From the NCBI GenBank assembly GCA_041482015.1, contig JBGPCZ010000004.1:13027-77026 (forward strand): a stretch of 64,000 nucleotides of DNA, written 5' to 3'. Under the pieces are notes generated by a model. That model was given only the letters and a program-made list of their open reading frames with translations. It had not been told where the DNA came from and made no database searches. The position numbers and the translations under genes were made by a program. Below, one piece after another: positions 1-64,000 of the stretch (position 1 is its first letter; each line of letters starts with the position of its first letter). Origin of the DNA: Planctomycetota bacterium (GTDB taxonomy: Bacteria > Planctomycetota > MHYJ01 > JACPRB01).

Positions 1-2798
1 ACAACACGTGGGGCTGCGGCCTGAGCGAGGAGGGCCTCGTCTTCGGCTCGACCGCGAACGGCAACCCGAGCGAGTACATGCCGATCCCCAACCGCTACTA
101 CGAGTCGGTCCAGGGCTGGACCGCGGGCCGCCTGGGCGGCATCTCCGGCAACCCGGAGTTCCACCCGGTCACCGACCGTGTCCGCCAGGTGGACTTCCAC
201 GGCCGCTTCACCGCCGCCGCCGGCCACGAGCTCTACACGGCGCGGCTCTTTCCGAAAGAGTACTGGAACCGCACGGCGTTCGTATGCGAGCCGACTGGCC
301 ACCTCGCGGCGACGTTCGTCCTCGAACCCAAAGGGGCGAATTTCTCCTCGACCGTCGGCTGGAACCTCCTGGCCAGCGACGACGAGTGGACCGCCCCGAT
401 CGCCGCCGCGGTCGGCCCCGACGGCGCCGTCTGGGTGATCGACTGGTACAACTACATCGTCCAGCACAACCCGGTCCCGCGGGGCTTCAAGAACGGGAGG
501 GGCAACGCCTACGACATCGACCTCCGCGACAAGACCCACGGCCGCATCTACCGCGTCTATCCAAAGGGGGCGAAATTCCCCGCGCCGAGGCGCCTGGACA
601 CGGCATCGCCCGGGGAACTGGTCGCGACGCTCAAGGACGACAACCTTTTCTGGCGCATGCACGCGCAGCGGCTGCTCGTCGAACGCGGTCAGAAGGACGT
701 CGTTCCCGCGCTCGAGGCCCTCGCGCGCGACCGGGCCGTCGACGCGATCGGCCTCAATCCGGCCGCGATCCACGCGATCTGGACCCTGCGGGGACTGGGC
801 GCCGCCGTGCCGGTCGAGGCGCTCGATCACAAATCCGCGGGGGTCCGCCGCGCCGCGGCTCCGGCCGGCCCCGTGAAACTCCTCAGCGATCCCGACGCGC
901 AGGTCCGGATGGCCGCGCTCCTCGCGCTCGCCGACGCCCCCGCCTCGATCGAGGCCGGCCAGGCGGTCTTCGCGATGATCCAGAAGCCGGAGAACGCGGG
1001 CGACACGTGGATCCCCGACGCCGCGACCGCGGCCGCCGCGCGCCACGATGCGGGGTTCCTGAAGGCGGTGCTCGCGAGCCTGAAGCCCTCCTTCGCTGAA
1101 GCTCCGGCGGGCAAGCCCGAGGGCGACGTCGCCGCCCGACGCGATCCAGTCAACCTGCTCCCCAAGAATCCAAATGGATGGAGGAAGGTGACCTACTCGG
1201 GGACCGCCGAGCACACGGTCGACGACACCGGGAGGAAGAACAAGCGGAGCCTGAAGATCGCCTCGACCGACGGATCGGACGCGAGCTGGTCGGTGACGGT
1301 CGACGTCCGCCCGCAGACGCGCTACCGCCTCTCGGGCTGGGTGAAGACAAAGGACCTCGCGGCCGGCAGCGGCAAGGGCGCGCTCTTCAACATCCACGAA
1401 CTCCAGGCCGAAGGCCTCCCGCGCCCGGTGACGGGCACCTCGGACTGGAAGCGCCTCGAGATCGAGTTCTCGTCGGGCGCGCTCTCGCACGTCACGGTCA
1501 ACTGCCTTTACGGCGGCTGGGGACGGTCCAAGGGCGAGGCCTGGTGGGACGAGGTCGAGCTCGTCGAGGTCTCGGGCCCGAGCCTCCCCGGCCGCGTGGG
1601 CGAGATCGTCACGATCGTCACGCGGAACTACGCGCGCCGCGGCCCGTCGGAGTCGGTCGTCGCGACGCTCTCCGCGCTCAAGGGCGCCGACGCGCGCCTC
1701 GCGGGCTTTGTCCTCGACGGGCTGGCCGACGGCTGGCCGAAGGGCGTGTCGCCCGACCTCACGGCAACCCAGAAGGAGGAGCTCTCCAGCGTCATGAAGG
1801 CGCTCCCGATCGAGCTCCGCGACCGCCTGCTCGCGCTCGCCGACCAGTGGGGCCGGCGCGATCTCTTCGCCGCCGACGCCGCCGCGACGATCGACGCGCT
1901 CGCCGCGCGGGTCGCCGACGGCTCGCTCCAGGTCGAGGAGCGGGTCGCCTCCGCACGACGGCTCGTCCGCATCGCCGACCTCCCCGCGACGGCGGAGAAG
2001 ATCGTCGCGCCCGTCACGCCGCTGGCGCCGCCCGTGCTCGTAAACGGCCTCCTCGACGCGCTCTCCGAGAGCCGGCTCGCGGAGACGGGCGTGATCGTGC
2101 TGTCGAAATGGACGGCCCTGACGCCGGCCACGCGCCGGGGCGGGATCGCGCTCCTCATGAGGCAGCCCGCGTGGACGCGGGCGCTCCTCGACGCGGTCGA
2201 GAAGGACGCGATCGCGAAGACCGACCTCGCCGCCGAGCACTGGCAACAGCTCAAGCTGAACCCCGACCGGGAGATCGCGGCGCGCGCGCAGAAGATCGAG
2301 GCGACCGGCCCGGGCGCCGTCTCGCCCGACCGCGAGAAGATCTACCAGAAAATGCTCCCGCTCGCCGACCGGAAGGGCGACCTCGCCAAGGGGAAGGCGG
2401 TCTTCGCCACGCTCTGCTCGAAGTGCCACCTGCTCGCGGCCGAAGGAGGCAAGGTGGGCCCCGAACTCACCGGCATCGGCGCGCGCCCGCGGAAGGACAT
2501 CCTTCTGGAGATCGTCGATCCCAACCGCAGCGTCGAGGCGAACTACCGGATGTGGCAGGTGAAGACCGTGGACGGGCAGGTCCTGGCCGGCCGGCTCGAC
2601 ACCGAGACCGCGACTTCAATCGAGCTCTACGACGTCGAGGGGAAAAGCCACGTCGTCCAGCGGAAGGACATCGAGCTCATGAAGGCCTCGGCCCTTTCGA
2701 TCATGCCGGTGGGCCTGGTCGACCTGCTGCCGGAGGACGACATCGCGTCGCTGCTGGAGTTCCTGGCGTCGTCCCGCGAGGGAGGGAAGAAGAAGTAA
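1..2798 (+). CDS. PVC-type heme-binding CxxCH protein (membrane-bound dehydrogenase domain, HEAT repeats, CBM-like insert, C-terminal cytochrome c); 5' end cut by window edge
   Basis: The frame is open from nt 3 (NTWGCGLSEEG...), so the listed Met at 78 is internal. Paralogous to 56449..59688 (DWYN.I..H, THGRI.RV). C-terminal CSKCH heme motif and SIMPVGL...LLEFL tail. Confidence 0.85.
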   Translation, partial: NTWGCGLSEEGLVFGSTANGNPSEYMPIPNRYYESVQGWTAGRLGGISGNPEFHPVTDRVRQVDFHGRFTAAAGHELYTARLFPKEYWNRTAFVCEPTGHLAATFVLEPKGANFSSTVGWNLLASDDEWTAPIAAAVGPDGAVWVIDWYNYIVQHNPVPRGFKNGRGNAYDIDLRDKTHGRIYRVYPKGAKFPAPRRLDTASPGELVATLKDDNLFWRMHAQRLLVERGQKDVVPALEALARDRAVDAIGLNPAAIHAIWTLRGLGAAVPVEALDHKSAGVRRAAAPAGPVKLLSDPDAQVRMAALLALADAPASIEAGQAVFAMIQKPENAGDTWIPDAATAAAARHDAGFLKAVLASLKPSFAEAPAGKPEGDVAARRDPVNLLPKNPNGWRKVTYSGTAEHTVDDTGRKNKRSLKIASTDGSDASWSVTVDVRPQTRYRLSGWVKTKDLAAGSGKGALFNIHELQAEGLPRPVTGTSDWKRLEIEFSSGALSHVTVNCLYGGWGRSKGEAWWDEVELVEVSGPSLPGRVGEIVTIVTRNYARRGPSESVVATLSALKGADARLAGFVLDGLADGWPKGVSPDLTATQKEELSSVMKALPIELRDRLLALADQWGRRDLFAADAAATIDALAARVADGSLQVEERVASARRLVRIADLPATAEKIVAPVTPLAPPVLVNGLLDALSESRLAETGVIVLSKWTALTPATRRGGIALLMRQPAWTRALLDAVEKDAIAKTDLAAEHWQQLKLNPDREIAARAQKIEATGPGAVSPDREKIYQKMLPLADRKGDLAKGKAVFATLCSKCHLLAAEGGKVGPELTGIGARPRKDILLEIVDPNRSVEANYRMWQVKTVDGQVLAGRLDTETATSIELYDVEGKSHVVQRKDIELMKASALSIMPVGLVDLLPEDDIASLLEFLASSREGGKKK

Positions 2799-2886
2799 AG
2801 CTCACCACAAAGTCACAAAGGACATCCAGAAGACCCCTTCGAGAGGAAAACACCGCTCCAAGCGCGTCCACTGAATAGGGGGTCGT

Positions 2887-4950
2887 ATGTCGATAGTGGG
2901 TTTGGCCTTCGCCCTTTGGACGCAAGCCGAGGACTTCGATCGTCTCGTGGTGCAGCTGGGTAGTGACTCGATCGAGACGCGGGACGAGGCCGAGACCCGG
3001 CTTATCGAACATGGGGCCAAGGCTCAGAAGGTCGTGGAGTCGCTGCTCCGTTCTCCCGACCCCGAGCGGCGGCTTCGTGCAGCGCGCATCCTCAAGTATT
3101 ACGACTGGGGATTGACTCCTCAAACGAGGAGCGAAATCGACTCGCTCCTGGAGCGATGCCGGATCTCTCCCCTCGATGATAGGAGCCATGCGGACGACCA
3201 ACTCCTCATCGACGTCGACCTCTGGAAGCGGTGGCAGGATCTTGGCCCGAAACCGATCCGCTACCTCCTTGAGATGCACCGGGCAACGCCCCAGGGTCTC
3301 CGCCGCGGCCAGGTCCTGTACCTCGCATCCTTGGCCGGGGACCGATCGGCGCTGGACGCTGCGCTGACGGGGCTGGAGTCCCCTCACCCGGCGGTACGAG
3401 AGTACGCCGCGCGGGCCTGCCGCCGGATCGGCGATGCTGAGGCCGTCCCAAGACTGGCCTCACTTCTTTCGGAACCCCCTGTCCTTGATCCCGATCCACG
3501 ACAGCGCCGAACCTACTGTGTCGCTGAGAAGGCCGCGTGGGCGATCCAGGGGATCGTAGGCTTTCCGATCGACCCAGAACAATGGGTCGAGAGAATCTAT
3601 CCGTACCACACCGCTCATCACGGAATCTTCCCCCGCCTCGAACGGTTTCGGGCTTGGTGGGAGCGCAATCAGGATCGACATTCGGTCGACGAGTGGCGCC
3701 AGGGCGCGCGTGAGGACGCGCGTGCTCTCACGGAAGACTCACGGCCCCCGAAAGACCGGCTGAGTGGCTGCATGCTGCTCATGGCCCTCGGGGGCGACGA
3801 CGACCGTCTCTGTCGCATCGTTCTTGAGCTCTGTGGAAGGGTGCCCAAGGACAGCGAGGACTTCCACCTGAGATGGAGAGCGATCGGCTTTTTCAAGTCT
3901 CGACCTGACCCGGAGGACGGCTACCGGGGCCGCCCCTGGGAGAAGATCGAGGAGACCCTCCTGGAGACGCTCGCCGACGGCAGGCGATCCTCTCAGTGGC
4001 CCGCAGCGCTGGGGATAGCGTGGCACCTTTCCGGGGGGATGTTCACGGATCCCGTCTTCTATCCCAGCTTCTTCGGAAAGGATTTTCCTTTCGACCGACT
4101 CCGACCGACCTTGGAGTTGCGCCTGGGCGCGAAGGAGCCTGTGACGCGCTACCTGGCAGCCCTCACGCTGGGATTCAAGGGCAACCCGCGCGCCGAGGGC
4201 CCGCTGATCGAGTTCCTCGTCACAGCCTTCCAAGAAGGCGCACGAGAGCGGCTCCCATGGCTCCAGGAGGCGGCGACATGGACGGAGGCGTGGAATTGTG
4301 GCGAGCCGCTCTTCGAGCGCTGGGCTTTGGCGGCGCTCATGAGGGTCGGGTCTGACAAGTCGAGACCGATCTTGCAGAAATGGGCCAAGGGGGATCGTTC
4401 CCCCCTGGTCGCTTGCCGCGCGCTGGCCAAGCTGGGCGAAAGTTCCGTGGTCCCGCTGATTCGTCCCTATCTCGATGCGCCTGAGGAGAAGGTTCCCGAG
4501 GGGGATTTCTCGGCGTGGTGCCGCGCCTATCGATGCGAGGAGGATCGCGGGATCGCCTTCATCTGCCTCTATCACCTTCGTCACGATGAAGCGCTGGCCT
4601 GGTTGCGTAAGAAATACTCCACGGGAGTAGAACCAAAGTTCCTCAACAGTGATGCCGTAATCGAACTTATCCAGGGCAACGACTCGCTGGCCGTGGAGAT
4701 CTGGCTGACCTCGCGAGACAGGTATGCCGATCGCGTGTGGGAGAAGCTTCCGACCCTGTCGCCCGAAGTCCTGGTCCCGGCGCTTGTCGACCACGCCTCT
4801 CGCGGTTCAGCCGAAGCCCACCGGGTGCTTGCTCGCCTGGCCCCGGGAGAGGGCTTGGAATCCAAGAAGGCCGAAGAATTGCGCTCCTGGTGGGAAAGAG
4901 TGAAGACGACTTTTTCGATCGACCCCGCTGCGTTTCGCGCGGCTCGGTGA
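2887..4950 (+). CDS. HEAT-repeat protein with signal peptide and N-terminal LGSD...DPE.R module
   Basis: 687-aa ORF with non-shadow composition. Repeated helical ...A..AL..LG... units. N-terminus QLGSDSIETRDEAETRL...SPDPERRLRAARIL. Lower GC3 than its neighbours. Confidence 0.75.
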   Translation: MSIVGLAFALWTQAEDFDRLVVQLGSDSIETRDEAETRLIEHGAKAQKVVESLLRSPDPERRLRAARILKYYDWGLTPQTRSEIDSLLERCRISPLDDRSHADDQLLIDVDLWKRWQDLGPKPIRYLLEMHRATPQGLRRGQVLYLASLAGDRSALDAALTGLESPHPAVREYAARACRRIGDAEAVPRLASLLSEPPVLDPDPRQRRTYCVAEKAAWAIQGIVGFPIDPEQWVERIYPYHTAHHGIFPRLERFRAWWERNQDRHSVDEWRQGAREDARALTEDSRPPKDRLSGCMLLMALGGDDDRLCRIVLELCGRVPKDSEDFHLRWRAIGFFKSRPDPEDGYRGRPWEKIEETLLETLADGRRSSQWPAALGIAWHLSGGMFTDPVFYPSFFGKDFPFDRLRPTLELRLGAKEPVTRYLAALTLGFKGNPRAEGPLIEFLVTAFQEGARERLPWLQEAATWTEAWNCGEPLFERWALAALMRVGSDKSRPILQKWAKGDRSPLVACRALAKLGESSVVPLIRPYLDAPEEKVPEGDFSAWCRAYRCEEDRGIAFICLYHLRHDEALAWLRKKYSTGVEPKFLNSDAVIELIQGNDSLAVEIWLTSRDRYADRVWEKLPTLSPEVLVPALVDHASRGSAEAHRVLARLAPGEGLESKKAEELRSWWERVKTTFSIDPAAFRAAR

Positions 4951-4958
4951 AAGCGAAA

Positions 4959-4995
4959 GATCGGGAGGAGCGGCCCGCGCCGCCCCTCCCCGATC
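4959..4995. terminator. Candidate bidirectional hairpin between convergent genes
   Basis: GATCGGGAGG ... CCTCCCCGATC inverted repeat (10 bp, one bulge) in the 52-nt gap between the stops at 4950 (+) and 5003 (-). No clear U-tract. Confidence 0.3.
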
Positions 4996-5002
4996 GATGA
5001 GG

Positions 5003-5365
5003 CTATTTCGCCGGCCGGTGGACGCTGTGGCAGGCCTTGCAGTCGCTCGCCGTCTTGAGCTTGTCGGCCGCGCCCGCCTTCTTTTCGGCGACTTCCTTGG
5101 ACGCCGCGAGCAGGGCCTCGGTCTTGTCCTTCCAGCTCTTCTCGTCGCCCTGGGGCGCCTTGAACGTCACGAGCGCCTCGTAGAAGCTCACGAGCTTCTT
5201 GGCGTCGTCGTCGGTCCCCTTGCCGCCCTTGATCTTTTCGAGCAGGGAGTCCTTGCCCTTGTGGGCCACCATGACTTCCTTGATCGACTTGGGCGCGTCC
5301 TGCGCCGCCGCGCCCAGAAGGAACGCGACCGCCAGGGCCCCGGCAACACCTCCCGCATACCGCAT
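5003..5365 (-). CDS. Class II (cytochrome c'-like) four-helix c-type cytochrome, secreted
   Basis: Signal peptide MRYAGGVAGALAVAFLLGAAA. Single CKACH heme motif at the extreme C-terminus, as in cytochrome c'/c556. Start chosen at ATG 5365, preceded by GGAGGAGG; the listed start at 5401 has no RBS. Confidence 0.7.
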   Translation of the reverse strand: MRYAGGVAGALAVAFLLGAAAQDAPKSIKEVMVAHKGKDSLLEKIKGGKGTDDDAKKLVSFYEALVTFKAPQGDEKSWKDKTEALLAASKEVAEKKAGAADKLKTASDCKACHSVHRPAK

Positions 5366-5554
5366 GGCACCTCCTCCTAATGAATAAAAATCCCAGTCCA
5401 CTCTTTTTCTTACACCCCGACCCCGCCCCTGTTGTGGAGTATTGGACTCTAACGACGGTTGCTCCCCGGGCGTTCCCCCTCCCGGCGTTTTCCAGATTGG
5501 GGGAATCGGCGAGACTATGCTCCGACCCGCGGACTGTCCAGAGATCGCAGGACC

Positions 5555-6565
5555 CTACCAGCGGATCGTGAGCCCGGCATGGAAGCCGAGATCGGGGCTG
5601 TTCACGAAGTTGAGGATGTTCTCGATGATCCCCGCCTCGAAGAGGAGGCCGGGCTCGATCTCCCACTTGAAGCCGCCGGCGACCTCGTTCGAGGGCAGCG
5701 CGAAGTCCCGCAGACCGTCGACCGCCCCGCCCGTGATCAGGTACTGGGCGACCAGCGAAAATCCCGGGAGACAGTTCCACTCCAGCGCGGCCAGGCCCGA
5801 CCACTGCCACGTCCGGAGCCTGATCCCGAAGAAATTGTCCCGGCCGTACCACGCCCCGATCGCGCCCGCGTAGAGTCGGAACCCCGACGACAGGTCCTTC
5901 GACACGGAGAGGGAGGCCGCCAGGTCGACCGGCGTCGCCTCCTCGAGATCCCCTCCGCCGCCCAGCTTCGCCCGGAGGGTGACCGCGTACGAGACGGCGG
6001 GCAGGAGGTCGTTTCCATACGTGACCACGTGCTGGAACGAGAGCATCGCCGACTCGACGAACGGCTGCGGGTCCTCGCGGTCGACGTGCACCGGCGGCCC
6101 CACGTCCGGCGAGTGCACGTTGAACACGTAGTCGTTGCGGGGGAACCGCGTGCGGGGGCCGAGCGCGAGCCCGAAGGTGTCGTGGAACCCGATGATGAGC
6201 GCGTCAAGACCGCCGCCCGTCCGCTCGCCGCTGACGATCTCCAATTCGACCCGGACATGGTCCGAGAGGCCCCAGCTGAACGAGACGTCCGAAGCGACCA
6301 CCTCGTAGTCGATCTCCCAGTAGTTGTTGGCCGCCAGGTCCTTGCCCCACTCCGACTGGACGTGGAGCTCGAAGGTGTGCTCCGAAAACGAGGCCGGGAA
6401 GTAGGGCGATAGGTTCATGCGGAGCGAGGAGAAGGGAGAGAGCGACGTCTGGCGGAACGGCCCGTAGCCGACGTTGGGTTTCTGGAACCAGCTGCTGTCG
6501 TCGCCGGGTTCCTGGGCGGAGGCGGGGAGGGCCGCGGCGAGCAACGCGAGGAGCGCGGCCGTCAT
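5555..6565 (-). CDS. Putative outer-membrane beta-barrel protein
   Basis: Signal peptide MTAALLALLAAALPASAQE. Alternating-hydrophobic strands. Aromatic C-terminus ...GLTIRW. Start at 6565 with GGTGGAG upstream; the listed N-terminal extension is Arg/Gly-rich. Confidence 0.6.
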   Translation of the reverse strand: MTAALLALLAAALPASAQEPGDDSSWFQKPNVGYGPFRQTSLSPFSSLRMNLSPYFPASFSEHTFELHVQSEWGKDLAANNYWEIDYEVVASDVSFSWGLSDHVRVELEIVSGERTGGGLDALIIGFHDTFGLALGPRTRFPRNDYVFNVHSPDVGPPVHVDREDPQPFVESAMLSFQHVVTYGNDLLPAVSYAVTLRAKLGGGGDLEEATPVDLAASLSVSKDLSSGFRLYAGAIGAWYGRDNFFGIRLRTWQWSGLAALEWNCLPGFSLVAQYLITGGAVDGLRDFALPSNEVAGGFKWEIEPGLLFEAGIIENILNFVNSPDLGFHAGLTIRW

Positions 6566-6663
6566 CTCCACCCTCTCTTCAAGGCTTCCATCATCAGGCC
6601 GCATCCCCGGGCGTTCAAGGCATTTGTGCGCGCAGGCGGCATCGTGTTGAATAGACGCTCCCG

Positions 6664-7170
6664 ATGAAACTGAAATTCCTGATTCCCGCGGGCCTGCTTC
6701 TCGCGTCAGGTTGCCTCCACTCCGGCGGGCGCTCCGGGGAGATCCTCGCGCTCCAGGGAGACTTCGATCGCGGCCGCGACCTCGTCTTCGAATCGCCAAT
6801 GCAATGCCGCGCATGCCACCGGTTCGGATCGGGGGACGAGAAGATGGGCCCGGACCTCGAAAAGATCGGCGCGAAGTACGACCGGCGGAAGCTGCTCGAG
6901 ACCCTCCTCGACCCGTCGAGGGAGATCGAGCTGAAGTACGTGAGTTACCTCGTCGAGACGACGGGCGGCGCGATCCACGCCGGCATCGTGGTCGAAAAGA
7001 CGCCCGCGACGATCGTGCTCCGGGACGCGGAGAAGACGGTCGAGCTCGCGGCGAAGGATGTGAAGCGGATGGTCGCGCAGGAGAAATCGATCATGCCCGA
7101 CTCCCTCCTGCGGGAGTTCACGGCGCAGGACGTGGCCGACCTCCTCGAGTTTCTCTCGTCCCTGAAGTGA
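6664..7170 (+). CDS. Lipoprotein c-type cytochrome (stand-alone copy of the PVC-type C-terminal heme domain)
   Basis: Lipobox LLLASGC and CRACH heme motif. The rest aligns with the C-terminal domains of 1..2798 and 56449..59688 (GPDL..IG, SIMPD.LL, DLLEFL). Confidence 0.8.
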   Translation: MKLKFLIPAGLLLASGCLHSGGRSGEILALQGDFDRGRDLVFESPMQCRACHRFGSGDEKMGPDLEKIGAKYDRRKLLETLLDPSREIELKYVSYLVETTGGAIHAGIVVEKTPATIVLRDAEKTVELAAKDVKRMVAQEKSIMPDSLLREFTAQDVADLLEFLSSLK

Positions 7171-7171
7171 A

Positions 7172-8038
7172 CTATTTCTCCTGCCAGCGCTGCCACTCGA
7201 GGCCGGGACGGTCGACGCGGAACTGGACCAGCCGGCGCTTGTCGACCTCGGTGACGTAGACGGTCCGACCGTCCGGGCCGCCGAAGCAGACGTTGGTCGG
7301 ATGCTTGCCCAGGACGTCGACCTCGCGGAGGACCTTCCCTTCCGGCGAGACGACGGCAACCGTTCCCTTCCCGTGGCGCGTGACGTAGAGATTGCCGTCC
7401 ACGTCGCACCGCATTCCGTCGAAGCCGTGGTCGGGGAATTCCGCGAGGAGCCGCTTCCCCGTCACGCCTTCGGGCACGATCGCGAAGGCCCAGATCTTCC
7501 GCTGGACGCTCTCGTTCACGTAGAGCGTCTTCCCGTCGGGGCTCACCTCGATGCCGTTCGTCGTCCCCATCTCGCCGGCCAGGAGCGTCGTCTTCCCGTC
7601 GGTCCCGATCCGCCAAAGCTGGCCGGTCCCGTTCTTCCAACTCGGATCGCTCGCGTAGAGCGTCCCGTCGGGCGCGATCGCGAGGTCGTTGGGCTGGTTC
7701 ATCTTGGGCTCGTGCGCAAAGACCGTGATCTCGCGGGTCTTCGGGTCGATCCGGAGCACCTGGTGCTCCACGTAGTCCGCCACGTACATCAGGCCCTTCC
7801 GGTCGAAGCGGATGCCGTTCCCCGTGCTCTTCCCGGGAAGCGTGACCCAGACTTCGCCCTTTCCGTCCGGGGTGACGCGGCCGATCGTCTGCTGCTTTCC
7901 GAAGTTGACGGCGAAGATGTTCCCGTCGCGGTCGCAAGCGGGACCCTCGATGCCCTCGGTGAACAGGCCTTCGGCGGTCAGCGACGTCGCGTTCTCCTGC
8001 GCGGCCCAGAGGACCCATGCGGCCAGGATGTGTTTCAT
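7172..8038 (-). CDS. SMP-30/gluconolactonase/LRE family protein (secreted lactonase-like beta-propeller)
   Basis: 288 aa with repeated propeller blades (GPACDRDGN, NGIRFD, NDLAIAPDG, NGIEVSPDG, DGMRCDVDGNLYV, TNVCFGGPDG) typical of the family. Confidence 0.8.
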   Translation of the reverse strand: MKHILAAWVLWAAQENATSLTAEGLFTEGIEGPACDRDGNIFAVNFGKQQTIGRVTPDGKGEVWVTLPGKSTGNGIRFDRKGLMYVADYVEHQVLRIDPKTREITVFAHEPKMNQPNDLAIAPDGTLYASDPSWKNGTGQLWRIGTDGKTTLLAGEMGTTNGIEVSPDGKTLYVNESVQRKIWAFAIVPEGVTGKRLLAEFPDHGFDGMRCDVDGNLYVTRHGKGTVAVVSPEGKVLREVDVLGKHPTNVCFGGPDGRTVYVTEVDKRRLVQFRVDRPGLEWQRWQEK

Positions 8039-8097
8039 CGCGCTACCTCCCGTCGGGCGAGCATAGCCGACACGACCTTCCGCAGCAAGCGACCGCG

Positions 8098-9228
8098 TCA
8101 GCGCGACTCACGCCGGAACGCCGCGGGGGTCCGCCCGGTCGCCTTCCGGAAGAGCGAACTCAGGTAGGCCGGCTGGTGGAAGCCCAGCTGGTCGCTGATC
8201 CGGCGGACCGCGAGGTCCGTCGTCGCGAGCAGCGCCTTCGCGCGGTCGATCCGGAGCCGCTGGATCTCCGCCTTTGGCGTGCGCCCGAGATGTTTCACGA
8301 AGCGGTGCTCGAGGGCCCGGCGCGACAGCGGGACTTCGCGGAGGACCGAGCCCACGTCGATGCCCTCCAGCGCGTGGCGCCGGATGAAGTGGAGCGCCTT
8401 CGCGACGTACGGGTCGGCGATCGCGAGGATGTCCGTCGACTGCCGGGTCGAGACGCCGAGCGGCGCGACGAGCGTCGGCCCCGCGGGCGCCCGGCCGCCC
8501 CGCATCAACCGGTCCAAGAGGGCCGCCGCCTCGTAGCCCGCGCGCTCGGGGTTGAACGCCACGCTCGAGAGCGGCGGGTCGGAGAGCTCGCAGAGCTCCC
8601 GGTCGTCGTCCGCGCCGACGACCGCCACCTCCTCCGGCACCGCGAGCCCGCCCCGCCGGCACGCGTCGAGCGCGCGCAGGCCGTGGATGTCGTTCGTCGC
8701 GACGAGTCCGAGAGGCTTGGGCAGCGACGCGATCCAGCGCCGGAGCCGCTCCTGCTGCGCCTCCCACCGGCCGCCCGAGGGATGGATCGCGAGCGTCACC
8801 TTCGCGGCCCGCGCGACCTCCTCCACGCCCGAGAGCCGCTCCTCCGACCAGTGCTCCCCCCGCACCCCGTGGAAGGCGAGGTGGCGGAGCCCGCGGTCCA
8901 GCAGGTGCTGCGCCGCGATCCGCCCCACTGCGCGGTTGTCGTTCAGGATCATCGGGGTCCGCGCGCGCCGCTCCACGCGGTCGAACAGTCCCACCATCGG
9001 CAGGCCCGTCCGCGCCAGTCGCGGGTCGTCGCTCCGGGTGATGATCCCGTCCCCCTTCCAGCGGCCGATCCAGTCCGGGAGCGCCGCCCCGAGCTCGCGC
9101 TGCTCCAGGAAGATCGACCACGGCCCGCGCTCCTTCAGGTAGCGCGCGATCCCGCGTAGGACGCCGCGGCCGTACGCGATCGACGATTCGACGATCAGCG
9201 CCACGTGGGGACGGCTCCGGCGGGCCAT
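8098..9228 (-). CDS. XylR-type transcriptional regulator (LacI-like sugar-binding fold + C-terminal AraC HTH)
   Basis: N-terminal periplasmic-binding-like domain (VALIVESSIAYGRGVLRGI, GLVATNDIHG). C-terminal AraC-type HTH (ISDQLGFHQPAYLSSLFRKATGRTPAAFR). Divergent from the sugar operon. Confidence 0.8.
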   Translation of the reverse strand: MARRSRPHVALIVESSIAYGRGVLRGIARYLKERGPWSIFLEQRELGAALPDWIGRWKGDGIITRSDDPRLARTGLPMVGLFDRVERRARTPMILNDNRAVGRIAAQHLLDRGLRHLAFHGVRGEHWSEERLSGVEEVARAAKVTLAIHPSGGRWEAQQERLRRWIASLPKPLGLVATNDIHGLRALDACRRGGLAVPEEVAVVGADDDRELCELSDPPLSSVAFNPERAGYEAAALLDRLMRGGRAPAGPTLVAPLGVSTRQSTDILAIADPYVAKALHFIRRHALEGIDVGSVLREVPLSRRALEHRFVKHLGRTPKAEIQRLRIDRAKALLATTDLAVRRISDQLGFHQPAYLSSLFRKATGRTPAAFRRESR

Positions 9229-9369
9229 GTTAAAAAGTTAACCCTTTGACCTCCCTCGCGTCAAGGACTAGGGGGGAGAATGTAAAATAACGATATTCTT
9301 TTGCGCGTTCGGGGATTCCCCGGCACGGCCCGCCCGGCTATCGTGAGGGGGTTGCACGAAAGGATCTCC

Positions 9370-10980
9370 ATGGACCTCTTCCGGACCTCCTGCCGCGGGG
9401 GCGAGGCCGCCGCCCTCCCCTCGAAGACGCAGATCGCGCTCGCCCGAGCCCTCCGCGAGCTCGCGCACTGGGACCGAGCGTACCCCGCCTCCGCGATCTC
9501 CCACCAGGGCGCGTGGATCGTCGCGGGACGGACCGGCCGCGACCGGGGCCTCGCCGTGGGCTTCCCCGCCGGGAAGCGCCCGCGCTGGGCGGCCGCGCTC
9601 CGCGGATTCGAGCGCGCCGAGGGCGACGTCACGATCCTCCTCTGCGACGGAAGCCACGAGACGCTCGTCGCGCTCCGCCAGGCGCTCCCGTTCCTCCAGC
9701 CCCGCCCGACCGGGACCGGCCCATCCTTTGGATTCGGCGACCGCACCGGCCTCGCCACGCCGGGCCATCTCCTCGCGCTCGAGGGAAGCGGCTTCTTCCC
9801 CAACCTCGCCCAGCAGTCGATCCGCGAGATGGGCCGGACCCAGCGGACGCCCCAGGACGTGCTCGACGCGGCCGTCTTCGGCGCGCTCCAGTCGGGACGC
9901 CTCGACGGCTTCGGCGCCGACGCCGACCATTTGAAGACGCTCGACGACGTCGACCGCTGCGCCGAGGCGGGCTTCGTCATGTTCACGCTCGACGCCATCG
10001 AGAAGGTCCAGGACCAGGCCCCCAAGATGAGCGACGCCGTGCTCGAGACCGAGTACCGCAAGGTGATCGACGAGGTCCCGGGCGCGAAGTCGTGGGAGAA
10101 GAAGTACCTCGGGAAATCCTTCACCTTCGAGAAGGTGGTGAAGGTCACCTTCGAAGGCCGCGCGTGGCGCGAGGGCGTCGTCAAATACGGCCGCGGCATC
10201 CCCTACTGGCTCGAGATGGAGAAGCGCGCGCGCCAGAAGACGAAGGGCCGCGCCCTCGAGATCGAGATCGCCGTCGACGAGACCGGCGCCGTCACCACGG
10301 CCGCCGAGCATCTCTTCATCGTCCGCGAGCTCCAGGAGCGCGGCATGACGTTCCAGGGCCTCGCGCCCCGGTTCGTCGGCGAGTTCGAGAAGGGGGTCGA
10401 CTACAAGGGCGAGCGGAAAGTCCTCGAGGACTCGGTCGTCGAGCACGCCGTCCTCGCCCGCGCCCACGGCGGCTACAAGATCTCGGTCCACTCCGGGAGC
10501 GACAAGTTCTCCGTCTACCCGATGATCGCGAAAGCGACCGCCGGAAAGTTCCATTTGAAGACCGCCGGCACGAGCTGGATGGAGGCGGTGCGCGTCATCG
10601 TTCGCAAGGAGCCCGGCCTCTTCCGCGACATGTGCGACCACGTTCGCGGCCAGTACGAGAAGGACCGCGCGAGCTACCACATCTCGGGCGATCCCGGGAC
10701 AGTCCCGCCGCCGCGGACGCTGAAGGACTCCGACCTCGAGCGGATCTACGTCGTCGAGGACGACGGCCGGCAGATCATGCACGTGACGTACGGCTCGGCG
10801 TTCACGGCGAAGGACGCCTCGGGCCGCTGGCTCTTCCGCGACCGGATCTTCGACCTGCTCGCGCGCGAGGAGGACCTTTACACGGAGTGCCTCGCGAAGC
10901 ACCTGGGCCGGCACGTCAAGGGGCTGAAGGCGGGCCTCGCGAAGAAGAAGCGCCGCGCGACGGCCGGGGCGCGCCGATGA
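9370..10980 (+). CDS. Tagaturonate/fructuronate epimerase (UxaE)-like family protein
   Basis: SFGFGDRTGLATPGH and FGADADHLK motifs recalled from the UxaE family. Start taken at ATG 9370; the upstream part of the listed ORF is Arg/Gly-rich. Stop overlaps the next start (ATGA). Confidence 0.55.
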   Translation: MDLFRTSCRGGEAAALPSKTQIALARALRELAHWDRAYPASAISHQGAWIVAGRTGRDRGLAVGFPAGKRPRWAAALRGFERAEGDVTILLCDGSHETLVALRQALPFLQPRPTGTGPSFGFGDRTGLATPGHLLALEGSGFFPNLAQQSIREMGRTQRTPQDVLDAAVFGALQSGRLDGFGADADHLKTLDDVDRCAEAGFVMFTLDAIEKVQDQAPKMSDAVLETEYRKVIDEVPGAKSWEKKYLGKSFTFEKVVKVTFEGRAWREGVVKYGRGIPYWLEMEKRARQKTKGRALEIEIAVDETGAVTTAAEHLFIVRELQERGMTFQGLAPRFVGEFEKGVDYKGERKVLEDSVVEHAVLARAHGGYKISVHSGSDKFSVYPMIAKATAGKFHLKTAGTSWMEAVRVIVRKEPGLFRDMCDHVRGQYEKDRASYHISGDPGTVPPPRTLKDSDLERIYVVEDDGRQIMHVTYGSAFTAKDASGRWLFRDRIFDLLAREEDLYTECLAKHLGRHVKGLKAGLAKKKRRATAGARR

Positions 10981-11984
10981 AAGCGATCCGGCTCGAGAAG
11001 CCCGGCCACTACGCCCGGGTCGAGATCGAGGAGCCGAAGAAGCCCGCGGCGGGCGAGGCGCTCGTCCGCGTCCTGACTGTCGGGATCTGCGGCACCGACG
11101 TCTCCGGGTTCCTCGGAAAGATGCCCTTCTACACCTACCCGCGCATCCCGGGCCACGAGCTCGGGGTGGAAGTGCTCGAGGTCGGGCCGGGCGTGACGAA
11201 CGCGAAACCCGGCGAGCGCTGCGCGGTCGAGCCCTATTTGAACTGCGAGACCTGCCGTGCCTGCCGCGCAGGCCGCGGGAATTGCTGTGAGACTCTGAAA
11301 GTGTTGGGCGTCATGACCGACGGGGGGCTCCGCCCGCGCTTCGTCCTCCCGGCGCGTAAACTCCACCCGGCGGGGACGCTTCCCCCCGACACGCTCCCGC
11401 TCGTCGAAACGCTCGGGATCGGGTACCACGCCGTGGAGCGCGGCGCTCCCCAGAGGGGCGAGGAAATCCTGGTCGTCGGCGCCGGCCCGATCGGCCTCGC
11501 CGCCATGCAGTTCGCCAAGATCCGCGGCGCGCGGCTGACCGTCCTCGACGTCAACCCGCGCCGCCTCGAGTTCGCGAGGCAGGAGATGGCCGTCGACCAG
11601 ACGGTCGTCGCCGACGGCACCGAGAAGCAGAAGCTCGACGGCGCGTTCCCGCTCGTGATCGACGCGACGGGCCACGCCGGTTCGATGAGCCAGGCGATCC
11701 ACTTCGTCGCGCCGACCGGCCGCCTCGTCTTCGTCGGGATCACCAGCGACAACGTCAGCTTCCCCGACCCGCTCTTCCACCGGCGCGAGATCACCATCTT
11801 CGCCTCGCGGAATTCGCTCCCGCCCGACTTCGACGCGATCATCCGGCTGATCCAGGAGGGAAAGGTCAACATCAAGCCCTGGATCACGCACCGCACGACT
11901 TTCGAGCAGTACATCGCGGACTTCCCGGAGGCGACCAAGCCCGAAAGCGGCATGATCAAGCTGATGGTGGAGGTCGCCCAGTGA
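10977..11984 (+). CDS. Zinc-dependent alcohol/polyol dehydrogenase (MDR family)
   Basis: GICGTD, GHE, structural-zinc Cys cluster CETCRACRAGRGNCC, and GAGPIGL Rossmann motif. ATG at 10977 overlaps the previous stop. Confidence 0.85.
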   Translation: MKAIRLEKPGHYARVEIEEPKKPAAGEALVRVLTVGICGTDVSGFLGKMPFYTYPRIPGHELGVEVLEVGPGVTNAKPGERCAVEPYLNCETCRACRAGRGNCCETLKVLGVMTDGGLRPRFVLPARKLHPAGTLPPDTLPLVETLGIGYHAVERGAPQRGEEILVVGAGPIGLAAMQFAKIRGARLTVLDVNPRRLEFARQEMAVDQTVVADGTEKQKLDGAFPLVIDATGHAGSMSQAIHFVAPTGRLVFVGITSDNVSFPDPLFHRREITIFASRNSLPPDFDAIIRLIQEGKVNIKPWITHRTTFEQYIADFPEATKPESGMIKLMVEVAQ

Positions 11985-12796
11985 ACCCGACCGCCCTGAC
12001 CGTGAGCCTCGTGCCCCAGGCCAGGGGTGGACCGTTCATCCTCTGGGATCCGCTGCCGGAGTCCTGCCGGAAAGCGAAGGCCCTCGGGTACGACGCGATC
12101 GAAATCTTCCCGCCGGGCGCGGACGTCGACGCGGCGCTGATCGAGAAGTGCCTGGAGGAGAGCGGCCTCAAGGTCGCCGCCATGGGGACCGGCGCGGGCT
12201 GGGTCTTGAAAAAGCTCACGCTGACCAGCCCCGACGCGGGCGTCCGTCGCGAGGCGCGCGAGTTCACGAAGGCGGTCATCGAACTCGCCGGCCGCTTTGG
12301 CGCGCCCGCGATCCTCGGCTCGATGCAGGGACGCTGGGGGGCGGACGTCGACAAGACGACCGCGGTCAACCACCTGCGATCCGCGCTCGAGGAGTTCGGC
12401 GAGCACGCGAAGAAGCAGGGCGTCACCTTCCTCCTCGAGCCGCTCAACCGCTACGAAGGCAACGTGGTCAACACGATCGAGGACGCGGTCGCGATCGTCC
12501 GCTCGCTCGCGACCCGGAACGTGACGATCCTGGCCGACCTCTTCCATATGAACATCGAAGAGACGAGCATCCCCGGGGCGCTCCGCGCGGGCGGCCCGCT
12601 CATCACCCACGTCCAGCTCGCCGATTCCAACCGCCGCCCCGCGGGCCACGGCCACACCGATTTCCGCGAGGTCGCGTCGGTCCTCCAGTCGATCGGGTAC
12701 AACGGATATCTCTCGGCCGAGGCGCTCCCGTGGCCCAATCCCGACGACGCGGCGCGCCTGGCGATGGAAGGCATCCGGAGGTTCTTCACATGCTGA
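11981..12796 (+). CDS. Sugar phosphate isomerase/epimerase (xylose isomerase-like TIM barrel)
   Basis: GYDAIEIF, LEPLNRYE and HVQLADSNR motifs. GTG start overlaps the previous stop (GTGA). Confidence 0.75.
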   Translation: MNPTALTVSLVPQARGGPFILWDPLPESCRKAKALGYDAIEIFPPGADVDAALIEKCLEESGLKVAAMGTGAGWVLKKLTLTSPDAGVRREAREFTKAVIELAGRFGAPAILGSMQGRWGADVDKTTAVNHLRSALEEFGEHAKKQGVTFLLEPLNRYEGNVVNTIEDAVAIVRSLATRNVTILADLFHMNIEETSIPGALRAGGPLITHVQLADSNRRPAGHGHTDFREVASVLQSIGYNGYLSAEALPWPNPDDAARLAMEGIRRFFTC

Positions 12797-13236
12797 AGCA
12801 CGGTCTCATCCATCCGACGATCAACGAGATCCTCGGCCGCGCGGGCCACCACGGCAAGGTCCTGATCGCGGACGGCAACTACCCGGCGTCGTCGACGCTC
12901 GGGCCGAACGCCCAGCTCGTCGCCCTCAACCTCTCGCCGGGCGTCGTGACCTGCACGCAGGTGCTGGAAGCGCTCGTCACCGCGATCCCGATCGAGGCGG
13001 CAAACACGATGATGTACGAAAAGACGGGCCCCTACGGGCTCAAGGCCGACCCGCCCGTCTGGGCGCAGTACCGGTCGGTCTTCAAGAAGGCGAAGCTCCC
13101 GCTCAAGCTCCAGCCGATCGAGAAGTGGGAGTTCTACAAGGCGGTCGCGACGCCCGACCACGTCCTGACCATCCTGACGGCGGACCAGCAACGATTCGCG
13201 AATCTGCTTCTGACGATCGGAGTGAGGATGTCATGA
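12790..13236 (+). CDS. RbsD/FucU family mutarotase (L-fucose mutarotase / D-ribose pyranase)
   Basis: MLKHGLIHPTINEILGRAGHHGKVLIADGNYP is the family N-terminal signature. Start overlaps the upstream gene by 7 nt. Confidence 0.8.
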   Translation: MLKHGLIHPTINEILGRAGHHGKVLIADGNYPASSTLGPNAQLVALNLSPGVVTCTQVLEALVTAIPIEAANTMMYEKTGPYGLKADPPVWAQYRSVFKKAKLPLKLQPIEKWEFYKAVATPDHVLTILTADQQRFANLLLTIGVRMS

Positions 13237-14207
13237 AGACTCGTACGCTGGGAAAGACGGGGCTTCAGCTGCCGATCCTGTCGTTCGGCGCCTCCTCGCT
13301 CGGCGCAGAGTTCCGCGGGATCGACATCCAGGAGGCGATGAAGGCGGTCCGCGTCGCGCTCGACTGCGGGATGAACTTCATCGACACGTCGCCCTTCTAC
13401 GGGCGCGGCATGTCGGAGGTGCTGCTCGGCGTCGCGCTCCAGGACGTCCCGCGCGAGAAGTACCTCCTGTGCTCCAAGCTCGGGCGCTACGACGCCGCCC
13501 ACTTCGACTTCTCCGCGAAGCGGGTCGTCGAGAGCGTCGACGTCTCGCTCAAAAGGATGCGCGTCGATCACCTGGACATCTGCCTCTGCCACGACCTCGA
13601 GTTCGTCGACATGAGCCAGATCGTGGAGGAGACGCTCCCCGCGCTCCGGAAGATCCAGCAGCAGGGGAAGGTCCGGTTCGTCGGCGTCTCGGGCTACCCC
13701 ATGAAGATGTTCCGCTACGTCCTCGAGCGCGCGCCGATCGACGTCCTCCTCTCGTACAACCACTACACGCTCCAGAACACGATGCTCGAGGGGCTGATCC
13801 CGCTCGCGAAGTCCAAGGGGACGGGCGTGATGAACGCGGCCCCCTTCTCGGCGCGGCTGCTGTCGAACGCGCCGCTCCCCGCGTGGCACAAGGCGACCCC
13901 CGAGGTTCGCGAGACGGCGCGGATGGCGGCCGGGCACGCGGCGAAGCGAGGGAGCGACCTCGCCAAGCTCGCTGTCCAGTTCTCGATCCGGAACCCCGAG
14001 ATCGCGACCTGCATTGCGGGTTCGGCCAGCCCCGAGCGCGTCGCGCAGTGGGCGAGGTGGGTCGAGGAGCCGGTCGACGAACCTCTGATGAAGGAAGTCC
14101 AGGCGATCCTCGCGCCGATCCACAACTGGTTCTATGTCGAGGGGCGGCCGGAGAATAATGACGACCCCAACGATCGACGCTCACCAGCACTTCTGGCAGC
14201 GCGGTAG
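13233..14207 (+). CDS. Aldo/keto reductase (aldose 1-dehydrogenase-like, candidate L-fucose dehydrogenase)
   Basis: LGKTGLQLPILSFGASSLG, FIDTSPFYGRG and HDLEF AKR motifs. ATGA overlap with the upstream gene. Confidence 0.8.
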   Translation: MKTRTLGKTGLQLPILSFGASSLGAEFRGIDIQEAMKAVRVALDCGMNFIDTSPFYGRGMSEVLLGVALQDVPREKYLLCSKLGRYDAAHFDFSAKRVVESVDVSLKRMRVDHLDICLCHDLEFVDMSQIVEETLPALRKIQQQGKVRFVGVSGYPMKMFRYVLERAPIDVLLSYNHYTLQNTMLEGLIPLAKSKGTGVMNAAPFSARLLSNAPLPAWHKATPEVRETARMAAGHAAKRGSDLAKLAVQFSIRNPEIATCIAGSASPERVAQWARWVEEPVDEPLMKEVQAILAPIHNWFYVEGRPENNDDPNDRRSPALLAAR

Positions 14208-15003
14208 GTTCAAGGACGGCTGGCTCGACCGGCCGGAACATCGGCCGATCTCCGGCAGCTTCCTGCCCGCGGACCTCGCGCCGCTCCTCCGGAAGACCGG
14301 AGTCCAGAAGACCGTGTTCGTCCAGACCCAGCACGACGTCGAGGAAAACCGCTGGGTGCTCGGGCTGGCGAAGCAGCACGATTGGATCGCGGGCGTCGTC
14401 GGCTGGGTTGACCTGGCCAGCCCGCGCTGCGAGGAGCAGCTCCTCGAGTTCAAAGGGCAGCCGAAGTTCGTCGGCGTCCGCCACATCACGCAGGACGAGC
14501 CCGACGACGACTTCACCGTCCGGCCGGCGGTGCTCGCGGGGCTCAGGGTCCTCGAGAAGCGCGGCGTCCCCTTTGACCTGCTGTTCTACGTCAGGCACCT
14601 GAAGCACGCGGCGACGCTGGCCGCGAAGTTCCCGAACCTGAAGATGGTGATCGATCACCTCGCGAAGCCGCGGATCAAGGATCACTCGATGGACGTCTGG
14701 AAGGATGCGTTTGTCGCGGCGTCGAAATTCCCGAACGTCTTCTGCAAGCTCTCCGGCATGGTGACCGAGGCCGACTGGAAGGCGTGGACCGTCGCGGACC
14801 TCAAGCCCTACGTCCAGCTCGCGCTCGAACGTTTCGGCCCCGACCGCCTGATGTTCGGCAGCGACTGGCCGGTCTGCGTGCTCGCGGCCCCTTATGAGCA
14901 CGTCTTCGCGGCGCTCCACGAGGCCCTCGGCCCGGTCAGCGACACCGAACGCGAGAAAATCTTCGGCGGGACAGCATCGCGGTTCTACGGCCTTCAAATG
15001 TGA
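14158..15003 (+). CDS. Amidohydrolase_2 family lactonase (L-fucono-1,5-lactonase-like)
   Basis: IDAHQHFW N-terminal metal motif, DHLAKP, and FGSDWPV near the C-terminus. Start at ATG 14158 after GGAG. Overlaps the AKR 3' end by 50 nt. Confidence 0.75.
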   Translation: MTTPTIDAHQHFWQRGRFKDGWLDRPEHRPISGSFLPADLAPLLRKTGVQKTVFVQTQHDVEENRWVLGLAKQHDWIAGVVGWVDLASPRCEEQLLEFKGQPKFVGVRHITQDEPDDDFTVRPAVLAGLRVLEKRGVPFDLLFYVRHLKHAATLAAKFPNLKMVIDHLAKPRIKDHSMDVWKDAFVAASKFPNVFCKLSGMVTEADWKAWTVADLKPYVQLALERFGPDRLMFGSDWPVCVLAAPYEHVFAALHEALGPVSDTEREKIFGGTASRFYGLQM

Positions 15004-15046
15004 ACCAAGTGTTAAGTGACGAATCCGATCTGTAACTTAACAGTTG
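15004..15046. repeat. AT-rich palindromic element, copy 1
   Basis: CCAAGTGTTAAGTGAC-GAATCCGATCT-GTAACTTAACAGTTG directly after the TGA at 15001. 38 of 45 nt identical, in the same register, to 23201..23245. Confidence 0.7.
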
Positions 15047-15064
15047 AGGTAGAATCCGGGGACT

Positions 15065-16126
15065 ATGAAGCCATTTAGAGTCGTCGTCGCGGGGCTGGTC
15101 CATGACCACGCGTGGGGGCTCCTTCCCCAGTTCGCCAAGGTCCCCGGGGTCGAGATCGTGGGCGGCGCGGATCCGAACCCGCCCCTGCTCGAGAAGCTCA
15201 AGAAGGAGTTGGGCGTCACCGCCCTCTTTGAGCGGCCCCGCGACCTCTTCGCGCGCGTGAAAGCCGACGCCGTCCTCGTCTGCGCTTCGAACTCGGGAAG
15301 CGTCCCGATCGCCGAAGCCGCCGCCGCGCGCGGGCTTCACGTGCTGGTGGAGAAGCCGATGGCCGCGACCGCGGAGGGCGCACGGCGAATGCTCCGAGCC
15401 TCAAAGAAGCACGGCACGCGCCTCATGGTCAACTGGCCGATCGCGTGGAACCCCGCGATCGTCCGCGCGATGGAGCTCGTCGAGAGCGGCGACATCGGCC
15501 AGGTCTTCCACGCGCGAATCCACATGGCGCACCAGGGGCCGAAGGAGGCCGGCTGCTCCCCCTACTTCTGGAAGTGGCTCTACGATCCGAAACAGAACGG
15601 GGCGGGCGCGATCGTCGACTACGCCTGCTACGGCGCGGCCGTCATGGCCGCCCTCTGGGGACGGCCCCGCGAGGTCGTCGGCGTCGCGCGCACGCTCGTC
15701 AAGCCGCGCTTCCCGGTCGACGACAACGCGATGATCGTCGCCCTTTGGCCGGAACGAACGGTGCTGTCGCAGGCGTCGTGGACCCAGAACCCCGACTTCC
15801 ACGAGGCGCTCTTCCTCGGCGTGAAGGGCACGCTCGAGACCGCCCGCGGAAAGCTGATCCGCACCCACACGCGCGCCGAGGACTTCTCCCATTGGGGCGC
15901 GAACCGGATGAATCCAGAGGACGTCCCGCTCCCCGCGCTCCCCGCCGGGCGGCGGAATGGACCCGAGCATTTCGTCCACTCGATCCGCTCGGGCCGCCCG
16001 TTCACGAAGCTCTGCCGCGCCGAGACCGGGCTCCTCGCGCAAGAGATCCTCTCCGCCGGGATCCGGTCGGAGCGCTCGGGGCGGCGGATCACTCTCGGGA
16101 GCGGCCGGAGTCCCGGCACTTCTTGA
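15065..16126 (+). CDS. Gfo/Idh/MocA family oxidoreductase
   Basis: N-terminal Rossmann VVVAGLVHDHAW and the EKPMA motif (HVLVEKPMAAT). 3' end overlaps the convergent sulfatase by 38 nt. Confidence 0.8.
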   Translation: MKPFRVVVAGLVHDHAWGLLPQFAKVPGVEIVGGADPNPPLLEKLKKELGVTALFERPRDLFARVKADAVLVCASNSGSVPIAEAAAARGLHVLVEKPMAATAEGARRMLRASKKHGTRLMVNWPIAWNPAIVRAMELVESGDIGQVFHARIHMAHQGPKEAGCSPYFWKWLYDPKQNGAGAIVDYACYGAAVMAALWGRPREVVGVARTLVKPRFPVDDNAMIVALWPERTVLSQASWTQNPDFHEALFLGVKGTLETARGKLIRTHTRAEDFSHWGANRMNPEDVPLPALPAGRRNGPEHFVHSIRSGRPFTKLCRAETGLLAQEILSAGIRSERSGRRITLGSGRSPGTS

Positions 16127-17516
16127 GAAGCGCCGCGAGGCGCTGGACGACGTCGGGCTTCTCGGCGTAGAGATTCTTCGTCTCGCCCGGGTCGTCCACA
16201 AGATTGTAGAGCTGGCCCGCGGGATCGCCCGGCGCGACCTTCACGTTCGTGAACCCGCCGCTCCCCTGCCCCTCGACCAGCTTCCACGGACCCTCGCGGA
16301 TGGCGAACATCCCCGCCGAGGAATGGTGGATCGTGTACGGCCGCGCAAACATCCTTTCTCCTTTGAAGAGAGGTCCGAGATCGAAGCTGTCCTCGCCCGA
16401 GTCGGCCGGCATCTTCGCTCCCGCCGCCGACGCGCACGTCGCGAAGAGATCGGCGAGGCACGCCGTCGCGTCGCACGTCGAGCCCGGCGCCACGCGGCCC
16501 GGCCAGCGGACGGCGAACGGGACGCGGTGACCGCCCTCGTGGATATCCGCCTTCTGGCCGCGCCACGGTCCGTTCGACCGGTGGCCCCACTTCTCGATGT
16601 CGGAGACCGGCCAGTGCGAGCCGTTGTCGCTCGTCAGGACGACCAGCGTCTCCTTCGCAAGCCCCGCGCGCTCCAGGGCCCCGAGCACGCGGCCGACCAG
16701 GACGTCGACCTGCACGACGAAGTCCCCGTACGCGCCCGCCTTTGATTTCCCGCCGTGCTCGTCGACCGGCAGCCACGGCGTATGCGGCCCCGTCAGCGCG
16801 AGGTAGAGAAAGAACGGAGCCGCGCGATCCTTTCCCTGGCGCTCGAGGTACGCGACGGCTTCGCGCTCGATCCGCGGGAGGACGTCGAGGTGCTTGAAGC
16901 CCGGGGCGATCGGCCCCGCGCGCCAGAAGCCGCTCCCGCCTTCGCGCTGGTGCTTCCCCGCCTCGACGCGATCCGTCGGCTGGACCTCGACCGCGCGGTC
17001 CTTCACCCAGACGTAGGGCTCCATGTCGAGCGAGGCCGGGATGCCGGAGAATTCGTCGAAGCCCGCGGAGATCGGCCCGGGGTCGAGCGGCTTTGCGTAG
17101 TCCGTCTTCGCCGCGCTCCCCAGTCCCAGGTGCCACTTCCCGATCCCGGCCGTGCGGTAGCCGCGCTGCTTGAGGACCGACGGGATCGTCGGCCGGCCGT
17201 CCTCGAAGAGGTACGGGCTGTAGCCCTGGAGGACGCCCTTCTTTAGCTTCCCGCGCCACGCGTAGCGGCCCGCGAGGAGCGCGTAGCGCGTGGGCGTGCA
17301 GACCGACGAGGGCGTGTGGACGTCGGCGAACCGCATGCCCTCCGCCGCGAAGGCGTCCATCGCGGGCGTGGGGATCTTCGAGTCGCGGTTGTAGGCGCCG
17401 GGATCGCCGATGCCCAGATCGTCGGCCAGGATGACGAGGATGTTGGGAAGGTCGCGGCGCGGCCCCGGCGCGCCCCCCAGGAGCACCGCCGCGACGATCG
17501 CCAGGGTTGCCCTCAT
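16089..17516 (-). CDS. Arylsulfatase (formylglycine-dependent sulfatase family), secreted
   Basis: NILVILADDLG and the C-x-P-x-R sulfatase signature SSVCTPTRYALLAGR. Signal peptide MRATLAIVAAVLLGG. Start at 17516 preceded by GGGAGGA. Confidence 0.85.
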   Translation of the reverse strand: MRATLAIVAAVLLGGAPGPRRDLPNILVILADDLGIGDPGAYNRDSKIPTPAMDAFAAEGMRFADVHTPSSVCTPTRYALLAGRYAWRGKLKKGVLQGYSPYLFEDGRPTIPSVLKQRGYRTAGIGKWHLGLGSAAKTDYAKPLDPGPISAGFDEFSGIPASLDMEPYVWVKDRAVEVQPTDRVEAGKHQREGGSGFWRAGPIAPGFKHLDVLPRIEREAVAYLERQGKDRAAPFFLYLALTGPHTPWLPVDEHGGKSKAGAYGDFVVQVDVLVGRVLGALERAGLAKETLVVLTSDNGSHWPVSDIEKWGHRSNGPWRGQKADIHEGGHRVPFAVRWPGRVAPGSTCDATACLADLFATCASAAGAKMPADSGEDSFDLGPLFKGERMFARPYTIHHSSAGMFAIREGPWKLVEGQGSGGFTNVKVAPGDPAGQLYNLVDDPGETKNLYAEKPDVVQRLAALLKKCRDSGRSRE

Positions 17517-17647
17517 GATCGTTCCTCCCATCCTTGAACGGGCCGCCGGCCGGGGAGGTTTCGGTCCGCAATTTGACACTCCGGGCCGCGTTGGATTGTT
17601 GAATTCCTGTAGGAATTGGGTTGGGGGTTTTCTTGCTGGAGGATGGA

Positions 17648-18025
17648 ATGAAGAAGGCATGGATTGCGCTCGTGTCGGTGATCGTGGTGGGCTCGATCGG
17701 CCTGGCGGCGGTGACCGCCCGGAGGGTCGACGCGCTCAATGACAAGTGCCCGGTCAGCGGCAAGGCCATCGACAAGTCGAAGACCAGCGAGGTCAAGGTC
17801 GCCTTCTGCTGCAACAACTGCAAGGGCAAGTTCGACAAGGATCCGTCGGCGTGCCTGGGCAAGGTCGACAAGCTGCCGAACGAGAAGTGCCCGGTGAGCG
17901 GCAAGGCCCTGGGCGACGCCTCCTCGACGGTGACCGTGGCGTTCTGCTGCGGCGACTGCAAGGAGAAGTTCGACAAGAAGCCGACCGAGTACCTCGGCAA
18001 GGTGAAGGCGGCGGAGAAGAAGTAA
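17648..18025 (+). CDS. Membrane-anchored protein with two tandem YHS/TRASH-like metal-binding repeats
   Basis: Internal repeat N[DE]KCPVSGKA...V[AT]FCC..CK.KFDK.P...LGKV occurs twice, resembling the YHS domain (DPVCGM...YFCS..C...F). N-terminal TM helix. GGAGGA before ATG 17648. Confidence 0.6.
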   Translation: MKKAWIALVSVIVVGSIGLAAVTARRVDALNDKCPVSGKAIDKSKTSEVKVAFCCNNCKGKFDKDPSACLGKVDKLPNEKCPVSGKALGDASSTVTVAFCCGDCKEKFDKKPTEYLGKVKAAEKK

Positions 18026-18045
18026 CCCCCTGGATTCGAACGAAA

Positions 18046-18080
18046 GCCCCCTCCGGTTCCCCGGAGGGGGCTTTTCTTTT
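18046..18080 (+). terminator. Rho-independent terminator
   Basis: Perfect 11-bp GC stem GCCCCCTCCGG-TTCC-CCGGAGGGGGC followed by TTTTCTTTT, 20 nt after the stop at 18025. Confidence 0.85.
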
Positions 18081-18092
18081 CAACTCTTCTCA

Positions 18093-19136
18093 ATGATGAC
18101 AAGCCTGCTGCTCGCGATCGCGATTCTCGGCGCCGCCCAGGAGAAGGCGGATCCGCTCCCCGTTCGCGGGTTGCACGTGGGCGCCCCGGCGAAGAAGGAC
18201 GTCGACGCCTTTGCCGCGTTCGTCCGCGACGCGCTGGCGAAGGAGGGCGTGAACACGCTCATCGTGGAATTCGATTTCTCCTTCAACTTCACCTCACGCC
18301 CCGAGTTCGCGAACCCGGGCGCGCCGGGAAGGGACGACGTGGCGAAGCTCGCAAAGGCGTGCCGCGAGTCGGGGATCGCGCTCATCCCACAGATCAACTG
18401 CCTCGGACACCAATCGTGGGCAAAGCGGAATGGCGCATTCCTCTCGAAGCACCCGGAGTTCGACGAGACTCCCGGGAAGTTCCCGGAAAACAAGGACATC
18501 TATTGCCGCAGTTACTGCCCGCTCCATCCGCAAATACACGAGGTTCTCTTCCCGCTCGTCGACGAGCTTGCCGCGGCCTGCGAGGCAAAGGCGTTTCACG
18601 TCGGGATGGACGAGGTCTTCATCGTCGCCGACAAGGACTGTCCGCGCTGCGGCGGGAAGGACGCGGCGGAGGTCTTCGCGGGCGAGGTGACGTTCCTTCG
18701 CGATCATTTGAAACAAACGGGCCTCCGGATGTGGATGTGGGGCGACCGCCTCATCGACGGGAAGGCGACGGGGATCGGGAAGTGGGAGGCGAGCGAGAAC
18801 GGGACGGCGGCGGCGGTCGACAAGGTGCCGAAGGACATCGTGATCTGCGACTGGCACTACGAGAAGGCGCACGAGACGCCGCGCTTCTTCGCGGAGAAGG
18901 GCTTCGACGTCGTGGCGTGCCCGTGGCGGAAGGAGCCGGTGGCGCTCGGCCAGCTCGCGCACATGCGGTCGCTCAAGGGGACGGGCCACGCGCTCGGCGT
19001 CGTCCAGACCACGTGGTCCGGATTTGCGCCGTTCCGCGACGACTATGCCGCGGACGACCCGAAAGCGACGGGGAACCCGGCCGAGGCCACGCGTTGTTTC
19101 CGGGCGCTCTTCAAGGCGCTGCGCGAGGGGAGGTGA
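18093..19136 (+). CDS. Glycoside hydrolase family 20-like (beta-N-acetylhexosaminidase-type TIM barrel), secreted
   Basis: Signal peptide, GLHVG, NCLGHQ, and the catalytic-type motif HVGMDEV (H-x-G-x-D-E). Confidence 0.55.
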   Translation: MMTSLLLAIAILGAAQEKADPLPVRGLHVGAPAKKDVDAFAAFVRDALAKEGVNTLIVEFDFSFNFTSRPEFANPGAPGRDDVAKLAKACRESGIALIPQINCLGHQSWAKRNGAFLSKHPEFDETPGKFPENKDIYCRSYCPLHPQIHEVLFPLVDELAAACEAKAFHVGMDEVFIVADKDCPRCGGKDAAEVFAGEVTFLRDHLKQTGLRMWMWGDRLIDGKATGIGKWEASENGTAAAVDKVPKDIVICDWHYEKAHETPRFFAEKGFDVVACPWRKEPVALGQLAHMRSLKGTGHALGVVQTTWSGFAPFRDDYAADDPKATGNPAEATRCFRALFKALREGR

Positions 19137-19383
19137 CAGTCAACGCCGGACGGGCCGGAAGGGGGGCGTCGCGGGGAACGCGGCACCGGCGCGCGCGTGG
19201 AGCCAGCGGAGGGCCCACATCCGGTGGCTGCACGGGAGCGCGACCTTCACGGTCTTCGCCGGATGGTCCGGGGCGCGACGCCAGTCTTTCTTCATGGGGA
19301 TCGGAGAATCATGGGACCCGCGGGGTTACGCGGATAGCCCTGGCTCCAACCCTTCAACGCGTCGGGGCGGGCGTGGATTCCCT

Positions 19384-19995
19384 TCAATCCGCCGCGACGT
19401 AGTCCTTCCAGAGGGTGTCGAGGTCCTTCCCCGTCCACTCCTTGAAGAGGTCGTCCGCGTACTTCCCGCCGCGCATCGCGGCGTTCAGCTTCTTCACGAT
19501 CTCCTTGTCGTGCTTCTCGACGAGCCACGCGAAGAACGACGCCGTCGTCCGGTAGCTGTCCTTGTAGCTCCCCTTCCGCTTCTCCTTCGGGGTAATCGCC
19601 TTCTTCTCGTATTGGAAGTAGCGGATGTAGTCGGCGATCCCGTCGGTCACCCAGCCGGGGCCGCCGTTCTTGTAGCCCTGCACCACGTGGACGAGCTCGT
19701 GGATCACCATCCCCGTGTCCTCGGGATGCTTCTTCACCCAGTCGGCCGCGATGCGGATCTTCGCGCCCGACGTCGCCGCCACGCCCTTCTTGTCCTTCTC
19801 GAAGATGAGCGAGGCCTCGCGGGGCGGCGTGAAGCCGGGCGTCGCGAGGTACTCCGACATCTTCGGATACCACTCCTCGCAGAGCGCCTTCGCCTTGTCG
19901 GCCCATTCCTGGAGCTCCGGCACCTGCGAGACGTCGACCTCGATCTTCACCTTGTCCTGCGGGACGAGGAGGAACGCCAGCAGCAACGGCTTCAT
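19384..19995 (-). CDS. Basic secretory protein-like zinc peptidase (peptidase of plants and bacteria family)
   Basis: HExxH motif (VIHELVHVVQ) followed by WVTDGIADYIRY. Start overlaps the tdh stop. Confidence 0.65.
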   Translation of the reverse strand: MKPLLLAFLLVPQDKVKIEVDVSQVPELQEWADKAKALCEEWYPKMSEYLATPGFTPPREASLIFEKDKKGVAATSGAKIRIAADWVKKHPEDTGMVIHELVHVVQGYKNGGPGWVTDGIADYIRYFQYEKKAITPKEKRKGSYKDSYRTTASFFAWLVEKHDKEIVKKLNAAMRGGKYADDLFKEWTGKDLDTLWKDYVAAD

Positions 19996-21041
19996 GAGAG
20001 CGACTCCGAAGGGAACATCACGATCTTACCGCAGACGTGGTCCGGGGACGTCAGCGTTTCGAACGCCTCCTCGAAGCGCGAAAGCCCGTACCGGTGCGTG
20101 ACGACGCGCGCGGGGTCGAGCCGGCCGCTTTCGAGCAGCCGCTCCATCGTGCGCCACGTCTCGAACATGTGGCGGCCGACGATCCCCAGGATCCGCCGGC
20201 CCTTCATGATGATCTCGTTCGCGAGGTCGATCTCGGCCGGCTGCTTCGGGAGGCCGAACGCGACGAACGTGCCGCCCTTCCGGAGCGAGCGGATCGCGTG
20301 GGTGATCGCCGCCGGGCTGCCCGACATGTCGAACGCGACGTCGAGCCCGTGGCCGCCCGCCGCCACCGCCAGCCGCGCCGCGACGTCCGGGTCCGCCCCT
20401 TCGAAGAGCTCGTCCGCGCCGAGCCGGCCGGCCATCGCAAGTCGCGTCCGGTTGACGTCGACCGCGTAGACACTCGACGCGCCCATCGCCTTCGCGGCCG
20501 CGACGGTGAAGAGCCCCGTCGGCCCGCAGCCGAAGACCGCCACGGCCTTGTTCTCCACGCCCGCCTCGCTCACCGCGTGGACGGCGTTCCCCATCGGCTC
20601 GAGGACCGTCGCCACCTCGGCCGTCGTCCCCGGCAGGTTCTTCCACGCGCAGATCGCGGGGATCGCGACGTACTCCGCGAACGCCCCCGGCCGGTGGACG
20701 CCCAGGATCTCGAGGTTGTCGCAGATGTGCATGAGGTCGTGCTCGCACTGGTAGCAACGGCCGCACGGGACGTGGCTCTCGACCGAGACGCCGTCGCCGG
20801 CGCGGAACCCTCGGACGTTCCGCCCGGCCTCCACGACCTCGCCCGCGAGCTCGTGGCCGAAGACGAGCGGCGGCCGGACCGTCCGCTCCGCCCACGCGTT
20901 CCACGAGTAGATGTGGAGGTCGGTGCCGCAGATGGACGCGGCCCGCACCTTGAGGAGCAGGTCGTCCGGCCCGCAGCGGGGCAGGTCCACGTCCCGGAGC
21001 GCGGCGCCGCGCGCCGCCGAGGTCTTCATGAGCGCTCTCAT
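19992..21041 (-). CDS. tdh: L-threonine 3-dehydrogenase
   Basis: Collinear with E. coli Tdh as recalled: ICGTDLHIY.WN.W, GHE, CG.C..C, FGCGPTG, GR.MFETW. Confidence 0.8.
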   Translation of the reverse strand: MRALMKTSAARGAALRDVDLPRCGPDDLLLKVRAASICGTDLHIYSWNAWAERTVRPPLVFGHELAGEVVEAGRNVRGFRAGDGVSVESHVPCGRCYQCEHDLMHICDNLEILGVHRPGAFAEYVAIPAICAWKNLPGTTAEVATVLEPMGNAVHAVSEAGVENKAVAVFGCGPTGLFTVAAAKAMGASSVYAVDVNRTRLAMAGRLGADELFEGADPDVAARLAVAAGGHGLDVAFDMSGSPAAITHAIRSLRKGGTFVAFGLPKQPAEIDLANEIIMKGRRILGIVGRHMFETWRTMERLLESGRLDPARVVTHRYGLSRFEEAFETLTSPDHVCGKIVMFPSESLS

Positions 21042-21044
21042 CCG

Positions 21045-22526
21045 TCAGTTCCCCTTGAAGGCCGCCCTTACCCGCTCCGCGTCCGCGCCGGGGAGCCGCC
21101 GCAGGAGCTCCTCGCCCGCCGGCTCCTCCCCGCACGCCAGGTGGTAGAAGGCCGCAAGCGCCATGGCGCCCGGGTCCTCTTTTTTCGCCAGGGCGGCGGC
21201 GAGGTCGCGCCGGTCCCCGAGCTTGAAGTTCGCCCAGAGATAGTCGATCGTGCTTCCGTTGGACTCCAGCTTCATTGCGCCCGCCTCGTCGAGCGACGCG
21301 ATCGCCGCAAGCTGATCGATCAGCTTGAAGTGGAACCGCGCGGGATGTCCCTCGTGGATCTCCTTCCGGACGCGCTCCGCGAGAAGCTCGTCCCACGCGG
21401 CGAGCGCCTTCGGGTCGGCCGCCTTCGCGCGGGGTTTCTCGCCGGTCGCCAGCGCCGGCGCGGCGGGCTTCGGCTCCTCCGCCGGGACGGCCTTCTTCCT
21501 GGGCGGCGGGCGGAACGCGCCGGGCTTCTGCATCATGATGATGCAGGCGAAGACGGCGGTCGAGGCAACGTCGTCCTCGCCGCGGAGCGGCACGACGCCC
21601 TCGGCGGTCTGCGTCTTGATGAGGCGGTCGAGGTGCTCGGCCGTGAACTTCGCATAGACGTCGGGCCCCAGGCGGTGCATCGCCGCGGCCACGCTGAAGT
21701 AGTGGAGCGGCGCGAAGCCGTGGACACCGTCCTCGATCTTCTTGTACCGCTGCTCGATCCCCTTTTCGTACTTCGGAAAGAGCGGATGGCTGGTCTGGCC
21801 GGTCGCGAGGAGCGCCATGAGGACCCACGACGCGCGGGCCATCGCGGCATCGCCCACGCCGTTGTCGGTGCCGTAGCGGACGCCCATGCCGTCGGAGAGC
21901 GTCTCGAGGTTCTTCTGGGCCTTCTCCATCATGGGCCCGATCCTGATCCCGAGGGACTTGAGCTCAAGGAAGGCGCCGTAGATCATCGTGGTGACCATCC
22001 CGAGGTCCTGGCCGCCGCCCTTCTTGTTGTAGTTGTCCTCCTTCCACATCCGGAGGTGGTGGCACCAGCCGCCCGTCTCCTCCTGCTGCTTCTCGGCCAT
22101 CTTGAGCCCTTCCGCGAGCGCCTTTTCGACCTCGGGGGTCAGGCCGTACTTCGTCGCGTATTCCGCGAGGAAGATCATGGACATCGAGAGGTACCAGTTG
22201 CGGTTGAAGCCCTCGTCCTTGATCGCCTGGCAGCAGTACTTGACGCACTCCTCGAGCTCCTTCGGGCTCTCGCCGTCCATCATGAAGGCGAAGCCGCCCA
22301 TCATGTAGCCGCCCATCTTGGAGCCGATGACCCGCTTGGCCTTGTCGCTCCGAAGGTTGGCCTTCAGGTAGGCCATCGCCTTGGCGAGGGCCGGGGCGCA
22401 GATCTTGCACTTGCGCCAATCCGGATTGTGGGCTTCCTGCGCCGCCCGGGATTCCCGGGGGATACTGCCGACCGTCACCGTCGCGGCGAGAACCGCCGCG
22501 CACGCCATCCCGCTCCACCTGGACAC
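21045..22526 (-). CDS. Secreted hypothetical protein, possibly prenyltransferase/squalene-oxidase-like alpha/alpha toroid plus a C-terminal helical domain
   Basis: 493-aa ORF with normal composition. GTG start at 22526 preceded by AGGAGG. Signal peptide. GGW.HH-type repeats. The product name is tentative. Confidence 0.6.
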   Translation of the reverse strand: MSRWSGMACAAVLAATVTVGSIPRESRAAQEAHNPDWRKCKICAPALAKAMAYLKANLRSDKAKRVIGSKMGGYMMGGFAFMMDGESPKELEECVKYCCQAIKDEGFNRNWYLSMSMIFLAEYATKYGLTPEVEKALAEGLKMAEKQQEETGGWCHHLRMWKEDNYNKKGGGQDLGMVTTMIYGAFLELKSLGIRIGPMMEKAQKNLETLSDGMGVRYGTDNGVGDAAMARASWVLMALLATGQTSHPLFPKYEKGIEQRYKKIEDGVHGFAPLHYFSVAAAMHRLGPDVYAKFTAEHLDRLIKTQTAEGVVPLRGEDDVASTAVFACIIMMQKPGAFRPPPRKKAVPAEEPKPAAPALATGEKPRAKAADPKALAAWDELLAERVRKEIHEGHPARFHFKLIDQLAAIASLDEAGAMKLESNGSTIDYLWANFKLGDRRDLAAALAKKEDPGAMALAAFYHLACGEEPAGEELLRRLPGADAERVRAAFKGN

Positions 22527-22588
22527 GCGATCCTCCTTTCACAGGGACGCCCGCGTCGTATCCTGTACGAGGCGGACGGTCCGCTGTT

Positions 22589-22597
22589 TGATATAAT
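22589..22597 (+). promoter_or_regulatory. Extended -10 promoter element for the XRE/cupin gene
   Basis: TGATATAAT (TG-n-TATAAT) 28 nt upstream of ATG 22625, in an AT-rich patch of the divergent spacer. Confidence 0.4.
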
Positions 22598-22624
22598 GGA
22601 CGTCATCCAGTATAGAGGACACCG

Positions 22625-23203
22625 ATGAAGCGCCGGAACGTACAGTCGAAGGCCAACCCGTTCTGCGAGCAGGTGCGGAAGCTGCGGGCGCAGAAGGGCT
22701 GGTCGCTCGAGCAGCTGGCCGCCGCCTCGGGGGTGAGCCGCTCGATGCTCTCGCAGATCGAGCGGGACCGGGTGAACCCGACGGTCGCGGTGGCGCAGCG
22801 GATCGCGGCGGCGTTCGAGGTCTCGCTCGGGAGCCTGGTAGACGGCCCGAACTACGCGCCGGCGATCGACGTGATCCGCGCGTCCGACCGCGCCACCCAC
22901 TTCCGGTCGCAGAGCGACTGCGAGATCCGGACGCTCTCGCCGCTCCACCTCGAGAAGGAGGTGGAGTTCTACGAGCTCCGGTTCCGCCCGGGCGTGTCTC
23001 TCCGGAGCGCCCCCCACTTCGCCGGGACGCGGGAGATCCTGACGGTGGTCCAGGGCTCGCTGCGCGTGACGTCGGGGAAGGACGTGAGCGACCTCGGCCC
23101 GGGCGACTCGGCCCACTACCGGGCCGACGTCCCGCACGCGATCGAGAACAGGGGCCGCGGCGTGGCGATCGCGTTCCTCGTCGACCTCTACGGCGGGCGG
23201 TGA
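22625..23203 (+). CDS. XRE-family HTH transcriptional regulator with C-terminal cupin domain
   Basis: HTH_3 motif LRAQKGWSLEQLAAASGVSRSMLSQIERDRVNPT. Cupin beta-barrel with the GDSAHY..DVPH motif. Confidence 0.85.
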   Translation: MKRRNVQSKANPFCEQVRKLRAQKGWSLEQLAAASGVSRSMLSQIERDRVNPTVAVAQRIAAAFEVSLGSLVDGPNYAPAIDVIRASDRATHFRSQSDCEIRTLSPLHLEKEVEFYELRFRPGVSLRSAPHFAGTREILTVVQGSLRVTSGKDVSDLGPGDSAHYRADVPHAIENRGRGVAIAFLVDLYGGR

Positions 23204-23248
23204 CCCAACTGTTAAGTGAGACATCCGATCTCTCACTTAACAGTTTGG
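23204..23248. repeat. AT-rich palindromic element, copy 2
   Basis: CCCAACTGTTAAGTGAGA-CATCCGATC-TCTCACTTAACAGTTTGG directly after the TGA at 23201. 15-bp perfect stem. The loop ATCCGATCT is shared with copy 1. Confidence 0.75.
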
Positions 23249-23306
23249 ACGGTTATGGGTGCGCGAGCACTAGGACGCCAGCCCCCACGGCACCGTCCAA
23301 TAACCT

Positions 23307-23777
23307 ATGGACTGGCTACCACGCGCGTTCGCCCTGCTCCTCGTCGTCACCTTGGGCATCCTTGCCGTCGATGTATTTTGGACCACCATCACCTTCGAGA
23401 AGGAGTGCTTACGATGCACTTGGAAAGAGGCTCACCCCGGCAAATCCTTTCCAGGTTGCGGAGGCAGGGGATTCAGCTTCAATCGCCTTTGTCCCACTTG
23501 CGGGGAAAAATGGGGAGATAAGGAGCTGAGCTGGAGCTGGTTGCCGTGGGACGACACCCGGCGCCTCCTGCGAATCTTCCTCCTGGCGGCCGCGCCCGCG
23601 TTTCTGAGCGCCGCCCGCATTGCCCGTTGCCCGAACTGCAGCGGTCAGCCCTACCTGCGACCCCTGAGGGAGGCCCTTCCATCGGCTCCCTGCCGCCGGT
23701 GCGGGGGCCGCGGTCGCGTCACCCTCCTGAACCAGTGGTTCGTCCTGCGCCGCTCCAAGGCGACGGCCCGATCCTGA
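23307..23777 (+). CDS. Hypothetical membrane protein with several CxxC zinc-ribbon-like motifs
   Basis: N-terminal TM helix. CLRC, CPTC, CPNC and CRRCGGRG (DnaJ-type CxxCxGxG). Codon usage clearly less GC3-biased than the flanking genes. Confidence 0.5.
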   Translation: MDWLPRAFALLLVVTLGILAVDVFWTTITFEKECLRCTWKEAHPGKSFPGCGGRGFSFNRLCPTCGEKWGDKELSWSWLPWDDTRRLLRIFLLAAAPAFLSAARIARCPNCSGQPYLRPLREALPSAPCRRCGGRGRVTLLNQWFVLRRSKATARS

Positions 23778-23837
23778 ACGTCGCGGTCTCTTCCATTATG
23801 GTCGTAGCATTGCGGCCGGCCTGATGTATTAGAAGGC

Positions 23838-26317
23838 ATGCGGGCCTTGCTTCTCTTCCTATCCCTCGCGGGCGCCGCGCCGACGCAGGAGCAGCCGGCG
23901 AAGATAGACTTCGACCGCCAGGTCCGCCCCATCCTCTCGGACAACTGCTATCACTGCCACGGGCCCGACGGGAAGCAGCGCAAAGCCGACCTGCGGCTTG
24001 ACACGAAAGAGGGCGCGTTCGGCAAACTGGGCGACGTCTTCCCCTTCGTCCCCGGCAAGCCCGGCGAGAGCGAGGCGATCAGGCGCATCACGTCCAAAGA
24101 CCACGACGAGATGATGCCGCCGCCGAAGTCGAACCGGAAACTCACGCCGCTGCAGATCGCAACCCTCAAACGGTGGGTCGAGGAGGGCGCCCCATGGAAA
24201 GGCCACTGGGCGTTCACCGCTCCCGAGCGGCCCGTGCTTCCGAAGATCAGGAACGCGAGGAATCCGGTCGACGCCTTCATCCTCGCACGACTGGAACAGG
24301 AAGGCCTCGCGCCCTCCCCCGGGGCCGACAAGGTCACGCTCCTCCGGCGCGTCTCGCTCGACCTGACCGGCCTGCCGCCCACGCCCGCCGAGGTCGACGC
24401 GTTCCTCGCCGACGCCGCGCCCGACGCCTACGAAAAGCAGGTCGACCGCCTTTTGAATTCGCCCCGCTACGGCGAGCACCTCGCCTGGCCGTGGCTCTCG
24501 GCCGCGCGCTACTCCGACACGAACGGCTACCAGGGGGACGGGACGCGGACGATGTGGCCGTGGCGCGACTGGGTGATCGACGCATTCAATCGCAACATGC
24601 CCTTCGACCAGTTCACCCTCGAGCAGCTCGCGGGCGACCTCCTCCCGAACCCCACGGTGCCGCAGAGGGTCGCCACCGGCTTCAACCGGAACCACATGCT
24701 CAACGGCGAGGGCGGCCGGATCGCCGAGGAGTCGCGCGTCGACTACGTGGCCGATCGCGTGGAGACGACCGGCACCGTCTGGCTCGGGCTCACGATCGGC
24801 TGCGCCCGCTGCCACGACCACAAGTACGACCCGTTCACCCAGAAGGAGTTCTACCAGCTCTTCGCGTTCTACAACAACCTGCCCGAATCGGGCGGCGTCG
24901 ACAAGCGGTCGAGCGCGAACCCCGTGATGGAATTGCCCACGGCCGACCAGGCGGAAAAGATCGCGGCGCAGAAGCAGAAGCTCGCCGAGGTCGAGGCCCG
25001 GTCGAAAGATCACGAGCAGAAGCTGCGGGCCGAGCAGCCGAAGTGGGAGGAGGAGGCGGCGAAGACCGCCGACAAGCTCCCCAAGAACATCGCCGAGATC
25101 CTCAAGACCGCCGAGACCCAGCGCGACGAGAAGAAGGCGCGGGAGCTGACCGACTACTACCTCGGCCTCGACGCCGGGCGGAAGAAGCTCATCGACGAGC
25201 AGGACAAGGCGAAGAAGGCGGTCAAGGCGGCCGAGGACGCGGTCACGCTCGTCATGGTGATGGAGGAGCGGCCCAAGCCGCGCGAGACGTTCCTCCTCGT
25301 CCGCGGCGCGTATGACAAGTTCGGCGACAAGGTCACGGCGAACGTCCCGGCGAGCCTCCCCCCGCTCCCCAAGGACGCGCCCCCCAACCGGCTGGCGCTC
25401 GCCCGCTGGATCGTCGATCCCGCGAACCCGCTCACCGCGCGCGTGACGGTCAACCGCTTCTGGCAGCAGTTCTTCGGCGCGGGGATCGTCCGGACGATCG
25501 AGGACTTCGGCACGCAGGGCCAGCGGCCGACCCACCCCGAGCTTCTCGACTGGCTGGCCACCGAGTTCATCCGCACGGGCTGGGACGTGAAGGCCCTGGT
25601 GAAGCTGCTGGTGACGAGCGCGACGTATCGCCAAACCTCGAAGGTCACGCCCGGGCTCCTCGAGAAGGATCCCGAAAACCGGCTCCTCGCTCGCGCCCCG
25701 CGGTACCGCCTCTCGTCGGCCGCGATCCGCGACCAGGCGCTCTCCGCGGCGGGCCTGCTCGTCGAGAAGGTCGGCGGCCCGGGCGTGAAGACCTACCAGC
25801 CCGCCGGGATCTGGGAGGAGATGACGTTCAACATCATCCGGTTCCAGCAGGACAAGGGCGAGGCGCTCTGGCGGCGCAGCCTCTACGTCTTCTGGCGCCG
25901 CACGGTCGGCCCGGCCAACCTGTTCGACTCGATGCCGCGCCAGGTCTGCACGGTCCGTGCGTCGCGCACCAACACGCCGCTCCACGCGCTCACGCTGCTG
26001 AACGACGTGACCTACGTCGAGGCGGCCCGCGCGCTCGGCCAGCGGATGATGAAGGAGGGCGGCGGGACCCCGAAGGAGCGGATCACCCTCGCCTTCCGTC
26101 TCGCGGCCGCGCGGACGCCGACGGACCGGGAGCTCGAGATCCTCGCGCGGCGCTACGACGCGCTCCTCGAGCGGTATTCAAAGGACAAGGAGGCGGCGCT
26201 CAAACTGCTCAAGGCGGGCGAGTCGAAACGCGACGAGTCGCTCGATCCCGTCCAGCACGCGGCCTGCGCGGCGATCGCGAGCGTCATCCTTAACCTCGAC
26301 GAAGTGATCACCAAGGA

Positions 26318-26321
<4 letters not shown>
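23838..26321 (+). CDS. PSCyt1/PSCyt2/PSD1 protein (DUF1549/DUF1553, planctomycete cytochrome C domain)
   Basis: [20 protein letters not shown]-terminal heme-like motif. [30 protein letters not shown] is the DUF1553 hallmark. Confidence 0.9.
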
Positions 26322-27772
<1,451 letters not shown>

Positions 27773-27782
27773 TCCCCCGCGA

Positions 27783-28331
27783 TCACCGGGAGAAGGTGAT
27801 CGTTGTCCGGGGCAGCAGGCTCACCAGCTCCGCCGCCTTCTCCCGCGATTCCTCCCGAAGCTGCTCGAAGCTGAGCTTCTCGAGCTTGTTCAGCTCCTTC
27901 AGCTGCGCGACACACTCCGACGTGATCGGGATGCGGCAGAGGCAGAGGTCGCGCAGGAGCGGCATTTTCTTCAAGAGGGCGAGGCCGTCGGCCGTGACTT
28001 TCGTGCGGAACAGCACGAGGTTCCGGAGCGTGGGGATCGCCACCACGTGCTCCAGCCCCTTGTCCGTGATCACGGACGAATTCAGATGGAGGGTCTCCAG
28101 CTTGGGAAGCGCCTTGAGATGCTCGAGGCCGGCGTCGGTGATCTTGTCGCTGAGGAGGTCGAGCGTCTTGAGCTCGGGGTAGATCTTCAACGCCGCCAGG
28201 TCCGCATCAGTGGCGTTCGAGTGGCAGCCGAAACGGACCTCGGTGACCGGTTTCTCCTTCGGGGAGTCCTGCGCCGGGGATGCGGATGCGGAGACGAGCA
28301 GGGTGAGCAGGGTTAGGCGGGTCGTACACAT
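27783..28331 (-). CDS. Leucine-rich repeat protein, secreted
   Basis: Repeats of ..L..L..L.L....ITD.GL..L (KTLDLLSDKITDAGLEHLKALPKLETLHLNSSVITDKGLEHV). Confidence 0.8.
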   Translation of the reverse strand: MCTTRLTLLTLLVSASASPAQDSPKEKPVTEVRFGCHSNATDADLAALKIYPELKTLDLLSDKITDAGLEHLKALPKLETLHLNSSVITDKGLEHVVAIPTLRNLVLFRTKVTADGLALLKKMPLLRDLCLCRIPITSECVAQLKELNKLEKLSFEQLREESREKAAELVSLLPRTTITFSR

Positions 28332-28401
28332 CGGGGTCCTCCTTCAGCCTACCCACTCCTTACCCGGAGGCCGAGATCCGGGTAGCATAATTAATGCGGC
28401 C

Positions 28402-30744
28402 CTACTCGGATCGGGCGGCGATCTTCCGGTAGACTTCGCGCGCGGCCTCGAGCTGCGAGGCGACGTGCTTCCGGACCTCGTCGTTCGGGGCCCGGTCGCG
28501 CCTTTTGAACTGCTCCTCGAGGCGGTCGATCCACGCCAGGAACGCCCCGGCCTCAACCATCGAGCCCGCAGGCTTCCCGCCGACCTCGACGTAGATCGGA
28601 CTCGCGTGGGCCTGGAGGCGTCCCGCGAACGCGCGCACCGAGAGCCAGCCGCTCCTTTTGAGTTCGATCTTCTCGTCGATCGTCCCGCTCAGCTTGTCCG
28701 CCGCAAGCTTCCCCGTCGCGACGACCTCGCCGTTCTGGACGAGCTCGAAGCGATCGATCGGCTCGGGCGACTGCACCGACGCCTTGATGACCTCCGCGCC
28801 GGGGGCCTCGAGCCGGATACTCCTCCCCGACTCGAACTCGAGGATCGGGCCGTTCGTCACGAACGACCGCCCCCACTTGAGCCCGCGGACCCACGCGTCG
28901 TACGAAAACCCGCCCTCGCACTTCACGTAGGCACGGTCCGCGCCCGGCAGTCGGCTCCGGATGCGGTTGAGGAAGCAGTCGGTCCCGGCCGACGCGGGGA
29001 GATGGAACCCGCAGTTCAGCAGCCGGTACCAGAGCGGGACCGTCGCCTCAAAGCTCCCGTTGATGTCGATCGAGTCGATCTTTCCGAGCGCGACGTCGAC
29101 GGGAACCGACTTCGCGGAGTACGCGCTCAGGTACGGGTCCTTCACGTTCTGCGCCGCGTGCGTGTAGTTGACGTGCCCCTTCTGGAGATGGGCCTGGTCG
29201 GCGATGTCGGAGTTCGTCGGCACGTCCCACGGGTTCGTCGTCTCCTTGAACCCGGTCATGATCGGCTCGACCAGCTGTTTGAGGTCGATGAGCGTCATGT
29301 GGCCCCAAAGGGTCGCGCGGAACTCCTCGTTCCAGTAGAGGACGGTCTCCGGCGTCGAGAGCGGGTCGGGGCGGCCGCGGAAGTACTCGCGATCGAAGAT
29401 CCCGTCGGTGTCGGAATTGGCGACCACGAAGTTCGCGACCTCGAGCCCCTCGCCCTCGATCATGAGCCGCATGTCGGCCGGCGAGTTGTACCAGTGGCCG
29501 TAGCCGTAGTTCGCGTGGATGTGGTTCTCGCCGCTGTGCCAGCCGTTCGCCTGCGGATGGGCCCACCGTTTGAATTCGACCTTGAGCGTCACCCGCTCGC
29601 CCGCCGCGACCTCGAACGCCTCGCGCGACACCCGGTACTCGGGGCCGTGCCACGCGCGGAGGGCGTACTTCCCGGCGGGGAGCACGAACTCCGCAGCCCG
29701 GTCCGCATAGAAGTCCATCGCCTCGTGGATCCGGTAGAGCGAGCCCGGAGGTGCGAGGGTCTTCCCGTTCTCCTCCTGGATCGAGACGCGCGCGACGACC
29801 GGCTTCCCGGTCTCCGCGTCCGTGAACTCGACGGCAACGACGCCGGCCGGCCGCCCGAAGTCGAGACCCGTGACGACGATCGTCCTCTCGTCGCCCGTCC
29901 GGAGGTCGCGATCGACAAGCGCAGTCGCCCCTTCGCGGTTGTCCGTGTAGACCAGGCGGGAGTTCACGATCGTGGGCGCATCCTCGTCGCCCTGCCCGAA
30001 CGTGAGCTTGAGCGGGTGGTCCGGGTCCTTGAGGGAAACCGCCCAAAGGGCGTTGTGCGCGCCGCCCAGGTCGCTGACGACGACCAGCCCGTCGCCGCTC
30101 CAGGCGAGATCGAACACGCGCGATGGAAACCGCGCGAGCTTTCTCGGCTCGCCGCCGGTCGCCGCAACGGTCCAGAGATCGGCCTGCGGACCGTCGTTCC
30201 CACCCTGCTCGCCCGGGACGTCGAGGTTCGTCGCGAAGGCGACCGTCGTGCCGTCCGCGGAAAGCGCGTGGACCGGGAGCGACCGCGGCGGATCCAGAAG
30301 GGGCACGGCCTTGCCCGACTCGAGATCAAGCCACGCGAGCGCCGTCGCGGTTCCCGCCCTGAAACTTCCGAGGATCCTCTTTCCCGCCGGGTCGAACTCG
30401 ATCTTCCCCTGCACCGCGGGGTGGGCGGCGGCCGCAACGCCGCTCTCCGCGTCGATCAGCCGGAGCTCGCCGTTCGAGAGGTACGCGATACGCTTCCCGT
30501 CGGGCGACCACGCGGGGTCGGAATCCCAGCGGGCGTCGGACGTCAGCCGCTTCATGACGCCGCCGTCGCGCGGGAGGCGCCAGATCGCCCCCTGGTACGA
30601 GACCGCGACCGTCGAGCCGTCGGGCGAGAGGCGCGGCTGGATCGCCCCGGTCGCTCGCCACGACGCGCCCCGGGGGATGGCGGAGAGGCCGCAGATAGCG
30701 AGGGCAGCGGCAAGGATCGCGATACTGCGCCGGCGGGAAGACAT
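28402..30744 (-). CDS. TolB-like beta-propeller fused to a CehA/McbA-type (PHP-like) metallohydrolase domain
   Basis: PD40-type repeats (SPDGSTVA, SPDGKRIAY, SADGTTVAF), then GENHIHANYGYGHWYN and a His/Asp-rich C-terminal half. Start at 30744 after GGAGG. Confidence 0.6.
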   Translation of the reverse strand: MSSRRRSIAILAAALAICGLSAIPRGASWRATGAIQPRLSPDGSTVAVSYQGAIWRLPRDGGVMKRLTSDARWDSDPAWSPDGKRIAYLSNGELRLIDAESGVAAAAHPAVQGKIEFDPAGKRILGSFRAGTATALAWLDLESGKAVPLLDPPRSLPVHALSADGTTVAFATNLDVPGEQGGNDGPQADLWTVAATGGEPRKLARFPSRVFDLAWSGDGLVVVSDLGGAHNALWAVSLKDPDHPLKLTFGQGDEDAPTIVNSRLVYTDNREGATALVDRDLRTGDERTIVVTGLDFGRPAGVVAVEFTDAETGKPVVARVSIQEENGKTLAPPGSLYRIHEAMDFYADRAAEFVLPAGKYALRAWHGPEYRVSREAFEVAAGERVTLKVEFKRWAHPQANGWHSGENHIHANYGYGHWYNSPADMRLMIEGEGLEVANFVVANSDTDGIFDREYFRGRPDPLSTPETVLYWNEEFRATLWGHMTLIDLKQLVEPIMTGFKETTNPWDVPTNSDIADQAHLQKGHVNYTHAAQNVKDPYLSAYSAKSVPVDVALGKIDSIDINGSFEATVPLWYRLLNCGFHLPASAGTDCFLNRIRSRLPGADRAYVKCEGGFSYDAWVRGLKWGRSFVTNGPILEFESGRSIRLEAPGAEVIKASVQSPEPIDRFELVQNGEVVATGKLAADKLSGTIDEKIELKRSGWLSVRAFAGRLQAHASPIYVEVGGKPAGSMVEAGAFLAWIDRLEEQFKRRDRAPNDEVRKHVASQLEAAREVYRKIAARSE

Positions 30745-30791
30745 GCGCCCCTCCTTCGTACAGTGATATAACAAAGCCGGAGGAACCCCCG

Positions 30792-31865
30792 ATGATGCCG
30801 ATCACGCGCCGCGAGTTCATCGCCGCCACGGGGAGCGCCGCGCTCCTCGCCCGCCCGCCCCAGGACACGCCGCCGCTCCGGCTCGGGATGCTCGGGATGT
30901 GGCACTCCCACGCCGACGGGATCGTCAAGCGGGTCGCCGAGAATCCAAAAGAGTTCGCGCTCGCCGGGTTCCACGACCCCGACGCCGAGGTCGTGGCGCG
31001 CCGCCGCAAGACATGGGAGCCCCTGGTCCCCGGCTTCAAGGTCTTCGAGACGCCCGGGCAGCTTCTCGAACAGAAACTCGACGGCGTCGTCGTCGACGGC
31101 CGCGTCACCGAAAACCTGAAGCACGCGCGGATGGCGCTCGAGAGTGGGCGGCCGGTCATGCTCGAAAAGCCCGCCGGCGACAATCTCGAGGAGCACCGGA
31201 AGCTCGTGGACCTCGCGCGCTCGAAGAAGCTCCACCTCCAGATGGTCTACCTCTTCCGCTACATGTCGGCGGTGCAGGAGATGCTGGCGCGCGCGAAGAA
31301 GGGCGACTTCGGCCGTGTCTACGAGTTCCGGGCGCGGCTTTCAAAGGACTTCCCGTCCTACGCGCGCAACGTCGAGGAGTGCGGCCGCTACAAGGGCGGG
31401 ATCTTTTTCGAGATGGCCGGCCACGCGATCGACATGATGGTGGCGATCCTGGGGAGGCCGAGATCGATCTCACCGTCGCTCGCCCACCACCACACGGGCG
31501 AGCCCGCCGGTTTCATCGACAACGGGGTCACCGTCTTCGGGTTCGAGCGCGGCTGGGGGATCGTCGAGGTGCCGGCCCTGGAGGTCGTGCCGTTCCAGCG
31601 CCGGTTCGAGGTCTACGGGACCGGCGGCGCCTGCATCATCCCGCACCTCGGGAGCGGCCACCTGGCGAACAAGAACATCCAGCCGATCGACGTCTGCGCG
31701 GCGGGCGGCGAGTGGAAGAGAATCGAGCTCCCCGCCGCGACGCTCCAGATTGCCGACCTCAGGGAATTTGCCGCTGTCGTCGCGGGCCGGAAGGCGCCGG
31801 ACTTCGACCTCGACCACGACCTCGCGGTACAGGAGGCGCTGCTCCGGGCCTGCGGGATGGCGTGA
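30792..31865 (+). CDS. Gfo/Idh/MocA family oxidoreductase with TAT signal
   Basis: MMPITRREFIAATGSAALLA twin-arginine signal. PVMLEKPAG motif. Confidence 0.85.
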   Translation: MMPITRREFIAATGSAALLARPPQDTPPLRLGMLGMWHSHADGIVKRVAENPKEFALAGFHDPDAEVVARRRKTWEPLVPGFKVFETPGQLLEQKLDGVVVDGRVTENLKHARMALESGRPVMLEKPAGDNLEEHRKLVDLARSKKLHLQMVYLFRYMSAVQEMLARAKKGDFGRVYEFRARLSKDFPSYARNVEECGRYKGGIFFEMAGHAIDMMVAILGRPRSISPSLAHHHTGEPAGFIDNGVTVFGFERGWGIVEVPALEVVPFQRRFEVYGTGGACIIPHLGSGHLANKNIQPIDVCAAGGEWKRIELPAATLQIADLREFAAVVAGRKAPDFDLDHDLAVQEALLRACGMA

Positions 31866-31942
31866 GATTTCGCGCGCATCGACGTGTAACATAGGGGCGC
31901 CGGCCGGATATACCGGCGCGTCCCCCAACGAAAGGATGACCG

Positions 31943-32836
31943 ATGATCCGCACCGCCCTCGCGTTCGTCCTCGCCGCGGCCGTCGCCGTGGCGTCCCCCG
32001 TCCAGGAGAAGAAGAAGATCGTCTTCGTGGCCGGCGGGCCGAGCCACGGGTACGGCGAGCACGAGCATCTCGGCGGCTGCATGCTGCTGGCAAAGCTCCT
32101 GAACGAGAGCGGCCTGCCCGTCGAGTGCGTCGTCACGAAGGACAACGGATGGCCCAAGGACGCCAAGGTCTTCGACGGCGCGTCCGCCATCGTGATGTAC
32201 TCCGACGGCGGCGGCGGCCACATGGCGAACAAGCACCTGGCCGAGGTCGACCCGCTCGCCAAGAAGGGCTGCGGGATCGGCGCGATCCACTACGCGGTCG
32301 AGACGATCGCGGGCGAACCCGGGACCAAGTTCCTCGACTGGATGGGCGGCTACTTCGAGATCAACTGGTCGGTCAACCCCCACTGGACGGCGAAGTTCGA
32401 GAAGTTCCCCGACCACCCGGTCTGCAAGGGCGTGAAGCCCTTCGAAACGAACGACGAATGGTACTACCACATGCGGTTCCGCGAGGGGATGAAGGGCGTG
32501 ACCCCGGTCCTGACGGCCGTCCCGCCCGACTCGACCCGGAACCGGAAGGACGATTCCCACGGCGGCAACCCCGCCGTCCGCGCCGAGATTGGGAAGAACA
32601 CGGCCGAGCACGTCATGTGGGTGAGCGAGAACGAGGGCGGCGGCCGCGGCTTCGGCTTCACGGGCGGCCACGCCCACTGGAACTGGAAGAACGACGACCA
32701 GCGGAAGCTGATGCTCAACGCGATCGCCTGGATCGCGAAGATCGACGTGCCGGCCGACGGCGTCGCCTCGAAGACCCCGACGCAGGAGGAGCTCGAGGCG
32801 AACCTGAAACCCAAGCCGGTGAAGAAGGACAAGTAA
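31943..32836 (+). CDS. ThuA domain-containing protein, secreted
   Basis: KKIVFVAGGPSHGYGEHEH, DEWYYH and GGHAHWNW motifs typical of ThuA-like class-I glutamine amidotransferase-like proteins. Confidence 0.8.
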   Translation: MIRTALAFVLAAAVAVASPVQEKKKIVFVAGGPSHGYGEHEHLGGCMLLAKLLNESGLPVECVVTKDNGWPKDAKVFDGASAIVMYSDGGGGHMANKHLAEVDPLAKKGCGIGAIHYAVETIAGEPGTKFLDWMGGYFEINWSVNPHWTAKFEKFPDHPVCKGVKPFETNDEWYYHMRFREGMKGVTPVLTAVPPDSTRNRKDDSHGGNPAVRAEIGKNTAEHVMWVSENEGGGRGFGFTGGHAHWNWKNDDQRKLMLNAIAWIAKIDVPADGVASKTPTQEELEANLKPKPVKKDK

Positions 32837-32865
32837 GGCGAATCACGGGAACGGCCGCAACCGGT

Positions 32866-34248
32866 TTACTTGTTCGTGCTGACACCGCCGGTGAAGTCGG
32901 CGAGCATCTTGAGCGACTTGGCCTCGCTCGAGAGGGTGACCGTGTGGATCGCCGGGCGGAGCCAGTGGGAGCGGCGCGCGATCACCCGCGCCACGAGCTC
33001 GTCGTCCACCAGCCGCCCCACCGTCGCCTGGCCGTCGGAGAGAACGATGATCGTGTCGGGCCCGTCCTCGCGCAGGCGGCCGGTCTCGGGCGAGCCCACG
33101 AACGAGATCGCCTTCTCGAGCGCCGCGTAGAGGTCCGTCCCCGCCTCGAAGTTCTGGTGGTCCACGAACGCGAGCGCCTCCTTGCGCGACGCCCGGTCGA
33201 GGACCCGCGTGGGGGTCACCGAGAAGCACGACTGCGTCGCGCCGAAGAAGACCATGTTGATCCGCGCCCCGTCGGGAAGCTCCTCGATCAGCTTCTTGAG
33301 CTCGCGACAGGCGACGTCGTACCGGCCCTGCTGCTTCATGCTCCCCGAGCGGTCGATCACGACGCAGACGCGGCTCGAGACGACCGGGACGCCGTAGAAG
33401 GTCGTGCGGCCCGGCCCCTTGACGTCCTTCCGCTCCTGCGGGCTGTAGCGGCCCGCCGCGAAGTCCTCGCCGTTCGCCTTCCACCAGTCCTTCCAGACCG
33501 CGGGGTCGGACGGCAGCTCCGTCTTCGTCAGCGACCCGAGGTGGCCCACCGCGGTGTTCCGGAGGCGGAGGTCCATGTCGGACAATCCCTGCACGAGCGG
33601 GCCCACCGCCTCGCGCGACTCGCGGAGCGAGTGGACCGCCGCCAGCCGCACCTGCCATTGCGGGTGCGAAAGATACGCGACCCCCTTTTCGCTCGCGATG
33701 GCGCCGAGCCCCGCGGCGATCACCGCGGGCTCCTTCTCCCGGTCGAGCGAGACCAGCACGTCCGCCTTCGCGCCCATCGCCCCGAGCGCCTCGAGGAGCT
33801 CGCACCGCGAGAGCCAGCTCGCCGTCCGCAGCGCCTCGCCCGCGAACACCGGGACGGCCTCGGGCCGGAGCGACGCCATCGTCCGGAGGATCGCGGAGTA
33901 GATCTTCTCGCCGTCGAGCGCCGTCTTGCATGCGTTCTGGATCCGCTCCTTCGCGGTGGTGAGCGCCTTCAGCTTGAGCTTCTCCTCCTCGAGGTTGAAG
34001 GCGAAGGAGGTGTCGATGTTGTCGTAGGCGAGGCGCGACTGGACCGTGGCGAGGAGGAGCTGCGCCTGCCGCTCGCGCAGGCGCGGCAGGTTGACGAGGA
34101 GCGCGCGAGCGGCCCGGGCCCCGTCGCCCGCCTGGAGCTGGGCGAGGGCGATCTCCGCTTCCTGGAGCTTCGTCTCGCGGACCGCCTGCTCGAGCCGGTC
34201 CCTCGGATCCTGCAGTGCCATCAGCGCCGAGAGGAGGAGCGCGCTCAC
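32866..34248 (-). CDS. VWA domain protein with N-terminal HEAT-like region
   Basis: MIDAS motif VVIDRSGSM, then IIVLSDGQ. Confidence 0.75.
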   Translation of the reverse strand: MSALLLSALMALQDPRDRLEQAVRETKLQEAEIALAQLQAGDGARAARALLVNLPRLRERQAQLLLATVQSRLAYDNIDTSFAFNLEEEKLKLKALTTAKERIQNACKTALDGEKIYSAILRTMASLRPEAVPVFAGEALRTASWLSRCELLEALGAMGAKADVLVSLDREKEPAVIAAGLGAIASEKGVAYLSHPQWQVRLAAVHSLRESREAVGPLVQGLSDMDLRLRNTAVGHLGSLTKTELPSDPAVWKDWWKANGEDFAAGRYSPQERKDVKGPGRTTFYGVPVVSSRVCVVIDRSGSMKQQGRYDVACRELKKLIEELPDGARINMVFFGATQSCFSVTPTRVLDRASRKEALAFVDHQNFEAGTDLYAALEKAISFVGSPETGRLREDGPDTIIVLSDGQATVGRLVDDELVARVIARRSHWLRPAIHTVTLSSEAKSLKMLADFTGGVSTNK

Positions 34249-34293
34249 GATGATTTGACGCCCCCCGTGTAGGAAGGTATAGGAGATTCAACC

Positions 34294-35370
34294 ATGATCG
34301 TCGCGAGGTGGATCCTTATGGCGCTCGCCGCCCTGCCGCAGAACGAACCCGAGCGGCGCGCGTTTCCGGAGGTCAAGGCGCCGGCCTTCCCGCTCCCGAC
34401 GTCGTTGGAGGAGTGGACGAAGCGGCGCGAGGCGACGCGGAAAACCCTCTGGACGCTGCTGGGCGACCTGCCCGCGCGTCCCGCCAAGCCGGAGATCACC
34501 ACACTAGATAAACAGGACAAGGGCGACTACCGTCTCGAAAAGCTTGCGATCGACAACGGCGCGGGCGGCAAGATCACGTCGACCGTCCTGATCCCCAAGG
34601 GCCCGGGCCCCTTCCCCGCGATCCTCTACCTCCACTGGCACGCGGGCCAGTACAACCTCGGCAAAGAGGAGCTCTGGCAGGACGTCCCGGGCGGCGGCGG
34701 CGCGAAGCGCGGCGAAGACCTCGTCAAGCGCGGCTACGTCGTCCTCGCGCCCGACGCCTACGCGTTCGGCGAGCGCTCCGGACTCGGCCCCGACGGACCG
34801 AAACAGAAGGGTGGCCAGGAGGAATTGACGCTGTCCAAGACGTTCCTCTGGATGGGCCGCTCCCTGTGGGGGATGATCGTGCGCGACGACCAGATCGCGC
34901 TCGACGTGCTGGCCGCGCGGCCCGAGGTCGACGCGAAGCGGCTCGGCGCGACGGGGATCAGCATGGGATCGACGCGGACGTGGTGGCTGGCCGCGCTCGA
35001 CGACCGCGTGACCGCGTCGGCGGGCATCTGCTGCCTGACGCGCTACCAGGACCTGATCGCCGAAGGAGGGCTCCACGAGCACGGCATCTACTATTTCGTG
35101 CCCGGGATGCTCAAACACTTCGACACGGAGGCGGTGACGAGCCTCATCGCGCCACGGCCGTTCCTGACGCTTTCCGGGGCGGACGACAAGGGCTCGCCCG
35201 CAAAGGGGGTCGAGACGATCAACGCCTTCTGCGCCGGCGTCGCGAAGCTCCACGGGAAGCCGGAGAATTTCCGTGGCGTCCTCTACCCGGGCGTGGCGCA
35301 CGTGTACACGCCCGAGATGTGGCGGGAGATGACGGGCTGGTTCGCGAAGCACCTCGGGGGCAAAGAATAA
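34294..35370 (+). CDS. Alpha/beta hydrolase (acetyl-xylan-esterase / dienelactone-hydrolase-like)
   Basis: Nucleophile elbow GISMGS and a late His (GVAHVY). AGGAG upstream of the ATG. Confidence 0.7.
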   Translation: MIVARWILMALAALPQNEPERRAFPEVKAPAFPLPTSLEEWTKRREATRKTLWTLLGDLPARPAKPEITTLDKQDKGDYRLEKLAIDNGAGGKITSTVLIPKGPGPFPAILYLHWHAGQYNLGKEELWQDVPGGGGAKRGEDLVKRGYVVLAPDAYAFGERSGLGPDGPKQKGGQEELTLSKTFLWMGRSLWGMIVRDDQIALDVLAARPEVDAKRLGATGISMGSTRTWWLAALDDRVTASAGICCLTRYQDLIAEGGLHEHGIYYFVPGMLKHFDTEAVTSLIAPRPFLTLSGADDKGSPAKGVETINAFCAGVAKLHGKPENFRGVLYPGVAHVYTPEMWREMTGWFAKHLGGKE

Positions 35371-35433
35371 AGTCCTTGTTTCCGGCGTTGGGATCGGTAG
35401 AGTGATTGCAACGAACCCACGCTTGGAGGAATC

Positions 35434-35760
35434 GTGAGCAACGTGGCGCAGGTGTCGGAGCAGGCGTTCGACGCGGAAGTCCTGAAGTCGAAGACCCCGG
35501 TGCTGGTGGACTTTTTCACCACGTGGTGCGGGCCGTGCAAGGCGCTCGCCCCGGTGGTGGACGAGATCGCCAAGGACCTGACCGGCAAGCTGAAGGTCGT
35601 GAAGGTCGATCTCGACGAGGCGAACGACCTCGCCGCCACGCTCGGAATCACGTCGGTGCCCACGCTCGTCCTTTTCCAGGACGGCAAGGAGGCGACCCGG
35701 CGGACGGGCTCCGGCCCGAAGCGGGACATCCTCGCTTTCGTCCAGACGGTCGTAAAGTAG
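35434..35760 (+). CDS. trxA: Thioredoxin
   Basis: 108 aa with the WCGPC active site, and VPTLVLFQDG. GTG start preceded by GGAGGA. Confidence 0.9.
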   Translation: MSNVAQVSEQAFDAEVLKSKTPVLVDFFTTWCGPCKALAPVVDEIAKDLTGKLKVVKVDLDEANDLAATLGITSVPTLVLFQDGKEATRRTGSGPKRDILAFVQTVVK

Positions 35761-35852
35761 GAATGGAAGTGGGAATAAACGCCGGGCACCGGCCCGTTTG
35801 AGTCATTGGCTGTTGCGGATGGAATGGATGGAATGAACGAGTGGAGGCGATG

Positions 35853-36497
35853 ATGAGGAAATTCGCGGTGGCGGCGGTGGTCCTGGCGTTCGCCAGTCTC
35901 GCGCTGGCGAGGACCGAGGAGGAGACCGTCGCGGTCAAGGTCACGGTCAAGGGCATGAGCTGCCCCACGGGCTGCGGCGCCAAGGTGGCGAAGAGCCTGC
36001 AGGGGATCGAGGGCGCGAAAGAGGTGAAGCTGGCCGACTTCGAGAAAGGCCTCTTCACCGTCTCGTTCGACGCGAAGACGTCGGTCAAGCCTTCGGTGAT
36101 CGAGAAGGCGATCGGCACGGGCTTCGAAGTGACGAAGGTCGAGGCGACGCTCACGGGGACCGTGGCGCGCGTCGAGAAGGCGCTCGTCCTGACGACCGCG
36201 TCGGGCGCGAAGTACACGCTCGCGAACGCCGGCGACGACAAGTGCTGCGACGAGAAGGCCGACGCCGCGAAGGCCGCGAAGCCGGTCGAGGAGCCCAAGA
36301 AGGCGGAGACGGCCAAGAAGGAAGACGACTGCGAGTGCTGCAACGCGAAGAACGTGGTCGCAAAGATCGAGGGGCTGCTGAAGGAAGGCAAGACCTCGAT
36401 CAAGGCGGCCGGCGTGCTGAGCGAGTGCTGCCAGGGGTCGCTGACCCTGGGCCTCACCTCGGCCGTGGCGGTCGAGGCGAAGAAGGCGACGAACTAA
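35853..36497 (+). CDS. Secreted HMA-like (heavy-metal-associated) protein with CxxxC site and Cys-Cys-rich C-terminal domain
   Basis: Signal peptide. VKVTVKGMSCPTGCGAKV is an HMA fold with C-PTG-C in place of CxxC. C-terminal half carries CC, CECC and CC pairs. The start could be 35850 or 35853. Confidence 0.7.
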   Translation: MRKFAVAAVVLAFASLALARTEEETVAVKVTVKGMSCPTGCGAKVAKSLQGIEGAKEVKLADFEKGLFTVSFDAKTSVKPSVIEKAIGTGFEVTKVEATLTGTVARVEKALVLTTASGAKYTLANAGDDKCCDEKADAAKAAKPVEEPKKAETAKKEDDCECCNAKNVVAKIEGLLKEGKTSIKAAGVLSECCQGSLTLGLTSAVAVEAKKATN

Positions 36498-36515
36498 CTC
36501 GAGAAGGATCTCACA

Positions 36516-36554
36516 ACGGCCCCGGAGGGTGACCTCCGGGGCCGTTTTCTTTTT
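36516..36554 (+). terminator. Rho-independent terminator
   Basis: 13-bp stem ACGGCCCCGGAGG-GTGA-CCTCCGGGGCCGT followed by TTTCTTTTT. Confidence 0.85.
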
Positions 36555-36650
36555 GGAGATCTGTAGAAGCACGTAACGAGCATCTCCGGACTACCATGCG
36601 AAAGCCGCGCGCAAGGCCACAGGAGATGTGGGGACAAGACACGAGACGGG

Positions 36651-37226
36651 TCAGACGTCTCCCGGGGTCGCGGGGAGAGAGGAATCGAAAAGGCGGCGCG
36701 CCCGGGCATGCCAGGCCGCGATCGCCTGGAGGCCGGTGGGAACCGGCGACCCCCACTCGACACGGACGGGCTTGGAACGGATCGGAAAGCCTTCGATGCC
36801 GAATTCGGTCAGCATCGCGCAGCGGTAGGGAGAGTTGAGATGTCGCAGCGCCAGGCCAAGCCCCGATGCCGCCCGCAAGAGGTCGGTCACGTCCTCGTTC
36901 GCAGCGTCCGCCTCCGCGTGAACGAGGGTCGGCTCCAACGAAGGGCGTCGTCGGAGCGTCTCGGCGAGCCGGATCCGCTCCGTGACGGAATCCCATCGGA
37001 TCTTCCGGACCCGCGCGGCACCGTTCCGAAAGTCGACCCCGGGTGGAACGAACAAGGTCCATGTCGACCAGGGGCCGACGGGGGGATAGTACCAGAGACG
37101 GAAGCTGGGAACGAGGCCGGACGGGACGGGCTCGCAGGAGCGTTCCAGCGCCGTGACCGCCCGGCGTTCGACGAGCGCGAACCGCGATTCCACGTCATCC
37201 GGCTCCCGGAAGGGCAGGATTCCCAT
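36651..37226 (-). CDS. Hypothetical protein
   Basis: Balanced amino-acid composition, unlike the overlapping frames. Start placed at Met52 of the listed ORF. No recognisable motif and a weak RBS. Confidence 0.4.
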   Translation of the reverse strand: MGILPFREPDDVESRFALVERRAVTALERSCEPVPSGLVPSFRLWYYPPVGPWSTWTLFVPPGVDFRNGAARVRKIRWDSVTERIRLAETLRRRPSLEPTLVHAEADAANEDVTDLLRAASGLGLALRHLNSPYRCAMLTEFGIEGFPIRSKPVRVEWGSPVPTGLQAIAAWHARARRLFDSSLPATPGDV

Positions 37227-37344
37227 CCGGATGATTTTATCAGGCAACGTCGCCCCTTGCCTGCCTCCGGGAGCGAGTGGATGGAGCGGATGGAATGGAA
37301 GACTACGTGACTCACGGTATACTGGGTGGGCCGAGCGGCCTGGA

Positions 37345-37734
37345 ATGTCGACACCATCCGGCGATCGTCTGGAGATCATCGAAAGGGAGGGCTACCTCGA
37401 GGCCCGCCATCTGGGGACTTACGAGGCCAGCTCCTACAAAGTCCTGATGGAGCGATCGGTGCAGGCGTGCAAGGAACGCACCATTCCACTACTCCTGGTC
37501 GATCTCACGGACCTCGCCGGGTTCTTCCCCTCCACCGTGGATCGCTATGAAATGGGAGCGCTGGGCGCACGCCTGGCCGCCGACCTCGCCAAGGTCGCCA
37601 TCGTCGGGACCCGGGAGCAGATCGAGCGCAAATTCTCAACGCTGGTCGCGCGGAACCGGGGATTGAACATCGACGCCTTCACCGACCGGGAGGAGGCGGT
37701 GCGGTGGCTGCTGGACCCGAAACAGCGCGCGTAG
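37345..37734 (+). CDS. STAS/SpoIIAA-like domain protein
   Basis: 129 aa. The pattern LEIIEREGYLEARHLG...LLLVDLTDL...KVAIVG resembles stand-alone STAS-like domains. The upstream part of the listed ORF was rejected. Confidence 0.5.
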   Translation: MSTPSGDRLEIIEREGYLEARHLGTYEASSYKVLMERSVQACKERTIPLLLVDLTDLAGFFPSTVDRYEMGALGARLAADLAKVAIVGTREQIERKFSTLVARNRGLNIDAFTDREEAVRWLLDPKQRA

Positions 37735-37737
37735 CCC

Positions 37738-38295
37738 TCACGCTCTCCACTTGATGTTGCAGCCGGCGCTCGGCTTCTGGTAGGCGGGGACGGGCTTGTC
37801 GGCCAGCACGAGGTCGATCGCGGCGCGGAGGTCCTGGCCGGTCACCGGGATGCCGTTGCCGGGGCGGCTGGAGTCGAACTGGCCGCGGTAGACGAGCGTG
37901 CGCGCCGCATCATAGAGAAAGAAGTCGGGCGTGCAGGCCGCCTGGTAGGCGCGCGCGACCGCCTGCGTCTCGTCGTGGAGATACGGGAACCGGTAGTCCT
38001 TCCCTTTCGCCTCGACCGCCATCTTCTCGGGCGAGTCGTCGGGGTAGCCGACGGCGTCGTTGGCGTTGATCGCGACGATCGCGAGGTCCCTCTTCTCGTA
38101 GTCCTTCCCGAGCTGCACCAGGCCGTCCTGCACGTGCTTGACGTACGGGCAGTGGTTGCAGATGAACATCACGAGGAGCCCCTTCTTCGCCTTGACGTCG
38201 GAGAGCGCGACGCGCCGGCCGCTCACCGAATCGGTCAGCGAGAAGTCGGGCGCGGGGGTGCCAAGGGGGTTCATCGCGGACGGGGTGAGTCCCAT
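37738..38295 (-). CDS. Thioredoxin-fold redoxin (AhpC/TSA-like thiol-disulfide oxidoreductase, CNHC motif)
   Basis: APDFSL.D..G..V.L, then LLVMFICNHCPYV. No signal peptide. Confidence 0.75.
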   Translation of the reverse strand: MGLTPSAMNPLGTPAPDFSLTDSVSGRRVALSDVKAKKGLLVMFICNHCPYVKHVQDGLVQLGKDYEKRDLAIVAINANDAVGYPDDSPEKMAVEAKGKDYRFPYLHDETQAVARAYQAACTPDFFLYDAARTLVYRGQFDSSRPGNGIPVTGQDLRAAIDLVLADKPVPAYQKPSAGCNIKWRA

Positions 38296-38326
38296 GGTTC
38301 TTCCCTCGAAATCATGGATGGACTGA

Positions 38327-38500
38327 TTACCGCGTGGATCCCGTCGGAGTCGGTGATTCCGAGGGCGTCACAGCGGCCGCCGCAGCCTTGCGCTGGGCCT
38401 CGAGCCTGGATTCGCGGCGCATGGTGCGGACGATGTAGAAGGTGATCGAGCCCATCAGGGTGTAGATGAAGGCGAGAAGGATGTAGATGGAGTATCTCAT
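38327..38500 (-). CDS. Small single-pass membrane protein (57 aa), not in the ORF track
   Basis: My translation: MRYSIYILLAFIYTLMGSITFYIVRTMRRESRLEAQRKAAAAAVTPSESPTPTGSTR. One TM helix followed by a basic stretch. Lies 31 nt upstream of the redoxin on the same strand. Weak RBS. Confidence 0.35.
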   Translation of the reverse strand: MRYSIYILLAFIYTLMGSITFYIVRTMRRESRLEAQRKAAAAAVTPSESPTPTGSTR

Positions 38501-38630
38501 CCCGGCCGCTTCGGACTCACCGAGCCCGTATTTGCAGCTGTCTCAGGCCATCAACGCGACAGTGATGCTGGCGGCGAAAAAGTTCATCCGTTCTTCTTAT
38601 ATCTGGACCCGAACCGGGGGGCAACCGAAA

Positions 38631-39302
38631 TCACTTGAGCTGGTCGCCGAAGACCTTCTTGAACTTCTCGACCTTCGGGGCGATGACGAGCTGGCAGTAG
38701 CGCTCGTCGGGGTTGAGCTTGAAGTAGTTCTGGTGGTAGTCCTCCGCCTTGAAGAACTTCGTGAACGGGCTGATCTCGGTGACGATCGGCCCGTTGAAAG
38801 CGCCGGCGGCGTCCAGCTCCTTCTTGTACTTCTCCGCGAGCGCCTTCTGCCCGTCGCCGTGATAGAAGACCACCGACCGGTACTGCGTCCCCGAGTCGTG
38901 GCCCTGGCGGTTGAGCGTGGTCGGGTCGTGCGTCTTCCAGAAGACCTCGAGCAGCTTCGCGAAGGAGATCTTGGACGGGTCGTACGTGATATGGCAGACC
39001 TCGGCGTGGCCGGTCTCGCCGCTGCAAACCATCCGGTAGGTCGGGTTCTCCACCTTCCCGCCCGAGTAGCCCGACTCGACCGAGACGACGCCCTTCAGAT
39101 CCTGGAAGACCGCCTCCACGCACCAGAAGCAGCCCTCGCCGAACGTGGCGCGCTCGAGGCCGGAGGGCGCGGGCGCCGGCGGGACGGGTGGCGGGAGCGG
39201 AGGCGGCGCTTTCAGATTCATGGAGGGACCCGGCGGCTCCTGTTTCTTTTCCGCGCACGCGGCCAGGGCGAGAAGGCCGGCGACGATCAGCAGGCGTCTC
39301 AT
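38631..39302 (-). CDS. msrA: Peptide-methionine (S)-S-oxide reductase MsrA, lipoprotein form
   Basis: GCFWC active site, GYSGG and HAEV motifs. Lipobox LLALAAC after start Met19 of the listed ORF. Confidence 0.85.
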   Translation of the reverse strand: MRRLLIVAGLLALAACAEKKQEPPGPSMNLKAPPPLPPPVPPAPAPSGLERATFGEGCFWCVEAVFQDLKGVVSVESGYSGGKVENPTYRMVCSGETGHAEVCHITYDPSKISFAKLLEVFWKTHDPTTLNRQGHDSGTQYRSVVFYHGDGQKALAEKYKKELDAAGAFNGPIVTEISPFTKFFKAEDYHQNYFKLNPDERYCQLVIAPKVEKFKKVFGDQLK

Positions 39303-39388
39303 TCCAGTTCTTATAACACCGGCAGGCCCGCGCCCATTCGAATAAATCGTTTCCATCCCGCGTTCAGAAGCGTAGAGTACCCCTCGCC

Positions 39389-40435
39389 ATGACCTCCTGC
39401 GACATCTGGAGCCAGGCCAAGAGCGGCGGCTGAGCCGCCAAGCTGAGCCCGCAGGTCCTGCGGGAGCTCGTCCAATCGATCTCGCCGAAGGGTCACCCCG
39501 ACCTCCTGGTCGGCCTGAACCCGTCGGACGACGCGGCGGTCTACCGCGTGACCGACGAGATCGCGATGGTCCAGACGGTCGACTTCATCACCCCCATCTA
39601 CCACGACCCTTACCTGTACGGACAGATCGCGGCGGCGAACTCGCTCTCGGACGTCTGGGCGATGGGCGGCCGGCCCGTCACCGCGATGAACATCTGCTGC
39701 TTCCCCGCCAAGGGAGTGGACACGGAGACGCTCGCGAAGATCCTCCAGGGCGGCCTTTCCAAGATCGAGGAAGGGGGCGCGGTGCTCGTCGGCGGCCACT
39801 CCGTCCGCGACGACGAGCTCAAGTACGGCTGCTCGGTCACCGGCTTCATCCACCCGAAGAAGATCGCCCTGAAGGGCGGCGCGAAGGCGGGCGACCGGCT
39901 GATCCTCACCAAGCCCCTCGGGAGCGGCGTCCACGTCACGGGAGCCAAGCGCGGCCTCCTCCCCGACGAGAAACTGCGTCGCGTCATGGAGACGCTCGCC
40001 CAGCTCAACAAGACGGCCGGCGAGACGATGATGGAATTCGAGGTCCGCGGGGCGACCGACATCACGGGCTTCGGCCTGGGCGGCCACGGCCTCGAGATGG
40101 CCCGCATCGCCCGGCTCGGTTTCCGAATCCACGCGGACTCGCTGCCCCTCTTCCCCGACACGATCCCGCTCCTCGAACAGGGCCTGACGACGGGCGCCAC
40201 CCCGGGCAACCTCGCGCTCATCCGGGACGGGATGAAGTACGACGCGGCCGTCACGGTGGCCGAGCAGGGCCTTTTCAGTGATCCGCAGACGTCGGGCGGG
40301 CTCCTGATCGCGATCCGCGCGAAGGATGCGGAGGCCCTTCTCAAGACGCTCCACGAGCGCGGGGTGAAGGACGCGAGGATCATCGGCGAGGCATTCGCCG
40401 CCGACACGCCCCACCTCCACGTGGTGAAAGGATAG
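39389..40435 (+). CDS. selD: Selenide, water dikinase (selenophosphate synthetase), selenocysteine-containing (UGA 39431..39433)
   Basis: One TGA interrupts an otherwise open frame. The read-through N-terminus SGG-U-AAKLSPQVL...DDAAVY matches the SelD glycine-rich loop. The rest is typical SelD (DFITPI..DPY..G.IAAANSLSDVWAMGG, PQTSGGLL). Confidence 0.8.
39445..39469 (+). other. Candidate bacterial SECIS hairpin for selD
   Basis: GAGCCCGCAG-GUC-CUGCGG(GA)GCUC starts 11 nt after the UGA. Its apex GCAGGUCCUGC resembles the E. coli fdhF SECIS apex GCAGGUCUGC. Confidence 0.55.
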
Positions 40436-40440
40436 GACCC

Positions 40441-40923
40441 ATGACGCAAGAATCCTTCTACGCGCTTAAGACGAAGAGCCTGGACGGCAGGGCTTCCGAC
40501 CTCAAGGACTATGCCGGCAAGGTCACGCTCGTCGTCAACGTCGCGAGCGAGTGTGGGTTCACGCCGCAGTACAAGGGCCTCGAGAAGCTCCACGGCGAGC
40601 TCAAGGACCGGGGCTTCGCGGTCCTGGGGTTCCCGAGCAACGACTTCGGCGGGCAGGAACCCGGCACGGCCGAGGAGATCCAGTCCTTCTGCTCCACGAA
40701 GTACCAGGTCACTTTCCCGATGTTCGAGAAGGGGGTGACCAAGGCAGGCGGCGGCCAGTCCGCGGTCTTCGCGAATCTCCAGGCGCAGTCGAAGGAGCTC
40801 CCCGACTGGAACTTCTGCAAGTACCTGGTCGGGAAGGACGGCCAGGTGGTGAAGTTCTTCAGGAGCAAGGTCAAGCCCGACGACCCGGGCCTGCGCAAGG
40901 AAATCGAGGCCGCCCTCGGGTAG
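40441..40923 (+). CDS. Glutathione peroxidase family protein (Cys type)
   Basis: NVASECGFT, LGFPSNDFGGQEPG and WNFCKYLV motifs. Starts 5 nt after the selD stop. Confidence 0.9.
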   Translation: MTQESFYALKTKSLDGRASDLKDYAGKVTLVVNVASECGFTPQYKGLEKLHGELKDRGFAVLGFPSNDFGGQEPGTAEEIQSFCSTKYQVTFPMFEKGVTKAGGGQSAVFANLQAQSKELPDWNFCKYLVGKDGQVVKFFRSKVKPDDPGLRKEIEAALG

Positions 40924-40965
40924 CCGGCGTATACCAGTGATCAGGACACGAAAGGAAGAACCCTT

Positions 40966-41517
40966 ATGAGGACCGCTCTCGCGCTCTGCCTGCTGGCCGC
41001 GACGCAGGCCGTCGACCTCAAGGTGGGCGACGCCGCGCCGAAGTTCGAGTCGACCGACGACGCCGGCAAGGCGTGGAAGTCCGACGAGCACGTCGGGAAG
41101 AAGATCCTGGTCGTCTACTTCTTCCCAGCCGCCTTCACCGGCGGCTGAACCAAGCAGGCCTGCGGGTACCGCGACGACATGAAGTCGTTCGCGGACAAGG
41201 ACGTCGACGTGATCGGCGTCTCGGGCGACACGGTCAAGACGCAGGAGGCGTTCAAGAAATTCCACAAGCTGACCTTCACGCTCCTCGCCGACGAGAAGGG
41301 CGAGGTCGGCAAGGCGTTCGGTGTGCCGGTCAGCAAGGGCGGCACGGCGAAGGCGAAGGTCGACGACAATGACGAGGAGTTCATCCGCGGCGTGACGCTC
41401 AAGCGGTGGACATTCGTCCTGGGCAAGGACGGCAAGGTCGCCTACAAGAACACCGAGATCAAGACGCCGGCCGAGGACAGCAAGGCCGTGCTCGAGGTCA
41501 TCGCGAAGCTCAAATGA
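40966..41517 (+). CDS. bcp: Bcp/PrxQ-type peroxiredoxin with signal peptide, selenocysteine at the peroxidatic position (UGA 41146..41148)
   Basis: Listed ORFs 40966..41148 and 41179..41517 are in the same frame, separated only by a TGA. The joined sequence VVYFFPAAFTGG-U-TKQACGYRDDM aligns with E. coli Bcp VYFYPKAMTPGCTVQACGLRDNM. Confidence 0.8.
41161..41193 (+). other. Candidate SECIS region for the Sec-peroxiredoxin
   Basis: Two overlapping hairpins. UGCGG-GUA-CCGCG has its loop starting 18 nt after the UGA. CGCGACGAC-AUGAA-GUCGU(U)CGCG is a 9-bp stem. The functional one is unresolved. Confidence 0.35.
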
Positions 41518-42566
41518 AGCCGGCGTTGCTCCCACTCCTGGCCCTGGCGCTGGCGTCCTGCGACGGCTCCAGGCCGCCGACGGCGAAGGGCGGCGTTCCG
41601 GCCGAGCTGTGCCCGTGCGGCGCGGACCCCAATCGCGCCCAGATCGTTTCGAAAGAGTTCCTGAAGCCCGGCGACAGCCGCACGTTCTCGATCGAGTACG
41701 TCGGCCGCGTGGCAGAGATCCCCGCGGGAACGAAGAAGGTCCGACTGTGGTTCCCCGTCCCGCAGGACACGAATGTCCAGTCGATCAAGAACTTCACCTT
41801 CTCGAAGCCGCCGAAGCTCGGGAACGAGGCGAAGTACGGGAACAGGATCGCCTATTGGGAGATCGAGAACCCCGCGGGACCGGTCGAGATCACGATGAAG
41901 TTCGACGTCACGCGGATCGAGATCAAGACCGACCTGGCGGCGCTGAAGGACGAGGGACGCGACGAGGTGGGCTCGTTCGACGTCTTCCGCCGGGCCGACC
42001 GCCTCGTCCTCGTGGACAGCGGGACGGGGAAGCTCTCCGATGGCGTCTGCCAGGGGAAGACCTCGACGCTCGACAAGGCGCGGGCGATCTATGACCACGT
42101 GGTCTCGAAGATGACCTACGACAAGAACCACGAGGGCTGGGGGCGGGGCTCGACGAAGCACGCGTGCGAGGTGGGAAAGGGCAACTGCACCGACTTCCAC
42201 GCCCTTTTCAACTCGCTCTGCCGCTCCCAGGCGATCGCGAGCGGATTCGAGATCGGGCTCTACCTCCCTTATGAGCGGAAGTCCGACGAGAAGCCCGGGA
42301 GCTACCACTGCTGGGCGCTCTTCCGCCTGCCCGGGAAGACGTGGGTGCCGGTCGACTGCTCGGAGGCGAGCCGCGCCCCCGCGCGGCGCGACTATTTCTT
42401 CGGGAGCCTGACGTCCAACCGCGTGACGCTCTCCACGGGCCGCGACCTCACGCTGGCGCCCGAGCAGGAGGGTGCGCCCCTCAACTTCTTCCTCGAGCCC
42501 TACGCCGAGGCGGACGGCAGGCCGGTAGTGGCCGCGAAGACCTGGTCGTTCAAGGACCTGGATTGA
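41514..42566 (+). CDS. Transglutaminase-like (Cys-protease fold) lipoprotein
   Basis: Lipobox LALASC. Core GKGNCTDFHALF, then SYHCWA and VPVD (Cys-His-Asp arrangement). ATGA overlap with the peroxiredoxin stop. Confidence 0.7.
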   Translation: MKPALLPLLALALASCDGSRPPTAKGGVPAELCPCGADPNRAQIVSKEFLKPGDSRTFSIEYVGRVAEIPAGTKKVRLWFPVPQDTNVQSIKNFTFSKPPKLGNEAKYGNRIAYWEIENPAGPVEITMKFDVTRIEIKTDLAALKDEGRDEVGSFDVFRRADRLVLVDSGTGKLSDGVCQGKTSTLDKARAIYDHVVSKMTYDKNHEGWGRGSTKHACEVGKGNCTDFHALFNSLCRSQAIASGFEIGLYLPYERKSDEKPGSYHCWALFRLPGKTWVPVDCSEASRAPARRDYFFGSLTSNRVTLSTGRDLTLAPEQEGAPLNFFLEPYAEADGRPVVAAKTWSFKDLD

Positions 42567-42575
42567 CGGGCGCGA

Positions 42576-43736
42576 TCAGACCGCGGTGACCGGCACGCGG
42601 TGCCAGCCGTTGTAGAGGTACCCTTTGAAGTTCCACGGCGCCGCCTCGGGCTGCGTGACGCCGCGCGAATCCGTGGCGCGCACCGCGAGGGTCCGCGCGC
42701 CCTTCGCCACCCCGACCTCCGCCTCCCAGAGACGCCACGTCCAGGGCGCGTCCTTCCCCTCGAGCGACGCGTCCGTCCATGTCGCGCCGCCGTCCGCCGT
42801 GACCTGCACCTTCGAGAGCGGGGCGGGGGAAAGCGCGTAGCCGCGGACCTTCACCTTCCCCTCCGCGACCTCCGCGCCCGCGCGCGGGCTGCAGATGGCC
42901 GAGCTGATCGCGTACTCGAGGATCGGCTCCTTCTCCTCCCATTTCACGGTCTCCGCCGTGACCTCCGGCGGGAAGAGCTTGTAGTCGCGCGCCGAGTAGG
43001 GGTTGTCGCTCGTCCGGTCGCTCACGACGATCCGGCCCAGCCACTTCACGCTCCGCGCGCCGACGTAGCCGGGCACGATCGTCCGGGCCGGCGCGCCGTG
43101 CTCCGCCGCGAGCGGCCGGCCGTTCATCTCCACCGCGACCAGCGTCTCCGCCCGCATCGCCTTCTCGAGGGGGATCGCCGCGCCGAACCGGGACTTCTTC
43201 CCCGCGAACATCGGCTCGTCGAGGCCCTCGAACCAGGCGAAGCGCGCGCCGTTCTTCACGCCGGCGCGGAAGAGGAGCTCCGCGAGGCGCGGGCCGCGCC
43301 ACTCCGCGTTCCCGATCGCGCCCGCGTCCCACTGGACCCCCGCGATCGGCTTCGTCTTCGCGTGCTCGATCCGGCGGTTCCCCGCGCACTGGAGCGTCGC
43401 CGCGACGGTCGAGCTCCCGAACTCGCCCTTCAGCCGATCGAGCGGGATCGAAAGCGGCCGCTCGACCATCCCTTCCACCGAGAGGCTCCAGTGGGCCGGG
43501 TCGACGACCGGGACCGGCCCGTGCGAGCGGACGTAGAAGTGCGGAAGCGGCGTGATCCAGGAGGTCGACAAGTGCTCGAGGGCGGGCTCCGCGTTGAACG
43601 GAGTCTCCATCCGGGTCAGGAGCTCCTTCGCGCCGTCCGCCTCCCGCGCCGGGATCGAACAGCCGGGGAATCCCAGCAGCGCCAGCACGCCGCCCGCACC
43701 GGCCGCCTTGAGGATCTCCCGCCGGGTCGGTCTCAT
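42576..43736 (-). CDS. Sulfite-oxidase-family molybdopterin oxidoreductase, TAT-exported
   Basis: MRPTRREILKAAGAGG signal. FYVRSHG. LQCAGNRR with the Mo-ligand Cys. SUOX dimerisation-type C-terminal domain. Confidence 0.8.
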   Translation of the reverse strand: MRPTRREILKAAGAGGVLALLGFPGCSIPAREADGAKELLTRMETPFNAEPALEHLSTSWITPLPHFYVRSHGPVPVVDPAHWSLSVEGMVERPLSIPLDRLKGEFGSSTVAATLQCAGNRRIEHAKTKPIAGVQWDAGAIGNAEWRGPRLAELLFRAGVKNGARFAWFEGLDEPMFAGKKSRFGAAIPLEKAMRAETLVAVEMNGRPLAAEHGAPARTIVPGYVGARSVKWLGRIVVSDRTSDNPYSARDYKLFPPEVTAETVKWEEKEPILEYAISSAICSPRAGAEVAEGKVKVRGYALSPAPLSKVQVTADGGATWTDASLEGKDAPWTWRLWEAEVGVAKGARTLAVRATDSRGVTQPEAAPWNFKGYLYNGWHRVPVTAV

Positions 43737-43742
43737 GGAGTT

Positions 43743-44483
43743 CTACTGCTGTTTGTCCTGGTAGACGAACTCGACCTTCTTCGACTCGCCGGCCGCAACC
43801 TTGACCGTCATCGTCGCCGTGTCCGCCGCGAACCGCGGGGACTCGTGCTTCACCGAAAGCTCGTACTCGCCGGGCGGAAGGCCCTTGATGGTGAACGACC
43901 CGTCCTCCCGGGTGACCGCGAAGTAGGGATGATCCAGGACGTGGACGTAACCCAGCATCCACGGATGGAGGACGCACCGGAGATCGACCTTGAACTCGGG
44001 CTTCTCGAAGACCTTCTCGAGCTTGCCGCCCTTGACCGACATGCCCTCGTTGAACGGCTTGTTCTTGAACGGATTGCAGAGCACATTGTGGAGGGTCGCG
44101 TCGCTGTTGCGGATCTCCAGCGTCTGCCCGACCATCAGCGCGACCACGTGGGGGGTGTAGGTGCAGCCGACCTGGTCGATGACGACGGGCGTCTTGGGCG
44201 CCTCGAACGTCATTCCCTCGAGCCCCTTGGAGACGTAGACCAGCACGTTGGTGAACGTGTCATCGTCGCCGTTCTTCCCGAAGACCCATTTCTCCTCGAG
44301 CGGCGCCTTGCCCGCGCACGCCTCCTTGCAGAAGGCCTGGGCGAGCATGCCCTCGTTGGGCTTGCGCTCGGGCTTCGGCCCCTTGAATTTCACGACCCCG
44401 GTGACCGTGCCGGTTTCCTTGCTCTCCTGGGCGGAGGCCGGAAGCACCACCAGCAAGGTCGCCAGGATCCGGAAGGACTTCAT
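43743..44483 (-). CDS. Secreted cupredoxin-like (type-1 copper site) protein with C-terminal carboxypeptidase-regulatory-like Ig domain
   Basis: Candidate ligands H (TLHNV) and C-x2-H-x2-M (CVLHPWM). C-terminal DGSFTIKGLPPGEYEL. Start at 44483 after GGTGGAG. Confidence 0.65.
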   Translation of the reverse strand: MKSFRILATLLVVLPASAQESKETGTVTGVVKFKGPKPERKPNEGMLAQAFCKEACAGKAPLEEKWVFGKNGDDDTFTNVLVYVSKGLEGMTFEAPKTPVVIDQVGCTYTPHVVALMVGQTLEIRNSDATLHNVLCNPFKNKPFNEGMSVKGGKLEKVFEKPEFKVDLRCVLHPWMLGYVHVLDHPYFAVTREDGSFTIKGLPPGEYELSVKHESPRFAADTATMTVKVAAGESKKVEFVYQDKQQ

Positions 44484-44573
44484 CACTCTATCTCCACCGA
44501 TCACCCGGTCTCCCATGGAACGACGGCGGGCCGGAGAGGTTCTCCGGCCCGCCGTCCTAGAAGGCGAGTCGAC

Positions 44574-45974
44574 CTACTTGCCCGGGGGCGGGGTCTTCGC
44601 CCCGGCCGGCACCTTGTCCGCCGAGACGATCTTCCAGACCGAGCCCGGCTTGATGTCGGGGATGAACGGGCCGTACTGGCTGGTCATGCTGGTGGCGTAG
44701 ACGTTGCCCTGCTCGTCCTCGCCGCCGGAGGAGAAGTGGAGCCCCGTGTGGAGGAGCGTCTCCATCTGCCACTTGCCGGCGCCGTCGCGCTTCAGGCCCC
44801 AGAAGCGGCCGCTGCCCCAGTCGCCCACGAAGTAGGTGCCGTCGAGGGACGGGCACTCGCTCCCGCGGTAGACGCCCATGCCGATGACGCAGATGCCATC
44901 CTTCTCGTGGTTGTACTCCGCGACCGGCAGGACGCCGATGACGGGCCACTTCTCGCCCGAGGTCTCCTTCTCGATCGGGAACGGGTGGACGCCGCACATC
45001 CAGTTCCAGCCGTAGTTCTCGCCGCCCTTCGAGGAAGCGGGCTGGAAGTTGATCTCCTCCCAGATGTTCTGGCCGATGTCGGCGATGTAGAGATCGCCCG
45101 TCTTCCGGTCGAACGAGAAGGTCCAGGGGTTCCGGATGCCGTACGCCCAGATCTCAGGCTTGGAGCGCTGCTTGATCTTCGAGAAATCCAGCTCGCTCTT
45201 GCCGAACAGCACCATGAGCTTGGGATCGGCGTAGCCGACGAACGGGTTGGTCGCGGGCACCTTGTAGGGGACGCTCTTGTCGCTCACGTCGATCCGGAGC
45301 ATCTTGCCCATCCAGGTCGAGAGGTCGGGGCCGACGTCGAGGACGTCGCCCTCCCACCCGCCGTCGCCAACGCCGACGTAGAGATAGCCGTCGGGCCCGA
45401 ACTTCACCTTGCCGCCGTGGTGGTTGCAGTACGGAAAGTCGATCCGCATGACCGGGCGCGCGGAGGCCATGTCGACCTTGTTGGGGTCGCCCGCCGCGAC
45501 CTTGTACTCGACGATCATCGTCGAGCCGTTGAACCACATGTCCGCGTAGCTGATGTACAGGAGCCCGTTCGACTTGAAGTTCGGGTGGAACTCCACGCAA
45601 TAAAGCCCGCACTCCAGGAACTGCCAGCCGACGTTCGAGCGGTTGTCGTAGAACGGCTCGTCCAGGACCTTGCCGTTCTTGATGATCCGGATGACGCCGG
45701 GCCGCTCGCACACGAAGAGCCGGCCCGTGCCGTCCTTCGGACTCGCGATGTCGATCGGGTCGATGAAGCCGCCTGCGACCTCGACCAGCTGGACCTTCAG
45801 GTCGCCCGGCAGCTTGCCGCCCGGCCGCGCAACCTCGAGCTTCTGGGGATCGATCGCGGACATCATCCTCGGCGCGTCCTTGGGATTGGCCGGCGCCGGC
45901 TTCTCGGGCGCGACGGTGCATCCGAGCGCCGCCGCGAAGGCGAGCGAGGCGAGAAGGCTGCGAGCGTGACTCAT
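44574..45974 (-). CDS. PQQ-dependent sugar (glucose/sorbosone) dehydrogenase, lipoprotein
   Basis: Lipobox AAALGC. HHGG. AYGIRNPWTFSFDRKTGDLYIADIGQNIWEEIN is typical of soluble GSDH beta-propellers. Confidence 0.8.
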   Translation of the reverse strand: MSHARSLLASLAFAAALGCTVAPEKPAPANPKDAPRMMSAIDPQKLEVARPGGKLPGDLKVQLVEVAGGFIDPIDIASPKDGTGRLFVCERPGVIRIIKNGKVLDEPFYDNRSNVGWQFLECGLYCVEFHPNFKSNGLLYISYADMWFNGSTMIVEYKVAAGDPNKVDMASARPVMRIDFPYCNHHGGKVKFGPDGYLYVGVGDGGWEGDVLDVGPDLSTWMGKMLRIDVSDKSVPYKVPATNPFVGYADPKLMVLFGKSELDFSKIKQRSKPEIWAYGIRNPWTFSFDRKTGDLYIADIGQNIWEEINFQPASSKGGENYGWNWMCGVHPFPIEKETSGEKWPVIGVLPVAEYNHEKDGICVIGMGVYRGSECPSLDGTYFVGDWGSGRFWGLKRDGAGKWQMETLLHTGLHFSSGGEDEQGNVYATSMTSQYGPFIPDIKPGSVWKIVSADKVPAGAKTPPPGK

Positions 45975-46138
45975 GACCAGTTCCTCCCTACGGTTACGTG
46001 GAGATCCGCTCTCAAGAGTGGACCCGGAGGGTATCAGTCCCCGGTCCCGGGTGTCAAGAAAAGCGGCCCACCCCCGAATTGTTAAGAGGGGTCCTTTTCA
46101 CTTACCCCCGTCTTCGCTTTCGGGTAAGGTTATTGTCC

Positions 46139-49100
46139 ATGGGCGTCAGCCGCCGGGATTTCCTTAAGCTCTCCGCGGCGGGCGCGTTCGTCACGCCCTT
46201 CGGGTTCGATCTCACCCCCGCCCTCGCCGAGGCGAAGAAGTTCAAGATCGCCCGCACCACCGAGACCCGCTCGATCTGCCCCTACTGCTCCGTCTCGTGC
46301 GGCGTCATCGTCCACACGCGGGGCGAGGGAAAGAACACCCAGCGGCAGATCGTCCACATCGAGGGCGACCCGGATCACCCCGTCAACCTGGGCACGCTCT
46401 GCCCCAAGGGCGCCACGCTCAAGCACTACGTCGACAACGACCGGCGCCTCGACCGCGTGCGCCACCGCGCCCCCGGCGCGAGCGACTGGACCTTCATCTC
46501 GTGGGACAAGGCGATCGACATGATCGCCCAGCGGATCAAGAAGACCCGCGACGCGGACTTCATCGCGAAAGACAGGGACGGCCGCACCGTCAACCGCCTC
46601 GACTCGATCGCCGCCATCGGCGGCTGCACCGACACGAACGAGTTCAACTGGCTCTTCCAGAAAGTCGCGCGGGCCTGGAGCATCGCCCACCTGGAGCAGC
46701 AGTCGCGGATATGACACGGTCCCACGGTGGCCAGTCTGGCCCCCACCTTCGGACGCGGCTCGATGACGAACGGATGGACCGACATCCGGAACACCGATGT
46801 CGTCCTCTGCATGGGCGGCAACCCCGCCGAGAATCACCCGTGCGGGTTCAAATGGGCGATCGAGGCCAAGAAGAAGCGGGGCGCGAAGATCGTCTGCATC
46901 GACCCGCGCTACAACCGCACGGCCGCCGTCTCGGACTGCTTCGTCCAGATCCGCTCGGGGAGCGACATCGCGTTCCTGGGCGGACTCATCCGCCAGGCGA
47001 TCGAGGACAAGCTCTTTCACGAGGAGTACGTCAAGCTCCACACGAACGCTCTCTTCCTCCTGGAGCCCGGGTCGGAGCTCGGGACCGACGGGCTCTTCGG
47101 TGGATTCGATTCCGAGGCGAAGAAGTACGACAAGTCGAAATGGAAATACCAGCTCGATGAAAAGGGGCTCGCGAAGCGGACGGCCTCGCTCGACGATCCC
47201 GCCTGCGTCTTCCAGCACCTGAAGCGCCACTACTCCCGCTACACGCCGGAGGTCGTCGCCGATATCGCCGGCTGCACGAAGGAGGATTTCCTCAAGGCCG
47301 CGGCGATCATCAACTCGACCGGCACGGCCAGCCGAGCGGGGACGATCATGTACGCGCTCGGCTGGACGCAGCACTCCACGAGCGTCCAGATCATCCGCGC
47401 CGCGGCGATCCTCCAGCTCCTCCTCGGCAACATCGGCCGCGCGGGCGGCGGCGTGAACGCGCTCCGCGGCCACGCGAACATCCAGGGGGGCACCGACCAC
47501 GGGGTCGCGTACCACGCGCTCCCGGGCTACATGGCGATCCCGCGGGCCACCGACCTGGACGTCGCGACGTACCTCAAGCGGATCACGCCGGAGTCGCTCT
47601 CGGCCACGTCGATGAATTACTGGGCCAACGCGCCGAAGTTCTTCGTCTCGCTCATGAAGTCGATGTACGGCGGCGCCGCCACCGAGAAGAACGAGTGGGG
47701 CTTCCACTGGCTCCCCAAGATCGATCCCGCCGTGAACTACTCGTGGGTCTACATCTTCGACAAGATGTACAAGGGCGAGATCAAGGGGTTCATCGACTTC
47801 GGCATGAACCCCGTCGCGAACGGCCCCAACACCGAGAAGATCATCGCCGCGCTTTCGAAGCTCGACTGGATGGTGATCGCGGAGGCGTTCGAGACGGAGA
47901 CCGCCTCCTTCTGGACCGTCGCCAAGGAGTCCCCGAAGACGGAAGTCTTCATGCTCCCGGCCGCGATCTTCGCCGAGAAGGACGGCTCGTTCACCAACTC
48001 GTCGCGCTGGGCGCAGTGGAAGCACAAGGCGACGGAGCCCCCCGGCGAGGCGAGGACCGACCAGGAGATCCTCGCGCGGATCTTCGTCCGGGTCCGCGAG
48101 CTCTACGAGAAGGAGAGCGGGGCGTTCCCCGACGCGATCCGCGCGCTCGACTGGTCGTACAAGAACCCCTACGCCCCGTCGCTCGAGGAGATCGCGAAGG
48201 AGATCAACGGCCGGGATCTCGCGACCGGGAAGCAGCTCAACGCGTTCAGCGAACTCAAGGCCGACGGCACGACCGCGAGCGGCAACTGGCTCTACTGCGG
48301 GAGCTTCACCGAGGCCGGCAACATGATGGCCCGGCGCGACCCGCGCGACCCGTCGGGCCTCGGACGGCACGAGAACTGGGCATGGAACTGGCCGATGAAC
48401 CGTCGCGTCCTCTACAACCGGGCGGGCGCGGACGCCCAGGGAAAACCCTGGGACCCGACGCGATCGGGCATCACGTGGGACGGGTCGAAGTGGATCGGCG
48501 ACGTGCCCGACCTCAAGGCGGACAGCAAGCCCGAGGACGGGCTCGGCGCGTTCATCATGCTTCCCGAGGGCGTGGCCAAGCTATGGGCCCCGGACTTTGC
48601 CGACGGCCCCTTCCCCGAGCACTACGAGCCGATGGAGCACCCGACCGAGGAGAACCCACTCCACAAGCAGACGACGAGCCCCGTCGCGCCCGTCTTCAAG
48701 AGCGACATGGACCGGCTCGGAACCCCCAAGGAGGGCTACGACATCGTCGCGACGACCTTCCGGCTCACCGAGCACTTCCACTACTGGACGAAGCACGTGG
48801 CGCCGGCCGCGATGCTGCAGTCGGAGTTCTTCGTGGAGATCCCCGAGGGCCTGGCCCTGGAGAGAGGGATCCAGAACGAGAACCGCGTGCGCCTCTCGAC
48901 GCCGCGGGGGTCCATCGAAGGGCGCGCGCTCGTGACGAAGCGCATCCACGGAATGAAGGTCGCCGGGAAGACCGTGTGGCAGGTCGCGATCCCGATCCAC
49001 TGGGGCTTCCAGGGGCGGACCGAGAAGGGGAACGCCGCGGTCAAGGGCGGCCGCGGCCCCATGGCAAACCTGCTGACGGCGAGCGTCGTCGACCCGAACT

Positions 49101-49156
49101 CGTTCACGCCCGAGTACAAGACCTTCCTCGTGAAACTGGAGAAGGTCTCGTCATGA
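46139..49156 (+). CDS. fdnG: Formate dehydrogenase-N/O type alpha subunit, TAT-exported, selenocysteine-containing (UGA 46712..46714)
   Basis: RRDFLK signal and CPYCSVSCG Fe-S motif. ...QSRI-U-HGPTVASLAPTFGRG matches E. coli FdnG ...ARV-U-HGPTVASLAPTFGRG. Listed ORFs 45998..46714 and 46727..49156 share the frame. Confidence 0.9.
46726..46747 (+). other. Candidate SECIS hairpin for fdnG
   Basis: GGUGGCCA-GUC-UGGCC(CCC)ACC starts 11 nt after the UGA. UGACACGG... and the GUC-containing apex parallel the E. coli fdhF element. Confidence 0.6.
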
Positions 49157-50730
49157 GCGGGGCCCTGGAGATCAAGAACACGAGCGCGACGGGCGCGCAC
49201 ACCACCGTGCGCGAGGACGACCAGCTCTGCATGCTGATCGACACGACCACGTGCATCGGCTGCAAGGCCTGCGAGGTGGCGTGCGTGGAGTGGAACGACC
49301 TCCACATCGAGCCCGAATACGGCCAGCGGCTGCTCCACTCCTACCAGACGATGGCGGACATGACGCCCTCGTACTGGAACCTGATCAAGTTCGACGAGAT
49401 CGTGGTGGACTCCCAGCGCCAGCCGCCTCCCGTCGCGGCCGGCGGGGGATTCCTCCCTTCCGCGTTCGCGACCGGGGAGGTGGCGCCCTCCGGCGAGGCC
49501 GTGATGATGCTCATGCGCAAGGACATGTGCATGCACTGCGCGGAGCCGGGCTGCATGATCGCCTGTCCCGCGGAAGGAGCCATCGTCCAGTACACCAACG
49601 GGATCGTCGACTTCCAGCAGGAGAATTGCATCGGCTGCGGCTACTGCATGACAGGCTGCCCCTTCAACATCCCGAAGTTCGACGAGAAGTCCCAGCGCGT
49701 CTTCAAGTGCACCATGTGCAGCGATCGCGTTTCCAACGGCCTTGGGCCGGCGTGCGTGAAGTCGTGCCCCACGGGCTGCCTTGAGTTCGGCACCAAGAAG
49801 GAGATGCGCCACCACGCGGAGCACCGCGCGGACCAGGTGAGGAAGGACGGCTTCCCGAAGGCGGACGTGTACGATCCGGCGGGCGTCGGCGGGACGGGCG
49901 TGATCTACGTCCTCCACCACGCGGACCGGCCCGAGCTTTACGGAAACCTGCCGCGCGAGCCGAAGATCGACCCGCAGATCCGGTTCTGGAAGGGCCCCCT
50001 CAAATGGGTGGGCGGACTCGCGTTCGGCGCGTCGCTCGTCGCGGCCGCGGTCCACTATCTCACGTCGGGGCCGCGACGGACCGAGTCCCACGCGCCGCCG
50101 GCGCCGGCGGCCCCGAAGAAGGAGATCGTCCGCTACACGCTCTTCGAGCGCCTGCTCCACTGGACGGTGGCGTTCACGTTCCTCTACCTGTCGCTCACGG
50201 GGCTGGCGATCTTCACGCCGAAGCTCGCATGGCTCATGAGCGTGTTCGGCGGCGGGCAGGTCGTGCGCGCGTGGCATCCGATCGTCGGCGCGGTGTTCGT
50301 CGGCGCGGTCCTCATCCAGTTCTTCAAATGGTTCAAGGACCTTCGAATCACGCCCGACGACCGCGTCTGGCTCAAGCGCATGCGCGATTACCTCGCGGGT
50401 CGCGACGAGAAGGTGCCGCCGACCGGCCGCTTCAACGCGGGGCAGAAGCTCCTCTTCTGGACGCAGGTGATCCTCGGCCTCGTGCTCCTCGCGAGCGGCA
50501 TCCCGGTCTGGTTCCCGAAGGAGTTCTCGCGCGATCTCCGGCTCTGGTCGATCCTCGTCCACTCCGCGTCGGCGGCGGCGGCGATCCTCTCGCTCGTCGT
50601 CCACATCCACATGGCGGTCTTCATCACCAAGGGCGCGGTCCGGGCGATGACCGAGGGGAAGGTGAGCGAGGAGTGGGCGCGCCACCACCACGGCAAGTGG
50701 GCGGACGAGAAACTCGGCCCTCCTGCATGA
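49153..50730 (+). CDS. fdnH: Fused formate dehydrogenase beta (4x[4Fe-4S], FdnH) and gamma (cytochrome b556, FdnI) subunit
   Basis: The N-terminal half has ferredoxin Cys clusters (CIGCKACEVAC, CMHCAEPGCMIACP, CIGCGYCMTGCP, CTMCSDR). The C-terminal half aligns with E. coli FdnI (HWTV, FNAGQK, HIHMA, EGKVS..WA..HH). One uninterrupted frame. Confidence 0.85.
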   Translation: MSGALEIKNTSATGAHTTVREDDQLCMLIDTTTCIGCKACEVACVEWNDLHIEPEYGQRLLHSYQTMADMTPSYWNLIKFDEIVVDSQRQPPPVAAGGGFLPSAFATGEVAPSGEAVMMLMRKDMCMHCAEPGCMIACPAEGAIVQYTNGIVDFQQENCIGCGYCMTGCPFNIPKFDEKSQRVFKCTMCSDRVSNGLGPACVKSCPTGCLEFGTKKEMRHHAEHRADQVRKDGFPKADVYDPAGVGGTGVIYVLHHADRPELYGNLPREPKIDPQIRFWKGPLKWVGGLAFGASLVAAAVHYLTSGPRRTESHAPPAPAAPKKEIVRYTLFERLLHWTVAFTFLYLSLTGLAIFTPKLAWLMSVFGGGQVVRAWHPIVGAVFVGAVLIQFFKWFKDLRITPDDRVWLKRMRDYLAGRDEKVPPTGRFNAGQKLLFWTQVILGLVLLASGIPVWFPKEFSRDLRLWSILVHSASAAAAILSLVVHIHMAVFITKGAVRAMTEGKVSEEWARHHHGKWADEKLGPPA

Positions 50731-51506
50731 CCAACGCCTGGGAGCGGCGGCTCCGTCGCGCCGTGCAGCTCGAGAAGGAATGGCCGTTCGCGGCGGACAT
50801 CCTCCGACTCTACCGGTCGCTCCTCCCCATCCAGGCCAGGATCCACGCCGAAGCAGCGGGCAAGTTCCCGCCCGATGAGACCTTCACCCCCTGGTTCATG
50901 GATCGCCTGTGCGACCTGGTCGACCGGGTTGCGGCGGAGGGGCCCGGGACGCTCGCCGAGGAAGCCGCCCGGTGGCGGGGGCACGTCGAGGATCGGTGGT
51001 GGGAGGAGCACGGCCGGCCACATCAACCGGACCCGTTGTGCGAGGATTGCCCGAGTCCCCTCTACCACTTCCTGGGGACGGTCTTCGACCAGCCTCTCAA
51101 GATGAGCGTGCGGCCGGAGAATTTCCCGGCCGCAAGCGGTGACACGGGCTGCCCGTCCTGCGGGCGGTCGCCCCTCGTCAGCGTGCTCCGGGAGGACCGG
51201 GTGGCGGAGACGGTGAGACGCTCGCTCGTGTGCTCGTTCTGCACGACCGAGTGGGAGTTCCCCCGCGTCGTCTGTCCCAAGTGCCGGGAGGAGCGGCCTG
51301 AAAAGCTGCCGCGCTTCACAGCGCTGGAGATCCCGTGGATGAGGGTCGACGCCTGTGACACCTGCCGGGGTTATCTCAAGTCGGTCGATCTGACGAAGAA
51401 CCCCGACGCGGAACCGGTGGTGGACGAACTGGGGTCGACGCCGCTCGACGTCATCGCACGAGAGCAGGGGTATTCGAAACTGGCGGCCAACCTCGCGGGA
51501 GTCTGA
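50727..51506 (+). CDS. fdhE: Formate dehydrogenase accessory protein FdhE
   Basis: Four CxxC pairs (CPSC, CSFC, CPKC, CDTC) with FdhE spacing. ATGA overlap with the upstream gene. Confidence 0.75.
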   Translation: MTNAWERRLRRAVQLEKEWPFAADILRLYRSLLPIQARIHAEAAGKFPPDETFTPWFMDRLCDLVDRVAAEGPGTLAEEAARWRGHVEDRWWEEHGRPHQPDPLCEDCPSPLYHFLGTVFDQPLKMSVRPENFPAASGDTGCPSCGRSPLVSVLREDRVAETVRRSLVCSFCTTEWEFPRVVCPKCREERPEKLPRFTALEIPWMRVDACDTCRGYLKSVDLTKNPDAEPVVDELGSTPLDVIAREQGYSKLAANLAGV

Positions 51507-52031
51507 TCAGAGCTTCGGAAGCGCCTCGGTCTTCCCCTCGTCCTTCGCGGTCGGCTTGCCGTCCTTGGGGTGATGCGCCTTCTCGGCGGACGCCTGGCGC
51601 TTGCGGGCGCGAAGGACGAGCCAGACGAACGCCGTCGCGAGCCCCACGGCGAGCGGCGCCACCGTCAGGATCATCTCCTTGATCAGCATGCCGATCCCAC
51701 TCAGGACGATCGCGAAGAACGCGATCACGCCCCCGATGACGATCGTGTTCTGCTTCGACTCGCTCTGCGAGACGAGCTTCTTCACCATCTCGGGTACGGC
51801 CGCGATCTCGACGGTCGAGCCCTTCTTGACCGGCTCCGCGGCCGCGGGTGCGGGGGCGGACGCGGAAAGTGCCACGGGCGGCGGCACTTCCCCCACCGTG
51901 AGGAGCTCGATGTTGCCGTCCTTGTGATGGCGGATCCGCGTCCGGCACTTGGGGCACTTCATCTTCCGCCCGGCGAACTCGTCGCCCACCGAGCAGATCG
52001 CCTTGCACGACGGACAGGTGAACGTGATCAA
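51507..52031 (-). CDS. Zinc-ribbon membrane protein (hypothetical)
   Basis: N-terminal CPSC...CPKC ribbon, Ala/Pro linker, and two TM helices. Confidence 0.6.
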   Translation of the reverse strand: MITFTCPSCKAICSVGDEFAGRKMKCPKCRTRIRHHKDGNIELLTVGEVPPPVALSASAPAPAAAEPVKKGSTVEIAAVPEMVKKLVSQSESKQNTIVIGGVIAFFAIVLSGIGMLIKEMILTVAPLAVGLATAFVWLVLRARKRQASAEKAHHPKDGKPTAKDEGKTEALPKL

Positions 52032-52131
52032 TGACGGCCTCCTCGACCCTCTTGTCTTGAACCTCGGGTGCCGCCGCCGGTTGCGGCGTCCTTACTATAT
52101 ACTAGTTGCGGACGTTTGAAAGAGACCTGTC

Positions 52132-52647
52132 ATGAAGCTTCTCCACTCCCTCTTCCTCTCTCTCTTTCTGGCCCTTCCCGGCCTGCCCGCCGCCGCCCAG
52201 GAATCGAAAACCGCGCGGGAGCAGCTCAAGGAATCCCTCGCAAAGGCGAAGGAGGGAAAGAAGCGCGTCCTCCTCACCTTCGGCGGGGCCGGCTGAAGCT
52301 GGTGCAAGATCTTCGAGGCCTGGAAGGCCCGGGAGGAGGTCGCCCCGATCCTCGCAAAGGACATCGTCAACCTCTACATCGACACGTCCAAGGTCGCCGG
52401 CGGGAAGGACCTTCACGCGTCCTATCCGAAGAGCCAGAAGGGCGGCATCCCCTGGTTCGTCATCCTCGACGGCGAGGGCAAGGAGCTCGGGGATTCGAAC
52501 GGCCCGAACGGAAACATCGGATGCCCCGACACCGACGAGGAGATCGCGGCGTTCATCGACCTTTTGAAGAAGGTCCGCCTCTCAATGACCGACGACGACC
52601 TTGCTGCGCTCAAAAAGTCGCTGGTGGCCCGCCGGGAGAAGAAATGA
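52132..52647 (+). CDS. Secreted thioredoxin-fold selenoprotein with U-x-x-C redox motif (UGA 52294..52296); absent from the ORF track
   Basis: ATG 52132 to TGA 52645 is open except for one TGA. Signal peptide MKLLHSLFLSLFLALPGLPAAAQ. RVLLTFGGAG-U-SWCK occupies the position of the Trx C-x-x-C (WC..CK). GIPWFVILDGEGKEL is typical of the Thioredoxin_7-like fold. GC3-rich codon usage continues across the TGA. Confidence 0.7.
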
Positions 52648-53849
52648 TCGCCTCCCTTCTCCTCGCCACAATGCTCGCGCAGACCGACGTCCGCGACCTG
52701 TTCGAGAAGATGCGCTCGGAGCGGATCGAGGAGCGCGACGACGCCTCACGCGCGCTCCTGGATCTGGACGCGCCGCCCGTGGCGGAGATCGAGAAGGCTG
52801 CGGCCTCCGAGCGGGACGCCGAGGTGCGCGGCCGTCTCAAGGGCGCTCTCGAGGAAATCGGCCGGCGGGAACGAGTGGCCGCAGTGCGTCCGCGGACCAG
52901 GCCGCTGACCCTCGAGTTCCACAATGAGCCCTTCGACGAGGCGGTACGTAAGAGCCTGGGCCCATTCGGACTCACCTCCGTCGAGTGGAGCGAGGAGGTC
53001 GGCCGGCGGCGCGTCACCCTCCATCTCAAGGGAGCCACTTTCTGGCAGGCGGTGGAGGCTCTGGGCCGCGCCGCCTCGGCGTATGGTTCGAGGGGAGCTT
53101 CGCGCTGGCACTTTCAGGACAGGGCGCCCGCGATGGACTCGGTCGGCGGGTTCGATGTCTCAGAGGCGCTGATCTTCGCCGAGCAGAATGGCCGGGAGAA
53201 GCATGGCGACGGGCCGTGGAAGAACGACATCGTCGTCCAGGTCCTCCTTCCCCCCGGTTTCTCCCCCAGCTCGGCCCAGGTTGAAGACGGATTGCTGCTC
53301 GACGACCAGGGCCATGCCATCGAAGCGGATCGCACTCCGGGAGGAACGACCAACCGAGTGCCGGGAGGCGTGGGAAAGATCCGGGCCATGGAATTCGCCG
53401 TCCTCCCGGAAAACCTGAAGGCGGCCAGATCCCTCCAGGTCAAGGGGACGCTCCTCCTCCGGTACCCGCACGACCTCGAGCGGCATGAGTTCGCGCTCCA
53501 GGGCCTCAAGACGCCCCTCTCGGTGAAGTTCCAGGGATCGTCGCTGACCATCGCAAGCATCCAGATCGACCCGGATCGTCAATGCCAATTGAACTTTGTC
53601 GGCCGGGCGGAGTCCGCGAGACTTCTGGTCTTCTCCACGCTGGAAGACGAGAGAGGGAAGTGGCTCTCGGACCTTGACCATACGAATCTGGAGTCTGGCA
53701 GCTCGGTTTCGGGGAACTGCTCGGCCTCCATCCCGCCCGGCGCCGCTCCCGCCCGGTTCGTCCTGAACCGGATCCTGGGCGAGGACGAAGTCCGCATCCC
53801 CTTTCACCTGAAGAACGTACCCCCGCCTCCGCATCCGCCGAAGGGCTGA
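52644..53849 (+). CDS. Hypothetical secreted protein with N-terminal HEAT-like module
   Basis: ATGA overlap with the Trx-like gene. Start taken at Met193 of listed ORF 52068..53849, because the upstream part is another frame of the Trx-like gene. Confidence 0.6.
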   Translation: MIASLLLATMLAQTDVRDLFEKMRSERIEERDDASRALLDLDAPPVAEIEKAAASERDAEVRGRLKGALEEIGRRERVAAVRPRTRPLTLEFHNEPFDEAVRKSLGPFGLTSVEWSEEVGRRRVTLHLKGATFWQAVEALGRAASAYGSRGASRWHFQDRAPAMDSVGGFDVSEALIFAEQNGREKHGDGPWKNDIVVQVLLPPGFSPSSAQVEDGLLLDDQGHAIEADRTPGGTTNRVPGGVGKIRAMEFAVLPENLKAARSLQVKGTLLLRYPHDLERHEFALQGLKTPLSVKFQGSSLTIASIQIDPDRQCQLNFVGRAESARLLVFSTLEDERGKWLSDLDHTNLESGSSVSGNCSASIPPGAAPARFVLNRILGEDEVRIPFHLKNVPPPPHPPKG

Positions 53850-53858
53850 CGAAGGGGC

Positions 53859-54704
53859 TCAGATCCGGTGCGCCTTCACCTCGGGCGCGTTGTGGTGCGC
53901 GTACGGCCGCAGGTCCGGCTCGCCGCGCGTGAAGAGGTGGCCCACCAACCCGCGCCCCTCGAAGGCGTAGAAGAACAGCCCGTTCTCGAACAGGTCGAAC
54001 GACTGGATCTTCACGACCTCCCGCCCCGCCGGGTCCCACGGGAGCGGCGTGAAGCCGATCCGCAGCTTGTACGCCGCCAGGCCCAGCGGCAGGTGGTGGC
54101 CGTAGCGGTTCGTGTCCATCCCGAGCGAGAGCGACTCGACGCCCAGGTCCATGCACCGCTGCATCGCCTGCATGATCAGGAAGTGCTCGAGATCGAGCTT
54201 CCGGTGCACGGGGTCGAACGCTCCGTACGCGACCGAGAGGTGGTGGCGGAGCGCGTGGACGAGCACGCCCGCGACCATCGCGCCGCCGTCGCGGAGGTAG
54301 AAGCCCACCCATCCCGGCCCGAACCCCTCCTCGTGCTCGCCCACGCGGTCGCGGCCGCGGGGGCGGCCCACGATCGTGCGCCGGTAGAGCGCCTTGAACT
54401 CCCCGATCCCGCGGCCGTCCTCCTCGACGGCGAGCCGGTACCGCTTCGGAACCTCGCGGAGCAGCTTGCGCGGCTTGTTGCGCGAGCCGGAATGGAAGCT
54501 CCCCTCGATGTACTCCTCGAGCGATCGGGGGACCCCGATCACGTAGGTCACGTAGCAGGGCTTGTGGAACCATCCGTCCGCGACGCGACGCTCGATCTCG
54601 GCGCGCGTGGGCTCCTCGACGCGCGCGAGGTGCGCGCCGGCCGGCGGCTCCTCGCCCGGCGCGAGCGTCGCGATCCGCAGGTCGAAGAATTCGTCGAGTT
54701 TCAT
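53859..54704 (-). CDS. GNAT/FemAB-like acyltransferase-fold protein (tentative)
   Basis: 281-aa ORF with normal composition and loose resemblance to the Acetyltransf_6 / CelD-like families. The product is uncertain. Confidence 0.45.
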   Translation of the reverse strand: MKLDEFFDLRIATLAPGEEPPAGAHLARVEEPTRAEIERRVADGWFHKPCYVTYVIGVPRSLEEYIEGSFHSGSRNKPRKLLREVPKRYRLAVEEDGRGIGEFKALYRRTIVGRPRGRDRVGEHEEGFGPGWVGFYLRDGGAMVAGVLVHALRHHLSVAYGAFDPVHRKLDLEHFLIMQAMQRCMDLGVESLSLGMDTNRYGHHLPLGLAAYKLRIGFTPLPWDPAGREVVKIQSFDLFENGLFFYAFEGRGLVGHLFTRGEPDLRPYAHHNAPEVKAHRI

Positions 54705-54832
54705 TCCTCAAAACATTCTACCGCGACCGGGCGTTCCTTCAACGAGCCCCTTGGAGCGGTGAGAATTGGAATTGCTTGACGGGGCTCCGGGGAGGGATGG
54801 AGAATCCGGGCAGGAGGCAAGGGAGGTAGGGG

Positions 54833-55222
54833 ATGGGCAGCACCAAGGACATGCTCCGGGTCATCGTGGCCGACGACGAAGTCCAGATCTGCAGCCTGGT
54901 CCGCGAAACGCTCCGCCAGGCCGGCCACTACGTGGAGATGTGCCACGACGGCGAGGCCGTCCTCCGCCGGCTCAAGGAGGGGGGGAAGTACGGCCTCCTC
55001 ATCCTCGACGTGCTCATGCCCCACAAGTCCGGCGTCGAGGTGATCCACGACCTCCGCGGGAGGGGCGAGGGCATCCCCATCCTGCTCATGTCGAGCTTCC
55101 TGTCGGAGGAGGTCCTCTCCTCCTGCTCGGGCCTGGACCGGATCGCGTTCCTCCAGAAGCCCTTCAGCCTCGCCGACCTGAGGGCGACCGTGGAGCGGCT
55201 CACCCGGCCCGTCCACTGCTAG
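54833..55222 (+). CDS. Single-domain response regulator (CheY-like receiver)
   Basis: VADDE acidic pocket, phospho-acceptor context LLILDVLMP, and conserved Lys in LQKPF. Confidence 0.85.
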   Translation: MGSTKDMLRVIVADDEVQICSLVRETLRQAGHYVEMCHDGEAVLRRLKEGGKYGLLILDVLMPHKSGVEVIHDLRGRGEGIPILLMSSFLSEEVLSSCSGLDRIAFLQKPFSLADLRATVERLTRPVHC

Positions 55223-55306
55223 GGGCCGTAGAAATCCGAAATCCGGAATCCCATCCGCCGTTATAATGTAGGCTAATCCGGTTAAGCTGCTGGGAGAACC
55301 TCACCC

Positions 55307-56452
55307 GTGACATTCGCCCTTCTTGCCCTCGTCGCGCTCACCCCGCAGGGCGGGTTCGAACTCAAGGACGGCGACCGCGTCGCCCTGATCGGCAACACCT
55401 ACGCCGAGCGCGACCTCCCGCACAGCGCGCTCGAGATCCGCCTCACCGCGCGGTACAAGGACCGGAACCTCCAGTTCCGCAACCTCGGCTGGAGCGGCGA
55501 CACCGTCTGGTGCGACGCGCGGGCCGGTTTCGGGAAGGCGCAGGACGGCTTCAACCACCTGGCAAAGCACGTCGCGGAACTTCGGCCGACCACGATCTTC
55601 CTCGCCTACGGCATGAACGAATCGTTCGAGGGCGAGAAGGGGCTCGCGCGGTTCCTCGAAGGCCTCGACCGCCTGCTCGACATGCTCGAGGCGTCGCGCG
55701 GACGGATCGTCATGATCTCGCCCGTCCGCCACGAGGACCTCGGCCGTCCGCTGCCCGACCCGTCGGCCCACAACAAGGACCTCCGGCTCTACATCGACGC
55801 GATGGCGAAGGTCGCCGCGAAGCGCGGCCACGCGTTCGTCGACCTTTTCGAGCTCCTTGGCCCGGGCACGAAGGAGGAGCCGCTCACCGAGAACGGCATC
55901 CACCTGAACGGCCGCGGTTACCGCAAGGCCGCCGCCGCGATCGAGAAAGCGCTCGGCCTGGCGCCCCCCGCGTGGCACGTCGAGATCGATTCGCTGGGCC
56001 AGTCGAACACCGGCGGGACGGCGCTCAGCGAGATCGCGGCCTCGACCTCCTCGATCCGCTTCACCGCGCTCGACGGGACGCTTCCCCTCGACGAGGAGCG
56101 GATCCTGAAAGTCACCAGCCTGAACGCCGGCCTCTACACGCTCAAGATCGACGGGCAGGCGGTCGTCTCCGGGACGGAGTCCCAGTGGCGGAGCGGGCTG
56201 CCGGTGACCAGGGGCCCCGCCCACGAGCAGGCCGCGAAGCTCCGCGAGACGACCGCCGCAAAGAACTTCCAGTACTTCAACCGCTGGCGCCCGCAGAACG
56301 AGACCTACATCTTCGGATTCCGAAAGAAGGAGCAGGGGCACCTCGCCCCGGAGATCCCGCAGTTCGACCCGATCATCGAGAAGATGGAGGCGGAGATCGC
56401 GAAGCTCCGCGTGCCCGTGGCCCACACGTTTGCCCTGGAGCGTGAGAAATGA
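55307..56452 (+). CDS. SGNH/GDSL-like hydrolase-fold protein with C-terminal extension
   Basis: Block III GMNE and block V NGIHLN are present. Block I reads IGNT instead of GDS. GTG start after GGGAG. ATGA overlap with the next gene. Confidence 0.65.
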   Translation: MTFALLALVALTPQGGFELKDGDRVALIGNTYAERDLPHSALEIRLTARYKDRNLQFRNLGWSGDTVWCDARAGFGKAQDGFNHLAKHVAELRPTTIFLAYGMNESFEGEKGLARFLEGLDRLLDMLEASRGRIVMISPVRHEDLGRPLPDPSAHNKDLRLYIDAMAKVAAKRGHAFVDLFELLGPGTKEEPLTENGIHLNGRGYRKAAAAIEKALGLAPPAWHVEIDSLGQSNTGGTALSEIAASTSSIRFTALDGTLPLDEERILKVTSLNAGLYTLKIDGQAVVSGTESQWRSGLPVTRGPAHEQAAKLRETTAAKNFQYFNRWRPQNETYIFGFRKKEQGHLAPEIPQFDPIIEKMEAEIAKLRVPVAHTFALEREK

Positions 56453-59400
56453 TCAGCGTACTCCTGGCCCTCCTCCTCCAGGCCCCCGCCCAGGGCAAGC
56501 AGGACGTGCCGCCCGATCCCGAGCTGGAGCGCAAGACGTTCAAGGTCGCCGACGGATTCGAGGTCACCCTCTTCGCGGCCGACCCGCTCCTCGCGAAACC
56601 CATCCAGATGAACTGGGACAACAAGGGCCGCCTCTGGGTGGCCACCTCGCAGGTCTACCCGCAGGTCCTCCCGGGCGAGGTCCCCAACGACAAGATCATC
56701 ATCCTCGAGGACTCGAAGGGCACGGGGCGGGCCGACAAGGCGACCGTCTTCGCCGACGGCCTCTTCATCCCCACGGCCGTCGAGCCCGGCGACGGCGGCG
56801 CGTACGTCTCGAACTCGACCCAGCTGCTCCACCTCAGGGACAGCAAGGGGACCGGGAAAGCCGACGAGCGCCGCGTGCTCCTTTCGGGCTTCGGCACGGA
56901 GGACACGCACCACATCCTCCACACGCTCCGCTGGGGGCCCGACGGCGATCTCTACTTCAACCAGTCGATCTACATCCACAGCCACATCGAGACCCCTTAT
57001 GGGCCGCGGCGCCTCGGCGGCGCGGGCATCTGGCGCTTCCGCCCGCACTCGCTGGAGCTCGAGGTCTTCTGCAAGGGCATGTGCAACCCGTGGGGCCACG
57101 CGTTCGACCGTTGGGGCCAGTCGTTCGGCACCGACGGCGCCGGCGGCGACGGCATCCACTTCCTGATGCCCGGCGCGACCTACCCTCACTTCCCCAGCGG
57201 CGACCGCTTCTTCCCCGGCCTCAATCCCGGGAGCCCCAAGTACTGCTCCCACGAGGTCGTGAGCGGCCGCCACTTCCCCGACGACTGGCAGGGAAACATC
57301 ATCACCAACGACTTCCGCGCCAACCGGGTCGTCCGCTACGTGATCTCCGACGACGGCGCCGGCTTCTCCTCCAAGCAACTGCCCGACCTCATCACCTCGA
57401 CCGACCGCGCGTTCCGGCCTGTCGACGTCCGCCTGGGCCCCGACGGCGCGCTCTACATCGCCGACTGGTACAACCCGATCATCAATCACGGCGAAGTCGG
57501 CTTCCGCGACGAGCGGCGGGACAAGACCCACGGGCGCATCTGGCGCGTCGCCGCCAAGGACCGGCCCCTCGTCGAGCGGCCGAGGCTCCACGGCGCGCCG
57601 GTGAAGGACCTCCTCGAGGCGCTCAAGTCACCCGAGGGCTGGACGCGCCACTTCGCCAAGCGCACGATCGCCGAGCGCGACCCGAAGGACGTGCTCCCCG
57701 CGCTCGCCGCGTGGGTCAAAGCGCTCGGGCCCGACGACGACCACGAGCGGCTCGAGGCCCTCTGGACCTATCTCACGCTCGACGTGATCGAGCCCGACCT
57801 CCTGAACGCGGTGCTCCGCGCGAAGGACCCGCACGCCCGCGCGGCGGCCACGCGCGTCGTCGCCCACCACCATCCGCGGCTGAAGGACCCGATCGGCCTC
57901 CTCAAGGTCCAGGTCGCCGACGAGCACCCGCGCGTTCGGCTCGAGGCGGTCCGGGCGCTCAAGGAGATCCCCTCGGAGTACTCGATCGGCATCGCGCTCC
58001 GCGCGCTCGACCAGCCCGTCGACCGCTTCCTCGAATACTCGATCTGGCTCACGACCACCGAGCTCCAGCCCGTCTGGATGCCCGCGCTCGAAGCGGGCCG
58101 CCTCCAGTTCGCCGACCCGAAGCACGCGGAATTCGCGCTCCAGTCGGCGCGCTCGCCGGCCGTGCTCAAGACCCAGATGGAGAAATTCAAGGGCCGCCAC
58201 CTCGGCCCCGAGACGCGCGAGATCGCTCTCAACTCGATCGCCTCGATCGGCGGTCCCGCCGAGCTCAAAGAGGTCCTCAACGGCGCCAACGAGATCCCCT
58301 TTCAACCGAAGATCTTCGCCGCGCTCCTCCGCGCCGCGCGCGAGCGGAACCTGAAGCCCGACGGCGATCTTTCTCGCATCAAGACGTACTTCGACCGGTC
58401 CGACGACGCGATCCGCCTCGCCGGCGCGTGGAAGCTCGAGGCGCTCCGCCCCGAGCTCGCGCAGCGCGCCGGGGCCGGCAGCCGCGCCGCCGTGGACGGA
58501 CTCGTCCTGCTCGGCGGGCCCGTGACGATCGATTACTTCAAGTCGCTCCTCGCGGCCGACCGCGCCCCCAAGACCCGCCTTGCCGGCGTCCTCGGGCTGG
58601 CGGCGCTGGACGTGAAAGCCGCGGCGCCCGAGGCGGCCGGGGTTCTCGCGGCCGACCCTGTCGAGATCGTCACCGCATTTCTCCAGCGCAAGGGCGGCGC
58701 CGAGGCGCTGGCCGCGGCGCTGGAATCGACAAAGATTCCCGCGGACGCGGCGCGGCTCGGTCTCCGCGCGATGTACGCCGCGGGACGCCAGGAGCCCGCG
58801 CTCTACGCGGTCCTCAACAAGGCCGGCGGGCTGGCGACGCGCCACCGCGAGATGAGCGACGCCGAGCTCAAGCAGGCCGCGGTCGAGGCGGTCGCGAAGG
58901 GCGACGCCGCGCGGGGCGAGGCCGTCTTCCACCGCCGCGAGGTGAGCTGCTTCCAGTGCCACGCGATCGGCGGCGCGGGCGGAAACGTCGGCCCCGACCT
59001 CCTGAGCCTCGGCGCGAGCGCGCCCGTCGACTACCTGGTCGAGTCGGTCCTCCTCCCCGAGAAGAAGACCAAGGAGGGCTTCGTCTCGATGGCGGTGATG
59101 ACGAAGTCGGGGGACGTCCTCAGCGGAATCCGCGTGCGCGAGAGCGACCAGGAGCTCGTGCTGCGCGACGCGATCCGCGACGAGATCGCGATCCCGAAGA
59201 AGTCCATCGAGCAGTCGAAGATCATCGGCTCGGTGATGCCCGCGGGCCTCGCCGACCTCCTGACGGACCAGGAGCTCCACGACCTCGTCCGGTTCCTCTC
59301 GGAGCTCGGCAAGCCCGGGCCGTACGCCGTCAGCCCCGCCCCGGTCATCCGCCGCTGGCGCGTCCCCGAGGGCGGCGCCTGGGTCCCGGCCTACAGCCTC

Positions 59401-59688
59401 GTCACCGGCCTCCTGCCGCTCGGAAAGACGGCGTCGGTCCGCGGCGAGATCGACGTCACCACCGCGGGGAAGATCCGCGTGCGGGTCAACTCGGCGAAAG
59501 GTCTCGCGCTCAAGGTGGACGAGGCGGCCGTCGAGCTCAAGGGGGAGGTCGACCTCGAGCTCGCGGCGGGCATCCACGCGCTGATGTTCGAGGTCGACGC
59601 CGCGGCACGCGGTGGCGAGGGCCTGCGGGTGGAGGTCGAGGAAGCGCCGGGGTCCCCCGGACGCGTGCGTCCGGTCGGCGGAAAATAG
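56449..59688 (+). CDS. PVC-type heme-binding CxxCH protein (membrane-bound dehydrogenase domain, HEAT repeats, cytochrome c)
   Basis: FKVADGFEV.LFA..P signature N-terminus, DWYNPIINHGEVGFRD, THGRIWRV, and the CFQCH heme motif. Confidence 0.9.
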   Translation: MISVLLALLLQAPAQGKQDVPPDPELERKTFKVADGFEVTLFAADPLLAKPIQMNWDNKGRLWVATSQVYPQVLPGEVPNDKIIILEDSKGTGRADKATVFADGLFIPTAVEPGDGGAYVSNSTQLLHLRDSKGTGKADERRVLLSGFGTEDTHHILHTLRWGPDGDLYFNQSIYIHSHIETPYGPRRLGGAGIWRFRPHSLELEVFCKGMCNPWGHAFDRWGQSFGTDGAGGDGIHFLMPGATYPHFPSGDRFFPGLNPGSPKYCSHEVVSGRHFPDDWQGNIITNDFRANRVVRYVISDDGAGFSSKQLPDLITSTDRAFRPVDVRLGPDGALYIADWYNPIINHGEVGFRDERRDKTHGRIWRVAAKDRPLVERPRLHGAPVKDLLEALKSPEGWTRHFAKRTIAERDPKDVLPALAAWVKALGPDDDHERLEALWTYLTLDVIEPDLLNAVLRAKDPHARAAATRVVAHHHPRLKDPIGLLKVQVADEHPRVRLEAVRALKEIPSEYSIGIALRALDQPVDRFLEYSIWLTTTELQPVWMPALEAGRLQFADPKHAEFALQSARSPAVLKTQMEKFKGRHLGPETREIALNSIASIGGPAELKEVLNGANEIPFQPKIFAALLRAARERNLKPDGDLSRIKTYFDRSDDAIRLAGAWKLEALRPELAQRAGAGSRAAVDGLVLLGGPVTIDYFKSLLAADRAPKTRLAGVLGLAALDVKAAAPEAAGVLAADPVEIVTAFLQRKGGAEALAAALESTKIPADAARLGLRAMYAAGRQEPALYAVLNKAGGLATRHREMSDAELKQAAVEAVAKGDAARGEAVFHRREVSCFQCHAIGGAGGNVGPDLLSLGASAPVDYLVESVLLPEKKTKEGFVSMAVMTKSGDVLSGIRVRESDQELVLRDAIRDEIAIPKKSIEQSKIIGSVMPAGLADLLTDQELHDLVRFLSELGKPGPYAVSPAPVIRRWRVPEGGAWVPAYSLVTGLLPLGKTASVRGEIDVTTAGKIRVRVNSAKGLALKVDEAAVELKGEVDLELAAGIHALMFEVDAAARGGEGLRVEVEEAPGSPGRVRPVGGK

Positions 59689-59744
59689 TCCCGAACTTTC
59701 CGCCTCGATCCGCTACCAATGGGGCGGATTCTGAAAGGACCGCC

Positions 59745-60635
59745 ATGCACTGGATCACGACGCTTCTCCTGTCGTTCGCCCCCTTCGCCCAGGACAACCA
59801 GGACGAGCAGGCGAAAAGGATCGACGACCTCATCAAGCAGCTCGGCTCCGACGAATTCTCCGCCCGCGAGAAGGCGAGCGGGGAGCTCAAGAAGATCGGG
59901 AAGCCCGCCGAGGAGCCGCTCCGGAGGGCCGCCGGGAAGAGCGACGACCCCGAGGTTCGCGACCGGGCCCGCGCCCTCCTCGAGGCGATGATCCCGAGGC
60001 CGAAGGCGCAGGCGCCCGGCCTTCGCGGCTTCAACGGAAGCTCGGTCACCGTGCGATCGATCAACGGCGATTCGACCTACACGATCGCGCCCGGCGACGG
60101 GAGCCCCGCGATCGCGTTCCACAAGGACAAGGCGGGCGCCGTGAAGCTGGACTACACGGACGAGAAGGGCGAGTCGACGAGCGTCGCGGCAGACTCGCTC
60201 GAGAAGTTCGTGAAGGACAACAAGGATCTCGCCGGGAAGTTCGGGATCACCGAGGAGGGCATCGACCACGGCGGGGCGCGGGTGAGCTTCAAGGGCGGCC
60301 TGCAGGCGGTGCCCTTCCCCCGCGCGTTCCGCGCCCCGAAGCCGCCTCTCGACGAGGACGACGATCGCGGCGCGGGCGCAACCTTCGCGAAACCTTCCGA
60401 ACCGCTGCGCGCGCAGCTGGACATTCCCGACGGGCAGGGTCTCGTGGTCACGAGCGTCGACAAGGACGGCGCCGCCGAGACCGCGGGCCTCAGGAAGAAC
60501 GACGTCCTCCTCGAGATCGACGGGAACAAGGTCACGTCGATCCGCGCCGTGCGCGATCATTTCACCCGCACGAGCTCCCTCGAGCTGCTGCGCAAGGGCA
60601 AGCGCGAGTCGCTGACCCCCAGGAAGGACTTTTGA
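59745..60635 (+). CDS. Secreted PDZ-domain protein with N-terminal LGSD...DPE.R module
   Basis: Only the C-terminal 296 codons of listed ORF 56430..60635 look real. QLGSDEFSAREKASGEL...SDDPEVRDRARALL. PDZ motif GLVVTSVDKDGAAETAGLRKNDVLLEIDG. Confidence 0.75.
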   Translation: MHWITTLLLSFAPFAQDNQDEQAKRIDDLIKQLGSDEFSAREKASGELKKIGKPAEEPLRRAAGKSDDPEVRDRARALLEAMIPRPKAQAPGLRGFNGSSVTVRSINGDSTYTIAPGDGSPAIAFHKDKAGAVKLDYTDEKGESTSVAADSLEKFVKDNKDLAGKFGITEEGIDHGGARVSFKGGLQAVPFPRAFRAPKPPLDEDDDRGAGATFAKPSEPLRAQLDIPDGQGLVVTSVDKDGAAETAGLRKNDVLLEIDGNKVTSIRAVRDHFTRTSSLELLRKGKRESLTPRKDF

Positions 60636-60779
60636 CTCTCGATCCACCTCCCTCCGCATCTCCGTCATCCCCCGATCTCCTGAAAAATATTACTTTACGG
60701 ATTCACGATGTCCGCATAACGCGGACTTTTATCCCGGGAAACCCCGGTAAAAATTTTCTCGGGAAACCGGCGCGCCTCC

Positions 60780-60809
60780 TTGACAATCCCCTAGGGCTGG
60801 GGGTATAGT
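60780..60809 (+). promoter_or_regulatory. Sigma-70-type promoter upstream of nrdJ
   Basis: TTGACA, 18-nt spacer, TATAGT. An AT-rich TAAAAATTTT patch about 22 nt upstream of the -35 could act as an UP element. It predicts a leader of about 210 nt. Confidence 0.55.
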
Positions 60810-60963
60810 CCCACCGTACGTGGTACAGGTAGTGGAGAGGGGCCTTGGGGCGATCCCCCCGATCCGTACCCAACTTAGCCGCCTGACGCACTAGATAGGG
60901 AGAGGAGTCCTCGGGCCGTAGCCTGGAGAGAGGTGGTCGGTCCTGCCGGAGTCGCCGGGGGTT

Positions 60964-60996
60964 GGTTCAAAAGAGAATCTAAAGGTTCAAAAGAGA
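60964..60996 (+). repeat. Tandem direct repeat GGTTCAAAAGAGA (2 copies, 20-nt period) in the nrdJ leader
   Basis: Exact 13-mers at 60964..60976 and 60984..60996, followed by the near-palindrome AGAGATATTATCTGT, about 20-60 nt upstream of ATG 61028. Confidence 0.6.
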
Positions 60997-61027
60997 TATT
61001 ATCTGTCATTGGGGTGAGAGGAGGAGA

Positions 61028-64000
61028 CATGGAAGGGCTGTTCGCCAAGAGTGCCGCCGCGCCGGCCGTCGAAAGCGGTTCATCAACTGTGGAACCCCGG
61101 GGCAAGAAGACCCGGCGGCTCACCACGTCGCGCGCCAAGGGGCTCAAGTTCAAAAGGGTCTACACGACCCCCGGCGTCGACCCCTTCGACATGATCGAAT
61201 GGGACCGGCGGACCTCGAAGATCACCAACCCCGACGGGTCGACCGTCTTCGAGCTGAAGAACCTGGAGGTCCCCAAGTCCTGGTCCCAGCTCGCCACCGA
61301 CATCGTCGCCTCCAAGTACTTCCGCAAGGCCGGCGTCCCGGGAACCGGCCATGAAGTGAGCGCGAGGCAGACCGTCACCCGCGTCGCCCGCTCCATCCGA
61401 AAGGCGGGAGAGGAGCTCGGCGGCTACTTCGCCGGCGTCGAGGATGCCGACACGTTCGAGTCCGAGCTCACGTACATGCTCATCAACCAGTTCGGGGCGT
61501 TCAACTCCCCCGTCTGGTTCAACTGCGGCCTCGCGCAGGAGTACGGCATCACCGGCCGCCCCGTCGGCAACTGGCAGTGGAACAGGACGACCGACGCGAT
61601 CGAGGAGTCGGCCGACTCCTACTCGCGCCCCCAGCTCTCCGCCTGCTTCATCCAGTCCGTGAGCGACGACCTCATGGACATGGCCGACCTCGTCAAGCGC
61701 GAGATGCGGATCTTCAAGTTCGGCTCGGGCACCGGGACGAACTTCTCGAAGATCCGTTCCGAGGGCGAGAAGCTCTCGAGCGGCGGCACCTCGAGCGGCC
61801 TCATGAGCTTCCTCGAGATCTACGACAAGTCGGCCGGCGCCATCAAGTCGGGCGGCACCACGCGGCGCGCCGCCAAGATGGTCTGCCTCGACATGGACCA
61901 CCCCGACATTGAGCGCTTCATCGACTGGAAGATGAACGAGGAGCACAAGGCCCAGGTCCTCATCGAGCACGGCGGCTTCCCCTCCGACTTCAACGGCGAG
62001 GCCTACCACACCGTCAGCGGCCAGAACTCCAACAACTCCGTCCGCGTCACCGACGAGTTCATGAAGGCCGTCGAGACGGACGGCTCGTTCGAGACGAAGT
62101 GGCGCACGAAGGGGACGACCGCGAAGACCTACAAGGCGCGCGACCTCTGGGACAAGATCTCCCTCGCCGCCTGGAAGTGCGCCGACCCCGGCCTCCAGTA
62201 CGACTCCACGATCAACAAGTGGCACACCTGCCCGAACACCGACAAGATCCACGCGTCCAACCCGTGCAGCGAGTACATGTTCCTCGACGACTCGGCCTGC
62301 AACCTCGCGTCGCTCAACCTGACGCGGTTCCTGTCGCCCGAGGGGATGTTCGACATCGAGCGGTACCGCCACGCCTGCGAGGTCTTCACCACCGCGCAGG
62401 AGATCATCGTCGACTTCGCGAGCTACCCCAACCGGGACATCGCGAAGAACTCCCACGACTATCGCCCGCTCGGCCTGGGGTATGCGAACCTGGGGACGCT
62501 GCTCATGCTCCTGGGGATCCCGTACGACAGCGACCGCGGCCGCGGGATCGCGTCGGCGCTCACCGCCATCATGTGCGGCCGCGCGTACCGCCAGTCGGCC
62601 GAGATCGCGCGCACCAAGGGCGCCTTCCCCGGCTTCGAGAAGAACCGGGAGCCCTTCCTCAACGTCATGAAGATGCACCGGGACGCCTCCCACGCGATCC
62701 GGCCGGAGGACTGCCCGCAGAACCTCCTCAAGGCGGCGCGCGAGGACTGGGAGGACGCCGTCGCGCTCGGCGAGGTCTACGGCTACCGGAACGCGCAGGT
62801 CACCGTGCTCGCGCCGACCGGGACGATCGGCCTCCTCATGGATTGCGACACGACGGGCGTCGAGCCCGACTTCGCGCTCGTCAAGTTCAAGAAGCTGGCC
62901 GGCGGCGGGTACTTCAAGATCGTCAACGAGTCGGTCCCCGAGGCGCTCCGGCGCCTGGGCTACACGAAGGAGCAGTCGCGCGAGATCGTCGAGTTCGTCG
63001 TGGGGACGAACACCCTCAAGTGCGCCGCGCCGATCTGCGACCGGGCCCTGGCAGAGAGGGGGCTCACGGCGGAGGAGATCGCGCGCGTCGAGGCGCAGCT
63101 CCCCAAGGTGTTCGAGCTCGGCCACGCATTCAACGCGTTCACGCTGGGCGAGGAGGCCGTCAAGCGGCTCGGGCTCAAGCCCGAAGAGGACGTCCTGGGC
63201 CGGCTCGGCTTCACCGAGGCGGAGGTCGACCAGTCCAACGACGTCCTCTGCGGCCGGATGACGGTCGAGGGCGCCCCGCACCTCAAGGAGGAGCACCTCG
63301 CGATCTTCGACTGCGCCAACAAGTGCGGCAAGACCGGCAAGCGGTTCATCCACTGGATGGGCCACATCAAGATGATGGGCGCGACGCAGCCCTTCATCTC
63401 GGGCGCGATCTCCAAGACGATCAACATGCCCGGCGAGGCGACGGTCGACGACATCAAGGAGGCGTACCTCCAGTCGTGGAAGCTCGGCGTCAAGGCGGTC
63501 GCGCTCTACCGCGACGGCTGCAAGGCCTCGCAGCCGCTCTCGTCCAAGTCCGCCGACAAGAAGAAAAAGGAGGGGGAGCCCAAGGCGGAGCTGATGCAGG
63601 GGCAGCTCCTTCCGACGACGGTGGCGAACCCGGTCAGCCCCTCGGCGGCGAGCCAGAGCCTCAAGCGCTTCCGGCTCCCGAAGAAGCGGGTGGGCTTCAC
63701 CCAGGAGGCGCGGATCGCGGGCCAGAAGGTGTACCTGCGGACGGGCGAGTACGCGGACGGGACGCTGGGCGAGATCTTCGTCGACCTGGCCAAGGAGGGC
63801 GCGGCCTTCCGGTCGATGATGAACTGCTTCGCGATCTCGGTGTCGCTGGGCCTCCAGTACGGCGTGCCGCTCAAGGAGTTCGTCGACGTCTTCACGTTCT
63901 CGCGGTTCGAGCCGCAGGGCGCGGTGGACCACCCGAACATCAAGATGTGCACGTCGATCGTGGACTATCTCTTCCGGGTGCTCGCCCTCGAGTACCTGGG
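61028..64000 (+). CDS. nrdJ: Adenosylcobalamin-dependent (class II) ribonucleotide reductase; 3' end cut by window edge
   Basis: Not in the ORF track because there is no stop in the window. The frame is open from ATG 61028 (after GGAGGAG) to nt 64000. Motifs: SACFIQ, FKFGSGTG.NFS.IR, SGGTTRRAAKM, NPCSEY, VLAPTGTIG, ISKTINMP. Confidence 0.9.

Follow-up and report, generated by a model that had tools for sequence, protein, structure and literature searches.

Thioredoxin-fold proteins with a U-x-x-C motif are the commonest class of bacterial selenoproteins (PMC13188914; PMC1088965). In the known members, selenocysteine (Sec) replaces the N-terminal Cys of a C-x-x-C motif, many Cys homologues exist, and a SECIS element lies within the coding region right after the UGA; the genes are missed or truncated by gene callers. 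A 2026 compilation covering prokaryotic selenoprotein families includes Trx, "thiol:disulfide interchange protein" (PF13098) and "thiol-disulfide isomerase-like" (cd02966) families, as well as families resembling DsbA, DsbG and redoxin and a Trx7/PDZ family whose motif is C-x-x-U. None of its entries is built on PF13899 or PF03190. For bacterial SECIS (bSECIS) hairpins, the published criteria are an apical loop of 3–9 nt with a G within its first two positions, an upper stem of 4–16 bp, a distance of 16–37 nt from the UGA and a minimum free energy (MFE) of −7.5 kcal/mol or lower (PMC13188914, Fig. 2), and the published loop pattern is N1-G-[G/U]-N-N2, in which N1 pairs with N2 (PMC13188914). 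Among proteins of solved structure, the nearest to the one described here are DsbH (2ju5, a periplasmic disulfide reductase from Chlamydia), DsbD gamma (2fwf and 1uc7) and 3fk8, which are exported domains of the Thioredoxin_7/DUF255 type with a C-x-x-C motif at the same position; all of these are Cys proteins, and they are 24–28% identical to it.

We analyzed a 64-kb stretch of DNA with 67% G+C, here called the window, in which a secreted thioredoxin-fold selenoprotein had been proposed from the sequence (the original prediction). Our results support that reading: positions 52132–52647 very probably constitute a genuine Sec-encoding gene that annotation has missed. The gene resembles the known U-x-x-C thioredoxin-fold selenoproteins in all the respects listed above, namely the position of the putative Sec residue, the many Cys homologues, the candidate coding-region SECIS right after the UGA and the failure of gene callers to recover it. 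The features of the gene and of its surroundings are collected in Table 1.

Table 1. Positions in the window of the selenoprotein gene, its predicted elements and the neighboring genes used for comparison
Feature	Position	Strand	Basis or remark
selD (selenophosphate synthetase), itself a selenoprotein gene	39390–40435	+	TIGR00476, 349.8 bits (cutoff 125)
fdhA	45998–49156	+	split by TGA 46712–46714; halves match TIGR01553 2–194 and 196–1009
Rfam SECIS_3 (RF01989) of fdhA	46709–46767	+	67.2 bits (GA 63); UGA 46712–46714
Zinc-ribbon membrane protein gene	51507–52031	−	divergent from the selenoprotein gene
Selenoprotein gene, complete (very probable)	52132–52647	+	171 codons including Sec55; ATG start, TGA stop 52645–52647
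Predicted Sec-type signal peptide, residues 1–22, MKLLHSLFLSLFLALPGLPAAA then Q	52132–52197	+	hydropathy, A-x-A site; hand inspection
UGA predicted to be read as selenocysteine, residue 55	52294–52296	+	Cys column of 83 Cys forms
Redox motif U-S-W-C, residues 55–58	52294–52305	+	C58 invariant across the family
Putative bacterial SECIS hairpin	52312–52333	+	published criteria, Sec-specific pairing, covariation, CGA codon
G-I-P-W-F, cis-proline loop and start of strand β-3, residues 105–109	52444–52458	+	conservation, proxy model
Family-specific motif G-N-I-G-C-P, residues 127–132	52510–52527	+	family alignments
ATGA stop/start overlap with the downstream 401-codon ORF (52644–53849)	52644–52647	+	GC3 frame switch

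The frame that opens at ATG 52132 contains a single internal stop, the TGA at codon 55, which is flanked as TFGGAG-U-SWCKIFEAWKA; in the joined translation, KKRVLLTFGGAG stands immediately before this stop and SWCKIFEAWKA immediately after it. The ORF listing shows only the 54-aa first segment for the region, and the second segment has no ATG, GTG or TTG start that would yield at least 50 aa and none at all before codon 145, so that ordinary gene callers cannot see the gene. Translation of the region thus bore out both the lone in-frame TGA and the gap in the ORF listing on which the original prediction had been built. Formal analysis also agreed with its statement that codon bias continues unchanged through the TGA, since the GC3 of this frame was 0.80–0.97 in every 30-codon window and was unbroken across position 52294. 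The GC1/2/3 values (.69/.43/.83 upstream of the TGA,.58/.39/.90 downstream) displayed the pattern of a real gene on either side, and the upstream part of a long overlapping ORF in another frame (52068–53849) had values of.88/.61/.41, a non-coding pattern. The coding frame, as judged by GC3, switched at about 52644, where the predicted overlap with the start of the next gene is found.

Profile searches were run on the translation with U replaced by C. Thioredoxin_7 (PF13899) matched residues 30–113 with 32.4 bits (GA 27) and Thioredox_DsbH/DUF255 (PF03190) matched residues 33–119 with 30.3 bits (GA 27), the latter over profile positions 27–116 of 163 only; both matches span the TGA. Thioredoxin_2 (PF13098), the family of the UxxC "thiol:disulfide interchange" selenoproteins, reached only 16.3 bits (E = 0.013) against a GA of 27, and no NCBIfam selenoprotein model matched the protein, the best being TsoB with 16 bits against a cutoff of 805. 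The NCBIfam models of DsbH (NF043050; 13.9 bits against a cutoff of 190) and DsbD (NF001419; 10.4 bits against a cutoff of 330) likewise indicate that the resemblance to these proteins is at the level of the fold only.

For structural comparison we used an AF2 model of a proxy, P0001, the closest full-length Cys homologue, which is 61% identical to the window protein and has the same sequence context (TFGGAG-C-GWC); it was generated with an alignment of 61 sequences. The model had a pLDDT of 92.6, a pTM of 0.85 and a thioredoxin fold, in which strand 36–41 forms β-1, C46 at the Sec/Cys column opens helix 47–56 (α-1), and P98, the proline of G-I-P-W-F, lies directly before strand 99–103 (β-3). 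In a fold search with this model, the top PDB neighbors were all thioredoxin-fold proteins: the best was the Xylella "disulphide isomerase" 3fk8 (E = 6e-7, TM 0.74), followed by 3f9u (a DsbD-like cytochrome c biogenesis domain), 7tkv (a Thioredox_DsbH protein), 2ju5 (Chlamydia DsbH), and 2fwf and 1uc7 (DsbD-gamma). A profile search against PDB sequences gave a weak match to 3fk8 only, making the fold search the more useful of the two. The proxy is thus confidently modeled as a thioredoxin fold resembling DsbH and DsbD-gamma, and the window protein is predicted to share this fold. The window protein differs from DsbH, DsbD and 3fk8 in having an extra C-terminal helix and a GNIG[CFY]P motif, whose Cys131 is Cys, Phe or Tyr among the relatives. 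No block of the family is more strongly conserved than the GIPWFVILD strand, which had been singled out as typical of the fold; G105, P107 and W108 are invariant in every family alignment and F109 is invariant in two.

The N-terminus of the window protein consists of MK, a 16-residue hydrophobic core and P-AAA/Q. By hand inspection it is signal-peptide-like, as had been claimed, and on this reading of the N-terminus the protein is predicted to be secreted. The short-form relatives described below all start with MKL followed by a hydrophobic run and are similarly signal-peptide-like.

A search with the joined protein across 5.8 billion proteins recovered the Cys homologues expected of a selenoprotein, in that about 10 full-length relatives (159–166 aa, 51–61% identical) carried C-G-W-C at the U-S-W-C column. 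Homologues overall were 50–72% identical to the window protein. We then compared 160 related loci, 80 from species-representative genomes and 80 from metagenomes, by translating the matched frame through stops. The motif could be located in 128 of them, with TGA at the Sec column in 45 (Sec forms) and TGC or TGT in 83 (Cys forms). In the subfamily to which the window gene belongs, a short form with the arrangement MKL...KKKVFLTFGSPG-U-GWCTVFEAWKARP, 25 of the 29 members were Sec forms. The Sec forms fell into at least six sequence clusters in two phyla, Planctomycetota and Acidobacteriota, to which the relatives, mostly from soil metagenomes, belong. Several Sec forms (L037, L040 and L055/56) had their closest kin among the Cys forms and not among the other Sec forms, suggesting that Sec and Cys have apparently been swapped several times across the family. 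Selenium is not mentioned in the names that the source records give to the relatives, which are "thioredoxin family protein", "DUF255 domain-containing protein", "YyaL" or "hypothetical protein". Two single sequences departed from the general pattern: in L050 the TGA takes the place of Trp in C-G-W-C, and in P0002 the Sec column is occupied by Gly.

The RNA following the UGA can fold into a hairpin in which the lower stem pairs UUCG (52312–52315) with CGGG (52330–52333), A52316 is bulged, and the upper stem pairs GGCC (52317–52320) with GGCC (52326–52329) beneath the apical loop UGGAA (52321–52325), which is also readable as a GGA triloop closed by a U-A pair. In the window copy, two of the lower-stem pairs are G-U, and an alternative lower pairing also exists. 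With its U-GGA-A loop, its spacing of 24 nt and its MFE of −13.0 kcal/mol, the hairpin lies within all four of the bSECIS limits given above, and like the bSECISearch consensus it combines a small N1-G-[G/U]-N-N2 loop with a GC-rich upper stem 16–37 nt after the UGA.

Comparison of Sec and Cys forms showed that this hairpin is a property of the Sec forms. It was found at the same offset in 40 of 40 distinct Sec-form sequences and was mostly absent in Cys forms. Contiguous stems measured 4–8 bp in Sec forms versus a mode of 3–4 bp in Cys forms (p = 2e-8) and the local MFE was −11.8 versus −7.7 kcal/mol (p = 2e-11), both p-values being inflated by kinship because the Sec forms are related by descent and the hairpin statistics therefore overstate independence. 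A 7-bp core of the stem was fully paired in 27 of the 40 Sec forms and in none of 79 Cys forms. When 33 Sec forms were aligned without gaps and in codon register, the bulged-A stem model had 90.5% of its cells paired, compared with 50–57% when the partners were slid by one column. Its covariation score was 0.149, as against at most 0.046 in the slid controls, and was reached by none of 500 shuffles. Compensatory changes were found at pairs 24-36 and 21-38 (GC/CG/GU/UA and CG/GC/GU); four of the eight stem pairs were invariant and hence carry no covariation information. A contiguous 8-bp stem, with only 62.5% pairing, had been considered and was replaced by the bulged-A model.

Codon choice pointed in the same direction. 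The Arg codon that closes the stem was the rare CGA in 25 of 32 Sec forms but in only 1 of 38 Cys forms, and elsewhere in the same genes CGA accounted for 9% of Arg codons; the window copy has CGG at this site, which keeps the pairing as G-U. This site-specific comparison of Arg codons is the informative synonymous test. When synonymous codons were permuted within genes, the hairpin became only slightly weaker (mean z = −0.76; fraction for the window copy, 0.19), and the structure is therefore mostly fixed by the peptide F-E-A-W-K/M-A, which the Sec forms retain and most Cys forms do not (EDWMAR, DAWLAR and similar). In having a stem largely dictated by the peptide, and in matching no Rfam SECIS model, the hairpin differs from the bSECISearch consensus and from the fdhA element.

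Two standard tests returned negative results. Rfam scans of 52200–52450, at the gathering threshold and then at E<=10, yielded no match to any SECIS model (RF01988–RF01991 and others). Rfam SECIS models are built from particular gene families. A negative result near 52294 is uninformative for a new gene family. The RNA after the UGA also folded no better by MFE than dinucleotide shuffles of itself (z about 0). At 67% GC this test is likewise uninformative, since the Rfam-validated fdhA SECIS fails it too (z = −0.07); the selD hairpin gave z = −0.61. Together, these comparisons identify the hairpin at 52312–52333, conserved and specific to Sec forms, as the predicted recoding signal. The original prediction had listed two weak SECIS candidates and left the recoding signal open. 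Both hairpins exist where it had placed them, and the first (GGCC-UGGAA-GGCC, 52317–52329) proved to be the apical part of the Sec-specific element, so that the signal need no longer be left open; the second (GAGGA-N11-UCCUC, 52333–52353) was discarded as not conserved, Sec forms having 48% of its cells paired and Cys forms 49%. Covariation in the RNA after the UGA, which had been put forward as a check, came out in favor of the prediction.

Two further genes of the window appear to be read through a UGA. In selD the UGA at 39431–39433 stands in the context KSGG-U-AAKLSP (U-x-x-K) and is followed by a hairpin, CCCGCAG-GUC-CUGCGGG, at 39448–39464. In fdhA the two halves of the product match their model up to position 194 and from position 196, placing Sec at model position 195, and the apical hairpin of its SECIS_3 element is GGCC-AGUCU-GGCC (GGCC-A-GUC-U-GGCC). 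The elements of fdhA, selD and the thioredoxin-like gene share the same architecture and lie 19–25 nt after their own UGA. Like the fdhA element, the hairpin of the thioredoxin-like gene has a GGCC/GGCC upper stem; its loop is GGA rather than GUC, and it is separated from the UGA by about 5 nt more. Since selD and fdhA occur as UGA-Sec genes in the same window, the organism is indicated to use Sec. Of the Sec machinery, on whose presence in the genome the prediction depends, the window therefore provides selD, along with fdhA and its SECIS_3; selA and selB were not found among about 30 ORFs scanned in the 64-kb window, which also contains no tRNA gene and hence no tRNA-Sec.

The most serious rival to Sec insertion is that the UGA is read as another amino acid, Cys or Trp, by near-cognate or SelB-mediated misincorporation, making the product an ordinary thiol enzyme. 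Selenium supply could modulate which residue is inserted, and the identity of residue 55 is deduced from sequence. On the other side, the residue falls in the classic Sec/Cys active-site column, a hairpin fitting the consensus lies at the right distance and resembles the elements of fdhA and selD in this genome, and TGA serves as an ordinary stop in this genome, including for the gene at 52132–52647 itself. We regard such a reading as improbable, and Sec remains the preferred assignment.

Still less credible is a pseudogene, that is, a Cys-form thioredoxin-like gene struck by a TGC-to-TGA nonsense mutation, or an artifact of sequencing or assembly. TGC to TGA is a single-base change, and the family has its oddities, the TGA at the Trp codon in L050 and the Gly at the Sec column in P0002. 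However, 45 independent loci, drawn from many samples and spread over two phyla, have TGA at exactly this column. In all 25 short-form Sec genes, the N-terminus, consisting of a signal peptide and a helix, is joined to the C-terminal part through the TGA, and dN/dS in these genes was 0.33 upstream of the TGA (30 codons) and 0.25 downstream (100 codons). Both segments are thus under purifying selection, GC3 is continuous, no other disruption of the frame occurs, and the Sec-specific hairpin is present. Contiguity through the TGA together with the dN/dS values on both sides leaves no room for a pseudogene, a pair of unrelated ORFs or an error of sequencing, so that the comparative data effectively refute this explanation. 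The same data speak to the two findings that could have undermined the original prediction: the first 54 codons are joined to the downstream segment, through TGA in 45 loci and through Cys codons in 83, and the codon bias is not lost.

The search of 5.8 billion proteins also returned about 40 "proteins" of 98–117 aa that start at [V/M]FEAWKAR, just after the motif, as happens when gene callers run into an in-frame TGA. That the locus makes two products, a 54-residue secreted peptide ending at the TGA and a separately initiated C-terminal fragment, is scarcely tenable: databases do annotate only C-terminal fragments starting with V/M-FEAWKA in relatives, but these apparent starts are the Val/Met codon of [VM]FEAW, the second segment of the window gene lacks an early start codon, the fragment would be without strand β-1 and the entire redox centre according to the P0001 model, and the Cys forms are single polypeptides. 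A single recoded polypeptide is therefore the reading that we retain.

The gene adjoins a formate dehydrogenase locus, as had been stated, with fdhA, a fused fdhB-fdhC and fdhE occupying 45998–51506. In the closest relative (L001) the order is fdhA...fdhE, the zinc-ribbon gene, the selenoprotein gene and a GNAT gene; L085 retains the zinc-ribbon gene, and the soil relatives share none of the window's neighbors. The downstream ORF had no Pfam or NCBIfam match and no homologue beside the relatives, and a promoter and terminator scan of 51950–52750 found nothing. As adjacency to the formate dehydrogenase genes is conserved only in L001, a functional link is not established, and we drew no functional inference from synteny.

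We also compared the protein with a catalogued selenoprotein of related type. The Trx7/PDZ selenoprotein (NF041199) likewise has a Thioredoxin_7-type domain with Sec in the redox motif. Its Sec, however, is C-terminal in the motif (C-x-x-U), whereas that of the window protein would be N-terminal (U-x-x-C), and the window protein has no PDZ domain and did not match the NF041199 model even at E<=10. Text searches on DUF255 with selenoprotein, on Planctomycetes selenoproteins and of the deep-Sep paper (supplementary tables and subscription journals excluded) returned no prior description. We see about an even chance that the window gene and its 44 TGA-containing relatives represent an uncatalogued selenoprotein family, one of Sec-containing, exported oxidoreductases of the Thioredoxin_7/DUF255 type from soil and freshwater Planctomycetota and Acidobacteriota.

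We propose that 52132–52647 encodes a 171-residue pre-protein consisting of a signal peptide and a single Thioredoxin_7/DUF255 domain resembling DsbH and DsbD-gamma. The UGA at 52294 would be recoded to Sec by SelB and Sec-tRNA(Sec), guided by the coding-region SECIS at 52312–52333, with its apical loop 24 nt downstream of the UGA. In the resulting U-S-W-C redox centre, Sec would stand in place of the N-terminal, nucleophilic Cys of C-x-x-C and would act as the attacking nucleophile, more reactive than Cys. After export, the protein would most likely be a thiol-disulfide oxidoreductase of the periplasm. Structural analogy with DsbH and DsbD-gamma leads us to favor slightly the view that it works in the reductive direction. 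The comparisons show a real gene that is continuous through the UGA and has Sec/Cys pairs among its relatives, a conserved Sec-specific hairpin, a thioredoxin fold and other Sec genes in the organism; that selenium is actually inserted, that the protein is exported, what its substrate is and whether it acts as a reductase rather than an oxidase or isomerase are inferred.

These findings change no concept, since the gene belongs with the U-x-x-C thioredoxin-fold selenoproteins, the most common kind that is known. Standard annotation, however, misses the gene wholly here, and dozens of metagenome records in public databases have it truncated. Those records could be corrected with a family model, which would also enlarge the selenoproteome known for Planctomycetota and Acidobacteriota, two phyla barely mentioned in the selenoprotein papers that we searched. 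The family offers a clear case of a SECIS element constraining the protein sequence after Sec, through FEAW[K/M]A and the rare Arg codon CGA. It also provides many natural Sec/Cys pairs in one small exported thioredoxin fold, which would make it a convenient system for studying how Sec benefits a periplasmic redox enzyme.

The selD gene, encoding selenophosphate synthetase, was a further UGA-containing selenoprotein gene in the window, with its TGA falling in a U-x-x-K motif (KSGG-U-AAKLSP) and a hairpin located downstream. Ordinary ORF calling of selD would place the start 3' of this TGA, leading to loss of the active site. The AhpC/TSA-redoxin-like protein encoded near selD carries Cys rather than Sec, so it is no selenoprotein.

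Folding of the post-UGA stretches of selD (39431–39480), the formate dehydrogenase gene fdhA (46712–46761), and the thioredoxin-like selenoprotein gene (Sec-Trx; 52294–52343) was not better than that of dinucleotide shuffles (z = -0.61, -0.07, and -0.30, respectively). These stretches included the Rfam-validated SECIS of fdhA; SECIS elements cannot be detected by MFE-versus-shuffle tests in this 67% GC genome.

Features considered here (window numbering)
Feature	Position	Strand	Remarks
AhpC/TSA-redoxin-like protein gene	37738-38367	-	C-N-H-C motif
selD (selenophosphate synthetase)	39390-40435	+	in-frame TGA 39431-39433
selD post-UGA hairpin	39448-39464		CCCGCAG-GUC-CUGCGGG
Zinc-ribbon protein gene	51507-52031	-	divergent from Sec-Trx gene; N-terminal CPSC...CPKC
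Family-specific motif G-N-I-G-[C/F/Y]-P	52510-52527		residues 127-132 of Sec-Trx protein; also in relatives
401-codon ORF	52644-53849	+	start overlaps Sec-Trx gene stop (ATGA)

The majority of family members were long-form homologues of about 310–320 aa (loci L003–L060 and proteins P0054–P0125), double the length of the Sec-Trx protein, in which the thioredoxin domain was C-terminal and preceded by an extension of ~150 residues. This extension terminates in '...LDAEGK...xxLLxxHQA', which recalls the closing stretch of a second thioredoxin-like domain. Sec was also present among the long forms (L003, L004, L105, and L107–L115). At the variable position of the family-specific motif, Cys was common in Sec forms and also occurred in some Cys forms, with Phe or Tyr elsewhere. 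Two relatives had unusual redox motifs: C-G-U-C in L050, a locus from a Schlesneria MAG where the Trp codon TGG was replaced by TGA, and GGGWC in protein P0002, with Gly at the Sec column. Both are probably errors or inactivated copies.

The protein encoded by the 401-codon ORF is hydrophobic at its N-terminus and matched neither Pfam nor NCBIfam families; none of the 160 related loci was found to have a homologue of this ORF beside it. The zinc-ribbon protein has a C-terminal hydrophobic stretch that probably spans the membrane. Since its gene is kept at the same position beside the Sec-Trx gene in L001, the closest relative locus, and L085 (57–63% identity), the zinc-ribbon protein could be a partner or regulator.
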